Shown: piece after piece, positions 1 to 64,000 of the stretch
Layout of the letters: the number at the start of each line of letters is the position of its first letter
Position numbering within the stretch: position 1 is the stretch's first letter
Assembly: GCA_951406725.2 (NCBI GenBank)
Contig: OX597829.1
Span: 26,040,001 to 26,104,000, forward strand
DNA: 64,000 nt
Origin: Octopus vulgaris
Taxonomy: Eukaryota
Reading direction: 5' to 3'
Notes under the pieces: generated by a model
Seen by the model: only the letters and a program-made list of their open reading frames with translations
Databases searched by the model: none
Told to the model about the DNA's origin: nothing
Position numbers and translations under genes: made by a program

Positions 1-260
1 TCCTGGTACAAACCAAAACTACATCTCATCTATTCTCTTCCTAATTAATTGAGCTATAACTCTTTCTGCTTCTTATTTGAATTAATTGAGCTATAACTTT
101 GTCTGTTACTTTTATATTCTGGTTCATCAGTTTGATAGTTCTATAAAATATCTCATTTGCCCATGTACTTCACAGTATCCATGATGGATCTGCTGCTTAC
201 TCTCCCTTCATATACTTAATGACCATTTAACTGTTAATTTCAATAATTTGTCCCTATGTT

Positions 261-530
261 CGTTCGCCAGCCTCGTCTGGCACCTGTGTCGGTGGCACAA
301 AAAACACCATCCGAGCGTGGCCGTTCGCCAGCCTTGTCTGGCACCTGTGTCGGTGGCACATAAAAAGCACCCACTACACTCACGGAGTGGTTGGCATTAG
401 GAAGGGCATCCAGCTGTAGAAACACCGCCAGATCTGACTGGCCTGGTGCAGCCTTCAGTCTTCCCAGACCCCAGTTGAACCGTCCAACCCATGCTAGCAT
501 GGAAAGCGGACGTTAAACGATGATGATGAT
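261..530 (+). mobile_element. SINE-like repeat family B, 3' part with (GAT)n tail
   Basis: ggagtggttggc.ttaggaagggcatccagctgtagaaac...ggacgttaaacgatgatgat is shared with 18625-19031 and, inverted, with 42140-42392 and 2886-3090. Confidence 0.8.
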
Positions 531-840
531 GTTCCATTATTGCCTTGTGAACTCAAGTATTATGGCTTCAATTTTCTTGCCTTCTGAGGCACAATAATTT
601 AAATGCCTGTTCTTTCAACTAGATCTGAATGGATAATTTTATGTAGCATCCAAATATTATTGCTTTGTTATTAACACACACACACACACACACACACACA
701 TGCGCATGCATGCATGCACACAAACACATGCATGCACATGTTTGAACAACAAACTTGAATGAAACGCTCAAATATGTAGTCATGAACATTCAGACACTAA
801 AACTTACATGTTCATATATTCACATATGTGCGCACACATA

Positions 841-1250
841 CTCTTTACTCTTTTACTTGTTTCAGTCATTTGACTGCGGCCATGCTGGAGCACCGCCTTT
901 AGTTGAGCAAATTGACTCCAGGACTTATTCTTTGTAAGCCCAGTACTTATTCTATCGGTCTCTTTTGCCGAACCGCTAAGTGACGGGGACGTAAACACAC
1001 CAGCATCGGTTGTCAAGCAATGCTAAGGGGGACAAACACAGACACACAAACATATACACACACACTTATATATATATACATATATATGACAGGCTTCTTT
1101 CAGTTTCCGTCTACCAAATCCACTCACAAGGCATTGGTCGGCCCGGGGCTATAGCAGAAGACACTTGCCCAAGATGCCATGCAGTGGGACTGAACCCGGA
1201 ACCATGTGGTTGGTTAGCAAGCTACTTACCACACAGCCACTCCTGCGCCT
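841..1250 (-). mobile_element. tRNA-derived SINE family A (full length)
   Basis: Minus-strand head ggcgcaggagTGGCTGTGTGG (A box)...GGTTCAGTCCC (B box), then cttgggcaagtg, an internal TA/CA tract and a (gagtaaa)n tail. Near-identical copy at 35231-35663. Confidence 0.85.
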
Positions 1251-1589
1251 ATACCCACATATATACACACACACACACCAATACCCACATATATACACAC
1301 ACACACCAATACCCACATATATATACACACACACACACACACACATATGCACTCATACTTCTACGCCTGTATGCACATTTTTGAGCAAGAACTGAAAGGA
1401 AGTTAATGTATAAGCAAAAAGCTAGTTGTGTCTGTCTGTGTTGTATCTCACATACTTTTGTTGGAGGAAATGAAATTGCACAAGATTTTTGTGTACACTG
1501 ACTACCATCAGAGGAAACATTTGTATGTACTAAGGGGAGCTATTAGGATATATTTGAGTCAGTAATATATGAGACTAACTTTAAGGACA

Positions 1590-1792
1590 GATTGTTAGCA
1601 CACTGGGCAAAATGATTAGCTGCATTTTAATCTGTCTTTATGTTCTTAGTTCATATTCCACCAAAGTTGACACTGCCTTTCATCCTTTTGGGCCCAATAA
1701 GATCAGTACCAGTTGAGCACTAGGGGGGTCAATGTCATCGGCTTACCCCCTCCTCAGAACCCACTGGTCTTGTGCCAAAATTCGAAACCAAT
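1590..1792 (+). mobile_element. Nin/Deu-domain SINE family D, decayed
   Basis: gcctttcatccttttggg...gatcagtaccagttgagcac core, homologous to 20720-20925 and 51775-52140. Confidence 0.65.
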
Positions 1793-1848
1793 AAGTGAGA
1801 CTTAAGAGAGACTATATGTGCAAATTTCTTAAAAGAACCTAGAGGTCC

Positions 1849-1881
<33 letters not shown>

Positions 1882-2189
1882 GGTGGGCATGCTTAACTGA
1901 ATGATAAATCATCTGTAATATAGCTTTTAGTATTATTTTATGAGGTCACTAAGAAGGAACATTGTTGTACATTAACCTCCATCTCTTTGACTAACTTATT
2001 AATGAAAAGGTATTTATACATCACGACACATTGATGAAACACTTATTAAATATATAGTGTTCCTACTACAGCAATATTTCACCTCCACATCCTACTTTCT
2101 TTTTAGGAAAATATATTTTGTTGTAGTTCCTAGAGTTGATGTAATTGACTAGCCCCTCCCCCAAAATTTCAGGCCTTGTGCCTATAATA

Positions 2190-2537
2190 GAAATTTTGAG
2201 ACCCCCCCTTCTGTCACAACACAAACCATGGGATTGCACCTGGAAAGTAACTCTCCCAGGCACAAGTCCGGGCAAGGTTGTTTATGTAAGACTAGCAGTC
2301 AACCATGCATACCAGCCTCCCCTCTCCGTGCCACCAGTGTTATCCAAGGGAAAGGCAAAGGCCAATACAGCTTGGCACCTGTGATGTTGCAATTCATTTC
2401 TACAGCTGAGTGAACTAGAGCAACGTGAAATAAAGTGCCTTGCTCAAGAACACAACTTGCAGCCCTGTCCGAGATTCAAGCTCACAACCTCACAATTGTA
2501 AGCTCGACGCTCTAACCACTGAGCCATGCTCTTTCAC
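2190..2537 (-). mobile_element. tRNA-derived SINE (distinct family)
   Basis: Minus strand reads gcaTGGCTCAGTGGttagagcg (A box), a B-box-like gcttgaatc, then cttgagcaaggcacttta...cactcagctgt, a typical central SINE domain. Confidence 0.7.
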
Positions 2538-2885
2538 ATAATAGAAAATATTGTTATTATTATTATTATTATAACAATTTGTAATTAATACTGTAATATG
2601 TGAATATTATGTTCATGTTGATGTCATTTAGCTCTAGGTTGACCTTGATTGAGCAAATTTATGTTCAAAGACATTTTGGCTACAAGTAACATGGATTTTT
2701 AAGTGTATCTAGGACTACATTACAAAATGTGTCCTTCGTATTTGTTGAATACATTTGATGTAATCTGAAGAAAATTTGTCTGCTATTTCAAGTAGAAGTT
2801 CCCTAACTGATCAATAACAGTCATATGTTAATATAACATATGTTAATATATATGTTGCTAAAACACAATATGCTAATGTATTCTT

Positions 2886-3350
2886 CATCATCATCATCAT
2901 CATCATCGTTTATTGTCTGCCTTCCATGTTGGCATGAGTGGGATGGTTTGACAGGAGCTGGCCAGGCAGAAACCTGCACCAGACTTCTGTGACTGTTTTG
3001 GCAGGATTTTTACAGCTGGATGCCCTTCCTAACATCAACCACCCAGCAGAGTGGACTTAGTGCTTTTTACGTGGTACAAGGACAGGCGATTATACATATT
3101 AATATATATGTTATTGTAGTATATTTAATGTAATCATCATCATCATCGTTACCATTGTCATTTAACGTACAAGTTCCATGCTTGTATGGTTTAGCTAGTT
3201 TGACAGGGTCCAAATGGGATCAAGGACAAACATGATACTCCAGTGTTTGTTCGGCATGATGTCTATGGCTGGATGCCCTTCTTAATATTTACCACTTTAC
3301 AGAATGTGCCGTAAGTATTTTACCATGGCATTACCACTAGTGAAGTTGCT
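2886..3350 (-). mobile_element. Two decayed family B copies
   Basis: (CAT)n followed by ...gctggatgcccttc.taa motif, twice (2886-3090 and 3134-3350). Confidence 0.6.
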
Positions 3351-4091
3351 ATGCAGCTTGCAAGACTATGGGTCCTAAGAGGAGAAGGGTAAGGAATTGT
3401 ATGTTAGGAAAATAAGGAGTAGAGAGGAGTAATATGTGAGAATTGAAGGACTAGAACAGAATGCTTTTCTTGTTGTAGAGGAACAATACAACTACTTACA
3501 TTTGTAGTTGGTGATAAAAAGTGCCAAAATGCCAAATGTTAATATAATGTAATAAGATGATAATGAATTTATAAATACTTGTACATTATTACTATTTTAA
3601 ATACTTATTATCACCATAACTTATTGTACAATAATTTATAACACCTGCAACATTACCTACCCCATGTTAAGTGTTTACAACCAGGTGAATTGGACATGAT
3701 CTATCACACTTATAGGAATAAGTGTGATAGATCATGCATATATTATGCATGAGTATGAATAAGTGTCATAGATATTTGCACATATTATGCAAGTAGATTC
3801 AAAACATATACCGCAAGGAATAAATATAGATGATTCAAGGCAATAAGTGAGCTCTACATACTTACCTGGTTTTCTAGAAATAGAAACCAAATCTTTCTCA
3901 AATTTTTCATTTCATCTTGATATTTATGCATTCCCAATCAATTATATACGTTTTTATTATTTTTTGCAATTTACTTAATCTTTGACATTTTATTGTTATT
4001 TTAATTTCAAGTTTTCTATTATATGTAATTTTCTAGATGGTGTAATTTAATTGTTCATTTTGAATTGATAAAGGGTGGTCTTTTTTTTCTA

Positions 4092-4146
<55 letters not shown>

Positions 4147-4149
<3 letters not shown>

Positions 4150-4668
4150 TCTACCTCTCTCCTCTCTCTCCACATGACCGGTTTTCAGCCAAGCCTGACA
4201 TTTCTTTCTTGGTTTGACTATCATCTGTGCAACATCTATATTCCTCCCCATACTTGTCATATCTCTTATGTTCCTGTGTAAGGCTTCACTTCCACACTCA
4301 CCAGCTAAATTTAATTCGACCTTAATCAAATGATACCTGTTGTTAATGTCCTGTTATTTGCATTTGTATTTGTGTACCATTTCTCTGGGGTTTTTTTTCT
4401 GTCCTTGTTTTCGTATACATTCGGTGCTTTCTTCCAAGGAATCTAGTACTCTTAGCTTAGTTTTTCCTTGGGGCTAGCCAGATTGGAGCAATCTCAAGTA
4501 TAACCAGCCGAAATTGCAAAGATAATCTGGAACTCAACTGAGGAAAAATAAATCCGAATGACCCAGCCTTGCTTTTTCTTGTGCTTTTTTGTATCATCTG
4601 TCTGGATGTTTTGTTGTCCTCTTTTTGTATCATCTAACTTTTGCGTTCTTGTCCCATTTTTTGTATTC

Positions 4669-4672
<4 letters not shown>
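4147..4672. repeat. Interspersed repeat between (TA)n tracts; inverted paralog at 13500-13710
   Basis: ttggggct.gccagattggagcaatctcaag...gaatgaccc...ttttgcgttcttgtcccattt matches the reverse complement of 13500-13710. Confidence 0.7.
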
Positions 4673-4730
<58 letters not shown>

Positions 4731-4738
<8 letters not shown>

Positions 4739-4830
4739 GTGTGCATGTATATACACATGTATATACATGTGTGCATGTATATACACATGTATATACATGT
4801 GTGCATGTATATACACATGCATATACATGT
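4731..4830. repeat. 30-bp minisatellite x3
   Basis: atatacatgtgtgcatgtatatacacatgt repeated at 4731, 4761 and 4791. Confidence 0.85.
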
Positions 4831-4998
4831 ATGTATATATATGTATGTGTTTTAATCGAAGTGTACAGTATTATATAGCCATTACAGCTGATCTTACCAA
4901 TCGGTTTTGCACTGTTGGGTCAATAGAATGTTAGGTAGCAGTCCAATTATTTAACCCTGCACTCTTCAGAGATGATAGTTATGAAATGACATGTGTGT

Positions 4999-5039
<41 letters not shown>

Positions 5040-5368
5040 TATGTATGTATATATATATATATGACTTGCTGAAGGCTTCCTTGTGAGATGCTTGCATCTC
5101 CCCTGACACATGGGAGGGTATAGCTATTGACTGTAGTAGGTAGAGAAGGATTATGCATGTGGGGAAAGCTATTTTTGAAAAACCTTGAGTTGTGTATGAG
5201 AAAGTAAGGAGAGATGTTAGGAAGGGAATCGCTGTTGTACTTCCAGACAGTAAGGGTCTTCCTATGAAGCTGATATGCAGTGTCTGTGCAAGACACTGCC
5301 TCAGTAAAGCTGGACTCAAGAGTCATCTTCATACTCATATCTGTTAGGCATGTGGAAGGGAGTGTAAT

Positions 5369-5412
<44 letters not shown>

Positions 5413-5414
5413 CA

Positions 5415-5448
<34 letters not shown>

Positions 5449-5456
5449 ATATATAG

Positions 5457-5630
5457 GGTAAGATGAAGACAGGTGGTGTAGACAACAAACAGATGTATTA
5501 GTATAACGCTCGGGAAGTGAAAAGGTCTTTAACGTTTTGAGCTTACGCTCTTACACAGAAAGAAACAAGGAAAGAAAATTAAGAATGTGTAGTAGCTAGT
5601 GATCTATCATGACGAATGCTGGACAGAAGG
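5457..5630 (-). mobile_element. Short Penelope-type non-coding element with decayed hammerhead; paralog of 60301-60520
   Basis: gacaggtggtgtagaca.caaacagatgtattagtataac.ctcgggaagtgaaaa.gtctttaacgttt.gagc is shared with 60333-60430. Confidence 0.7.
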
Positions 5631-5807
5631 GTCACACAGGAGAGCTAGAGAGAATGGGAGATAGTAAAGTAGTGGTGATCCAAAAACGAAGGTGCCCATG
5701 CATGTGCATAAGAGAGTTTGTATGTGTGTGGTGGAAGAGGGCTGATGATCTTGATGTGTGTGTATGTGTAGGTGTGAAAATGTGGTCAGTGCTGATGTGT
5801 GCATGAT

Positions 5808-6179
5808 GGCGTGTGGTACCTTGGGCAGGTATCTTCTACTATAGCCTCAGGCCGACCAAAGCCTTGTGAGTGGATTTGGTAGATGGAAACTGAAAGAAGC
5901 CTGCCATATATTTGTGTGTGTATATATATATATAGATAGATAGATAGATAGATATATGTACGTGTGTGTGTGTATATGTTTATGTGTCTATGTTTGTCCC
6001 CCAAATATCGCTTGACAACCGATGCTGGTGTGTTTACGTCCCTGTGACTTAGCAGTTCAGCATAAGTGACCGATAGAATAAGTACTAGGCTTACAAAGAA
6101 TAAGTCCTGGAGTTGATTTGCTCGACTAAAGGCAGTGCTCCAGCATGGCCACAGTCAAATGACTGAAACAAGTAAAAGA
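5808..6179 (+). mobile_element. SINE family A copy (5'-truncated, CpG-decayed)
   Basis: Matches 35290-35640 with CpG to TpG/CpA changes. Confidence 0.8.
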
Positions 6180-6446
6180 ATATATATATATATATATATA
6201 TATAGTTGTAATTTACAGAAAAACAGATGACAACATACACATATGTATGTGTATATTTTAGTTGTTTGTGATATTGTCTGATTTGTAAGTTTCCCACTGT
6301 AAATCCTCACTGACCATTGTCTCTGTATTGTAGTAAATATTTTTGCGTCTTTTGTGGCCAATTATTTTCATTATTATTGGTATTGTTGCTGTTGTTGATA
6401 TTATTATTATTATTACTATCATTGTCATTATTATTATTATTGTTAA

Positions 6447-6464
6447 TTTTTCTATGTTTTTCAG
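6447..6464 (+). promoter_or_regulatory. 3' splice acceptor of the coding exon
   Basis: Pyrimidine tract plus CAG at the point where intron-like (ATT)n sequence switches to the open reading frame. Confidence 0.65.
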
Positions 6465-8075
6465 AGACCCGAATCGGAATTGCGGTTTGACAATAGGGCA
6501 GCACAAGGAGAGCCAACAAATAGAATAGCCGAAACTATGATTGAGAACAGTCGGAATTTCCCCTCTTCTGGAAATACTGCATTTCTCGTGCCTTCCATTT
6601 CAGCCACTCCAATGCCACCATCATTGACATCATTTTCTCAGTCACAGTCTATGACAGCACCCCTTCTAACAACACCATCTATCGATGGAGCCCTGTCCTA
6701 TTCAGACAACAAACACCACCCTTACCCTCCGATACCTCTTAGACAAAGAGACTTACCAGCTTCCTTTTGGCAGGAGCCAAACTCACAAACCAGACAACGC
6801 TGTCTTGACCACTTAGCAGCGGCTGCTGCTGGACTATCTCATACCTCTCTCCAATCTCGTTCTTCCACACTTTCAGGATCTTCTCAATTAGCATCAAATT
6901 CTTTCCTGTCTTCATCTCCAATGTCTTCCAGTAACTCTCATTTCCTTCCCTTCCTTGCACTCTATCCAGATCTTATGTTGTCCAACACTGCTTTTAATCG
7001 TTATGTGCGCCGACCCTCTCAGCTGAATCCAGCAGGAGATCTTGCATCATCAACTCCCTTGAATAGACTCAAGGGTGGAACTTTAAACAGTAGCATTGGT
7101 GATGCTGTCCAACAGAATGGAAGATTAAATCCATACAGTGCTCAAAGGACTCAGTCACGTTTCCCAATTACAGAATATCTTTACAATATGTACGGTTCTA
7201 AATATCGCTATGCAAACCCTGTTGTTTTACAGCAAACTCCACCACTTTCTGAGAAAACCTGGGATGATGTACGTATCAAAATGATTGAAGCTAATAACAG
7301 GAGTAATACTCACCACTCCACTGAAGCCAATGAGAAGTTAAACTCTAATAAAAACTCTAAACATGACGACATAGTAAACAACCCTATAAACAGCCAAATA
7401 TATTTGAAACGGAGGGCTTCTGATAACCACATCAAGTCATTGGATGACAGCGTTCTGCCATTATTGTCTTTGCAGTCATTGCAAACCTCATCCTCCTCTT
7501 CCTCTCCAACTGATAAAAATGCTACTATTAAAACAGCTGGCACTGCTCTCTCTGAGAGAGCTGCTGACTTTAGTTTGCGGTTGTCAGACTGTTATAAATC
7601 ATCAACCAAACATTCGCCCCATTCTCGCCTTTCTGATGGCATGCTCTTTGATAATTCTGTAAATGACAGTGACCAGCTGAACAATGCTCGGTGTGTCTGC
7701 TGTGATGTTCTGAAAGATTCCTGTCCAAATCAACCAAAAAGAAACAACAGTAACAGCCTTAGCCAGACCAATAATGGAACATCTGTGAGCACAGCCACAA
7801 ATGACAATGCTACTCTTGCTACCACTAATAATTCCTCAAATCCTGGTGAACTTGGCTTTCTTCCATATTTCCAGGTTTTCCCCCACCTGTGGCCACCATT
7901 TCCTCCCCCTCTACCTCCTTCAGCAAGTCTATCTTTAGCAGCAACAGCTACAGCCAGGGAAAGATATCTCCCAGATAATATATATGCCTACAGTAATCAA
8001 GAACGTAGCATCCGTTTAATGAGGCCCAGAAGCACTCTAGGAGCTCGCTACCATCCCTTTGGTGATGTTCGTTAA
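6465..8075 (+). CDS. Large coding exon of a low-complexity (Ser/Asn/Pro-rich) protein with a YAP/Yorkie/FAM181-type TEAD-binding omega-loop; FAM181-like candidate
   Basis: The only long non-repetitive, non-transposon ORF (531 codons, TAA at 8073-8075). It is preceded by a polypyrimidine tract and CAG acceptor (ttttctatgtttttcag, ending 6464), with an in-frame stop at 6444-6446. First ATG is at 6537 (aaactATGa). Motif IPLRQRDLPASFWQEP (6732-6779) resembles YAP PMRLRKLPDSFF and FAM181A PMRKRQLPASFWEEP (recalled from memory). C-terminus is RPRSTLGARYHPF. Confidence 0.85.
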   Translation, partial: RPESELRFDNRAAQGEPTNRIAETMIENSRNFPSSGNTAFLVPSISATPMPPSLTSFSQSQSMTAPLLTTPSIDGALSYSDNKHHPYPPIPLRQRDLPASFWQEPNSQTRQRCLDHLAAAAAGLSHTSLQSRSSTLSGSSQLASNSFLSSSPMSSSNSHFLPFLALYPDLMLSNTAFNRYVRRPSQLNPAGDLASSTPLNRLKGGTLNSSIGDAVQQNGRLNPYSAQRTQSRFPITEYLYNMYGSKYRYANPVVLQQTPPLSEKTWDDVRIKMIEANNRSNTHHSTEANEKLNSNKNSKHDDIVNNPINSQIYLKRRASDNHIKSLDDSVLPLLSLQSLQTSSSSSSPTDKNATIKTAGTALSERAADFSLRLSDCYKSSTKHSPHSRLSDGMLFDNSVNDSDQLNNARCVCCDVLKDSCPNQPKRNNSNSLSQTNNGTSVSTATNDNATLATTNNSSNPGELGFLPYFQVFPHLWPPFPPPLPPSASLSLAATATARERYLPDNIYAYSNQERSIRLMRPRSTLGARYHPFGDVR

Positions 8076-8139
8076 AACAATTATATTTATAAGATAACAA
8101 ATCGATATATGTGTGTAGGTGTGTGTTTGTATGGTTGCC

Positions 8140-8173
<34 letters not shown>

Positions 8174-8477
8174 TATACATTTATATATATATACACACAC
8201 ACATACATACATTATATATATATGTATGTGTGTGTGTATATATATATATGCATACATACATACATACATACATACATACACAAACACACATATGCATATA
8301 TGGTTTATTAAAACTGAATTTTTATCACATGATTTGAGTTTTAACCCACCTTCATCTTCAGGCAAGAAGGCCTCAGTCAGTAGTGTGAAACTCAAATTGC
8401 AAGTTAAAATTTAAGTTTCAATGAGCCACATACTCTACAACATATATTTAGCCCAATTCAATGTTTGTATATGTATG

Positions 8478-8584
<107 letters not shown>

Positions 8585-8585
8585 T

Positions 8586-8655
<70 letters not shown>

Positions 8656-8789
8656 GTGTATGTATATATATGCATGTGTATATATATGTGTGTATATATA
8701 TATATGTGTATGTATATATATATATGTGTATATATATGTATATGTATGTATGTGTATGTATGTATGTATATATATATATATATGTATAT

Positions 8790-8827
<38 letters not shown>

Positions 8828-9239
8828 GTATGAGTGTATGTATGTATATTTATGTTTGTGTGTATGTACAGAGCAGGGAAGAGAATTTAGAAAAATAAAA
8901 AAAAAAAGCTGCTCCTCCCAAACAACTAAATTTTACAAATGTACCCGAAAATATGTGACAAAATTACTTCATAAATGATTAATGGAAAAACAAAAACCAT
9001 ATGAAAAAGAAAGTGAAAGTAAAAAAAAAAAAAAAAACAAGTGGGATTAAATATATCTTTTATCCAATTGGAAATATGTTTTTGGCTGCACTGTATATTT
9101 TTCATCACAAATTTGACTGACTGAATAAAGGTTTAAAGAATATGAGAGAGAAAGAGTGAGAGAGATAAGGGAGAGAGAGGGGGGAGAGAGTGGAAAACAA
9201 GAGGAGAAAAATAGTGAGCATAATAATAATAATAGTAAT

Positions 9240-9460
9240 AATCTTTTCTACTCTAGGCACAGGGCCTGAAATTTTGGGGGTGGGGGTGGCTAGTTGATTA
9301 CATTGATCCCAGTGCTTCACAAGTACTTATTTTATTGACCCTGAAAGGAAGAAAGGCAAAGTCAATGTTCGTGGAGTTTGAACTCAGGATGTAAGGATGG
9401 ATGACATGCCACTAAGCATTTTGCCTGGCATGCTAACAATTCTGTTAACTCATCACTTTA
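9240..9460 (-). mobile_element. Nin/Deu-domain SINE family D
   Basis: gtacttattttattgaccctgaaaggaagaaaggcaaagtc...tttgaactcag is the reverse complement of the family D core. Confidence 0.7.
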
Positions 9461-9989
9461 ATAATAATAATAATAATAATAATGCCTAACATTGATAATA
9501 TTAATAAATAGTAATAATAATAATGATAATTAAATAAGCAAAAAATATCTGAAATATCAAAACTTAATTAAAAGATAGAAATTTTTCTGTTAATTCATAT
9601 GATCAAAATTGTGTTAATGATTTTACAAGTTAATGAGCCAAGTTTTTTTTTTTGTAAATGTCCTCAATCAAAACAATTAAAACAAACAAAATAACTCCAT
9701 TTACGGTTCTGTTCAAAGGTGTTGATTAAATAGTTATAGCAATTATGTCTAAGGCCATGATGGAGCAGATTTATACATACATACATATATATATATATGT
9801 ATGTATGTATATATATTATACATGTGTACATACTTGTACATGTATATGTATGTCTGTGCATGCCACATGGAGTATATATGTATACACTTATATGTGTAAA
9901 TGTGTATGTACTGAGTGCCATAGATATTAGGTAGAGGAAGCAAAATCACAATATTAATTTTAGTAAAAATGACAAAGATAACCAGAATG

Positions 9990-10135
9990 TTGAGATTGAA
10001 TACATAAATAATTTTTTTGATAATAGGCACCTTAGAAATGATTAAAACACAGAACAAATACATAACTAAAATCCCAGGACTTACTGACACATATAACAGA
10101 CATAAAATAGCCCTACTTGGTATTGTACACATGTA
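9990..10135 (+). mobile_element. R4/Dong-type LINE 3' fragment, decayed
   Basis: ataataggcaccttag...aaaatagccctacttggtattgtacacat is homologous to 39320-39435. Confidence 0.55.
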
Positions 10136-10237
10136 AATATTGCATAGAGTACTGCAGAATATATATATAAATTGACAGAATGAGATTAAAAAAAAAACCA
10201 AGGCAGTAAATAGACTTCGTAACATTTATCAAGGAAA

Positions 10238-10290
10238 GGTCTTACAGCTGTTTCCAGGATATTTTATATATATCCCTTCATCAGAATCGG
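10238..10290 (-). ncRNA. Minimal hammerhead ribozyme motif (stem I degenerate)
   Basis: Minus strand: CTGATGA a gggatat atataaa atatcct g GAAAC AGCT GTA. Confidence 0.6.
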
Positions 10291-13200
10291 TGTGAGACAA
10301 TGTTTGATATATTCTTAGGTAGTATATGTAATATTTATTGATATACAGAAACTTTAACAACTAGGTACACATATTGTGTCATTACCTTCAGTAGAAAACG
10401 AAATACTGGTTATACCCAAGGTACATGGAACTACATTCAACGCAGTGGGAGTGTGCAATTAAAAACTGCTGAACAACAACAACTACAACAATTTCTAGAG
10501 TAGGCATAAGACCATAAATTGTTGGGAGGTGTTAATTGGGCCCTAGTTTTTTTTATTGGTACTTGTATTTTATCAACTGAGGGATGAATAGCATTTGAAC
10601 TCAGAATCTTTATTCCAGGGCCTTATATTTGGTGGGCAGCTGATTCTGTCTATCCATACAATGATAATAATAATATAATTATAATGATAATAATCTGTGA
10701 CTACAATTTTTTATGTGTCTTACCCTTTTCTGTAAGATGGTAGGAAGATATGGCTCTTAATTCTAGAAGTTTCATCAACTGCATAGAAACTCCCTCTCAT
10801 TGACTTCATTTGTAGTTTACTTCTGTTGTAATATTCTCAGAATATTAAGGGTCTGCAATGGAAACTTCAAAAACTGCAATGATTTTGTGAGACACTGATG
10901 ATTTTTTTTAATTAAAGAGGGAAGTGGTTTTAAATGAATGGCTGAACGTGATGTAAGGAGTCAACTGGAGTGTAGAAAAGGAATTAGCCCAAAACGCCTA
11001 AGGAGTTATCCATTTCCTTCTACTTAATCATCAAACAATTTTTCTCATGAATAGTTGGATAAAAAAATAAACAGCAACATCATCAACTAATTCAATAGGT
11101 CATCAGTATATCTGACAGCTGAAAGTATATATTTAATGCCTTCAATACCAATCTACTTGAGATTGCTTCCGGTCTCATTCTGCTATCCAACCTTACATCA
11201 TCTTAGGTTCCCTGTTACAAATACACCAAAACTGCTGATATTGAAATTAAATTCCAACCCAAAGCATATGAAAACTTGAAATTTCAATAAGTAAAAGTTT
11301 CATAATAGTTTTTTTTTTTTACATGAAAACCTTTTGTTAAGCTGTGTTTCAAAATACCAACTTAATATACCAGAATATTAGATTACAGTTAGTTATCTAA
11401 ACTTTATCCCAAAATAATTGAATCATATAGGCAGTGTATTGTTGTTTGGAATAGGGTCATTAAAATGCTAAAACATTTATATATCTAAAACATATTTAGT
11501 CTTGATGTAGTGTAAATGTTAAGTGGAAATTTCACTATCGCTCATGTGACCTGTCAAAACTTAAGATTTATGTACCAAAATTTTATTCTATAGCAAGATT
11601 AAGGATGTTTTCTGTTTAAAAAATATGTTTTTAATATATATTTGTTTTCATATACTGAAGCAATTTCTTGCAAATCTAATTAAGATGATAAATACAATGT
11701 TTATATTATTAAAAATATCTGAATTGTTCAAATTTTAACCATTTGAAACTTCTCCTTTTTTTGAAAAGAATGGTGGAATTCTGAAATAAATATCATAAAA
11801 TTTAATTCTTTTCTACTTACTCAGCTCAATTTTGGAGGGTCAACTGAGTGAGCTTTTCTCAATCCTGGATCTGATTTTTAAAAAATAGGATAAGTCATGT
11901 ATTAATGTCAATTCAGTTGACTACCCCTTTCCCCACTGCTGCCATTTCCCTTCTTATAAACACATCACATTTGTACCAATGATAGAAATTATTATTTAGA
12001 TTCATTGCGCTATGTTCTGGGTTCAAATTCTACAACTAGTATGTTTGCCATTAATGCCTCCCCACCAATAAAATCAATAAATTGTCAATATCAATCTTGT
12101 ATTAATGTTCAACAATCAATATTTTACTTTTTTTTTTTACAAACAATTCATTTGTCCAGTTGATGTTAAATTTCCATTTATTTTCATAATCTCCTCATTC
12201 TGCATCTCAGAAATGGTAGGGTGGCTGGAATTTCAAATATAATTCTTCCAATATTTACCAGGTTTCTTCTTGAATTAATTAGATTGTCTTTGTCTTGCCG
12301 GTCTTGTAATTAGTAATTAGATCCTCTTTAAATTAATCTTGGTATGAACTTTTATTGTCTCATTAATTTCACTCTCTCCTCTCCCACCTTGCTCCCCCTC
12401 TCTCTCTCACTCTTTGTTTATATAAGCATATTGCCTTGAGGTTTGATGGATGATCAACAAGTCCCGAAAGGGGTCAACAGACCCTAGAGGTTCCTGGCCC
12501 TTGATTGATAAGACTATACAAAACAAAAGACATTCAAATTATTTATTTCTAGTCAAAAAAATTTTTCATATTTTTTGTTCTATTTTTGTTTTGTTTTTCA
12601 TTTTCTAATTCTTTTTTTTTCCAATTTTTCCACTAAATATACATTTATAATAAATGACCCATTTAAAGGATTTTTTATTCATTTTATTTTTGTTTTGTCT
12701 TATATTTTGTTTTTAATGAACATATTCCTCCAATATGACAGGAAACTAATACATTTTAAAATGAAAATAATTTTTAAAAATCTGTGTTGTAGTATAGACC
12801 TAGATCATTCTTATCTTCATCTTAATCTTCACCACCACCATCATAGTAGCTTCCAGTACCATCAATATTATAATCACCATCAATACTACAACAACCACCA
12901 CCATAAACTCAATCACTGCTTCTGCTAACAAGACAAAAACTAACATCAATGTAATAAGTGCCATCACTGTCACCACTACCATAAGCAAATGGGTTAGCTG
13001 CAATGTGGTTGTTTAACCTGCTTGAAATAGCAGCCAAACTTCTCTCAAATCTCACATTATTGTCTTATAAACAAGACACTGTAGATCACACAACACCTGA
13101 TTGGGAAAAAAAAAACTTTAATAATAACAGGTCTGGTAAATTAGAGCTAAACAACAGAACTACCACTATCACTGATGTTGATTTTTGATTAGGTAAACTA

Positions 13201-13499
13201 ATATTACTAGCTTACTGGATAACAGTGGTCAATTAAATACTTTACATAATCATGGTTGGGAAGCAAGATTTTTAACCACACAGCCACGTGTGTACCTCAT
13301 ATATATATATATATAAAGACATTTGAGTAGGTGCAATACAGTGGGTTGAATTCTTGGTCATTATAGCAAAGCAAACTTAACTATTCAACCAAGTAGTATC
13401 CCTTTCTGTCTTACTCTGTGTGAGTGTATACATACACATAGATACATAGTGTGAGTGTATGTACGTGTGTGTGTGTATGTATATATATATATATATAAT

Positions 13500-13710
13500 A
13501 CAAAATGGGACAAGAACGCAAAACATCCATACAGGTGATACAAAAAGGGACAACAAAACATCCAGATAGATGATACAAAGAAAACAAGGACGGGTCATTC
13601 GAAGCCCTCTATCCTGAGTCAAGCACCAGATTATCCTCGCAATTTTGGCTGATTATTCTTGAGATTGCTCCAATCTGGCCAGCCCCAAGAAAAGCTAAGC
13701 TAAGAGCATT
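13500..13710. repeat. Interspersed repeat, inverted paralog of 4430-4670
   Basis: Aligned by eye; flanked by (TA)n. Confidence 0.7.
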
Positions 13711-15619
13711 ATATATATATAGATATGTGTGTGTGCATGCATATATATATATATACAGTAAATAAAGCAATTTAAAATTGCACCTCTTCACTCTATGTTG
13801 TTTCTATACATATATGTAAATATAGATTTAGATATACTGACAGATAGATAGAGTTAACATATATTAGCAATATTCACTGGTATTTAACTTTTTTTTTCTT
13901 TATACTTCAAAATGATCATTTCCAGTGGTAAACCAATGACACAAATTGGAAAATTTTTTGAGCTTTAGTTACCTACACTTTCATCTCAGTACTAACAATT
14001 TTAAGGTTTGACTTATGCATATATGTAAGTGTGTGTGTATGTATGTATATACCTATTGTTTGATACTGAACAGTGCTAAATACAAATCAAAAGTACTAAA
14101 TATGAACATAGAATTCAGTAGTTTGTTTAAGTCAGTCTAGTGTCTAAACTCTGGAGTTTCCACTGTATACAACCACTTTTTCAAGTAAGTCAAAGTGGGC
14201 TATTTTGGCTTGTTTGAACACTATGAAAACTCTTGTGTAATAGGCAACTTAATTTGTACAAAACTAACGTGTGTTTGTGTGTGCATGTGTATTGATTGAA
14301 AAGGAACTGTTTTAGATGATGGTTTGGTTGGTACAGTATATCAGTAAACAATTAGAATTTTTGTGACCATGTGTTAGCTTGAATGAAATGTCATTATTGT
14401 TAGAGATATTAGTGTTAAATAATTCAGTTTAGAGAGTTTATAGGAAGTAAATAGTTGTGAAAAGTTGGGTGTAGAAAAGTAAGTGATTTTAATGGTATTT
14501 CAAATTATGTTGTGATGTAAAATGTTTCTCAACTAGGCTTAAGAAAGTTTTTGCAATGGGTGTAGCTAATGTTTGGTGAAAGACTTTCCAAACTTACTCT
14601 GGAGAATCGACTCGTCACTACCCAGCGCAACATCTGGAATTTGAAGACTAGAAATACAACATACATTGAGACATTTTAAGTAGTACAGAAATAATAGACC
14701 CTGTAAAGATAGACTTTATTAATATCTTCACTCTCCACAAACATTTTGAAGGAATTTCATCCTGCATATGCAGAATGCAAATTTCAGACAATAAAAGACT
14801 TTAACATACATGTGTACGTATTATATATATATATATATATATTGTAATTAACCTGCCTGATATAGTTCCATGTATCCCATTCTACACCAAATATACAATC
14901 ATATGATCAAAATATATTCCACTGCAACTTTAATTTAATTGGTATGGCACCACACTAGGTAGGCTAAGAGATAAACGTAAGTTACAAATTGACGCAAAGG
15001 CCATTTTACTTTATTTTTATTTTACTTTATTACATTTGTTTTTTTTTCATTTATTGAGCTGCTTAACTGTTTGAAAGATAGACATTATTCACATGACCAT
15101 CTAATTTGTTCTTGAACAATTCAGAGATGATTATATTTATCATTATTTGCCAGTGTTTAGAAAAAGGAGTCCTAATTTGAAATCAGTTTCATAGGAGATT
15201 GCATGAAACTCTCAGGACTTAGGTTTGTAACATCTTCCAATTTACATGTGTGTGTGTGCGTGCATCTGCGTGTGTGTGTATATATGAGGATAGAATTTCA
15301 TAAATTAAGTACCTGTAGTGTTTAGGTCAATAGTTCATTTGAATACATTAACCCCTAGAAAAAATCTTTTTATATAGTGTACACATGTGTATATATATAT
15401 GTGCGTGTGTGTATATATGTGTATATATATGTGTGTTTGTTTATGTATAGATATATATATATATGTATGTATATATACTCCATATAAGATTAGTGTATAT
15501 TTAAACACAAGAGAGATGGCCTTATATGGAGAATATGTTTTCTATTGACCTTTTATACAGGCTAGGCCATTGGTAGTAAAATTTCTAAAAAACTTGCTAT
15601 CCTATATATTTTACATATA

Positions 15620-17120
15620 TGTGTAATATATATATATATATATATGTATATGTATGTATTTATATATGTATGTATTTATATATGTATGTATTTATATATG
15701 TATGTATATATATGTATGTATTTATATATGTATGTATTTATATATGTATGTATGTATATATGTATGTATATATATGTATATATATATGTATGTATGTATA
15801 TATATGTATATATATATGTATGTATGTATATATGTATGTATGTATATATATGTATATATATGTATGTATGTATATATATGTATATATATGTATGTATGTA
15901 TGTATATATATATGTATATATATATATATATGCATACGTATTTATTTATTTATCACCCGACAAGATACGTCTGCACCACCAGATACTCCTGAACCAGTTT
16001 TTTTATGTGTCCCACAGGAGGAGTCGATGCTAGATGTGTCGAAACAATTGTAGTGATTAATAATATATTCTTGTATATTCCATCTTCTGTCTTTCATTTG
16101 TCATTTCTATATATGTATATATATATACGTATATATGTATGTATATATATATATGTGTGTGTGTATGTATATATATATATGTGTGTGTGTGTGTGTATAT
16201 ATATATATGTATGTATGTATGTATATATGTATATATATATATGTATATATGTATGTATATATGTATGTATATATATATGTATATGTATATATATATGTAT
16301 ATATATATGTATGTATATATGTATATATATATATGTATATATGTATGTATATATGTATGTATATATATATGTATGTATATATGTATGTATATATATATGT
16401 ATATGTATATATATATGTATATATATATGTATGTATATGTATGTATATATGTATGTATATACATATGTATGCATATATATATGTATGTATATGTATGTAT
16501 GTATGTATATATGTATGTATATACATATGTATGCATATATATATGTATGTATATGTATGTATATATATATGTGTGTGTGTATATATATATGTATGTATAT
16601 GTGTGTATATATATATGTATGTATATGTGTGTGTATATATATATATGTGTATATATATATGTATATGTGTGTATATATATATATGTGTATATATATATGT
16701 GTGTGTGTGTATATATATATGTGTGTATATATATGTGTGTATATATATATATGTGTATATATATATTTATATATATATGTGTGTGTATATATATATGTAT
16801 GTATCTATATATATATATGTAGGTATATGTGTATGTATATGTCGGTGTATATATATGTAGGTATATGTATATATATATATATATGTAGGTATATGTATAT
16901 ATATATATATGTAGGTATATGTATATATATATATATGTAGGTATATGTATATATATATATATGTAGGTATATGTATATATATATATATTTAGGTATATGT
17001 ATATATATATTTAGGTATATGTATATATATATATATGTAGGTATATGTGTATATATATATGTAGGTATATGTGTATATATATATATGTAGGTATATATAT
17101 ATGTAGGTATATGTATATAT
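15620..17120. repeat. Compound TA/TG/TATG microsatellite field, ending in a ~24-30 bp atgtaggtatatgt(at)n minisatellite (16815-17115)
   Basis: Direct reading. Confidence 0.9.
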
Positions 17121-17624
17121 ACATTTGTGTGTGAAAGTGTGTCTGTGCAGCCAAAACAATATTTCATTGTTTGTAACAAAAGAATTTGTATATGTAAAAC
17201 AAAATATATAGTACATAACTTGTTCTATCACTATTACTGATAATGGTGGTGGTGGTGGTCGTGGCGGTGACTTTAGTAGAGGTGGTGGTGGTGGTTGTGA
17301 CAATGATGATGACGACGACGACGATGATGTTGATGATGGTGATGAAAATTTTGATAATAATGATGATAGAGGTAAAGTGACGGTGATAATTATGATAATA
17401 ATGATGATGGTGATGATGATGATGATGACATTTATACATGCCTCAAAGGTCGTACAGATTCAGTCATTAGAATACACTGCAACACATGCAAATAAATGAA
17501 CATATAAAATAATGATGATGACAATGGAGGTGGTGAAGTTGGTGATGCTGATGATAGGAACTGAAAGAAAAAAGAACGACAATGGATGTAGAAAAGAATA
17601 CAACATGAAAAAAAAATCACAGTG

Positions 17625-17658
<34 letters not shown>

Positions 17659-18111
17659 GTATGATGCACACACAGATGTGTACATACATGCACTTACATA
17701 TACATACATATTAGCATACATATTTATACATAAAAATATATGCCCGAATTCTGTAAAACTGCCGGCCTCAAAGATCTGTTCTAATAATATCTGTGTTCCA
17801 CCACAGACTAACAATGTGTACAATATTACTTTATTAGTGCCAACGAAGTTTTACCTCTTCTATTCCTTATTTATTTTCATCAAGTTTTTTTTTTATTATT
17901 ATTATTATTTTCCTGAAATGATCTCTAAAATTTTCATCAGATCTGGTAAACAACACTTTTTTCTAATATGAGGATAAATCCAAATGTGTAACTGAAAAAA
18001 AAAAAAAAAAAAAAGAAAAAACAAATTGTTGTTTTTCTTTATTTTTGTTGTTTATTTATATTTTTTGTAATTACTTTATTGTGAATGGGGTCAAAGTTGA
18101 CATGTATCAAA

Positions 18112-18117
18112 AATAAA
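18112..18117 (+). terminator. Candidate polyadenylation signal of the upstream gene
   Basis: AATAAA preceded by U-rich and TGTA-containing sequence (18030-18110) and followed by a T-rich stretch, near the end of the CpG-poor domain. AATAAA is common in this DNA, so this is tentative. Confidence 0.25.
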
Positions 18118-18624
18118 ATGCTTTTTTTATAAAGAATTACAGGTTACATGTAAACAATTTATAACCACTGCTCCATTAGGTGACATCTTTGAGTATCTGC
18201 AGAGTAATAGCTTAGAAAATCTACTATTTCAATCCAAAAGAGAGATTAGCTGATACCCACTCTGAGAATTCAATAAGTATTCAGAACAGTAAAAATATAC
18301 GAGATGTTTCTAAAATTCAACATGTATGATAGAAAAATCTGGACTAGAGTTGCAACACATGACACAACAAAGCTTGTGTGGGAGCTTTGTCACCTACATT
18401 AATGTGTGGCCCCAGACATCTCTGGTAAAAATGTCGAGGGGTTGAAACACCTGAAGAGCTGCTTCACTGCCTGATGAGATGTCGACTTCTACATTCAAGA
18501 TGGAAACAGCAGCACACAAGTGTTTGTTCTAAAATTCTAATGATGGACACTTCATTTCATTGTTAGAAACCTTAAAATAAATTTAAGGAATTAAAAAAAT
18601 CACGTAAAATACACCAATCCAACT

Positions 18625-19031
18625 GTACGACAGGCACCCATGCCAACCCCCTTTGCTTGCGAAGACATGTTGGGGCAAGCGAAATCGAAATCGAATTGAA
18701 CCAGCCAGGATCCCTGGTCTGGTGGTACGTAAAAAGCACTATCCGACTCGTGGCCGATGCCAGCGCTGCCTCGACTGGCTTCCGTGCCGGTGGCACATAA
18801 AATACACCAATCCGACCGTGGCCGTTGCCAGCCTCGCCTGGCACCTGTGCAGGTGGCACGTAAAAAGCACCCACTACACTCACGGAGTGGTTGGCGTTAG
18901 GAAGGGCATCCAGCTGTAGAAACATTGCCAGATAAGACTGGAGCCTGGTGCAGCCTTCTGGCTTCCCAGATCCCCGGTCAAACCGTCCAACCCATGCTAG
19001 CATGGAGAACGGACGTTAAATGATGATGATG
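18625..19031 (+). mobile_element. SINE-like repeat family B (longest copy)
   Basis: Shares about 270 bp with 261-530 and ends ggacgttaaatgatgatgat. Confidence 0.8.
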
Positions 19032-19717
19032 ACTGATACACACATGTTTATGTAGAAAATGCCAATTCAGTTATCCATTTTTGTTTTTTGGCTTATCTCT
19101 TTCTGCCAAACCATAGGAATTTGGAAGAAAGCAGTGACTGTGCTAAGAGAGTTGGAAAAGAAATTTGAGGTAGAAAAAAACAGACAGATGGATAGATAGG
19201 CAGGTAGGCAAATAGATAGATAGATGGAAGGTTGACAAAGTGAAAGGGAAAGAGAGAGCAGCAGCTAGCATGGGAAAAAGCACTCAAGCAAGCAGAAAGT
19301 GAAATATGATTTTGATTTTGATTTTTCCAGTTTCAGCTAATGAGCTGTGGCCATGCTGGGGCACTGCCATATAAGGAAGTTTTGAAGAAAAGTGAAAGTA
19401 AAAGATGGCATGAATAAGAAAGGAACAGTGTAAAGAAGAAAGACTGAACTCTGGATTACAGCGTGTAAACTAGAATACAATTAAAAGAGGTACACTAATC
19501 AAAGTAAGAATTGTAGAGGGTGGAACAAACGACAGAGATAGAGTTAGAGAAATTCACCTTCAATTAAATTTTGTGTGTGTATGATAAGTTATTTTAAAAC
19601 AATAACTGCTAAGCGTTTAATAATTATGTTCATACTCTAAGTTACAAATAGTGTGAAGATTAAATTTTCTTCTATTGGCTACTTCTCCTCCTCCTTTATC
19701 TTCTTCTTATTATTATT

Positions 19718-20430
19718 GAGTGAGAGAGCAGCACATGCTGTCAAAGTATTACTAGGGCACAAACTGAAGCCTAATATACCCATCATGACCACACGTTTGA
19801 TAAGGATACACCAAGCACATGTATCATAACCATATGTATGCAACATGGTGATCTCATATCAAGATAAACAGTGTATGACCTTGCAGGTAGGGCCCAATTA
19901 GAATTTTCTTCAGGTCAAGTATTCCAGCCTACTTAAAAGGACCCTATTTCTCATGTCTCCAGGGGTGAATTATTCAAACCTCAAAGAATCTCCCTCAACA
20001 CATGGCTATGATGCTCCCTCACTACTGCTTGCAACTAGTGTTGCACATATCATCAGCCATGAAGGAATATGCTCAGTTGGTTTTGTTCAAGCAATTCTGC
20101 AATATTGAGCAGAAAATTTGTTATAGCCAATCTTTCACACCAAGACAAGACATGTACAAGAGGGTTCCCAAAAATTTCTGGTTTTGAGTAAAAGAAAATA
20201 TATGAGGATCAATTAATTATGATTTTACTCAACATATCCCCCTCTCAGATTAACACACTTAGTGCAGTGGTCCTTCAGTTTCTTAAAACCCTGTAAAAGA
20301 ACTTGGAAGCTGGGTCTGCAACAAGGCCTTTCATGATAACCTTAAAGCCAGGAATTTTTCAGCACATCCTCATACATGTTAACATTTCCAATCAGTTAAG
20401 ATCATGAGCCATGAGAACCACTGCCTGGTA
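19718..20430 (-). mobile_element. Unclassified interspersed retro-repeat family E, interrupted by a MITE
   Basis: Homologous to 25732-25980 and 25288-25505; abuts an (ATT)n tract. Strand is inferred from that tract. Confidence 0.7.
20157..20372. mobile_element. Tc1/mariner-type MITE with TA target-site duplication
   Basis: Imperfect TIRs (caagagggttcccaaaaatttctggtttt / aaagccaggaatttttcagcacatcctca) with TA on both sides. The paralog near 25450 (acatgTAcatg) is an empty site. Confidence 0.75.
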
Positions 20431-20504
20431 TTGTGTAAGGACATTTATTATTATCATCATCATTATCTTTATTATTATTATTAATAATAATAATAATAAT
20501 AATA

Positions 20505-20925
20505 AAGTGGCGATGGCTGATTCCTTAGTATACTGGGGAAAATGTTTAGCAGCATCTCACTACTATTATGTTCTGAGTTTTCAAATTCTGCTGAGGGTTG
20601 ATAAATATGTACCAATTGAGCACTGAAGTCAATGTAATCAACTTACAACTGCCCTCAGAATTGGTGGCCTTGTACCAAAATTTGAAATCATTAATTATTA
20701 TTATTATTATTATTATAATAAAGGCAGCAAGATGGCGCTGGATGAAATGCTTAGTGGTATTTCATCCATCACTACATTCTGAGTTCTAATTTCGTTGAGG
20801 TCGACTTTGCCTTTCACTCTTTTGGGGTCGATAAAATAAGTACAATTTGAGCATTGAGATCGGTGTAATCGACTAAACCCCTCTCCTGAAATTGCTGGCC
20901 TTATGCCTATAGTAGAAAGGATTAT
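20505..20925 (+). mobile_element. Two tandem Nin/Deu-domain SINEs (family D) separated by (ATT)n
   Basis: ttctgagtt...gaggtcgactttgcctttcactcttttggggtcgataaaataagtac core. Confidence 0.75.
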
Positions 20926-21199
20926 TATTATCATTTTGTTTGGCTGTGCTTCACATTGGCTTCTGAAGGTTTGTTCAATTTCACAGAAATTATTTATGTA
21001 CTGTTGATCATTTTTTTGTTGAAGCTTTTGGCTGTTCTTTCGCCTGTTTGGAAATATGGCGGTGACAACGCCCACCAACAGATCCAAAAAAAGAAGGTTG
21101 TGGGGAAAATCTCATACCTCTGCAAGTTTGCGCAAAAACAAGCACAACAACAGTAACAGTTTCGACAATGTTTTTAGTAACACAAACAACAACAGAAGC

Positions 21200-24107
21200 G
21201 TCAATAACAATAGCAATAACTATGGCATCAACAGTAATAACATCAGTGGGGAGTGCAACAGCCGCAACGACAGCAAAAATAAATGACGAAATAAGTGGTG
21301 GAGCGATTCTACGAGTAAGCAATCGCTCACTGGAATGGGGCGAAATCATGTCACCAAGGCAAAACCGTTCGGAGGCGTGGAAGTCCTCTTCAAGAGCAAA
21401 ACCTTTGCGTTGAAGCACCCCATAAGCAATAGGAAGCTCACCCTCTAGCAACTTATTTAGGGAGAAAGACCTGTTGCGTCAAGATAGAATTCCACCTGGG
21501 TTGGACATCTTGTGGTTGTTAGCTTATGTCATTTTAGAAGGAAGTGGTACATATCTTGAAGTAAAACAAGCAGGAGTTTTGGTATGGAACGACATTGAAG
21601 ATCCTCCTCCAGATAAAATCGGAGGAGGTAGAAAAGCTCTCAAACCTTAGCCCCCACCACCCACCCAACGGAATAAATTTTCGTGTTGCAGTTGAGGGTA
21701 GAAAGATACTGTACCACTTGTGCGATACAGAAGGCCAGTTCAGAGCTTTCTGTCCCCACACCACCACAGCTCCAACAACAACATGCAATCGTTATATCAG
21801 TAGCAACAACAGGGAAGGACAGCAGCAGCACCAACAACAACAGCACTAGCAACGGCAACAAAGGTGAACGGAACCATAGCCCGCCACCCAGGAAAATATC
21901 TCTACTACAACTACTACTACTACCACTCTCCTCCTACTCTCTCTCTCGCCCTCTCTCTCCCCCCTCTCTCTCTCTCTCTCTCCCACCTTTTTTCAGACAC
22001 GTACATGGAACACATACAAGTATAATTCTATGGCCTTTCGATTGAATCTTTCTGACAAGAAATAATAATTAGCTTGCAAGGAAAATAACGAAAATAAATA
22101 AATAAAATAAATAAAAATTTTACGAATATACATCTGTTTTGAACAAGCCAAACAACCACAACAGCACCAACGAAACCATACCTACACCAAACACTGACAA
22201 ATCTGCAATAACTCAAACGCCACAAACAACACTCACCTCTCCTTTTTATCTTTCAAACAGCAAGGTGGTTCTGAGAGTGTGCTGTATAAAAATGCATGTG
22301 GACTGGGGTCACCCTGGAAGCAGGTTCACCCGCTCAATAACCTAAGGTCACTAGGTTTGGACGTGATAGCCGTCGGTGAGACAAGGATTTCTGACACAGT
22401 GTACTGGGTCCCATCTTTGATGATTTTGAGATCTTCGCATTTCTTATTTGGTTCGGAATGAGGTAGCGGAGTAATGGTACCGTTTCGGAAAGGCCTTGAT
22501 CTTGATATAAGGCCGACCTCCCTGGACCGGGAAGGTAAGTTAATGGTCCTGGACTTGAATAGTAGCGAAGGTGGGGGCCTTTAGACAAGTCGCCAAGTAA
22601 GCCCTGACTAGAGCAAGGCGGGAGATCGGGGATTTCTTTAAAAATCTAAAGGTTTTCTTTGAAACGTCCTACTGCCCTGTGCTGGTGAGTGATTCGAACG
22701 GAATCCTAGATGCACATCTGGATTGTGTGAAACTAGTTGATAGGAGAACTAGATGTAAAATCCTCGCAGATTTGTTCAGTCGTTTCTAGCTGGTTGACAG
22801 GTACCGACTGTATCTTCTGAATGTACCAATATGAACGTGGCAAACATCGTTGTTTCATCCAAATCGAGTCCGTACAGTCGACCATGATAAGCTTTCGTAG
22901 ACAAAGAACCGGTTACTGAAAACAGAATGCGCCTTTTCCAGCTCGCAAAGTTTACAACAGTCGGATCCAAGAACAAATAAAGAGGGAGTTGACAGAAGAA
23001 ATCATCATCAACTGATGGTGGTTAGCCATGAAAAAAGAGTTTATTAGATTAGAGTCGATTGAATTTAGAAAGGAAATAGTGGTAGATAATTCTAGAATAG
23101 TGGTTGAAGTAGCTAGTAACCCAGAAAAAGCGCTTAGAAAAGGCATTGTAACTGAATGCTGGCAGCGAAATTTTCCGTTGACCGATTCTTTAATGCAAGA
23201 TTGTATTATTACACGAAAGTTGTATTATTAGAGATAGGGCATGTGATTTAAGGTATGAAAGAACGAAAGCTGTTCGATGGATTCGGGAGGTAGAGGTGCA
23301 TCGCAACAACAAACCCACAATTCGGTCTTCGACGTATCAGAGTAGAGTTGCGTTGTAGCCGATTCCAAACAGATGTGTACAGCCTTATCAGTGGAATTTC
23401 GCTCATATGTTTGGGTGGCCTATAGACCGGAGATACTTTGAACTTACCATAAACTTACCTTGATGGTCTGCCACGATTCTCGACTGGAGACTCGAAGTTC
23501 TGCGAAATACCGACGAAATACGGGAAGCGACGACAGGCTGCTCAACAGACAAGTCGACGGGTCCATATGATCTGTCTCACAAGCTCTATATTTATGTGCT
23601 AGACTCGTTCGGGTGTCTCTTGGAAAATGCAACTGGCAACAGAACAGATTCTAACTCCCGCAATAGGTGGTGCAATGCTGCTGAGAAACAACCTGAACAT
23701 GAGGGATGATTTTAAGAACTTCAGGCCTATAACTCTGCTAAACGCAGAGTTGGAGATTTTGACCAAGTTCTTAGCTAAAAGGTTGGCACTTGTCGACGAT
23801 ACTCTGGTGGATGAGACACAGATATGGGCTGTACCCCATATATCTATCCACGGCAATCTAATCATCGCGATATATCATAGAAAGAGTAAGTAAAGAACCT
23901 GGCATGTGTGGGCCCTTCATTCATTTCATCAGTCGAAAGCTTTTGATAGAGTCAGCCATCATTTAGCGGCTGTCTTGAAGGTGGTAGGTTTTGCGTCCAT
24001 CTCCAGAAGGTAATCGTGATATTTGTTCGGTCAGATTAAATGACCATCGGTCGGAATCGTTCAGTATCATGCGACTGGTCCGACAAAGGTGCAATCTCTC
24101 TCTCTCT

Positions 24108-24202
<95 letters not shown>

Positions 24203-25285
24203 TTTAGAGCTACTATTGCAGAAGTTGGAGCATACCGCGAGAAACAGAATGCATAGGTAGGCAATGTTACCGTAATATTGTCGGACACAAAACACATCAA
24301 GTTGATTTGTACAGTTCTAAGGGAATACGATACAGTGACAGGAATAAAGATTAACCAAAAGTCGTTGGGCATACAGCTCGGCACCTAGAGAGGTAGGTCC
24401 ATACTGTCCAACAGCGTTGATGGGCACTGGACGGACAGACCTGTTACATTGCTTGGGATTTGGTCTGGTCCAGACCTCCAGGTGGACAATTACTGGAAAG
24501 CGGTGACGAATAGGGTGACTACTCTCACCCAGATATGAGCTGAAAGGAAACTATTTCTGAAGGGTTAGGCGAAAAATAAAAATACCTACATAGAATCGTC
24601 ATCTAGTACTGACTACCCGTTGTGCCTTGTCTCGCTTCATAGCTGACCAGAATGGAACGCTTGTTCGTTCCCTTTCTGTGGAAGGGTCAGACGGCCCATT
24701 TGCTACCGAGATCTGCTGTGTGTAAGACTAAGCATGCCGTGGCTGATGAGACACGGACATACACTGAGGCTATGACATCTCTAGCTTTTCCTTGATACCG
24801 TGTGTTAGACGCACTTTTTCCGTAGCTCGTGTCTTTGACAGAACTGTTTGTGAGGCACGTCTGTAAACAGCTCGTCTCTTTAACGGAGATGAAGTCATGG
24901 TATAAGGAGAGATCAAAACTGAGCTTCTGGCACCTAGAATGTCGTCAAGGGCTACCTCAACCAGTGGGGCACTAGGATCGTTCCATTTTAACAATATATA
25001 GAGGATTAGGGGCGGGTAAGTGAGTCGACGAACTGACTAGTCTGTTCCGGAGAACTTTCCGGTGAGGGTCTATCATGGATAATTTCCAGATGTTCTTGGC
25101 CCGGAGGTGCTACCGCAGGACACTACTGTTTCAGGATAAGCTCTACAGGCACGGACGTGCTGTCAGATAAGCTTGTCCATGGTGCGCACAGAACTACGAA
25201 ACCATGCACTCGTTCAATGTCTTGGCAGTACTGACTTCTGGAGTAACGTCGAACAGCTGCTGACGAGTGTAGGACGAATCCGTCT
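21200..25285 (+). mobile_element. Decayed near-full-length L1/Tx1-clade LINE (ORF1 remnant plus EN-RT pseudogene)
   Basis: ORF1 remnants LATYLGRKT..IPPGLDILW and INFRVAVEGRK..C..GQFRAFCP align with ORF1 at 62518. APE endonuclease remnants VLRVCCI.NACGLGSPWKQ...DVIAVGETRI (22265-22395). RT motifs NFRPITLLNAELEILTKFLAKRL (23715-23790) and QSKAFDRVSH (23930-23960). Many stops and frameshifts. Confidence 0.85.
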
Positions 25286-25287
25286 GG

Positions 25288-25980
25288 CTATGATGCTCCT
25301 CCACTACTTCTGCTCGTGATCAGAGATGCACATATCACCACCCACCAAGGGACATGGTCAACTGGTTAAGGTCAAATAACTGACAAGGAAATCTGTGGTA
25401 TTGAGTAGAATATTTGCTGTAGCCCATCTCTTTTTCTACCAAGACAAAACATGTACATGATAACACATCCAATCAATTAAGGTGAGAAGCCATGAGAGCT
25501 AGTGCCTAAGGCGGTGAGCAGAACCTTTAGCACGCCGGGCGAAATGCTTGGCGGTATTTCTCCCGTTGCCTACGTTCTGAGTTCAAATTCCGCCGAGGTT
25601 GACATTACCTTTTGTTTCGAGATCGATAAATTAAATACCAGTGAAGCACTGGGTCGATGTAATCGACTCAACCTCGGCCCCAAAACTGATGAAGCAAAAT
25701 TTGAAATCATCATTATTATTATTATTATTATTGAGTGAGAGAGCAGTGCAGGCCATCAAAGTGATACTGGGGCAAAATATACGAAGCCAGTATACCCACC
25801 TACCCGTCTGATAAGGGTATACCAGGCACATGCATCACAACCATATGTGCGCGACATAGTGATCTCATATCAAGATAAACAGTGCATGACCTTGTAGGTG
25901 AGGCCCAGTTAGAATTTTCTTCAGGTCGAGTAGCCCACCCTACCCAAAAGGTCTCTGAATACGGGTTGTTTAAGGATGTT
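25288..25980. mobile_element. Family E pieces flanking a family D SINE (25510-25705)
   Basis: Homology to 19718-20430 and to the family D core. Confidence 0.7.
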
Positions 25981-26049
25981 GTGCAGCGAGAATCAGTCCT
26001 TCCATTTCAGCTTTCAATCCAGAACTTTTGAGCCTCTCTGTCAAGTCTT

Positions 26050-26395
26050 GCAGGGTATTGGCCATGGAGTGATTTTTCTTTCCATTCCTTTTTTAGTATT
26101 TTTTGTAATTCTGTTTTCATGTTATTGTTTGTCTTTTTGACTATTTCTGCTATGTTGTTATCTGAGGTCAATGTATTAGCGTAGTTTGTTTCTGTTTTGT
26201 ATTTTGTCGTCTCCTTGTGTATAGAGAAAACTGTTTTCTTTCTCTCGTGTTCCTTTGTAAGTACTTTCCTAGTCCAACTGTTGTTATTTTATAATAGTTC
26301 TCTATCTGTATCATGTCACAGCCACCTTCTGAACAGGGTAGATATATTCTGTCTGTGCCTGCTTTGAGTTGGTGATTTCGGTACGCTGTTTCTTG
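26050..26395 (-). mobile_element. R4/Dong-like (RLE clade) LINE RT fragment
   Basis: Minus-strand translation HQLKAGTDRIYLPCSEGGCDMIQIENYYKITTVGLGKYL resembles the HPKADxDRLYLPRxEGGRGL thumb motif. Confidence 0.7.
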
Positions 26396-26399
26396 AAGA

Positions 26400-28865
26400 A
26401 ATCGTGTTTCTTGACAGGGTGAAAATGATCAAACCTCTATAACATTTTTAAAACATTTTTCTGGAAGAAGTTGACTAACTCCAGCAATTTAACTAGGAAA
26501 GGTACATTAATGTGCCAAATTATAAAATTTTCGATAAACTCTAATTTTTGAAATGCTGGCAGCCAAACGAACTAGATCCGTATTTGATCCAGTAAAGACG
26601 TGTCATCTGACTCTGCTCTATTGACTTCTTCTCTTTGGGAATACCATACTGCCTTTCTAACGCCATCTGTAGAAATTCGCTTTCACATTTTCACTTTACT
26701 GATACCTCCAGTCAAGAAAATTTATCGACAATACAGTAGTGATTATTTATGATTTGGATTTATTCCCTCTCTTCAGAACTGTCCGTTATCAATGTGCCTT
26801 TTTTGCCATTAAATACTGACCAACGAAGCAATGAAACCTTCACGCTTGATGCAAAGCATTCTGACAAGAAGGACAAGCCGTTATCATACTTTTTGCAACT
26901 GAGCTCCTCTTTCAAAAAGTAAATACAAACATTCAACACGCTAATCCAGGAAACTAGTAAACAGGAGAATGGCGGATTGATTACATTGCTTGTTGCTAAG
27001 TCTGGGAAGTCCCACACAATTGGAGAAACATTACTTTGCCGTTATCGAAGAGGTTTTGTCAACTGTTATGCACAAAATACCCGATAACATTATGAAGATC
27101 CCACTTAGTAAAAACACAATTTCTCGAAGCATCGATGAAATGACCAACGACGTCAAACCTCAGCTCATTAATATTCTCCAGCGTTCTGAATTTTCTATAC
27201 AAGTGAATGAGTCAACTGTTGTGGACAATCAATGTTTGATGATGGTATATGTTCGGTATTTCAGCGAAGACCTTCAACCTTGTGAGGAAATACTGTTCAC
27301 AGAGAAATTGCCGCTTGATTCAAAAGGTGCGATTATTTTTCACACTCTCAAGTCTTTCCTTTTTGAACATAATATCCCACTCAGTAATATTCTTGCCTGT
27401 GCGTCTGATGGAACCCCTTCGATGATAGGAAGATATAGAGGTCTTTCATCTCTCCCAAAGCGTGAAATTCCCCACCAGATACTAACTGTTCATTGCTTGG
27501 CACACCGGCAGCATTTTGTGGCAAAAAATATGAACAGTAGATTGAATGATGCGCTATAGTTAGTTACCAAGATTGTGAACAAATTGAAGTCCAGTCCCTT
27601 GTCTGATCGAATTTTCCGTCAACTCTGTCTGAGAAATGATGAGGACCATACTAAACTCTTATACCATACCAAAGTGCGGTGGTTGTCAAAAGGAAACTGT
27701 GTTTTATGCTTTGTTCAACTATTTCATATTATCATATCTTGCTTTGAAGATGCTCTACTATTCGCTTCATTGATGGCTGCAAGGTACGATATCTTTTTTC
27801 TCTGTGATATATTCACAAAATTAAATAATTTGAATACGTTATTGCAAGGAAACAGAAAAATTCTCGTTGATGGTAAACCATTTATCACTACCTTCATTTT
27901 GTAATTGGTTTTGTATAAGACTAACATTTCAAAACGTCAATTCCATCAATTTCCAGAACTTGATTCTTTGAAAGATGAATTAGTTGATGAGGATTTAACT
28001 ACATATCGCAACTATTTGCAAGCATTGCACGATAACATGGTGGGGCGATTTCAAGATGTTATTGCGGTGAATATTCCAAATTGGTATAGCAATCCGTTTG
28101 AGGTCGATGCAGTCGATTGCGAGGGTGACGTTCAGGAAGAATTGATAGAATTACAAAATGACAATGACGCCACAATACGATATTGCCGCAATAGCAAAGA
28201 AGGTTTGCGGTACCATCAGAGTATATTGAATTCTTATCCCAGTCTGTTGAAACATCTGAAATTACTCTTGCTTGCCTTCCCTACCTCATGACTGGTTGAA
28301 TCTGGTTTTAACCATGTTGGAATATTATTTTCCCATAAAAGAATCAGACTGGATGTGATATAACGAGGAGACATGTGGCTAAAGTCGACAAGTTTGAAAC
28401 CGAATGTATCTGCACTGGCTGCATCGCACCAGACACATGGTTCTCATTAAAAAGTTTTATTCTTTTCCTTTATAATACAATCATTAATTATTTTTGCATC
28501 GGTAGTTCTAATCAATGGTTCATTTGGAGAAAATGAAAATCAGTGTAAAAGAGAGCGCAAGTTTTCAGAAGTTAATATGTCTGCATAATATAGAGTTAAT
28601 GCTAGAATTTTATGTACACTAATGGCAAAACTAAACCCACAATGTGGGATTTGTAAACAACCGCATATTTAGTCCAAACGGCACTAACAGGGCAACGAGT
28701 CTACGATATAGTGTGTATTACAAATGATACAAGGGTTCCTGGGGGATTTTGTCTTGGGGAGGTTGTGTCCGGGTTTTTTTTTTCAAAAAGGTGGGCGATG
28801 GAGCATTTTTTAGCCGATAGGTAGGCGATATTGTAATTTGGCGCGAAAAGTTTGGGAAACACTTG
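26400..28865 (+). mobile_element. hAT (Charlie/Buster-type) DNA transposon, decayed
   Basis: Contains the transposase pseudogene. Right end gtttgggaaacacttg resembles a Charlie-type TIR. The left TIR is not clearly identifiable, so the left boundary is approximate. Confidence 0.75.
26700..28450 (+). pseudogene. hAT Buster/Charlie transposase pseudogene (ZBED5/ZBED8/FAM200/SCAND3-like)
   Basis: Motifs RQYSSDYL*FGF, IPLSKNTISRSIDEM, FSIQVNEST, CASDGTPSMIG, VHCLAHRQH, LLYHTKVRWLSKG, LLAFPTS*LVESGF. In-frame stops at 27557, 27902 and 28289, with frameshifts upstream. Confidence 0.92.
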
Positions 28866-28877
28866 TGGCTAATAAAG

Positions 28878-28911
<34 letters not shown>

Positions 28912-29007
28912 CGCCGCCGCCGCCACCACCACCACCACCACCACCCTCCTCCTCACCATCATCATCATCATCATCACCATGACCATCACCATGACCATCA
29001 CCATCAC

Positions 29008-29085
<78 letters not shown>

Positions 29086-29446
29086 CTGGAATTACAAGAA
29101 AACTGTTAAGCAGTAGATAACTTACGACATTTAGTTGAATGTCTGTTTACGCTCTGACTTCATGTTCACTGTCTGTTCTGTCAAATTTCCTAATATTTTG
29201 CAATTTCTACTCAACTAGGATGTATTTTTTATTGATATTTTGTATCATCTGTTCAAAGAGAAGCAGGTTATTCGAACTGACCTGCTTCTATTCCAAGGAA
29301 TTTCCGATTTGCCCCATTCTCCAGCAAGGAGAATTATCATCTGTTTTAAAATTTTTCTCTTTGCAAATTTACAATATTCTTGTAAAAAAGAAGAGAGATA
29401 GGGGGGAGAAGGAAAAAGAGAAACATGGACCTGTGTGAAGAAGGAA

Positions 29447-31440
29447 TGGATCTTTTCCTTTTGATAGACGGAATTCAACACAATTTCGAGTTAAAAAACA
29501 ATTCGAAATTTCGTATACTGGTAGAATGTGTCAAAAGAAAACATTATTTTCAATTGGCTTTTTTGATAAATTTCTAATTCGTTTGTTAAACGTAGTTTAA
29601 TTTTTCGAATTTTAACCAATCGTATGCTCTCTTTTGAGCTGAAATCATCTCCTGCGTTATCGATATTGATAAACAAACGAGGAGGCATGTGCTAGAAACA
29701 ACAACCATATCTCTTAAATCGATGAATTTCGTCACCCAATAAAATTATTAACGATATTTTTTGAATATTTTCTTTCTTTATTTTTTTTTTACCAAAAAGG
29801 CTTCCCCCATGGTTTTGAAGGGCCAAAAACAACAAAAACAAAACAATAATTTGCCTAAATCGGTCTAGAGTGGGATATGAGGGTGCGCGTGGAGTGTGGA
29901 TCGTATTGTAAAAATTTGCGAAATATTTTTTCTTAAAAGGATGGCCCAGCTTGTCGGAGGCTGTGATATAAATTGGGGAAAAAATCCTCGACACCAGTGC
30001 GTAATTGGTACTTAATTTATCGACCCCGAAACGATGAAACATTGATCCCCCATTTCTAGTTTATTTACCTTTTGTGTACATTTGTTCCGGCAAGGGGCAA
30101 AACACAGAGGGGACAAAGCATGAGATACAAAAGTATTAAGTCGATTCTATCGACACCAGTGCGAACTCACGAACGTGTATGTATGCTTGTGTGCGTATGT
30201 GTGTGTATGTATATCTCCGTTTGTATGTGTGTGTACGCTTATATATTAATTACTATGTGCTTGTGCAAATGTATATGCATGTGTTTGAGAGAGAGAGAGA
30301 GAGAGATAGTGACAGAGTGTGTGTGTGCGTGCAAGTGTACGTGTGTATGTATCTGAATATATGTGTGTGTGTATGCGGCGTGCGTATATGCGTATAAGCA
30401 TGTATCTTTGTGTATGTATGTGTATACTTGTCTGTGTGTGCATGTGTGCGTGTGTACGTATATTTACTTCTATATGCAGGCGCGCTAGTGTATGCAAGTG
30501 TTTCGAAAAATTAAACTACGTTAAACAAACGAATTAGAAATTTATAAAAAAAGCCAAGCGAAAATAATGTTTTCTTTTGACACATTCAACCAGTATACGA
30601 AGTTTCAAATTGTTTAGTTAACTAGAAATTGTGTTGAAATCTGGCCTTCAAAAGGAAAAGATCCGAAGGAATAATAATGATGTTCCCTGAAAAGGAATAC
30701 GGTAAAGAGGGAGTGAATGAATATACAATAGAAAGAAAGAGGTAGAGAGGCGGATAAATGAATCTGTCAGTAACGACGCGGTTGTTGTCATGCCGACGAT
30801 AGTCAACGTCAGAGGTAAAAAGTTGGCCGTTTTCTGCTCCGATACATTTGATATATAATGAGGAAAAAAAAAATTTAACAACTACAACAACTACAATAAA
30901 AAAAAAAAAACAACAACTATAGATTCAACAACAGCAGCAGCCGCAGGAACAGCAGCGGCATCATCAACAACGACTACAGCAAAATTATTGGAATCTCAAA
31001 AGAATAGGGGAAATGTTTCAAGGTTTTCAATTCCCAAAGAAAAAAAACCCAAAAAAACTGCTGCAATAGCACGTGTACAAATTAAACCTTTTCGAGTACC
31101 ACTACCATCGCTGCCATCACCACTACGTCACTCACTAACGAGAAGAACAGGGAAAATTTTACCCGAAACACAACAAAGGTCAACTCTTTTACAGAAGCTG
31201 CTCAAAAGAAAATGGAATAAATAGGTATGCAGGAATAATTTCAAATGAAAACAGACAATACGATTGGTTAAAATTCGCAGATTTAAACTACGTTTAAACT
31301 TATAAAATACATTTTTGTCAAAAAAAAACTAGTTGAAATTATTGTTTTCTTTTGACACATTCTACCAGTATACGAAGTTTCAAATTATTTAGTTAACTAG
31401 AAAAATCTGAAAAATCTAGCTTTCAAAATGAAAAGATCCG
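29447..31440. repeat. ~170-bp repeat in three local copies (29447-29620 inverted; 30502-30665 and 31265-31440 direct)
   Basis: Shared ttttcttttgacacattc.accagtatacgaagtttcaaatt.tttagttaactagaaa...gaaaagatcc. Confidence 0.8.
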
Positions 31441-31744
31441 ATTAATGGCTGTCTATGAGTTGACAGGGACACAACCGCTCGATATTTTCAGCGATTGAGA
31501 AGCTTTCTAGGGGAGGTTCCGATCTCTAGTACTCCAAGGAGCCTACTCCTCATTATAACAGTACGTTTAGAAGGAGGTTTCAGTGATAGTAGTAGCTAAT
31601 TAGAAATTATTCCAGCAAGACTAAACAACCCTAGAAATGGAACAGTTAAGTTTCAATCTATCTGATAATTTAAACGTACTTGTGGTGCTGATTGGAAAGG
31701 AGATGAATTATTTGATTTGGCAGCGTGCTGCTCCCAAATAAACG

Positions 31745-32215
31745 TTGCCCTTTTCAAGCCTAGCCAGGCTCATGGGCCCGGTTTCCCGGTTTCTCTGGCG
31801 CATATGTCCCCCCCCCAGCTGGATGGGACGCCAGTCCATCGCAGCGTTACTCAAGAAACAAGAAGAGAGAGTGAGAGAAAGTTGTGGCGAAAGAGTACAA
31901 CAGGAGTCGCCCTCGCCCCTCCTGTCGGAGCCTCGTGGAGCTTTTAGGTGTTTTCACTCAATAAACACAAACAACACCCGGTCTGGGAATCGAAACCGCG
32001 ATCCTCCAACCGCGAGTCCGCTGCCCTAACCACTGGGCGCAATAGAAAGTTGTGGCGAAAGAGTACAACAGGAGTCGCCCCCGCCCCCCTGTCGGAGCCT
32101 CGTGGAGCTTTTAGGTGTTTTCACTCAATAAAACACAAACAACGCCCGGTCTGGGAATCGAAACCGCGATCCTCCGACCGCGAGTTCGCTGCCCTAACCA
32201 CTGGGCCATTGCGCC
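31745..32215 (-). mobile_element. tRNA-derived SINE family C with duplicated head region
   Basis: Minus strand ggcgcaaTGGCCCAGTGGttagggcagc (A box)...GGTTTCGATTCC (B box). Segment 31876-32037 is repeated at 32045-32206. Confidence 0.85.
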
Positions 32216-32688
32216 CACGCGCTCCCAAATAAAACCAATCACAATATTTTGATTTTATCGACATATTTATTTGCAGATTGATGTTACAATTACTACTCTA
32301 CAAATTGTTATGCTGAATACCAGTTGCTAGTGTGTGAGAATATATGCTTGGCGAGCAGAGAAAATCTTATGCCTTTGTGGTGCATAGCGAGAGATGATCT
32401 TTTAGCAGCATTGCTAAAGAAAACCTTTACGAATCCTCTGGCTTGTATTTCCCGTGCATCGCGATTTATAACCATGATTTACTGCGAAACTGCATGGAAC
32501 TTTCCATTAACTTTGATGCCGCATAAATGCGTTAGAACAACGATTAGATGAAATGCGAGTCAAAATCACCCGATAAGGATAACCACCACCAATATGGAAA
32601 CTGGTGTGATATAGTCTTTTCCTGTTACTAAATTGACTGGGTTTTGAATGCTGAGTAGTGCTAAATATGTTCTTATCCTTATAAAAAA

Positions 32689-33203
32689 CTAGCAGTATCG
32701 CCCGGCGTTGCTCGGGTTTGTAAGGGAAATAACTATATAAGCATTTTTAGAGAGTTACTTCCCTTATAGATGCCAATTCGGGCTTTCTTAGCCATTTCTG
32801 TTTTGGTGTCTTCAAGCCATGAAGTCGTTGTTCTAAAGGAACGCTGGTCTCCTTGACAACGTTTTCCGACGTTGATTTCCTTACACTCCCTTCCCCACAG
32901 CTTCACGAGGGAGGGAAGAAGGGGGAGAAGCAAACAGGTGCAGGTGTTTGAGCGTGGACGCCAACTCCGCCGCCATCGACACACGAAAAAATATGCATTA
33001 AAATGGAATAAAAAATGATGTTAAATTATTTTTAAAATCGTAGACTCATCGTAGACGCGCGCTAATAGCCAGACGGGCTTGATATTAATCACGACTATAA
33101 GATACCCGAATTTGGTTAAACTGCACCGCAAAATGTGGGAGGAGTTAGGAATCTAAATCGAAGGGGACAGACACTCACACAACTACAGTTTTATATATAG
33201 AGA
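32689..33203 (-). mobile_element. Non-autonomous Helitron
   Basis: Minus strand: A|TCTCTATAT...cccgagcaacgccggg hairpin...CTAG|T. Terminal ~70 bp is nearly identical to the copy at 53453-53838. Confidence 0.8.
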
Positions 33204-33254
33204 TTTCCCACAATACATATTTTTTTATCGTTATTTTTATCTTTTACTTTGATC

Positions 33255-33515
33255 TATCATTAGACTGCGACTATGTTGGGGACACCGCATTAAAGGTTTT
33301 AGTCGAAAAAATTAACTCTAGTACTTTTAAGTGTGGGATTTAGTCTATCGGTCTTTTTTTTACCGAACTGCTACGTTACAGGAATGTAGACAAGCTAATA
33401 CACCAGCTGTCATTAACATAAAGACACGCAGCGCGTATGCACACGCACATATATACGACAGGCTTTCCGTCTACCAAATCCTCTCACAAGGCATTGGTCG
33501 GTCCGGGGCTGTATA
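33255..33515 (-). mobile_element. Diverged SINE family A copy
   Basis: atacgacaggctttccgtctaccaaatc..ctcacaaggcattggtcgg.ccggggct. Confidence 0.65.
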
Positions 33516-33628
33516 AGGAGACGCCCAAATTTATGCGATTAACTGTTGCGCGTCGAGTACATCCAATCATGTGTGTGTGTGCGCGCGCGCGCGTGCATGT
33601 ATGTATGTGTGTATGTATGTATGTATGC

Positions 33629-33662
<34 letters not shown>

Positions 33663-33766
33663 ATAATAAAAAAAAAGAAGAAGAAAAAACACAAGAAAAA
33701 GCAACAACGCAAGGACGTGGTACATGTAAAGTATTAACAGACGCTCAAGGAAGGAAAGAAATGTAG

Positions 33767-33800
33767 TTTTACGTTTCAAGCAAAGCTCTTCTTCAGAAAA
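33767..33800 (-). ncRNA. Minimal hammerhead ribozyme motif
   Basis: Minus strand: tttt CTGAAGA a gagc ttt gctt GAAAC GTA aaa. Confidence 0.6.
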
Positions 33801-34014
33801 AGGAGACAGAGTAAAGTCCAAGAGAAAAGGAAGATGGTGGAAGAAAATCGCCAACGATCCCCAAGTAGTACCATTTTGAATATATAGTGTCTCATCTCCA
33901 CTGTGTTAATCTGTAACCACCATATCCAGTGAGTGTTGATGCCACTACGTTATGTGATTTACCTTAGGTGTCGAAACCGCGAAAATCCCTGGAGAGAGGT
34001 CCTTTCTTTGTTTT

Positions 34015-34045
<31 letters not shown>

Positions 34046-34332
34046 CACATACACACACACACACACACACACATACACACACACATGCTTGTGCGCACAC
34101 AAGCATACACATACATACGCACAAACGTATACACACGCTCAAACACGATTAAGCACATTAAGCACACGCATTAATTAATGTAAGCTGTATGTAACGATAG
34201 TAATGTAAAATTGACAACTGCTTGTGATCGTTAGTTGAACTCCTCCAATGTGTGAGTTGGAAGACAGACACCCAGTCAAACAGTGAGAGACTATCAGAAA
34301 GAAAGAAAGACTGTGAAAGGGGCAGAGAGAGA

Positions 34333-34387
<55 letters not shown>

Positions 34388-35009
34388 AGACAGAGGGAAA
34401 GAGAAAGAGAGAGAAGTAGGCACAGATAGGTGAGCCAACGGAAAGAGTCTCAACATGGCCAATCGACTTGATAGACTTGATAGCAGCCATTTTGTTTTTC
34501 AGATTACACTTCACTGTCTTAAAAATAGAAAGGGGGCATTACAAAATGTAATCACGTAAGCATAAATACAGGATGACACGGCCGGGTGCCTTTGACCATT
34601 TCTTTGCTCATTTAGAAGCGACCTGGACCAAAACGATATCAACAACAACACTATACTTGTTTGGTCATAGTACCATGTTCTTCGCAGCATTTAAGGGAAT
34701 CTACTTTGTCCCAAGCATTCGAGTCAAGCCTTATATTTCACTCTTTCAAAGGCTCGGTAGAGGGTCATGGGTAATTAATGCGAGGACATCTAGCTACAAG
34801 GACTAACAAAATTCCGCATCACAGTCAAAATACATCTGGCTGTAGGACGGATTGCATGCGGCTAGCGTATTGGAGAAGGTGATGCAAAAGCATCAAAAGT
34901 CTTCTCGGACATTTTCATCGAACATTTTCAGTCAGAAACAGGATTAGGAAGCTATCATTTTGTGCATGACTGCAATCGCAAGACGACAAAACAATAATGT
35001 CGACATTGC

Positions 35010-35085
<76 letters not shown>

Positions 35086-35187
35086 GGAGTAAACACATAA
35101 ATGTGAAACAAGGTGAAAAAAAGAGTACTCAAATTCTAGTGGTAGAGTAATATGCTTTATTTAAAGCAGCAGAAAATTCAACAAAAC

Positions 35188-35225
35188 CTGTTACTCTGAG
35201 TTTCCCGTTGCCGTTCATCGGACAG
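35188..35225 (-). ncRNA. Minimal hammerhead ribozyme motif (CCGAUGA core variant)
   Basis: Minus strand: ctgt CCGATGA acg gcaa cgg GAAAC tcaga GTA acag; stem I ctgt/acag. Confidence 0.6.
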
Positions 35226-35230
35226 TTTTT

Positions 35231-35392
35231 GCAGGAGTGGCTGTGTGGTAAGTAGCTTGCTAACCAACCACATGGTTCCGAGTTCAATCCCACTGCGTGG
35301 CATCTTGGGCAAGTGTCTTCTGCTATAGCCCCGGGCCGACCAATGCCTTGTGAGTGGATCTGGTAGACGGAAACTGAAAGAAGCCCGTCGTA

Positions 35393-35445
<53 letters not shown>

Positions 35446-35663
35446 ATGTTTGTGTGTCTGTGTTTGTCCCCCTAGTGTCAAACGATGTGGTGTGTTTACG
35501 TCCCCGTCACCTAGCGGTTCGGCAAAAGAGACCGATAGAATAAGTACTGGGCTTACAAAGAATAAGTCCCGGGGTCGATTTGCTCGACTAAAGGCGGTGC
35601 TCCAGCATGGCCGCAGTCAAATGACTGAAGCAAATAAAAGAGTAAAAGAGTAAAGAGTAAAGA
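35231..35663 (+). mobile_element. tRNA-derived SINE family A, CpG-intact copy
   Basis: A box TGGCTGTGTGG, B box GAGTTCAATCCC, (gagtaaa)n tail. Confidence 0.88.
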
Positions 35664-35664
35664 G

Positions 35665-35752
<88 letters not shown>

Positions 35753-35757
<5 letters not shown>

Positions 35758-36263
35758 TTCTAGCACATATTTCGCCTTTTAATGTACTGATATATGAATA
35801 ATATATGGCCTGAGCTAGTTTCACCAGCGATAATAATTAATTTTATTTTATCGCAATTTGACTTGTTTACATATTTCTCGATAAATTTTGAGCGTTAGAC
35901 AATATACCAGAAATCCCTAGTTTTGTCGGGACGTTCTGAGTCTGCGCAGTGATCTGATTAGTTAGAGAGAGCAAATCATTAGAAGCACATGCTTCTAGTG
36001 AGTTAGGATCTCAGAACAACAGGGCTCTTACCGATGAATTCTCCCTGAGCAAATAAATTATCTTTATTGCTGAAAAGAACGAAACTGCAGTCTAAGAGGA
36101 ACCGAGTTAGTAAATGTTCTTATTTTCATTTCACTAAATTTATCTAGCTTCTGTGTTTCTAGCACATATTTCGCCTTTTAATGTACTGATATATGAATAA
36201 TATATGGCCTGAGCTAGTTTCACCAGCGATAATAATTAATTTTATTTTATCGCAATTTGACTT

Positions 36264-36268
<5 letters not shown>
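35753..36268 (+). mobile_element. Terminally redundant 399-bp non-coding unit carrying a hammerhead (retrozyme or Penelope pseudo-LTR-like)
   Basis: A ~115-bp exact direct repeat at 35753-35869 and 36152-36268 (period 399), flanked by TG/TA microsatellites, with a hammerhead inside. Confidence 0.75.
36025..36098 (+). ncRNA. Type I hammerhead ribozyme
   Basis: ctctta CCGATGA [extended stem II] GAAAC TGCA GTC taagag. Perfect 6-bp stem I, palindromic stem III ACTGCAGT, GUC cleavage triplet at 36090-36092. Confidence 0.78.
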
Positions 36269-36354
<86 letters not shown>

Positions 36355-37290
36355 ATTTATATACATATATACATATATCTATGTACATCATCCTTCATCA
36401 TTTCCCATATCATTCGTCAACCTTACTGTGATTCACATCCCACACTTATTGTTTCGTTCAATCCTTCTGCTTCAAAACTTAAACCTCCTGGAACCCTCCT
36501 TACATTTTTTTTTCTGAAGACATCGATTTATAGATTGTTCAGGTTGATCACAAATAGCATCAATCACAACAACCTCAGAAGGTCTATCAAGGTCATTGGA
36601 CATTGCGCATTGTTTCTCAGCAATTTCAGCGGACTCTGAAGCCCAGTAAAGAGGATACAGTTTCTACCTCATGATTAAAGAATAATCATATTATTATTCT
36701 TTGTCCGTTTGTTACACTTACATCAAGGGAGCTAATGACTCCAATGAAGAAATATATATTGAGAGAAAGAGCGAAAAAGAGAAGGGAAAACAAAGAGAAG
36801 GGAAAACAAAGAGAAAGAGAGAAAGAGAAAGAGAGAGAGAGAGGGGGGGAGAGGTCTATATTATGCACTTCCGTGTTCAAATCGCAAGGTTAGTCGAAAT
36901 ATTTAACATAATGAATCAATCTCATGAAGATCTATAAATTTATGCATTAAAAGATATATCGATAGATAGTTAAATTAAAGTGGAATAAATTTATCAAATA
37001 GTTGTGGATGTTACAATTTTATCTTTTTCGTGTTCCAGACTAAAGGTTGTGCCATGCTGGAATACTGCCATTATTTATTTTTCAATTTTTGTATTAGTTT
37101 TAAATGCTTGTCGATATTATGTGAATAGAGAGATATATACGTCGGCGGAAGGGATAGATAGGTAGACAAACATACAGATAGAAAGACAGACAGACATACG
37201 GACGGACGGACGGACATACATACATACATACATACATACATACATACATACATACATACATACATACATAATACGTACACATACATATAT

Positions 37291-37333
<43 letters not shown>

Positions 37334-37339
37334 CAATGA

Positions 37340-38075
37340 TAATAAAGGGTAAAATTAATTAATCAATTAATAATTAATAATTAGTTCGGTATGTTAAAAG
37401 AACCGTTATCGGCAAACTTATACAAAAATTCTATAATTATGAGCATAATTATAATTAGGGTTCAACAACATTTGCTTCACCACATATCGAAATTTAGAAA
37501 TAGCAGTTAAAATACTATTCTACTACCATAAGATAACTCCCAGACAGCAATACTCAACAACTCACGCAGGTAAAGAGAAAAAATAACGAATCCACCCGGC
37601 TTTGATTAACTGTATACGCGTTTCGGGGATAAAGAGATGTAAAATGATGTAAAGCAAATTTTGCTGCACCCTAATTATGATTATGTTAATAATTATAGAA
37701 TTTTTAATGGAGATTGAAACTTTTTAAAGCAAATTTTATCAGTGGCCAGCATATAAAAGGGAAGCGATTAAGGTGAAATTATATGTATAATTACAGGGGC
37801 TTAGAAAAGAAATTTTCTAGCATATATACAGAAAAATGGACGCTAAATCGGTTCACCACTCAAAGACATATGTGCTGAATTCGACGCAACAAGCCAACGG
37901 AAATTATTAATAAAATAGATATTCTTGTATTAGCTCATTCCTGGATCTGCCCAAAGGCTCTTCCGTCACTAGCAGGAATTCAGCACATGTGTTTTTGAGT
38001 GGTGAGTCGATATAGCGTCTGTTTCTCAGCATATAGGCAAGAAAATTTCTTTTCTAAGTCCTTATTATAATTATA
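37340..38075. repeat. AT-rich element with two internal inverted repeats (Penelope-like rearrangement)
   Basis: 37425-37460 is inverted at 37670-37705, and 37790-37882 is inverted at 37976-38070. Minus strand near 37610-37628 has GAAACGCGTA, a hammerhead 3' half. Confidence 0.6.
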
Positions 38076-38082
38076 TATATTG

Positions 38083-38164
<82 letters not shown>

Positions 38165-38188
38165 TGTGTGTGTGTATGTATGTATGTA

Positions 38189-38231
<43 letters not shown>

Positions 38232-38233
38232 GG

Positions 38234-38286
<53 letters not shown>

Positions 38287-38384
38287 CTTAGGTCAGTCTG
38301 TAGATAGACCTATAGATATGCAGATAAAGAGATATATTAACAGGTATCCAAATAAATAGGTATCTAAACTGAAAGAAACGAAAA

Positions 38385-38590
38385 TAAATTTAAATAATTT
38401 CAATTGTTAAATAACTTAAATAAGAACTGACATTATTTACATTCGACGGATATTTGTCCTCATCTTTTTTGTTAACACAACGTTTCGGCTGATATACCCT
38501 CCAGCTTTCTTCAGGTGTCTTGGGAAATTTCGAACCTGGGTTCTCATTCCTAAGGTATTTTTCGATGTTATTATCATTATTATCATTATT

Positions 38591-38628
<38 letters not shown>

Positions 38629-38925
38629 TATTATTATTATTGTTCAGGTCACTGCTTGGAATAATACCTCTCTTTACACTGTATGGATAGTGGGAATTGA
38701 AGTTGAGGTATCGTCCAGTAAAGGTCGGCTTACGGTATACGGATGTCCTGAATCCATACTTGGTGCGTGTTATTAATACGTCCAGAAATGCCAGATGATT
38801 GTCTTTTTCCTGAAGAAAGCTGGAGAGTATATCAGCCGAAACGTTGTTTAACAACAAAAGATGAGGACAAATATCCGTCAAATGTAAATAATGTACGTAA
38901 TTCCTCATCTCTTAAATGTAGAACT
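38385..38925 (-). mobile_element. Penelope-like retroelement fragment with inverted pseudo-LTR copies
   Basis: Minus-strand FLDVLITRTKYGFRTSVYRKPTFTGRYLNFNSHYPYSVKRGII is a PLE RT C-terminal motif. 38430-38515 is inverted at 38809-38895. Confidence 0.85.
38474..38519 (-). ncRNA. Minimal hammerhead in the Penelope pseudo-LTR (second copy on + at 38810-38848)
   Basis: gacac CTGAAGA aagctg gagggtatat cagcc GAAAC GTT gtgtt. Confidence 0.7.
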
Positions 38926-39297
38926 GTATCATCTTGGACTGAACCTTCGTGGTTGTTGGTTAGCGAAAAGTGTCGTGTTTACACACACACACACTCACAC
39001 AAATACGTTTTATATTTTTAATTCATCTTTTATTTCCTTAAACTGCAAAGCACATCATATCTGTCAAACATATTATTAGAAGGTAAATAATCAATATATT
39101 CTTAGTTCATTTCAATTATATTTGAAAGTACAGTTTTGATTAAGTGGCAAGATTTCAAAAGAAATAGATAACTCAGGAAAAGATAATAATAATAATGATA
39201 ATGATAATAATAACAACAACAACAACAATAATAATAATTATTATTATTATTACTATTGTTGTTGTTGTTGTTGTTATTATTATTATTATTATTATTA

Positions 39298-39560
39298 TTA
39301 AAAACAGAAACAATTCCTATCATAATAGGTGCATTAGGTATGATAAAAATTATTCAGAGAAATACATAACAAAAACCAGGACTAACAAGTATATATAACA
39401 CAGAAAATAGCCCTACTAGGCACCGCACACATCCTACATAAAACACTTTCAATACAGTAACCACATGAGCATCACAACAAACCACAGCACATGCCCAAGG
39501 CACACAGAGCTGCGCTCGGTAGTGCAGTGAAAGCACGTGATAAAAATAAACTACTGAATG
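39298..39560 (+). mobile_element. R4/Dong-clade LINE 3' end
   Basis: KTETIPIIIGALGMIK...QKIALLGTAHIL.KTLSIQ* plus 3' UTR, located between (ATT)n and (GAT)n. Confidence 0.8.
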
Positions 39561-39666
39561 ATGATGATAATGATGATGATGATAATGATGATGATGATGA
39601 TGATGATGATGATGGTGATGGTGATGGTGATGGTGATGGTGATAGTGATGATGGTGGTGATGATGG

Positions 39667-39699
<33 letters not shown>

Positions 39700-39700
<1 letters not shown>

Positions 39701-40365
39701 CATGAAGAGAAGAAATATACTGCATAAACATAAAATTACTGAACAAGGTATACCTGACATAAAAGAACAGCTAAAGCGAGATATCCCCGCCAAAGCATAA
39801 AGAATCCACCGGTATGAAAAACACCAACGTTTCTTTGAACAAAACAAACAGTTCAATTCCTACCTCAAAAGGTTCTACCAAGAACTTAGCAAAAATAAAA
39901 TACAGATCAATGCAGCACCAACAGCAGAAGCGGAATAATTTTGGAAAGGATTATGGTTAGTGAAGAAACAACCTCAGAGAATATCTAACAAAACAATGAA
40001 CAGAGCACCTGAACAACTCTGGACCCCTATAACAACTGAAGAGGTCACCAAGGCACTGAAAAAACTAAGCAATTGGAAGGCATCCAGGCGCGACAAGATC
40101 CCCAACTTCTGGTTAAAATACCTAACAGGAAAACATAAAACGCTGGCTGAGAAACTTAATGAAATACTAGCAGAGCCAGAGATAATGCCTGAATGACTCA
40201 CGGAATGACATACAGAAAATAGCACTACTAGGTATCGTACACATCCTACGTAAAACACTTTCACTGCAGTGAAAATAAGAGCACCACAACAAACTACAGT
40301 GCATATCCAAGGCACACAGAGCTGCGATCGGAGTGCAGTGAAAGCACGTGATAAAAATAAGACTT
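39700..40365 (+). mobile_element. Internally deleted R4/Dong-clade LINE (pre-RT segment fused to 3' end)
   Basis: RIHRYEKHQRFFEQNKQF...FYQEL and ITTEEVTKALKKLSNWKASRRDKIPNFWLK...IMPE*LT, joined directly at ~40207 to a second copy of the 3' end seen at 39400-39555. Confidence 0.8.
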
Positions 40366-40419
40366 TAGCTGCATCTCTGACTGATGAAGTGCACCAAAAT
40401 TTAGCTACATCTCTGACTG

Positions 40420-40983
40420 ATGTCATCTATACGAAGCACGTGAAACAAGATCTTCATTTGCGTAAAACGATGTTGAGCGTATGGTAGGGCTGGGAAGGGA
40501 TTATCCAGTACAAATTGCTTGAACGGAACCAAACGATCAACGCGGAAGTCAATATTCAACAGATGGAACGTCTCAACACGGCTATTCAAGAGAAAAAGAC
40601 CTAATCGTAAGCATGAAGTTCTTCTGCTGCACGACAACGCCCACCTTCATATCGCCAATATGACCAAGGAAGCCATTCAAATGCATGGCTGGGAAGTGCT
40701 GCCACAGCCGCCGTACTCTCCTGATTTGGCACCAACGGATTTCCTCCTCTTTCAATCTCTTTCAAATGCTATGCGCGGAGTTTCGTTCAATACTGATGCA
40801 GAATCAATTTTTCGAGTCGAAATCGGATAATTTCTACCAACGCGGTATTAAAAATCTTGTTTAACGTTGGGAAGAGGTTGTAAACAACAAGGGTGAATAC
40901 ATTATTGATTGATCAGTTGTTCTTTTTTATTTAACCTTTTAAAAAGTTTTTAAAACGGCGGGAACTTACTTGCCAACCTAATA
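40420..40983 (+). mobile_element. Mariner (Mos1/Hsmar-like) transposon 3' half with right TIR
   Basis: KTMLSVW*GWEGII, LLLHDNA and GWEVLPQPPYSPDLAPTDF. End aacttacttgccaacctaa|ta is typical of a mariner TIR plus TA. Confidence 0.88.
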
Positions 40984-41311
40984 ATTCCCAAAACATTTTA
41001 ATCTATGAACATTGTCAAATGTACTTTAAATGTACATAACAGCAAACACTTTTTACTGTCGTTTTAAGATCATACTATTATCTAACATCAAATTAATCTT
41101 TTTTTAAACTTCTAAATTTCTTATGTTTTTACTGACACTCTCTCCGACAATACTCTGTGCAAAATCAAAAATATGGTATCAAAGTCGTAACACCGACTTA
41201 AACTTCTAATTTGTTATCTCTTGAGGTATCTGGATGAGATTTGGAGTCAAATTGTACAAATACAAAGCAAAAGCCAAACATAATACAACAACAACAACAA
41301 CAACAACAATC

Positions 41312-42057
41312 ATTTTTTTATTAACCTCAAGGGGTTACATTAAGAAAATATTAGGGACAGCACAGGACAAAACAAAAAATGTGAGTGTGTGTGTAAGTAT
41401 GTGTTGTGAGGATTTTGCGTGTAAACAAGACCAATCTTTTTTTAAAATGAACAATGTGTGATCCCCGATAGGGAGGCGACGTTCGAAGGGCTGCTCATGG
41501 AAAACCCCATAAAATACAATGGGTACCCTGACTTTTGGGACAGGTACATTTTTCTCTCCTTTTTTCCAACTACAGGCGTATGCTCAGGGCAGGCCTGTTC
41601 ACTCACACCATTCTTGCAACTTTCATCCACCTTTCAGCAAACTGGCTTGAAGACAACACTTTTCTCTCTACCCTTATTTTCCTTTTCAGGTGAAACTTGA
41701 AGTAGTTGATCAGAGATTGGCCGAAGAGAAAAGTGTTTGTCTTCAGCCCCTTCAATCTCGTCCACCATACAACCTATTTCGCCATGGCCACCAGGAATAC
41801 AAAAACAGCTTTTCCTTCCCGATTTCAACTGTTGGCACTTCCATGCCTGAAGAGCTTGTCTCGAACAGGCAATGTCTGCCTGTAGCGCTGTCATGCCAAA
41901 GACTTTGGGAAATTCTCCATGCTCTTCGACCCGAAAGTCCTCCGGAAGAGAGCACTCAAACTTTTCTCGTCCCTTGGCCATCGTCGCTCATTTCCTCAAT
42001 GAGCCTCCTATAGAAATCTTGAGTTGTTTTCCCGCTAACGGTTTTGTCCAGCGGGTA
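41312..42057 (-). mobile_element. 5'-truncated L1/Tx1 LINE 3' end
   Basis: Minus strand is homologous to 24990-25160 of the Tx1 copy (ttccggag.actttc...gacaagctct.caggca.gga) and ends in aataaaaaa; flanked by (AAC)n and (AAT)n. Confidence 0.75.
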
Positions 42058-42068
42058 CAATAATAATG

Positions 42069-42139
<71 letters not shown>

Positions 42140-42142
<3 letters not shown>

Positions 42143-42392
42143 CGTTTAACGTCCGTTTTCCGCGCTAGCACGGGTTGGACGGTTCGACCGGGGTCTGGGA
42201 AGCCAGGGGCTGCACCAGGCTCTAGTCTGATCTGGCAGTGTTTCTACAGCTGGATGCCCTTCCTAACGCCAACCACTCCGCGAGTGTAGTGGGTGCTTTT
42301 TACGTGCCACCTGCACAGGTGCCAGTGGGGTCTGGCATCGGCCACGATCGGTTGGTGCTTTTAACGTGCCACCGGCACGGAAGCCAGCCAAG
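42140..42392 (-). mobile_element. SINE-like family B copy
   Basis: Reverse complement of 18780-19025. Confidence 0.8.
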
Positions 42393-42449
<57 letters not shown>

Positions 42450-42515
42450 TAATATGATGGTGATGATGATGATGATGATGATGATAATGATGATGATGAT
42501 GGTGGTGGTGGTGGA

Positions 42516-42740
42516 GATTTATTTTATTTGCCACTAGGGTGAAGGATGAAGGACAATGCAAAGACAGACATAAGACTATGGGGGTTTATATATAATAGAA
42601 TGATAAAAAAAAAAACAGATTGAAGGAAAAGAATATACGGTATACATTAAAAGAAGGGAAATATACATAGTATACGACACTAAAAAGAAGAAAGAAGAAA
42701 AAAGTGATAGTGATGGGGTCCTCCTAATACAGGAGGACCT
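42516..42740 (-). mobile_element. Probable LINE 3' UTR fragment
   Basis: Minus strand ends ...tgtccttcatccttcaccctagtggcaaataaaataaa, similar in layout to the 41312 end. Confidence 0.4.
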
Positions 42741-42960
42741 CAAGGGATAATCGATGAATTTGAAGTCAGAACTTAACGGGCCGGAAGAAATGTCTCTAAG
42801 TCCAGCGTGCTAACGAATCTGCCAGCTCATCGCCTTAACGATAACAATAACAAATAAATATAAACAATACTAGTCATTATGGTAGTTTTCTCCTCCCTTA
42901 GTAATTATTTTTCTTTTACTCTTTACTCTTTTACTGTTAAATCACTTTTTAAGGTTATAC

Positions 42961-43185
42961 TCTCTTTACTCTTTTACACTTTTACTTGTTTCAGTCATTT
43001 GACTGTGGCCATGCTGGAGCACCGCCTTTAGTCGAACAAATCGCCCCCCAGGACTTATTCGTTGTAAGCCTAGTACTTATTCTATCGGTGTCTTTTGCTG
43101 AAGCGCTAGTTGCCGAGGACATAAACACACCAGCATCGGTTGTCAAGCAATGCTAGGGGGACAAACACAGACACACAAACACACA
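42961..43185 (-). mobile_element. SINE family A, 3' half
   Basis: cttgtttcagtcatttgactgtggccatgctggagcaccgcc...ggggacaaacacagac. Confidence 0.8.
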
Positions 43186-43273
43186 CACATACATACATAC
43201 ATACATACATACATACATACATACATACATACATACATACATACATACATACATACATACATACATACATACA

Positions 43274-43309
<36 letters not shown>

Positions 43310-43319
43310 TATATAATTA

Positions 43320-44870
43320 ATAATAATAATATTAGGGAATAAATCCAAACTTACAGGGAAAAATTAGATTTAGGATTAAATCCAATTTTATAGTATAAAT
43401 ATATTATATTATATTATATTAAATTAGAGATAAAACCACTATTAGGCAAATCAAACAGTGAAAAACATAAGCCAATACATAAAATTAACTTAAAAATATA
43501 AAAGTTAAAAATAAAAAATTATTTAAATAATTTAAACTTACAAATTTTATATATATATACAAATATATATATATATGTATGTATATTTTTATATTTATAT
43601 ATTATTTTATTTATTTATTTTTTATATATATATATATATATCAAAAGTATTAAAAGTTTAATAAAAGATAAAGAGTAAAACACTACGATCGTTTCATGGC
43701 TGTACCAATTCGAATAACAATAATTTAAATTCAATTAATAATTCGAGTTATGGTTACAGTCAATCTTCAGGTTAATTGAAATATTTTTAAAATAATCAGA
43801 AATATTTAAACAATATTTTTAAGATATAAATAATATAATAATTTTACTTATAATAAACTCTATTATCAAACTAGAAACTTAAAACTTAACAATTATGATT
43901 ATATCAAAATCGATTATAATGTTAAATATTAATTTTAATTTATAAGGTAGGAAACCCACCAATAATCTAATATCGGTAATAGTCTATATCTAATTACATA
44001 AATATTTAAAAAAAGAAAAAAAAATGACTATTATATATAAATTATCAATGAAAATATATAAATGTATATAATATTATAATTAAGATCTAAAATAATCTCT
44101 ATAAATAAATATATATGCACATATAATAAAAACCTAATAAATTAATTTTTCATATTTAAAGATGAAATAGCTAATTTCAAAAATACAAACAAACAAACTT
44201 AAACGAACTTTCGGAAATCTTATGTAAAATACTTATAGAAATAATCAATTCGTAGTTATATAGTATCGAATAAATACTATAAATACAATTATCAATGGGA
44301 ATAACTAGCGAATATCAATTTAAAAAGACAATAACTAAGTTATGCTATTAAGTTAGACATGGCCTGGACCAATCTTTAGTCGAAACATATCTAAGTTTAT
44401 CAAAGTTTATCTTATCTTAATTATAAGAAATTTAAAACTACAATTAATACTATTAATACATGTATATACAAAAGCCTAACTTTAGACACCTCGTATGCTT
44501 GCTATCAAACAACAAATCTATCGCTAAGTAGTATCTTACGAATAAACTTAAATTTAATATCTAATAATATAGAAAATTACGATAATTAGATCATTACATA
44601 AACAACGATATTTACATAAGGAAAATATTATTACACCAAAGACTTATAAAATATTAAAATTTACAATTTAAAGATCTTAAATATAAATAAATACTTATCT
44701 TAGCGAGGTTTTGTAATGAACTAAAATTTTGAATCGGAAAACGTCTTTACAGCGTTTATAAGAATACTCGTGGAATTACGTTATTAGCAAAGATAAGTAT
44801 TTATTAATATTTAAGATCTTTAAATTGTAAATTTTAATATTTTATAAGTCTTTGGTGTAATAATATTTTC
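43320..44870 (-). mobile_element. Extremely AT-rich Penelope-like non-coding element with hammerhead and terminal inversion
   Basis: Hammerhead at 43681-43773 (-), an ~80-bp inverted repeat at 44621-44701 / 44789-44870, and microsatellite flanks. Confidence 0.5.
43681..43773 (-). ncRNA. Hammerhead motif with long stem II
   Basis: aac CTGAAGA ttgactgtaacca...tggtacagccat GAAAC GATC GTA gtg; palindromic stem III ACGATCGT; stem I is weak. Confidence 0.62.
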
Positions 44871-44915
44871 TACATGTGTGTTAGTGTGTGTGAGTATATA
44901 TATGCATATATATAC

Positions 44916-44946
<31 letters not shown>

Positions 44947-45259
44947 ACATACAGCCCATTAGCCCCTATGTCAAACACATCGTCACTATACAGACTAGTC
45001 TATATCTTCTCTCATACGTTTCCCTCTCTTTCTCTCCCTCACGTTCTTCTAAGGCCTTCCAACTCAAACCTTATTCACTTTAAAGATGGAACTAGTAATC
45101 TCCATTATCCTTTACTAGGGATTCTATTCGAAACATTCCCAATAAAACTGATGATTCCTCGATCATGGAAATATCAAACACATCTATATTTTACACTGGA
45201 CATTCCTTGGCTTCTCAAAGAAGTAGTAACTATATCTTCGATTAAAGATATTCCACATT

Positions 45260-45302
<43 letters not shown>

Positions 45303-45331
45303 CTCTCTCTCTCTGTGTCTCTCTGTCTTTC

Positions 45332-45415
<84 letters not shown>

Positions 45416-45762
45416 GCTGGCTTACTACTTAGCTTACATGGAATTCTTTACTCAATAACATATGATCCACATGCTTAGCTGTTCTAGAAACAGTTGTAAG
45501 AAACTTTACGTATCTATTATAACTACTCTGAACTATATTTATATTATAAAATAAATGTTCTAGAATTATGCTAAATGTTTTGCTTGTTCATTATCTGTTT
45601 TAATGTATGTCTACGCACTCAATGGCGAACCACTTCTAACTAGCTTTGATAGGCAATTTCAGCGCACATCTTTCAGTTGTAGTTCAAACAGGGATTTTAG
45701 TGGTAAACCATACTGAGTACTCGTATCACATACCTATTAGATTATGTGAATTGACGAAGATT

Positions 45763-45803
<41 letters not shown>

Positions 45804-45938
45804 CAGTGTACATTTAAGCACATAAGAGGTATCCGTCATATGACTACTTTCACGCTAGAAGGAACAGCTAAAGTCCAAACCACTATTAGGGATAGAAACT
45901 CGAAGGGAATGAAAAATAAAAACATTTTCCATCTATCT

Positions 45939-46009
45939 CCTGGACCACAGTTTCTGCCTTTTTTTTTAGCAAATAAAATAATTTGCTAGGCGAAGTCTTC
46001 ATCAACAGG
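45939..46009 (-). ncRNA. Degenerate hammerhead motif
   Basis: cctg TTGATGA agacttcgcctagcaaat...atttgcta(a)nggca GAAAC TGTG GTC cagg; stem I cctg/cagg. Confidence 0.5.
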
Positions 46010-46145
46010 TACGCCTAGATTAAACATATAAGTACGAGGCAAATCCAGTATGTGCCTCTTGCTTATACGTTATAGTTTGTATACATTATACATTGCTTAT
46101 ACATTATAATTTGTATAAAAATTTCTAAAATCTTTATTAACCCTG

Positions 46146-46186
<41 letters not shown>

Positions 46187-46545
46187 CTCTTTACTCTCTT
46201 TTGCTCTTTTACTTGTTTCAGTCATGTGACTATGGCCATGCTGGAGCACCGCCTTTAGTCGAGCAAATCGACCATGTACTTATTCTTTGTAAACCTAGTA
46301 CTTATTCTATCGCTCTGTTTTGCCGAACTGCTAAGTTACAGGGACGTAAACACACCATCGGTTGTCAAAACAAGCATCGGTTGTCAAAACAAGCATCGGT
46401 TGTCAAAACAAGCATCGGTTGTCAAGTGGTGTTGGGGGGGACAAACACAGACACACAAACATATACACTCACATACATATATACGACGGGCTTCTTTCAG
46501 TTTCCTTCTACCAAATCCACTCACAAGGCTTTGGTCGGCCCGAGT
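46187..46545 (-). mobile_element. SINE family A (headless) with internal 19-bp tandem triplication
   Basis: Family A body; catcggttgtcaaaacaag x3 plus a partial copy at 46356-46425. Confidence 0.8.
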
Positions 46546-47104
46546 CTTGTTTGTGTATTATGTTTGTTATTCTATTTAACAGAAAACAGATGAATAGTGC
46601 AATACACCATTTTCATTGAAAAGAAAAAAAAAATTAAGGCATAATATTTTACTTGTGTTTCACTAGTACTACTCTTTCTCATACCTTAACAATGCACATG
46701 CAGCAAAGATAATTTGGGTTGAGAGTTATGGCACTTTATGGCAACGATAATAATACCGCCGGGGACGATAATAACGATAACGATGACGGTAATAGTGTCG
46801 GCAACGGTGGCGATGACGATAACGACGACAACGACGACGACGAGGAGGAGGAGGAGGATGCAGACGATGACGAGGAGAGGAAGAGGAAGGGGATGAGGAG
46901 GACGACGATGACAGTTACAGAGATAGGTAATGATAAGAAGAATGCCAAGTGTCGACAATGTCTTTGAAATTTAAAATAACCCACTCCTCCCTTTCTATTT
47001 TTTGTCTCACGCGTATTGCGTGCGCACACGCGCGCACAAACACACACACAAATACACACGCACACACATACACCCATATATATTTACATTGTGTTTTTGC
47101 ATAT

Positions 47105-47161
<57 letters not shown>

Positions 47162-47806
47162 CATGTATATATGTATGTACATGTTTGAAGAACGAGTAAA
47201 ATATAGAACAAAAGAAGAAAAGTTAAAAAAATATTTAAAATATTGTGGTTCTAGAAGTGAAATAGATTGAAATGAAATTCCTTTGGTAATTCAAGTCAAA
47301 TTTCGTTATTCGTTTGCTATACATACATACATACATACATACATACATACATACATACATACATACATACATGCATGCATGCATGCATACATACATACAT
47401 ACATACATACATGCATGCATACATACATACATACATACATACATACATGCATGCATACATACATACATGCATACATACATACATACATACATACATACAT
47501 ACATGCATGCATGCATGCATACATACATACATGCATCCATGCATACATACATACATAATGCAGGCAGACAGACATACACACACACATACATACGTGCATG
47601 CATATATACATACAGAGAGAGAGAAGGGAAGGAGAAAGAGCGAAACAAGAATATGTGTGTGTGCGTGCGTATGTGTGCGTGTGTGTGTGTGTGTGTGCGT
47701 ATGTGTGCGTGTGTGTACGCGCATGTGTGTGTGTGTGTGTGTGCATAATATGAATAATCGACGAAAAATAAAAATGAATAGCAGTAAATAAAATAATAAT
47801 AAATAC

Positions 47807-47847
<41 letters not shown>

Positions 47848-48452
47848 TAATAGTAATAATAATAAAAGACATTATGGCTTTCAGAGTAAAATATAATATT
47901 TCATTTTGGTTTCGTGATGATAAAGAAAATGGATAGCACTTAAGAGCATCATATTTGAATCACATACGTATACACGGAATAACTCACACACACACACACA
48001 CAGACACAACAACAACAACAACAACAACACATACCCACACATAGACACGCATGCACATATATAATATATATATATATATATGAAGATAAATTAAATCGTA
48101 AAAATTCAAGGAATCGTATCTGTGGAAGCAGACTGAGTTTTGTAGAAATGTAATCATGTGTAAATGTCTGAGAAAAGATAGCATTAAAAAAAAAAAAATG
48201 TGGCGTTGATGGAGATGAAGAAAGAGGAGGAAGAGCAGAATGGTGGGGAGGGGGAGGGGTCGTCGGGAGAAAATGGTAAAAATTCCTTACGCCTGAATAA
48301 ATCGATGTTTATCTAATATATAGGTTTGTAGGTCTTTGTTGAGAATTCCGTCTGTCGAAAGTCAATTCTCCACAGAAACAATTCTGAGGAATATTGTCAT
48401 TTCCCCGATGGCCGACGAGAAAAAATAAAAGAGATATAAAAATTAACAAGAC

Positions 48453-48539
48453 TTTGTTGTTGTTGTTGTTGTTGTTGTTGTTACTGCTGCTGCTGTTGCC
48501 GCCGTTATTACACTATCACCACCACCACAACCACCGCCG

Positions 48540-48608
<69 letters not shown>

Positions 48609-48614
48609 TTGCTG

Positions 48615-48684
<70 letters not shown>

Positions 48685-48701
48685 CGCCGCCGCCACTACT
48701 A

Positions 48702-48775
<74 letters not shown>

Positions 48776-48782
48776 ACCGCCG

Positions 48783-48864
<82 letters not shown>
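48453..48864. repeat. Compound trinucleotide array (TTG/CTG/CAC/TAC/TGC/CGC)
   Basis: Direct reading. Confidence 0.9.
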
Positions 48865-49722
48865 AAGGATTCTGGATTATTTGTTATATTTACTTTACTT
48901 TACATTACGAAGTATTACGATCTTACGTTCACATTCAAGTCTTTCTCTGATTATCTCCCTTGAAAGCACGATCATGGTTTCCACACAAGTTATGGCGGCG
49001 TAGCTGTTTCCAAAGTTTTATTTCCGTTTCTCTATTGTTAATTCCACTCGCGTCTCTATCTTAGTAGAAACTGATGGATAAAGAAATCAAACTACATAAA
49101 CAAACAACAGCAAAACCGTTCAGAAATTAAATAACACTAACATATTCAGTAGCAGTAATAAATATAATTTATCCTCGACGATTTTTAGTTTTACCAATTT
49201 TGAATATATCTCTCCTATTTAAAACCTCTTACCTTCTTGACATTTGCTTTTCTAGCTCTACCTTTTTGTGCGCAACGATGTTGTTAAACCTCCGTTAACA
49301 GTCCTTTCCGTTTTCTTTTGCGCACGGCTACATTTTTCACTATAGATTTTAATGGTCGCAAAGACACTACTATCGGTGGAAAGGCTAAAAAAAGGCCTTC
49401 ATAGAGAAAACTGTCCTTGTTCCCACTGCAGACGACACACAGCATTACAAAAACGGACCGCACACTCACCTTCACATTCCTTGACTACCACTAGGATCGA
49501 TCAGGAACCGAGCAAAGATTCTGGATTATTTTTTCCTGTTTTTTTTACTTAATTTTTGAGAGCGGTCGGGTTTATTTTTAGTATTCTCGTTTGTGAGTCG
49601 AGTTTATTTAAGATATTCTCATTTTAAAAATCATCCCCGGCTAATCGGTGAGAGGACATTGGTGTTACCTTGGCGGAGATTTGCGCATTATGAGTGCTCT
49701 TATTATTATTGTTGTTGTTGTT

Positions 49723-49754
<32 letters not shown>

Positions 49755-49765
49755 TGTTGTTGTTG

Positions 49766-49825
<60 letters not shown>

Positions 49826-49826
<1 letters not shown>

Positions 49827-50400
49827 TAAGGCGGCGACCGAATATAATCATTAGCGCACCGGACAAAATGCTTAGCGGCATTTCATCTGACTTAACGTTC
49901 TTAGATCGAATGCTGCCGAGATCGACATTGCCGTTCATCCTTTCAAGGTCGATAAAATGAGTATCAGTTAAGTATTAGGGTAAATATAATAGACTAAATC
50001 CCTTCCCGTAAATTTCAGGCTTTGTGCCTTTAGTAGGAAGGATGGCGGCATTTCATCTGTCTTTACGTTCTAAGTTTAAATTCCGCGCTGATCAACTTTG
50101 CCTTTCATCCTTTCTCGACCGATAAAAATAATTAGCAGTTGTAATCGACATGCCCTCAACCCGGAAATTGCTGGCCTTGTGCCAAAATGAGAAAGAATTA
50201 TTACTGGTAGAATCGTTAGCACGCCGGACAAAATACTTTGCAGCATTTCTTCTGACTCTTTACATTCCGAGATCAAATTCCGCCGAGGTCGATTTTGCCT
50301 TTCATCTTTTCTGTGTCGGTAAAATGAGTAGCACTCAATTATTGGGGTCGATGCAATCGACTAGTCCCTTCAAAACTTCTGTTCACATATCTATAGTTGA
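49826..50400 (+). mobile_element. Three head-to-tail Nin/Deu-domain SINEs (family D)
   Basis: The ttgcc.ttcatc.ttt...gataaaat core occurs at ~49930, ~50100 and ~50295; the cluster follows (ATT)n. Confidence 0.75.
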
Positions 50401-50599
50401 AAAAAAAATTATTGTTACTTTTACGTTGTAATCGCCTCTGCTTTCTGCCTAAAATGAGTGGCGTTGTACCAACATTAGATATTGTGTTATTATGATTATT
50501 CGACGACTACGCGGTGCACGTATCTATTGATCTACTCAGATCAGATCACTCCCCTGTGTTGTTTCGGAAATGCTTCGATCTAAAGTTACAGACAATCTT

Positions 50600-51200
50600 C
50601 CTAGACCAGGCTATTAAGTGAACAGCAACAAAAGCAGTGCCTTCAAATTAAGGGCCATTTATGATTCAAATATGAGGAGCCATAGGATTTCTGCAAGCAC
50701 ATAGAAGCGTTCTTGGGGGTCGTATCGATCTTTAATGCAGTTGTGGGGGCTTTTTGTCTGGTAGAAAAATTCCATAGCTCGTCGAGCTATCTCATTGATC
50801 GAGCTATAATTCTTGGTCAAGCAAAAGACACAACAATTCACCAAGTATCTGGAATGCTATTAGTCACTCACAAGCCTCTACAACCAATGAAATTTCTAGC
50901 TTTTTATCGAGGAAAATAGTAAAGAAGTGTTGTAGCGGATCTATCTGATCTGTTTGAGAGGATTTTCGGTCCAAGGACTGTGGATAACTTCCACAGTCAC
51001 TAGTCCGGGTGTGCTATTGAAGGAAATCGGTGGTTTGTGGAAAACTTTACGACTTCACCATTACCGATAGAGGACCTGTCTGACGTGGATACAATGACAA
51101 AACGGGTTCTGTACACGATTGTTTAGCGCCTGGGTATTACTGTACTGCGGTATAGGGCAGATCTAGTTATCGACCGAGTCTGTCGTGAAGTTCAACTCAC
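50600..51200 (-). mobile_element. Possible decayed Penelope GIY-YIG endonuclease region
   Basis: Minus-strand pieces (…TK..IARR..E…KSPHNCI…, PK..DPL) loosely resemble the PLE endonuclease C-terminus. Weak. Confidence 0.35.
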
Positions 51201-51567
51201 TACCCTTCTTTTGTCGGAAATGGCAAGTTGTTTGTCTCAAATAGCTATGGCGAAAAAGGTAATATGGTGGACGCAACAGAAAGGACTATTGTTAGATATT
51301 TTCTCCTTCGGTCAAGCTCTCATTGACTTTTCAGGATCCACTTAGAAAAGGAGAGGAGTGTATAAAGTGGGGTGATGTCTAACAGTAAATTTATCAAAAG
51401 ATGAGTAACAGTTGCGAACACAGACTGAGTGATTGTACCTGTAAGCAGGTGTGCTCTTGCTGTTGGTTTCAATGTTGGGTGTATATGTGTACGTGCGCGC
51501 GCGCATCTAGCATCAATATATGTATATATAGATCTTATACACACATACACACACGCACACACACACG

Positions 51568-51650
<83 letters not shown>

Positions 51651-51774
51651 TACATTTATATATGTACGTATAGATATTCACATATACATACATGTATCTC
51701 ACCATCAAATCAGATGTCAACTGCCAAAGTAACCCCTCTTCGCACACTTTCTTATTTCTTTATTGCCTGCAAGT

Positions 51775-52141
51775 AGCTAAACATAGAGGTGACAAACAAA
51801 GACAGACAAAGGGATTAAGTCGATTACATCGATCTCAGTACGTAACTGGTGTTTAATTTATCTACCCCGAAAGGATGAAAGGCAAGGTCGACCTCGGCGG
51901 AATTTGAGCTCAGGGCGTAGCGGCAGACGAAATACCTATTTCCTTACTACCCACAAGGGGCTAAACACTGAGAGGACAAACAAGGTCAGACAAACGGATT
52001 AAGTCGATTATATCGACCCCAGTGCGTAACTGGTACTTATTTAATCGACCCCGAAAGGATGAAAGGCAAAGTCGACCTCGGCGGAATTTGAACTCAGAAC
52101 ATTTCGCCGAGCGTGCTAACGTTTCTGCCAATTTGCCGCCT
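51775..52141 (-). mobile_element. Young Nin/Deu-domain SINE (family D) with tandem duplication
   Basis: gtacttatttaatcgaccccgaaaggatgaaaggcaaagtcgacctcggcggaatttgaactcag is present twice (51840-51915 and 52030-52097). Confidence 0.85.
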
Positions 52142-52199
52142 TCACACACTTTCTTATACTCCAGATTTTCCACCACCTTCTATAATTCACTGTGACTAC

Positions 52200-52450
52200 A
52201 GTCCAGTTGTGCAACCAGGCTCACAGGTTGTGAGTCATCTGTCTGCACGAATCATTCCATCCATTTACTAATGATTCGCATCAGCTGTCGCACTTGATAG
52301 TCTCTCCACCGTGTAGTGTTTGCCTTCAATGCTGGTTTCCCCTTCTTTAAACTTATTCATGCCTCTCTGCACATTGTTCTCGCTTTAACATTTTTACAGT
52401 TCGTCTTCGTAAGAATTTCAGCGTGAAGCACACAGTCACACTAAATATTT
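52200..52450 (-). mobile_element. Mariner transposase N-terminal (HTH) remnant
   Basis: Minus strand VQRGMNKFKEGETSIEGK...RLSSAT resembles W..KFK.G..S..D..RSGRP. Confidence 0.45.
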
Positions 52451-52697
52451 CTTAGAAGGAACTGCTGGTAACCCATGTAGACATACTCAAAAGATATAAG
52501 GTGACGGTTATAAACTAAACTTCACAGTTATACAAGAGAGTGGTGACACAGAATACTTTGGTAAATGACGATTTTTGAGGAAGAATTGACGTTCTTGTTT
52601 GGAAAGACTGAACTGACGTCTTCAAAAGCAGTCAATGCCTGTTTGATCCCAAATGATGTTGGTAATGCTGCCATTCTCGGCGGGCGGGAATGCTCTC

Positions 52698-52747
52698 TAT
52701 ACATACATACATACACATATACATACATACATACATACATACATACA

Positions 52748-52780
<33 letters not shown>

Positions 52781-52948
52781 GCCTACGTACGTACATGCAC
52801 ACATACATACATACATACATACATACATACATACGTACATACATACGTACATACATACATACGTACGTACATACACACATACATACGAACGTACATACAT
52901 ACATACGAATATGCATACATACATACATATATACATACACACACACAC

Positions 52949-52981
<33 letters not shown>

Positions 52982-53024
52982 CGTACGTACATGCATGCAT
53001 GCATACATACATACATACATACAT

Positions 53025-53064
<40 letters not shown>

Positions 53065-53092
53065 ACATACATACATACATACATACATACAC

Positions 53093-53127
<35 letters not shown>

Positions 53128-53297
53128 TACGTACGAACATGCACACATACATACATACATACATACATACATACATACATACATACATACATACATACAT
53201 ACATACATACATACATACATACATACATACATACATACATACACGCATACATACACGCATACATACATACATACATACATACATACATACATACATA
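52698..53297. repeat. (TACA)n microsatellite field
   Basis: Direct reading. Confidence 0.9.
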
Positions 53298-53452
53298 CCC
53301 ACATCATAAGCTGTTGTCCGAAAATATCACGTTATTATCAACCGGTGAGACATGACCTCGTAGTCGAAACACTATACAATGAGATCCGTCGGAAAGATAA
53401 TCATGAGAGCAAACTTATTTGAACCTCCAGTGCAGTCGAGATCATAACTATA

Positions 53453-53838
53453 TCTCTATATATATAAACGGCAGTTTGTCTGTGTGTGTTTCTGTGTGTC
53501 TGTTAGGTTGTACCCTCACCCTGACCACGGCTTTCAACCGATTCTGATGAAACTTGACACACACATAGCCCAATGTCATAATTCCAAACTAACGCAGCGA
53601 AAATTTTGAAAAGTTCCCCCAGTTCTGAAAAGAAAATCGATAAATTCGACATGGGGTCGAGAATCAGAAACACAAACCACAGACTGTCTAGGGGACGCAA
53701 CTCGACCTTTTTTACTCTCAAAAAAATTTTACCATCATTTTTTCCCCATTTTTTTGCTATTTTTTGGCTATAACTCTCTAAAAATGCTTTATAGTTATTT
53801 CCCTTACAAACCCGAGCAACGCCGGGCGATACTGCTAG
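53453..53838 (+). mobile_element. Non-autonomous Helitron
   Basis: A|TCtctatatata...acaaacccgagcaacgccgggcgatactgCTAG|T: 5' TC, subterminal GC hairpin, 3' CTAG, A|T target, no TSD. Confidence 0.82.
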
Positions 53839-54267
53839 TTAATAATATAAAAGGGTATTTGATGGAAAGTCCCCATGAAAACCTCAGTAAACTACAAACA
53901 TAAAAGAGTAGACGTGGAGATTTGGAATAGATAAGAGAAACTATGTATAGTAGTGGAAATTCTATTCTCAAAGTTATTCTTATACATTATAAACCAATTA
54001 TAATTTCAATGTTACATTAATTAACTCCTGCACATAAGCACATGAGTATTCTGATTTTCTTCCTGCAATTATCCTGGAAATTTTTTCATGTTAGAGGGAG
54101 GACCCTGCTCTCAAAGAATTAAGGCATTATTTCCTCCCTCCTATCTCACTCTGCCAAATGCTTTGTTGTTTCTGCGAAGAGCAAATTTTGTCAAACTGTT
54201 TTCTTTTTTGCTGTGTTTTTTTTTTTCTATTGCTGGATAACTTTTTTGTGTGTTCAAGCAAATGTGC

Positions 54268-54335
<68 letters not shown>

Positions 54336-55053
54336 GTTGAAGAGCAACGAAACAGAAAACGACTACGATAAACAATTGAGAAATTTACGGATACTCCATC
54401 TGGATTTCAAGTTCATATTGGGACATTAAGATATGTAACCAACTGTTTCAGTCCCAATCTTAGAAATTAAGGTTCTCAAAACGAGAAAGGAGAAAACTAT
54501 TTGCAAGACTACAGATCAATGGAACTGTCAAACTACGTAAAACATTTAATCAGTTTAGCATATATGTGCATATGCACATGTCTAGACAAATAACTATATT
54601 TTATAAGTATACATACACCAAACAAAAACTTTCCAAATACTTGCACGTATACACAGTACATTGACAACTACCCTGTTGGTGCTGATGTAATTGCAATGAA
54701 TTATTGAAACTAGGTTAGAAACCGGCTCTTTCCGCATTGGCGAGAAATCTAGTAATAAAACTAAATAGCATACATACAGACAGGCAGAAACACACACACC
54801 CGCACGCACTCACACACACACACATATACATACCAAATACATACATACACATATATATATACCTACCTACATACACACACATACAAACATACATGCAATC
54901 ATTCATACAAACACGCACACATCACATATGTAATTACTTACATAAACACACACGCACACACGCACACACACACATACACACAATTATATATGTACACGTT
55001 CGTGCACACACTCACACTTACTCTCTGATTCAACACACACACACACACACACA

Positions 55054-55125
<72 letters not shown>

Positions 55126-55749
55126 TGTATATATGTCCATGATGAGTTCGTGAGCGTGTTTAAGACAGAAAAAAGGGGGAAAAAAGAGATATTGTAAGAG
55201 AAAATCCGTGAAATGTTGGTGAGAGGCGTGTCAGTCCAACATGGCTGACGTTTGAAAATGCCTGCAAAACATGAGTGAAAAATACCAAAAGATTATTACA
55301 AAATGGCAAACGTTACATCCGGGGTTTCATGATGAACGGTTTAGGCGGCTAATGTTTTCTAATCAAGAACAAAGAAGGAGAAATAATAATATTGAATTAC
55401 GCGTGGTAAAAATTCCTCGTTGTAAGCCTCCCTACACCATTAAATAAACAAAATAAAAAAATAAACGGTATAAATGTAGAAAGTATAATTGCTTTAACAA
55501 GAAACTATCAGATAGTTTAAAAACACACACGCACACATGCACACATACACGTATACACACACTTACACGCAGGTCGTTCCATACACGTGTAAATACATAC
55601 GTACATGCATAATTACATACATAGCACACGCACACATTCATCTTCTCTCTTAAATACACATACACACATATACAGATGTGTGTGTGTGCATATATGTTGT
55701 GTGTGCACAATACATCCATACTAGTACACACATTCAAACTCACACATAC

Positions 55750-56694
55750 TCACATATACATACATACAAACACATATATATATACATATGCATATACATA
55801 CATGCATACATACATACATACATACATACATACATACATACATACATACATACATACATACATACATACATACATACATACATACATACATACATGCATA
55901 CATACATACATACATATATACATATATATATAAAATCATGCATAAACACATACATAGATTCGTACAAACAAACGTAGCGACCTACATCACAAACATACAC
56001 ATATATACATAAGCACATGCAAACATACATACATACATGAATATATACACATACATACATATACATACATATATACACTCGTTCATACATGCACATATAC
56101 ACATGCATACATACATGCATACACTCATACACATACATACATATACATACATATATACACTCGTTCATACATGCACATATACACATGCATACATACATGC
56201 ATACACTCACATATACACACATACATACATACATTACATACACACATACATACATGCATGCATACATACATACATACATACATACATACATGCATACATA
56301 CATACATACATACATACATACATACATACATACATACATACATACATACATACATACATACATACATACATACATACATACATACATACATACATACATA
56401 CATACATACATACATACATACATACATACATACATACATACATACATACATACATACATACATACATACATACATACATAAAGTGATTGACTTTTATTGT
56501 GAAGAATTCAATGATAGGAAACTGTATTACGGACAGAATTAAAACGTATGTGTATGTATGTGAGTGTGTGAGTGAGTGTGTATGTGTTGTATGGGTGTAT
56601 ATAAGTATACATGTATATATGTATACATCTATGTATGTACGACTACACACATGTATGTATGTCATGTGTATATATAAATATCTTTCAGTGCACG

Positions 56695-56726
<32 letters not shown>

Positions 56727-57262
56727 TGTATGTATGTATGTATGTATGTATGTATGTATATGTATGTATGTATGTATGTATGTCAGTGTGTGTATATATA
56801 AATATCTTTCAGTGCACGTATGTATGGATGTACCTATGTATGTATGTATGTATGTATGTATGTATGTATGTATGTATGTATGTATGTATGTATGTATGTA
56901 TGTATGTATGTATGTATGTATGTATGTATGTATGTATGTATGTATGTATGTATGTATGTATGTATGTATGTATGTATGTATGTATGTATGTATGTATGTG
57001 TGTATGTATGTATGTATGTATTTATGTATGTATGTATGTATGTATGTGTGTATGTATGTATGTATGTATGTATGTATGTATTTATGTATGTATGTGTGTT
57101 TGTATGTATGTATGTATTTATGTATGTATGTATGTATGTATGTATGTATGTATGTATGTATGTATGTATGTATGTATGTATGTATGTATGTATGTATGTA
57201 TTTATGTATGTATGTATGTATGTATGTATGTATGTATGCATGCATGCATGCATGTATGTATG
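55750..57262. repeat. (TACA)n field followed by inverted (TGTA)n field
   Basis: 55750-56480 is TACA-type, 56545-57262 is TATG-type, separated by a ~65-bp unique spacer. Confidence 0.9.
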
Positions 57263-57718
57263 TACCTCAGTTTAATCTAATATGTTCTTTTAATAAGAAG
57301 CTTTTGTTTCGTGTCTCTGCAGAAATGTTCTCTTTTATATATTTATGCATTCATCATATCTGTTTCCATCATATGCTAGTTTAGACGGAAACATATTTTT
57401 GTAGCTGATTTATTAAAAATACAAGAGACGAATAAATAGGCTATATTAAATGTACATTATTCCTTTTGAGACGGTGAGAAAATTAAAATGGCTTTGAGTG
57501 CAGCAAATTTTAAGCAAAAAAAAAAACAAAAACAAAAAAGGTAAATTTAAAATGAACATTTGTCGAGTGCGAATGAAAATTGTGTTGTTGATTACACCCG
57601 CGTCGTTTACATTTGAAATTCAATAGAACGCACTTGTAATTATAATTATTGTTAGCTACATAATAATAATGATAACAATGATAATAATAATAATAATAAT
57701 AATAACAACAACAACAGC

Positions 57719-57783
<65 letters not shown>

Positions 57784-57868
57784 TGATGATGATGATGATG
57801 ACGACGACAACAACAACAACAATAACGATGGTGATGTGATGGTGATGATAATGATTATGAAGGCTATG

Positions 57869-57940
<72 letters not shown>

Positions 57941-58116
57941 GTGATGATGATAGAGGTGGTGGTGGTGGGGGAGGTGATGGCGGTGGTGGTGATAGTAACA
58001 ACAACAACAACAGCAACAACAACATCAACAGTAACAACAACAGCATTAATACAGTCTGATATTAAGTTTCCGCTTTTACTCTAGACTAATATTACAGCAA
58101 ACAAACAAAAAAAAGA

Positions 58117-58185
<69 letters not shown>

Positions 58186-58268
58186 CATATATATATCTAC
58201 ATAATTATATATATACATATACATACATACATATATACATATATACACGTATATACATATATGCATAC

Positions 58269-58309
<41 letters not shown>

Positions 58310-58843
58310 CATACATACATATATATATTGTTGATATTGTTTCGATATTGTTACGTATTTATGTTTTATTTTTCCTTCAAATCGATGTGTATGTGGTTGT
58401 GCATGTATACACGCATATACAATTACTGTGTACATTCATACATACAAACTAAAACGTTGCCTGTCAGTGGTTCTGATATATTATTTTCTGATGCCCAGAA
58501 AGAGTTACAGTGAGTTCAGTTTAACGGCGTCAACATGGAAGTCGCCTTGAGACTCTACCTTCGGAAATTCCTATAGGCATTTTATTTGCACTTCTAATTA
58601 TTTCGTGAAAAAACAAAAATGCGTAGATATGTTAAAGACATATCTACTTTTTTTTTATTTTTTATATTTATTACTAGAAATGATTATGACATGACAAAAT
58701 GATGCGAAAACACACACACACAAAAAACACACAAAAAAAAAAATAATAGAATAAAAGAAAGAAAAAACAATAAAGTTATGATACTACTTCAACTTGGCGT
58801 CAATAATAAAATCTTGTTTGTGGACATATCGCCAAAACCGACG

Positions 58844-58979
<136 letters not shown>

Positions 58980-60300
58980 ATTCGTATCGACGAAATTCCA
59001 AATTGAAAGCATACATGTTAAACATTGAGAAACAATATTCTGTCTATCTCATTCTAATCATAGAAGCACATGGCTTAAAAGCTCCTTGCTTCTGCAATTA
59101 ATTCTAGGTTTCTAAATCACTGATAACTTATTTTGTTAATCTCATATTTTATATCACAGTACTATAATTTGCTTCAAAGACTAGTTTCGTTCTTTTGACT
59201 CAGAAGATCTTTCTACCCTAAGCGACTTGCAATAGTTTGCTCCAAAGACCGGTTTTGGTCTTTGTAGCCTAAATCTATTTGCGCGAAACGACTGCTGTGT
59301 CTCATCAAAACTCAAGTGTGATCCACAAAGGGACACTTTGATAAATACACAGGTTTCGCACCCCAAACGTCTATGACTAATTTAATGAGTTACTAACACC
59401 TAGAAAAGAAGACATTTAGTCATGCTTCCTGTTACATTTATACTTTGGGCAACGTGGCCTATTTCAGTAAAAAGTGTTATTATTTGCAGCGATATATCTG
59501 GATGCCAGTGGTTTATCTTGAATTTATTGAAAGAATTTTTCCACGAATTGTTTGAATGTTATAAGGTCATCTTCTTCTCTTATGTGTCATAGCATGTTGT
59601 GGAAGAAAACAAAGCTAGTTGATGTTGAAATAGTTCTAAGTATTGTGACGCGAGAGAGCTCAATTTTCGAAAAGGAAGAATGGCACGGGGCCAAGCTCTG
59701 GGGGAATTTTAAAGATGATACCAATGTAATTTGGGCAACGTTAATGGAAAATTTTTCACGCCATGCAAATGATAAAGCACTCACAGCTGCTATACAAGCA
59801 AATACTCTAAACTGCATCATGGAAAGCTATTTGGTTATTTAGCAAGGGCAGACACCAACATATTCCAACCTCTATCCACTAGACAATCGGTCCCCTCAAT
59901 TTGCTCTTTCTTCCACTATAACAGTGACCATCAACTCACAAGATCTATCTCGTTACATACCTCCTCCACCAAAGCACACCAGCTCATCTGTCTCTCCTGC
60001 CGACACTCGCTCTGTATCTCTCCTTCCATCTCCGCACTAAGCACTTCGTATCAGTCTTTCCACACCTCTGCTTTTCCTGCAGACGTTGTCTTATACATGA
60101 GTAATCTTAACCTCAACCGAAACAATTTTACCAGAATCGGAAGTCCTGATAGATGAAAGATATTATATGCATGTATGTATGTATGTATGTATGTATGTAT
60201 GTATGTATGTATGTATGTATGTATGTATGTATGTATGTATGTATGTATGTATGTATGTATGTATGTATGTATGCATGTATGTATGTATGTATGTATGTAT

Positions 60301-60518
60301 GGGGAGAATTCACAAAATAAAACAAAAGAAAAAGACAGGTGGTGTAGACAGCAAACAGATGTATTAGTATAACACTCGGGAAGTGAAAAAGTCTTTAACG
60401 TTTCGAGCCTACGCTCTTCCACAGAAAGGAACACAGAAAGAAATAAGGAGAGAAAATAAAGAGAGAAAATAAAGAATGTGTAGTGACTAGCGATCTATCA
60501 TGGCGAAGGCCGGACAGA
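60301..60518 (-). mobile_element. Short Penelope-type element with hammerhead variant, inserted in (TATG)n
   Basis: Minus strand 60393-60428: cttt CTGTGGA a gagc gtag gctc GAAAC GTT aaag. Paralog at 5457-5630. Confidence 0.7.
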
Positions 60519-60590
60519 TGTATGTATGTATGTATGTATGTATGTATGTATGTATGTATGTATGTATGTATGTATGTGTGTGTGTGTGTA

Positions 60591-60658
<68 letters not shown>

Positions 60659-60689
60659 GCTCAACACTGATAAGCGACAATAGCATAAG

Positions 60690-60990
60690 CAGAAGAAAAG
60701 GTATAAAGACTGTGTGAAGGAAAACCTGAAGAAACTAGATACGAACAAAAGTGATTGGGAAAGTGATGTTCTAGATCGGAACAAGTGGAGAGGTGCTGTT
60801 ACGACTGGTTGCAATGCCTGGGAGGAAAAGATGATTCAGCACTCTGAGCTTAAAGGGGCCTGTCACAAAGGAACAGTTTGAACTGAAATCAGCAGTGAAT
60901 GTTGGATATGTATATATGTGATCATGTTCTGATGTCAAAAGCTGGATTCGTGAATCATATGAAGTCACATGAAAATTGAAATGCCCAGGT
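60690..60990 (+). mobile_element. RTE (BovB-like) LINE 3' coding end
   Basis: RYKDCVKENLKKLDTNKSDWESDVLDRNKWRGAV is a typical RTE C-terminal motif. Confidence 0.7.
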
Positions 60991-61447
60991 AGGTAATAAT
61001 CTTGAACACCAACCACCTCTTATGATTTGTGTCACAAAACTTGTAAGACAATATCTGGACATCAAAAACATGCTAGTTCACAAAATTATTCCTTCAGAAT
61101 CAGATTCCAAAGTGCAAAGTTATAGAAGAAAGTTGAATAATATGTCACTTGTGTTTTAAACCCTGTCAGACAGCAGCTGGTTAAGGATTGTGCTGTGTGA
61201 TCGGGTGTCGGATGTGTGTTGATGGGACTGCTGAATTTGAAGAAATATTTTATTTTTAGTGTAAGGGTCAATAAGTATGTGAATGTTTGGGAGTGTTTAT
61301 GGGGATGCTTAGATAAAATATTTGTGTGTCTGTGAGAGTATGTATGAATTCTATGTATATGTGCGTGCGTATGTTTTGTGTGTATCAGTTTCTGTAAATA
61401 CGTCTAATTTGGATAATATTTATATATATCATCATCATCATTATCAT

Positions 61448-61496
<49 letters not shown>

Positions 61497-61548
61497 TCTT
61501 TGTATATATTTAATTTTGGGGAAATATTTTATCTCAGTAGAATATATT

Positions 61549-61600
<52 letters not shown>

Positions 61601-61725
61601 TGTATGTATGTATGTATGTATGTATGTATGTATGTATGGATGGATGGATGGATGGATGGATATATATATATGTTTGCATATGTTTAATTTTGGGGAAACT
61701 TCTTATTTCAATGAAGCGTATTTTA

Positions 61726-62150
<425 letters not shown>

Positions 62151-62299
62151 GTGTTACCGCTACTGTTTATGACTCGCTCTGAGATTTATCATTGTTTGAT
62201 TTCACTTTTTCGATATCAGTGTCAATCGACACTGGAAAAAGTATATGTATTTGTGAGGGGATCTGACTTCTCGTCGACAACTATGATTGTTATTCGTCT

Positions 62300-64000
62300 A
62301 GGGACCCCTCTTTCATCTGCGTTTTGAGAATTTTGCTGCCTTTTTGTTGAGTGAGTTCGTATTTTTGTTCGTCGTTGTTTGTGTTTACTCGTGAATTGAA
62401 CAGTTGTCCGTTGTGTAACAGTAATTTTCGCCCTACGGGGCGGAAAATTCTGTGTTTAAACATTGTCATTACCTTCGAGGTAATTTTTTTGAAACATTTG
62501 TTCTCATAATTTGAGAAATGGAGTTCGACTTGGCGTCGAGGAGCGACTTTCCCGTGATGGGAAAAGGCGAACAAAAGGATACCGAAGTCAAAAAACAGTC
62601 TTTTTCGGCCGCAGTGGGCGGAACTGTAACGGATGTAGAATTTAAGATTGAACAGTTATTCGAATACCGGAACTTGGTAAAAACGGAAGGCAATGAAATT
62701 AAACTGGTACCGCCGCAAGCGAAGGTACAGGAAATAAAGGCAAAGACAGTTGTATACAAAGTTTATAGCAACAAAGAAAAAAAAATAATGGATGTCAAGA
62801 ACGAGATAGTAGAAAAGTGCTTGTCCCCGGTGTGGAACAAAATTCGCCACGTTGTTCGAGGTGCTCGCAGCGCTACCGTTGAAGCACATTTCGACTCGGC
62901 TGATGTGGCAAGAGAGGTGTCATCAATGACCTTGAAAAATGAGGATATCATGTTGCTACCTTCGTATATGGGGAAAAGAACAGCCAAACTATATGTAGAG
63001 GATATACCAAGAGGGTATGATATAATGTGGGTAGCAGCGGCAGTCCTGCACAACGTAGAGCGGGAAGTTTCAATTCTGCAGATGAGAAGGAAAGAGGAGG
63101 TGCACTGGAAAGGACAAGTGCTAGAACTCCTCGTTCAAGCAGAAAATAAGATATTAGAAAACTTACCCGATAGGGTATTCAATGAGGAGGGGACTTCAAT
63201 GAGAGTGTCAGTGGAGGGGCGCAGACCTAGGTGCTTCAAATGTGGCGAAAAGGGTCACGTCCGGTCAAACTGCATAAAAAAAAGAGAATCAACGAAGCCC
63301 CTCCTCAAAGTGCTTCAAACACTGAAAAAGAAAAGGCGGAAAAGGAACCCAAGACTGCGACAAGGAAAGGAACCGAAACGGAAGATGAAAACGAACAAAT
63401 GGAATATACACAGGTGACACACAAAAGAAAAAAAGATAACACCCTGAACTCCCCTCCCCAAACAAAGAAAAAATCAGCAAACACCGCAGAGATACATACA
63501 AAACAAATTCCCCAGCCCTACCCCCACGGCACTGTATTCATTGGAACACAGTTCGCCAAGCCCCTCCCCATAAAACAAGATTTGAAAAAATTGATAAAAA
63601 AAAATGAAAAGATTATAGCATTTGACGAGAAGAACGATAGGGTGTACAAGTATTTCAAATTTTCAAAATTTAAACTATTCAGTAAGTCTACAGACACAAA
63701 ATCAACCACTCGCTTTGCAAAAATAAAGGAAGACGAGTGGAAGGAAAAAACACTACAAGAACATTTAAAGAATAATCTTATCAGAGATGTAACGAATGAA
63801 ATACTGGAGGGTAAACTTATTATAACCCCGGCAACCACACCTACCCAGAGCCCGATGGCAACGCCGGTTAAGAGCCCTGCAGCTACGACCACAAGGGAGG
63901 AAGAAGGGGAAGCAGGCAGATTTAAACTGTCATGCTCCCTGTCCCAACCGTAAGTTTATTTATTTTTTCTCTCTCCGACAATGGCAAAGCTGGGTTGTGT
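62300..64000 (+). mobile_element. Young L1/Tx1-clade LINE, 5' part (5' UTR, ORF1, start of ORF2), running off the window
   Basis: ORF1 has a CCHC knuckle and is homologous to the remnant at 21.3-21.8 kb. After a short spacer, the ATG at 63981 (MAKLGC..) matches the start of the endonuclease (cf. VLRVCCI at 22265). The 5' boundary is approximate. Confidence 0.8.
62518..63953 (+). CDS. LINE ORF1 (gag-like, CCHC zinc knuckle), split by a -1 frame change at an A8 run
   Basis: 62518-63417 contains CFKCGEKGHVRSNC; the overlapping frame 63231-63953 continues after A8 at 63276-63283. Confidence 0.75.

What the first reader, a model, noticed from the sequence alone, without database searches (positions are those of the whole stretch)
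6732..6779. TEAD-binding omega-loop in an otherwise unrecognisable protein: candidate invertebrate FAM181-like Hippo-pathway cofactor
Seen: IPLRQRDLPASFWQEP in a mostly low-complexity ~512+ aa ORF. Known: the YAP/Yorkie omega-loop (PMRLRKLPDSFF) and the FAM181A/B motif (PMRKRQLPASFWEEP) bind TEAD. No WW domain and no FAM181 N-terminal conserved block is visible in this exon. Inference: this is a Scalloped/TEAD partner or YAP competitor, either a divergent FAM181 or a separate lophotrochozoan family that uses the same motif.
Basis: partly seen in the sequence, partly recalled or inferred. Interest (0 to 1): 0.7.

Follow-up and report, generated by a model that had tools for sequence, protein, structure and literature searches.

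The report
Loop-only TEAD cofactor candidate in octopus
This is a real, spliced octopus gene for a predicted-disordered 541-residue protein whose only catalogued part is an intact 16-residue motif of the kind that human FAM181A and YAP use to grip the growth-control transcription factor TEAD, so it likely acts as a weak TEAD partner, probably a stripped-down relative of the already known FAM181 family.

Summary
Confirmed: 6732-6779 encodes IPLRQRDLPASFWQEP, a full match to Pfam TEADIR3 (28.8 bits, cut-off 26) with every YAP hot-spot position kept or conservatively replaced. The exon equals an Octopus vulgaris protein over 535 residues. Contigs of 3 of 4 runs splice at 6465 to a leader encoding MVVVA behind an in-frame stop, so this isoform has no room for the FAM181 N-terminal block; WW, LxxLF and Vestigial motifs are absent. 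It is not otherwise featureless: a post-loop helix, a Tyr-rich block and a C-terminal RYHPF are conserved. A FAM181-like protein from a metagenome contig and a clade of short loop-bearing animal proteins also end in RYHP[FY]. Against: the nearest non-octopod relatives keep those blocks but lack the Arg89 and Ser94 equivalents. Best reading: a FAM181-related, loop-only, low-affinity TEAD cofactor outside direct Hippo-kinase control; binding untested, and no complex was modelled. Loop-only binding (FAM181A) and molluscan FAM181/PERCC1 are in print. No earlier scan note on it. New variant of a known kind; interest 0.33.

The parts
6463..6464 (+). Splice acceptor AG after a T-rich tract; phase-0 junction to an upstream exon (outside the window) that supplies MVVVA
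   Evidence: Sequence context; identical loose 5' ends at 6464 in contigs of 3 of 4 runs, from 3 studies; the leader is not in the window at up to 2 mismatches
6465..8075 (+). Last coding exon: residues 6-541 and stop of a 541-aa predicted-disordered protein (O. vulgaris CAI9734543.1; O. bimaculoides XP_052829528.1, LOC128249600)
   Evidence: covered without differences or gaps by single contigs in 3 of 4 runs; pLDDT 34.9
6732..6779 (+). TEAD interface-3 omega-loop motif, residues 95-110 (IPLRQRDLPASFWQEP)
   Evidence: Pfam PF15238 above cut-off; PDB FAM181A and YAP peptides; 0 of 200,000 shuffles; 15 of 16 identical in Argonauta
6780..6833 (+). Conserved post-loop block, residues 111-128, a predicted helix (112-126) containing CLDHLAAAAAG; partner unknown
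   Evidence: Invariant columns in alignment A1; most confident part of the model; no Pfam or PDB match
7164..7235 (+). Conserved Tyr-rich block, residues 239-262 (PITEYLYNMYGSKYRYANPVVLQQ); likely a second binding motif, partner unknown
   Evidence: Nearly invariant across 6 aligned sequences of 34-99% identity; no Pfam or PDB match
8013..8072 (+). Conserved C-terminal block ending in RYHPF (8046-8060); candidate nuclear-localisation motif
   Evidence: Invariant in A1; 1 of 200,000 shuffles place such a motif in the last 15 residues; RYHPY proposed as a nuclear-localisation element in NET and Zelda proteins

Best explanation
The exon encodes nearly all of a transcribed, 541-residue, predicted-disordered octopod protein that likely enters the nucleus, is predicted to dock weakly on TEAD/Scalloped through a single omega-loop, and is probably a FAM181-related cofactor that lacks the family's N-terminal block. 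Shown: gene, splicing, motif, conservation, absence of WW, LxxLF, VxxHF and HxRxxS. Inferred: L97/L102/F106 would fill the interface-3 pocket, R100 and S105 would make the Arg89 salt bridge and Ser94 hydrogen bonds, and W107 with R98 would cap the loop. With no interface-2 helix the contact would be in the high-micromolar range, so it would more likely tether other partners (through the post-loop helix and the Tyr-rich block) to TEAD in cells where it is abundant than displace Yorkie outright. Lacking LATS sites and WW domains it would escape direct Hippo-kinase control. The terminal RYHPF would serve nuclear import. Activation versus repression is not determined.
For: Motif above the Pfam cut-off and nearest to the solved FAM181A peptide. 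All positions named as critical in PMC7784741 are kept; Leu for Met86 and Trp for Phe96 are accepted substitutions there, and larger aromatics at 96 raise affinity. A similar helix-less Capsaspora peptide competes at human TEAD with IC50 about 107 uM; YAP, Vg and VGLL2 loops 98-157 uM. FAM181A binds at interface 3 only. Spliced transcript with in-frame stop before the start codon. Loop 15 of 16 identical in Argonauta against 75% overall. Link to FAM181: locus L012 (protein P0009) has an N-terminal block that I recognise from memory as the FAM181 block, a loop 14 of 16 identical, and a C-terminus whose last 30 residues align with the octopus ones better than 5000 of 5000 shuffles. The C-terminal motif was not part of the scan pattern, yet 21 of 22 closed frames carry RY[HRQ]P[FY] in their last 12 residues.
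Against: P0004, P0005 and P0008 (about 34% identical, unnamed sources) keep all three other blocks but have Val at Arg89 and Thr or Met at Ser94 on an ungapped reading, or a 5-residue gap, and get no Pfam hit. The loop is not uniquely conserved within octopods: 100 of 526 windows are as conserved or more. Profile comparisons with P0009 and with the short clade align the loop only; the C-terminal match has BLAST E 0.06 in the whole-protein comparison. RYHPY also occurs in unrelated regulators, so it can be convergent. The FWQEPN likeness was selected by the scan pattern. The 25 loci are about two independent lineages. L012's FAM181 label rests on recall (no Pfam model for that block).
Confidence: 0.55

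Rival explanations
1. Same TEAD-docking mechanism, but a separate origin: a lineage that gained or kept the loop independently of FAM181 (or came from PERCC1, Vestigial or Yorkie by loss of everything else).
For: No alignable sequence with the FAM181-like P0009 outside the loop and the last residues; private blocks with no match in Pfam, PDB or 1.84 billion representatives; loops occur in four known families and RYHPY in unrelated proteins.
Against: Loop plus terminal RYHPF in the same order as in P0009, with 0 of 5000 shuffles reaching the C-terminal score; loop closer to FAM181A (11 of 16) than to YAP (8 of 16).
Confidence: 0.2
2. The loop is a dispensable or secondary relic; the protein works mainly through the post-loop helix and the Tyr-rich block with another partner, and TEAD binding matters little in the animal.
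For: Relatives P0004/P0005/P0008 conserve those blocks almost perfectly while lacking the Arg89 and Ser94 equivalents; loop-only affinity is weak; no transcriptional effect could be determined for human FAM181A/B (review PMC12672301).
Against: The loop is intact to every critical residue in Octopus and Argonauta; loss of TEAD motifs in some paralogues is known in families whose other members do bind (C19orf85, VGLL1/3).
Confidence: 0.17
3. It is the canonical octopus FAM181, with the N-terminal block on a 5' exon of an isoform not seen here.
For: The exon opens with a phase-0 acceptor, so another coding exon could join in frame; contigs drop rare isoforms.
Against: The same short leader with an in-frame stop in 3 studies; three annotated octopod proteins start MVVVA; no match to the L012 block in the window (best E 2.6).
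Confidence: 0.06
4. Chance motif in a spurious open frame.
For: The frame is compositionally biased.
Against: 542 open codons in repeat-rich DNA, spliced transcripts, annotated orthologues, 0 of 200,000 shuffles.
Confidence: 0.01

Closest known systems
Human FAM181A (TEAD interface-3-only binder; PDB 6L9F; Pfam PF15238)
   Same: Omega-loop with Trp at the Phe96 position, 11 of 16 residues identical; no interface-2 helix; no WW domain.
   Different: The octopus protein lacks the conserved FAM181 N-terminal region and has private post-loop and Tyr-rich blocks; its binding is untested.
Invertebrate FAM181 (Lottia, Crassostrea, Mizuhopecten, Capitella, Lingula in PMC9710580 Fig. S5 legend; L012/P0009 here as a likely example)
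   Same: With P0009: loop 14 of 16 identical (selected by the scan pattern) and a terminal RYHPF.
   Different: P0009 has an N-terminal block and an LxxLF upstream of its loop; the octopus loop lies at residue 95 with neither.
PERCC1 (PMC9710580)
   Same: WW-less, low-complexity protein with a predicted TEAD loop, present in molluscs.
   Different: PERCC1 has interface-2 LxxLF and an N-terminal conserved region; the octopus protein has no LxxLF. PERCC1's own blocks could not be compared (figures are pictures).
YAP/TAZ/Yorkie
   Same: Loop hot-spot residues conserved, 8 of 16 identical.
   Different: No WW, no LxxLF helix, no HxRxxS LATS site.
Vestigial/VGLL2 (PMC7566471)
   Same: Loop with Trp at the Phe96 position.
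   Different: No TONDU/VxxHF motif before the loop and no Pfam Vestigial hit.

Membership tests
Pfam PF15238 TEADIR3 (omega-loop motif) | Score at or above the gathering cut-off | tested here: met
   28.8 bits against 26, 16 of 16 positions
FAM181 | Interface-3 omega-loop | tested here: met
FAM181 | Conserved N-terminal region (Nt-F) | tested here: not met
   Observed transcript starts MVVVA behind an in-frame stop; the L012 block (identified as Nt-F from memory) has no match in the window, best E 2.6. Unseen isoforms not excluded.
FAM181 | Interface-2 LxxLF upstream of the loop (FAM181B; not demonstrable in FAM181A) | tested here: not met
   No LxxLF in the protein
FAM181 | Physical binding to TEAD | not testable with these tools
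FAM181 | Descent from the FAM181 lineage (phylogeny, synteny) | tested here: inconclusive
   Only the loop and the C-terminal motif align; no genome held for synteny
YAP/TAZ/Yorkie | At least one WW domain | tested here: not met
   No Pfam WW hit; Trp at 107, 271, 481 only
YAP/TAZ/Yorkie | LxxLF helix shortly before the loop and HxRxxS LATS sites (the latter consensus recalled) | tested here: not met
Vestigial/VGLL1-3 | TONDU domain with VxxHF | tested here: not met
   No Pfam hit on the whole protein or on residues 6-93 and 108-135; only a CxxHL look-alike after the loop, with no PDB match at E<=10
PERCC1 | Interface-2 LxxLF plus loop | tested here: not met
   Loop present, LxxLF absent
PERCC1 | Nt-P and C-terminal conserved regions | not testable with these tools
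   Alignments of PMC9710580 are pictures; no PERCC1 sequence came up

The most novel reading that the evidence does not exclude
A further class of TEAD cofactor beside YAP, Vestigial, FAM181 and PERCC1: Hippo-independent proteins built only of a front omega-loop and a terminal RYHP[FY], present in octopods and in a second animal lineage (L002-L025), with a sister branch (P0004, P0005) that has switched the loop off while keeping the adjoining CLDHL helix, which could be a Vestigial-like interface-2 helix placed behind the loop instead of before it.
Probability: 0.15. Interest if true: 0.58.

Novelty: new variant of a known kind. Interest (0 to 1): 0.33.

Why it matters
TEAD output is set by which cofactor occupies its surface. 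A cofactor with the loop alone, without WW domains, LATS sites or the FAM181 N-terminal block, would give cephalopods a way to tune TEAD that bypasses the Hippo kinases, relevant to arm regeneration and growth. The natural pair of loop-intact (Octopus, Argonauta) and loop-dead relatives with otherwise shared blocks makes a clean test of what such proteins do with and without TEAD, a question still open for human FAM181A/B. The limits: loop-only binding and molluscan members of the wider family are in print, Pfam already tags this protein, and nothing is shown about function.

Tried and rejected
No whole genome is held, so paralogues, a canonical octopus FAM181 and synteny were not examined. 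The upstream exon is not in the window. Wider family: the profile search of 1.84 billion representatives returned 2 proteins, both already in the alignment; region 90-131 found none among 29 shorter candidates and 2 among 48 of similar length; proteins longer than 947 aa were not searched by that tool. Viral and prokaryote collections: 63 and 38 pattern matches, none confirmed. ESM Atlas: best feature scores 0.86 and 0.81, under the bar; a FAM181A cluster was the first structure row for residues 78-135 but at TM 0.39, under the bar, so not used. The post-loop, Tyr-rich and C-terminal blocks have no PDB or Pfam match; the idea that CLDHL is a VxxHF-type helix got no support and stays a speculation. 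No fold search was run on the low-confidence model. No complex with TEAD was modelled: no TEAD sequence came from any call, and a pass would mostly reflect likeness to the solved FAM181A and YAP complexes. No run is on record as RNA, and 1 of 4 laid runs gave nothing; neither is used as evidence. Rfam: no match in the window. Earlier scan notes: nothing relevant in 5 look-ups. Bokhovchuk 2020 is not held; Marks 2016 was not read.

Full report
Observation. Window 6732-6779 on the + strand reads IPLRQRDLPASFWQEP, inside a frame open from 6447 to 8075. Pfam gives one family for the whole frame, PF15238 TEADIR3, over all 16 profile positions at 28.8 bits against a cut-off of 26. A 67-residue piece finds three PDB sequences at E<=10: the FAM181A peptide of 6L9F (E 8.6e-4) and two YAP chains. 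A loop pattern arose in 0 of 200,000 shuffles of the protein and occurs once in the six frames of the window.

The gene. The translated exon equals Octopus vulgaris CAI9734543.1 over 535 residues and differs at 3 from O. bimaculoides XP_052829528.1 (LOC128249600); Argonauta has a 73% identical protein. All are 'uncharacterised' or 'hypothetical'. Contigs from 3 of 4 laid runs, from three studies, cover 6464 to beyond the stop without differences and share one loose 5' end exactly at the AG acceptor. Read by eye, that end encodes MVVVA, the annotated N-terminus, with an in-frame TAG starting 9 bases before the ATG. The runs are only guessed to be RNA, but a common junction at an acceptor shows spliced RNA. 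The leader exon is not in the window.

Anatomy. The model is disordered (mean pLDDT 34.9, pTM 0.18; 507 of 541 residues under 50), with its most confident part a helix at 112-126 just after the loop. There is no WW domain, LxxLF, VxxHF or HxRxxS (the LATS consensus is recalled). Alignment with three unnamed relatives of about 34% identity (P0004, P0005, P0008) shows three more conserved blocks: the post-loop block with CLDHLAAAAAG, a Tyr-rich block at 239-262, and a terminal RYHPF. None matches Pfam or PDB.

The loop. On YAP numbering the octopus has Ile84, Pro85, Leu86, Arg87, Arg89, Leu91, Pro92, Ser94, Phe95, Trp96 and Pro99. PMC7784741 (passages and section 3.5 read) names Arg89, Ser94 and Phe96 as each worth more than 3 kcal/mol, accepts Leu at 86 and Trp at 96, and reports a helix-less Capsaspora peptide at IC50 about 107 uM. 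PMC7566471 (passages) gives 98-157 uM for the isolated loops of YAP, VGLL2 and Vestigial. PMC10146773 (passages) states that FAM181A binds at interface 3 only. Binding is therefore likely but weak; this is inference from known structures, not a test. The loop is 15 of 16 identical in Argonauta, but 100 of 526 windows are as conserved.

Evidence against. P0004, P0005 and P0008 keep FWQEPN and the three other blocks yet get no Pfam hit (one search scanned P0004 and P0005); aligned with a gap they lack five loop residues, and read without a gap P0004 and P0005 have Val at position 89 and Thr or Met at 94. They would not be expected to bind through interface 3. Their organisms are unnamed, so orthology is open. 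Either a sister branch lost TEAD binding, as C19orf85 and VGLL1/3 lost motifs, or the family's core function lies elsewhere.

Family. Sequence searches give no wide family. A metagenome scan, whose pattern selected for FWQEPN, returned 25 loci out of 466 pattern matches. L012 encodes a 597-residue protein (P0009) with an N-terminal block that I recognise from memory as the FAM181 block (no tool confirmed the label), an LxxLF, a loop 14 of 16 identical to the octopus one, and a terminal RYHPF. The other 24 loci appear to form one clade; the complete ones are about 250-325 residues, with an invariant Met in the 12 aligned and the loop 44-81 residues behind it; the L012 block is not found in their contigs (best E 0.27), although a likely acceptor lies just before the Met and upstream exons may be missing. 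The C-terminus was not part of the pattern, yet 21 of 22 closed frames end in RY[HRQ]P[FY] (19 strictly RYHP[FY]); 3 frames run off the contig and L001 lacks it; the 22 fall into 14 clusters and about two independent lineages. The last 30 residues of the octopus protein align with those of P0009 better than 5000 of 5000 shuffles, and with three members of the short clade only through the five-residue motif (26-44 of 5000). Profile comparisons align the loop only. RYHPY is also a conserved C-terminal motif of NET proteins and occurs in Zelda, where nuclear localisation is proposed (passages of PMC5144077 and 10.1101/126417), so convergence is possible. On balance a FAM181-related origin with loss of the N-terminal block is the most economical reading, but the protein fails that defining feature and is not filed as a FAM181.

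Mechanism. Shown: a spliced gene, an intact loop, conserved blocks, no Hippo-control modules. Inferred: nuclear import through the terminal motif, weak docking on Scalloped at interface 3, and recruitment of unknown partners by the two private blocks, independent of LATS. Strong competition with Yorkie is less likely, given a roughly hundred-micromolar contact and no interface-2 helix. Confidence 0.55; rivals are independent origin with the same mechanism (0.2), a relic loop (0.17) and a canonical FAM181 with an unseen isoform (0.06).

What is known. PMC9710580 (main text and supplementary legends read; its alignments are pictures and could not be seen) describes PERCC1 and FAM181 in molluscs, annelids and brachiopods; octopus is not among the species abbreviations of Fig. 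1C, S1 or S5. An annelid FAM181B is named in a transcriptome study (passages of PMC10380512). A review says no effect of FAM181A/B on TEAD activity could be determined (passages of PMC12672301). The locus name had 0 occurrences in the 16 listed of 18 papers, and the octopus motif 0 in the 11 papers; searches listed no paper on such a loop-only invertebrate group. The library lacks most subscription papers, and the original FAM181-TEAD paper was not held, so absence from print is not established.

Verdict. Real gene, real motif, plausible TEAD partner; a new architectural variant of a known kind of cofactor, already tagged automatically by Pfam. The useful additions are the splice evidence against a hidden N-terminal block, the shared loop-plus-RYHP[FY] layout, and the loop-dead relatives. 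Interest 0.33.

Noticed in passing
proteins P0004, P0005, P0008 (residues 55-71): Closest non-octopod relatives keep FWQEPN, the post-loop helix, the Tyr-rich block and RYHPF but have lost the Arg89 and Ser94 equivalents of the loop: a natural loss-of-binding comparison.
   Followed up: partly
L002-L011 and L013-L025, e.g. L003:1577-2437: An unnamed animal clade of 250-325-residue proteins with an intact omega-loop near the start, a conserved ELAASAAVVAAYLRWRA segment and a terminal RYHPY; no FAM181-like N-terminal block in the contigs. A likely splice acceptor lies 1-15 bases before the invariant Met.
   Followed up: partly
L012:242-2032: Intronless-looking 597-residue protein with a FAM181-like N-terminal block (label recalled), LxxLF, omega-loop and terminal RYHPF; unnamed in the protein collection.
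   Followed up: partly
L001:1133-1555: Member of the short clade whose frame stops about 60 residues after the start of the match, with no downstream blocks in any + frame; possibly broken or mis-assembled.
   Followed up: partly
window 26981-28291 (+): Three consecutive in-frame open stretches separated by stops that look from memory like a decayed hAT/ZBED-type transposase; no Pfam hit at E<=0.01.
   Followed up: partly
window 40477-40830 (+): Transposase fragment, Pfam DDE_3 at E 2.9e-5, below the cut-off; mariner-like by recall.
   Followed up: partly
window 62515-63953 (+): Two overlapping open frames, the first with a zinc knuckle (Pfam zf-CCHC above cut-off): probably the gag-like first frame of a retroelement.
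   Followed up: partly
window 8307-8312 and 8894-8899 (+): First ATTAAA and AATAAA after the stop codon, candidate polyadenylation signals; the laid stretch ended at 8110, so untested.
   Followed up: no

Follow-up and report, generated by a model that had tools for sequence, protein, structure and literature searches.

Metazoan retrozymes without long terminal repeats (non-LTR retrozymes) have been described as multicopy, head-to-tail repeats with units of 150 to 450 bp, one type I hammerhead ribozyme per unit, a GC content below 50%, and neither a long terminal repeat (LTR) nor an open reading frame (ORF) (Cervera and de la Pena 2020, PMC7229834). They give circular RNAs, include a mussel family with units of 350 to 390 nt, and have been proposed to be mobilized by Penelope-like elements (PMC7229834). 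Retrozymes of vertebrates have been interpreted as nonautonomous Penelope-like elements (Li, Clavereau, and Pollet 2026, bioRxiv 10.64898/2026.07.22.740005) in a study whose 35 genomes, according to its available text, include no mollusc. Published work already covers the class as such, its occurrence as circular RNA, a mollusc family of comparable unit size, and the connection with Penelope-like elements. Two steps of the life cycle of this class are still proposals, namely, the use of circles as templates and the identity of the copying enzyme. Ribozymes of autonomous Penelope-like elements have also been described (PMC4209133). Elements of the Neptune clade target microsatellites, and those of the Hydra clade, including Hydra-1_Obim of Octopus bimaculoides, target (TA)n and carry a hammerhead close to their 3′ ends (Craig et al. 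2021, PMC8557442). For the Poseidon element PAc, reverse transcription starts at a fixed internal position downstream of the ribozyme, and insertion is into AT-rich DNA (Frangieh et al. 2024, PMC11167929).

The octopus family described here was analyzed from one copy in a window, i.e., the whole stretch of 64,000 nt under study, and from the genome that contains it. It shares the general features of metazoan non-LTR retrozymes, with units of 396 to 399 nt and a GC content of 34%, and resembles those of Xenopus (bioRxiv 10.64898/2026.07.22.740005) in the co-occurrence of intact Penelope-like elements, in the presence of monomers, dimers, and multimers, and in that activity is expected only from loci with two ribozymes. 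It differs in having a fixed 3′ end and strict targeting of (TA)n, neither of which is described in the available text of PMC7229834, in a ribozyme core with U4C and A10.1·C11.1, and in a unit that folds no better than shuffled sequences (z = −0.92), strong self-pairing being a described tendency and not a definition of the class. In the octopus family, cleavage and circles are predicted. No cephalopod example was found in the available text of PMC7229834, and a search of published papers detected no report of a retrozyme from a cephalopod; for the giant squid genome, a count of 235 hammerheads has been published. Because it has a single fixed site of priming, a simple target in (TA)n, intact candidate enzymes of two clades with distinct footprints, and a natural series of ribozyme cores, this family is suited to a test of both of the steps that are still proposals.

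Structure of the insertion in the window

The insertion is 516 nt in length, equivalent to approximately 1.3 units of 399 nt, and its terminal 117 nt are repeated exactly at a spacing of 399 nt (Table 1). An initial annotation of the window had claimed an exact direct repeat of ~115 bp with this period, the absence of a notable ORF, and borders of TG/TA microsatellites. All of these features were confirmed, the longest ATG frame in the doubled 399-nt unit being 34 codons. A second hammerhead motif, at 35188 to 35225, had also been noted for its C in place of U4; this motif is real, is located on the minus strand, and belongs to the terminal repeat of a different, protein-coding Penelope-like element.

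Table 1. Features of the retrozyme insertion and adjoining DNA (window coordinates)
Positions	Strand	Feature	Remark
35084..35233	-	Hydra-clade Penelope-like element, solo terminal repeat	Own CCGATGA hammerhead (35188-35225); apart from the retrozyme
35665..35752	.	5′ junction: (TA)n, then (TG)n	Target microsatellite
35753..36268	+	Retrozyme insertion, 1.3 noncoding 399-nt units	5′ truncated, fixed 3′ end
35753..35869	+	Terminal redundancy, first 117-nt copy	Exact match to 36152-36268; second template pass in the model
35860..35891	+	Inferred start of reverse transcription, internal copy TGTTT|ACATATT, then small hairpin	Common to subfamilies
36020..36047	+	CAGG (36020-23) and CCTG (36044-47), complementary	Near invariant in all subfamilies; no compensatory change seen
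36025..36098	+	Type I hammerhead with U4C (36032), A10.1·C11.1 (36038/36080), and palindromic stem III (36084-91)	Predicted cut after 36092
36152..36268	+	Terminal redundancy, second copy	Terminates at the fixed 3′ end of the family (GACTTGTTT, then ATATAT)
36269..36350	.	3′ junction: (TA)n	Target microsatellite

Between the two hammerhead elements of the window, all joined by (TA)n, are common short repeats (35234 to 35392 and 35477 to 35640) that are presumably SINE-like; similar sequences adjoin many other loci. Elsewhere on the plus strand, long open frames were labeled by eye as a low-complexity, host-exon-like frame of 542 codons (6447 to 8072), a transposase-like fragment (26981 to 27556), and a LINE ORF1-like region (62515 to 63950).

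Copy number and subfamilies

A genome search with the unit produced 698 candidates, 40 of which were scored and represented 40 loci with full-unit identities of 91 to 100%. Exact pattern counts detected 233 hammerheads and 331 3′ termini running into (TA)n (control, 0 in both cases). The family, hence, occupies at least 331 places in the genome, and these counts dispose of a single-copy sequence with a local duplication, an outcome named in the initial annotation as incompatible with its reading. At 81 of 85 loci, the element ended at unit position 107 to 119, and the 3′ flank was TA rich at 79. Arrays of up to ~28 units and another of ~7 units were present. The ~28-unit array, which belongs to the U4 subfamily, is located on contig C5 at 112.64 to 112.65 Mb (L173 and L174) and retains the family 3′ end and (TA)n flanks. 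The recency and tandem organization previously proposed for the insertion are supported by the structure of the copies. A search with the monomer for tandem or circularly permuted copies had been suggested; tandem copies were found, but there was no free permutation, variation being confined to the 5′ end.

An unrooted tree of 71 units contained a canonical subfamily (CUGAAGA, G-C; ~87% alike), intermediates, the C4 subfamily of the window, and a U4 subfamily with A·A plus a compensated U-A to C-G change in stem I. Subfamilies were 87 to 90% alike. The cores form a natural series, i.e., canonical, A·C, U4C with A·C, and A·A, and near-identical dispersed copies are present for all of them. The family is young, and the window copy is a young member. 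In one other copy, a 299-nt tRNA-like SINE flanked by repeated TGTGTTTCT is located within the retrozyme (L022:1898-2196).

Ends and lengths of unselected copies

An unselected sample was formed by taking, in genome order, the first 100 termini, with the 3′ end as the sole criterion. Lengths ranged from 23 to 1228 nt; 36 copies were longer than one unit, and two or more whole ribozymes were present in 7 (strict pattern) or 9 (by length). Upstream of the ribozyme there was always the previous unit, (TA)n, or an unrelated flank; no shared upstream sequence or Penelope ORF was found in the 100 copies, and the ORFs near three loci (L142, L148, and L156) were separated from the retrozyme by (TA)n or other inserts. 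With 36 copies longer than one unit and no continuation into a Penelope ORF in any of the 100, this family is a non-LTR retrozyme, a new member of an already known class, and not the ordinary pseudo-LTR that the initial annotation had put forward as the alternative. The single fixed end combined with random 5′ truncation on many contigs is the pattern of reverse transcription.

The 5′ ends were not evenly distributed. Stops recurred on every turn at 23 to 60 nt and 126 to 200 nt from the end, with densities of 5.4 to 6.9 per 1000 nt versus 1.2 to 2.3 elsewhere, and coincided with a predicted hairpin and with the 3′ strand of an extended stem I; such stops are expected equally from a circular or a multimeric template. 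A sharp fall in 5′ stops at the cut site was absent (5.9 versus 5.4 per 1000 nt). Four of the 100 copies started exactly at this site (~0.5 to 1 expected; P = 0.002 to 0.02), a weak hint of cleaved templates. None of these four is C4, but a C4 copy in the selected set (L093) does start there. At the 5′ junctions of L088, L162, L223, L233, L252, L017, and L019, the first 6 to 20 bases of the element were repeated and separated by (TA)n; by eye, these are apparent restarts during joining.

At the 3′ end, the 100 termini listed switched to (TA)n after GTTT in 90 copies, two bases later in 6, and two bases earlier in 4, the search pattern having admitted only these three forms. Registers 2 nt apart are what pairing with a dinucleotide repeat predicts. 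The internal ACAUAU matches (AT)n at five of six bases, and a simple reading of the termini is that the nicked repeat pairs with this sequence. The PAc element differs in that its start is not homologous to the cut DNA and there are two start sites (PMC11167929), whereas the retrozyme start resembles its target and the ends step by 2 nt.

The hammerhead ribozyme and its variants

The window hammerhead consists of stem I (36025-30/36093-98), the core CCGATGA (36031-37), stem II (36039-42/36076-79) with a distal hairpin, GAAA (36081-84), and the self-complementary ACTGCAGT followed by GTC. The initial annotation had described an intact, minimal type I hammerhead with a palindromic stem III and C in place of U4. 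The type, the predicted cut site, the palindrome, and the C at 36032 were all verified. The ribozyme is, however, not minimal, as stem II bears a long extension, and intact is too strong a word for it, as U4C is accompanied by A10.1·C11.1, a deviation that had been overlooked, at a pair (G10.1-C11.1) that is normally conserved in hammerheads (PMC4209133). The suggested comparison with Rfam Hammerhead_1 produced a match with E = 8.8e-5 whose score, 29.4 bits, did not reach the gathering score of 34; a scan of the whole 64,000-nt window at the latter score gave no hits.

Both deviations are fixed in the window subfamily, and a sister subfamily is fully canonical. Decay of the window copy was rejected as an explanation of U4C, which is carried by 15 of 45 unselected loci, the other 30 having U. 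Catalytic positions and the palindrome were fixed in the unselected set, with variation at N7, H17, position 4, and 10.1/11.1. Across subfamilies the catalytic positions were invariant, while stems I and II changed in compensated pairs; this count used 16 variants chosen with a core-requiring pattern, which renders the core invariance partly circular, and was repeated on the unselected set. Conservation of the core relative to the background was borderline (P = 0.21 as aligned and 0.05 after correction of one alignment gap).

The hammerhead of the window copy is not the favored fold in silico: stem I had a probability of 0.05, the hammerhead fold was 2.7 kcal above the minimum, and folding favored a CAGGG/CCCUG helix. 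When the unit was folded as a circle, 60% was paired. The complementary CAGG and CCTG segments could form a predicted activating pseudoknot between stems I and II, of a kind on record for hammerheads (PMC3088659), or a competing helix acting as an off switch. The two core deviations should lower the activity of the window ribozyme, and a core with U4C and A·C is predicted to be weak. A U4C change lowers in vitro activity but still permits viroid infection (PMC3088659), and a retrozyme of the axolotl whose stem II has a mismatch at its base cleaves well as a dimer but weakly by itself (PMC7229834); of nine dimers of Xenopus retrozymes, eight showed no cleavage in vitro (bioRxiv 10.64898/2026.07.22.740005). 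On balance, we slightly favor cleavage at a useful rate by the U4C subfamily. The window copy, with one ribozyme only, cannot release a unit by itself and would be a dead end. U4C is recurrent in this genome, since the CCGA core is also present in both intact Hydra families and, together with the canonical form, in a third repeat family (see below); searches demanding CUGANGA would, therefore, miss many of its ribozymes. At L005 and L094, both units of the locus carry substitutions that should abolish ribozyme function (C3G; C17G). Other, unrelated hammerhead-like motifs are located near retrozyme and Hydra copies (L143, L156, L260, and L261).

Intact Penelope-like elements in the genome

Three intact Penelope-like families, all ending in (TA)n, share the genome with the retrozyme. 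Hydra A (7359 candidates; L105 to L107), to which the solo terminal repeat at 35084 to 35233 of the window belongs, retains in many copies a 727-codon frame with RWK, DKT, a CxCx5C linker, and CxxC and CxH motifs; a Pfam scan of this frame matched no families. Hydra C (L273 to L287) is a second Hydra-type family, 44% identical to Hydra A, with a 717-codon frame, a tandem period of 2590 nt, and a hammerhead with a G10.1·U11.1 pair. The Neptune-type family (17121 candidates; L288 to L321) has frames of 1200 to 1214 codons, a period of ~4.48 kb, DKG, a CX2-5CxxC linker, a C-terminal GIY-YIG with CCHH, and the hammerhead core TTGAAGA. Clades were called from motifs rather than a tree, by comparison with the published list for Hydra (PMC8557442) and with the addition of a by-eye match to Neptune1_Ap for Neptune. 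A protein homolog search produced 1070 hits, nearly all unnamed. Fragments of the genome match the published start of Hydra-1_Obim by eye (PMC8557442).

Xenopus families have been linked to the terminal repeats of Penelope-like elements by homology (bioRxiv 10.64898/2026.07.22.740005), whereas the octopus link is an insertion footprint: in blastn and shuffle comparisons with Hydra A, Hydra C, and the Neptune-type family, including their terminal repeats, the best local matches of the retrozyme did not exceed those of shuffled sequences; other families may exist. A search with the start-site pattern detected, among the 100 matches listed, the retrozyme family and one Hydra A copy. A relaxed ribozyme pattern, used to search for a partner, detected one deleted copy and an unrelated family of 678 matches (control, 4). 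This third hammerhead repeat (L108 to L137) has a TGCA loop, CUGA and CCGA cores, two 3′ ends, inverted pairs, and pairs ~353 nt apart; beyond the loop, which it shares, it has no similarity to the 399-nt unit.

The retrozyme has features of a nonautonomous Penelope-like element, i.e., a fixed 3′ end, 5′ truncation, partial tandem units, and a microsatellite target. This structure supports the Penelope-type mobilization proposed in the initial annotation, and we regard mobilization by some element of this group as highly probable. The footprints of the candidate helpers differ. Neptune-type copies have a single 3′ end in (TA)n, at which the template reads GTT|ATATATT, and simple 5′ truncation; in Hydra A, 3′ ends occur at two positions separated by 66 nt, and inverted arms are common. 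An inverted arm adjoined 15 of 29 Hydra A loci, a lower bound because ~10 Hydra A loci reached the edge of the reference, and 10 of 11 Hydra C loci (25/40 in total), compared with 1 of 151 retrozyme loci and none of the 19 Neptune 5′ ends visible in 30 loci (P = 7e-20 and 2e-6 for the contrasts with Hydra). The Hydra helper that we had at first favored was abandoned in light of this count. As the one-armed, single-end footprint matches that of the Neptune-type family, we lean toward a helper of this clade rather than of the Hydra clade, on a resemblance of footprints that is not an identification; the retrozyme differs from Neptune elements in having no ORF, no detectable homology, and another hammerhead core. 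A Naiad helper was rejected on the basis of a published statement that cephalopod Naiads are old remnants.

Templates, proposed life cycle, and alternatives

The 178 junctions read at the cut site were all of equal length and free of jump scars, a result that speaks against jumps on a linear template unit. Stretches covered at least twice contained 109 locus-private alleles; 25 of these were present in every unit of the locus, including 11 in 9 loci shorter than two units. This count is based on 152 loci, less than half of the total of at least 331, and local duplication may have enlarged some arrays (L094 and L173). In a bias noticed after the fact, 15 of the 25 all-unit alleles were changes to G, compared with 14 of 83 for the rest (P = 6e-5), and in the short loci the proportion was 5 of 11 (P = 0.04). 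A-to-I editing was considered as the source of all-unit alleles and had no support (A>G, 5; T>C, 4). Overall unit identity does not favor a circle, as adjacent units differed by 1.37% and the nearest other locus by 1.27%. Given the scar-free junctions and the variants common to all units of a locus, we infer, rather than observe, that the template was probably circular. Of the circular and tandem RNA sources named in the initial annotation, the circular one is favored.

Our main reading, to which we assign a probability of roughly 0.65, is that the young window copy was written by a Penelope-like, probably Neptune-type, reverse transcriptase that went 1.3 times round a predicted circle produced by self-cleavage and religation. 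The few loci with two or more ribozymes would be transcribed and the RNA cut at each GUC, likely as dimers formed through the ACUGCAGU palindrome, and the released unit would be ligated into a circle. The helper protein would nick (TA)n, and the nicked strand would prime at the internal ACAUAU; copying would proceed round the circle, stalling at the same places on each turn, until the end of the cDNA was rejoined to (TA)n.

The rival with most claim on these data retains the family and the Penelope-type insertion but has as its template a linear, uncut multimer from long master arrays, with the ribozyme weak, a passenger, or a 5′-trimming device and the U4C subfamily spreading without cleavage. 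Such a template also predicts periodic stops and scar-free junctions; arrays of ~28 and ~7 units exist, 54 of the 100 unselected copies extend past the cut site, weak activity is predicted for the U4C/A·C core, and the Poseidon enzyme of PAc did not need cleavage for insertion in vitro (PMC11167929). It is, however, at odds with the all-unit private alleles of the nine short loci, which require that a single template base be copied two times and whose spectrum is unlike that of single-unit changes, as well as with a fixed core and compensated stems across subfamilies 87 to 90% alike and with the circles that described retrozymes form in coral, mussel, and axolotl (PMC7229834). We consider a linear template improbable.

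For the helper, the alternative of a Hydra-clade element has several attractions: Hydra elements target (TA)n, both intact Hydra families have a CCGA core, the window retrozyme is 520 nt from a Hydra end, and the Hydra A start site shares with the retrozyme a short TGTTTAC...TTTGAGCG arrangement. This common motif was no better than shuffled sequences (124/300; 14/200), and the Hydra footprint, with inverted arms in most copies and an additional tail in Hydra A, is not that of the retrozyme, which has one end and almost never an arm; we regard a Hydra helper as distinctly unlikely. Least likely, and largely refuted, are explanations without the proposed RNA step or with a larger source, namely, a DNA satellite or local duplication and the terminal repeat of an autonomous element yet to be found. 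Room for these is left by the loci that lie beyond the 152 examined and by possible local duplication at L094 and L173; the upstream sequences of the 100 unselected copies, the absence of an ORF, and the reverse-transcription pattern all stand against them.

A more far-reaching extension of the preferred circular, Neptune-type reading is that each insertion is a record of one circle, primed at ACAUAU and copied by a Neptune-type enzyme, and that the doubly mutated ribozyme has been tuned down. We hold this only tentatively and think it less likely to be right than wrong. If true, RNA changes would be written into every unit, and the subfamily with U4C and A10.1·C11.1 would spread because its ribozyme is tuned down or switched, by the CAGG/CCUG helix or the helper protein, such that the circle survives. 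Retrozymes of one genome would then sort by the clade of their helper, one-armed with Neptune and two-armed with Hydra.

Retrozyme sequences in assembled runs

Contigs of eight runs, none on record as RNA, were compared with the unit, which was covered wholly or partly in seven and not at all in one. The head-to-tail joint was present in these contigs but also exists in DNA, and tandem and circular forms are, hence, not separated by it; similarly, one 427-nt contig of run X18 spans one unit and fits both a circle and a tandem transcript. A comparison of the unit with the region upstream of 12 U2 genes as a promoter detected no match above shuffled sequences (best, 12/200). In run X2, a contig joined the unit (35874 to 36159) to a single-copy sequence of the reference genome (L138:1500-1530) in which, by eye, the first coding exon of a gene for a secreted protein may be present; this join was absent from the other seven runs and is possibly a chimera. 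In run X15, which is DNA sized and has another organism code, the U4 subfamily was dominant at very high depth.
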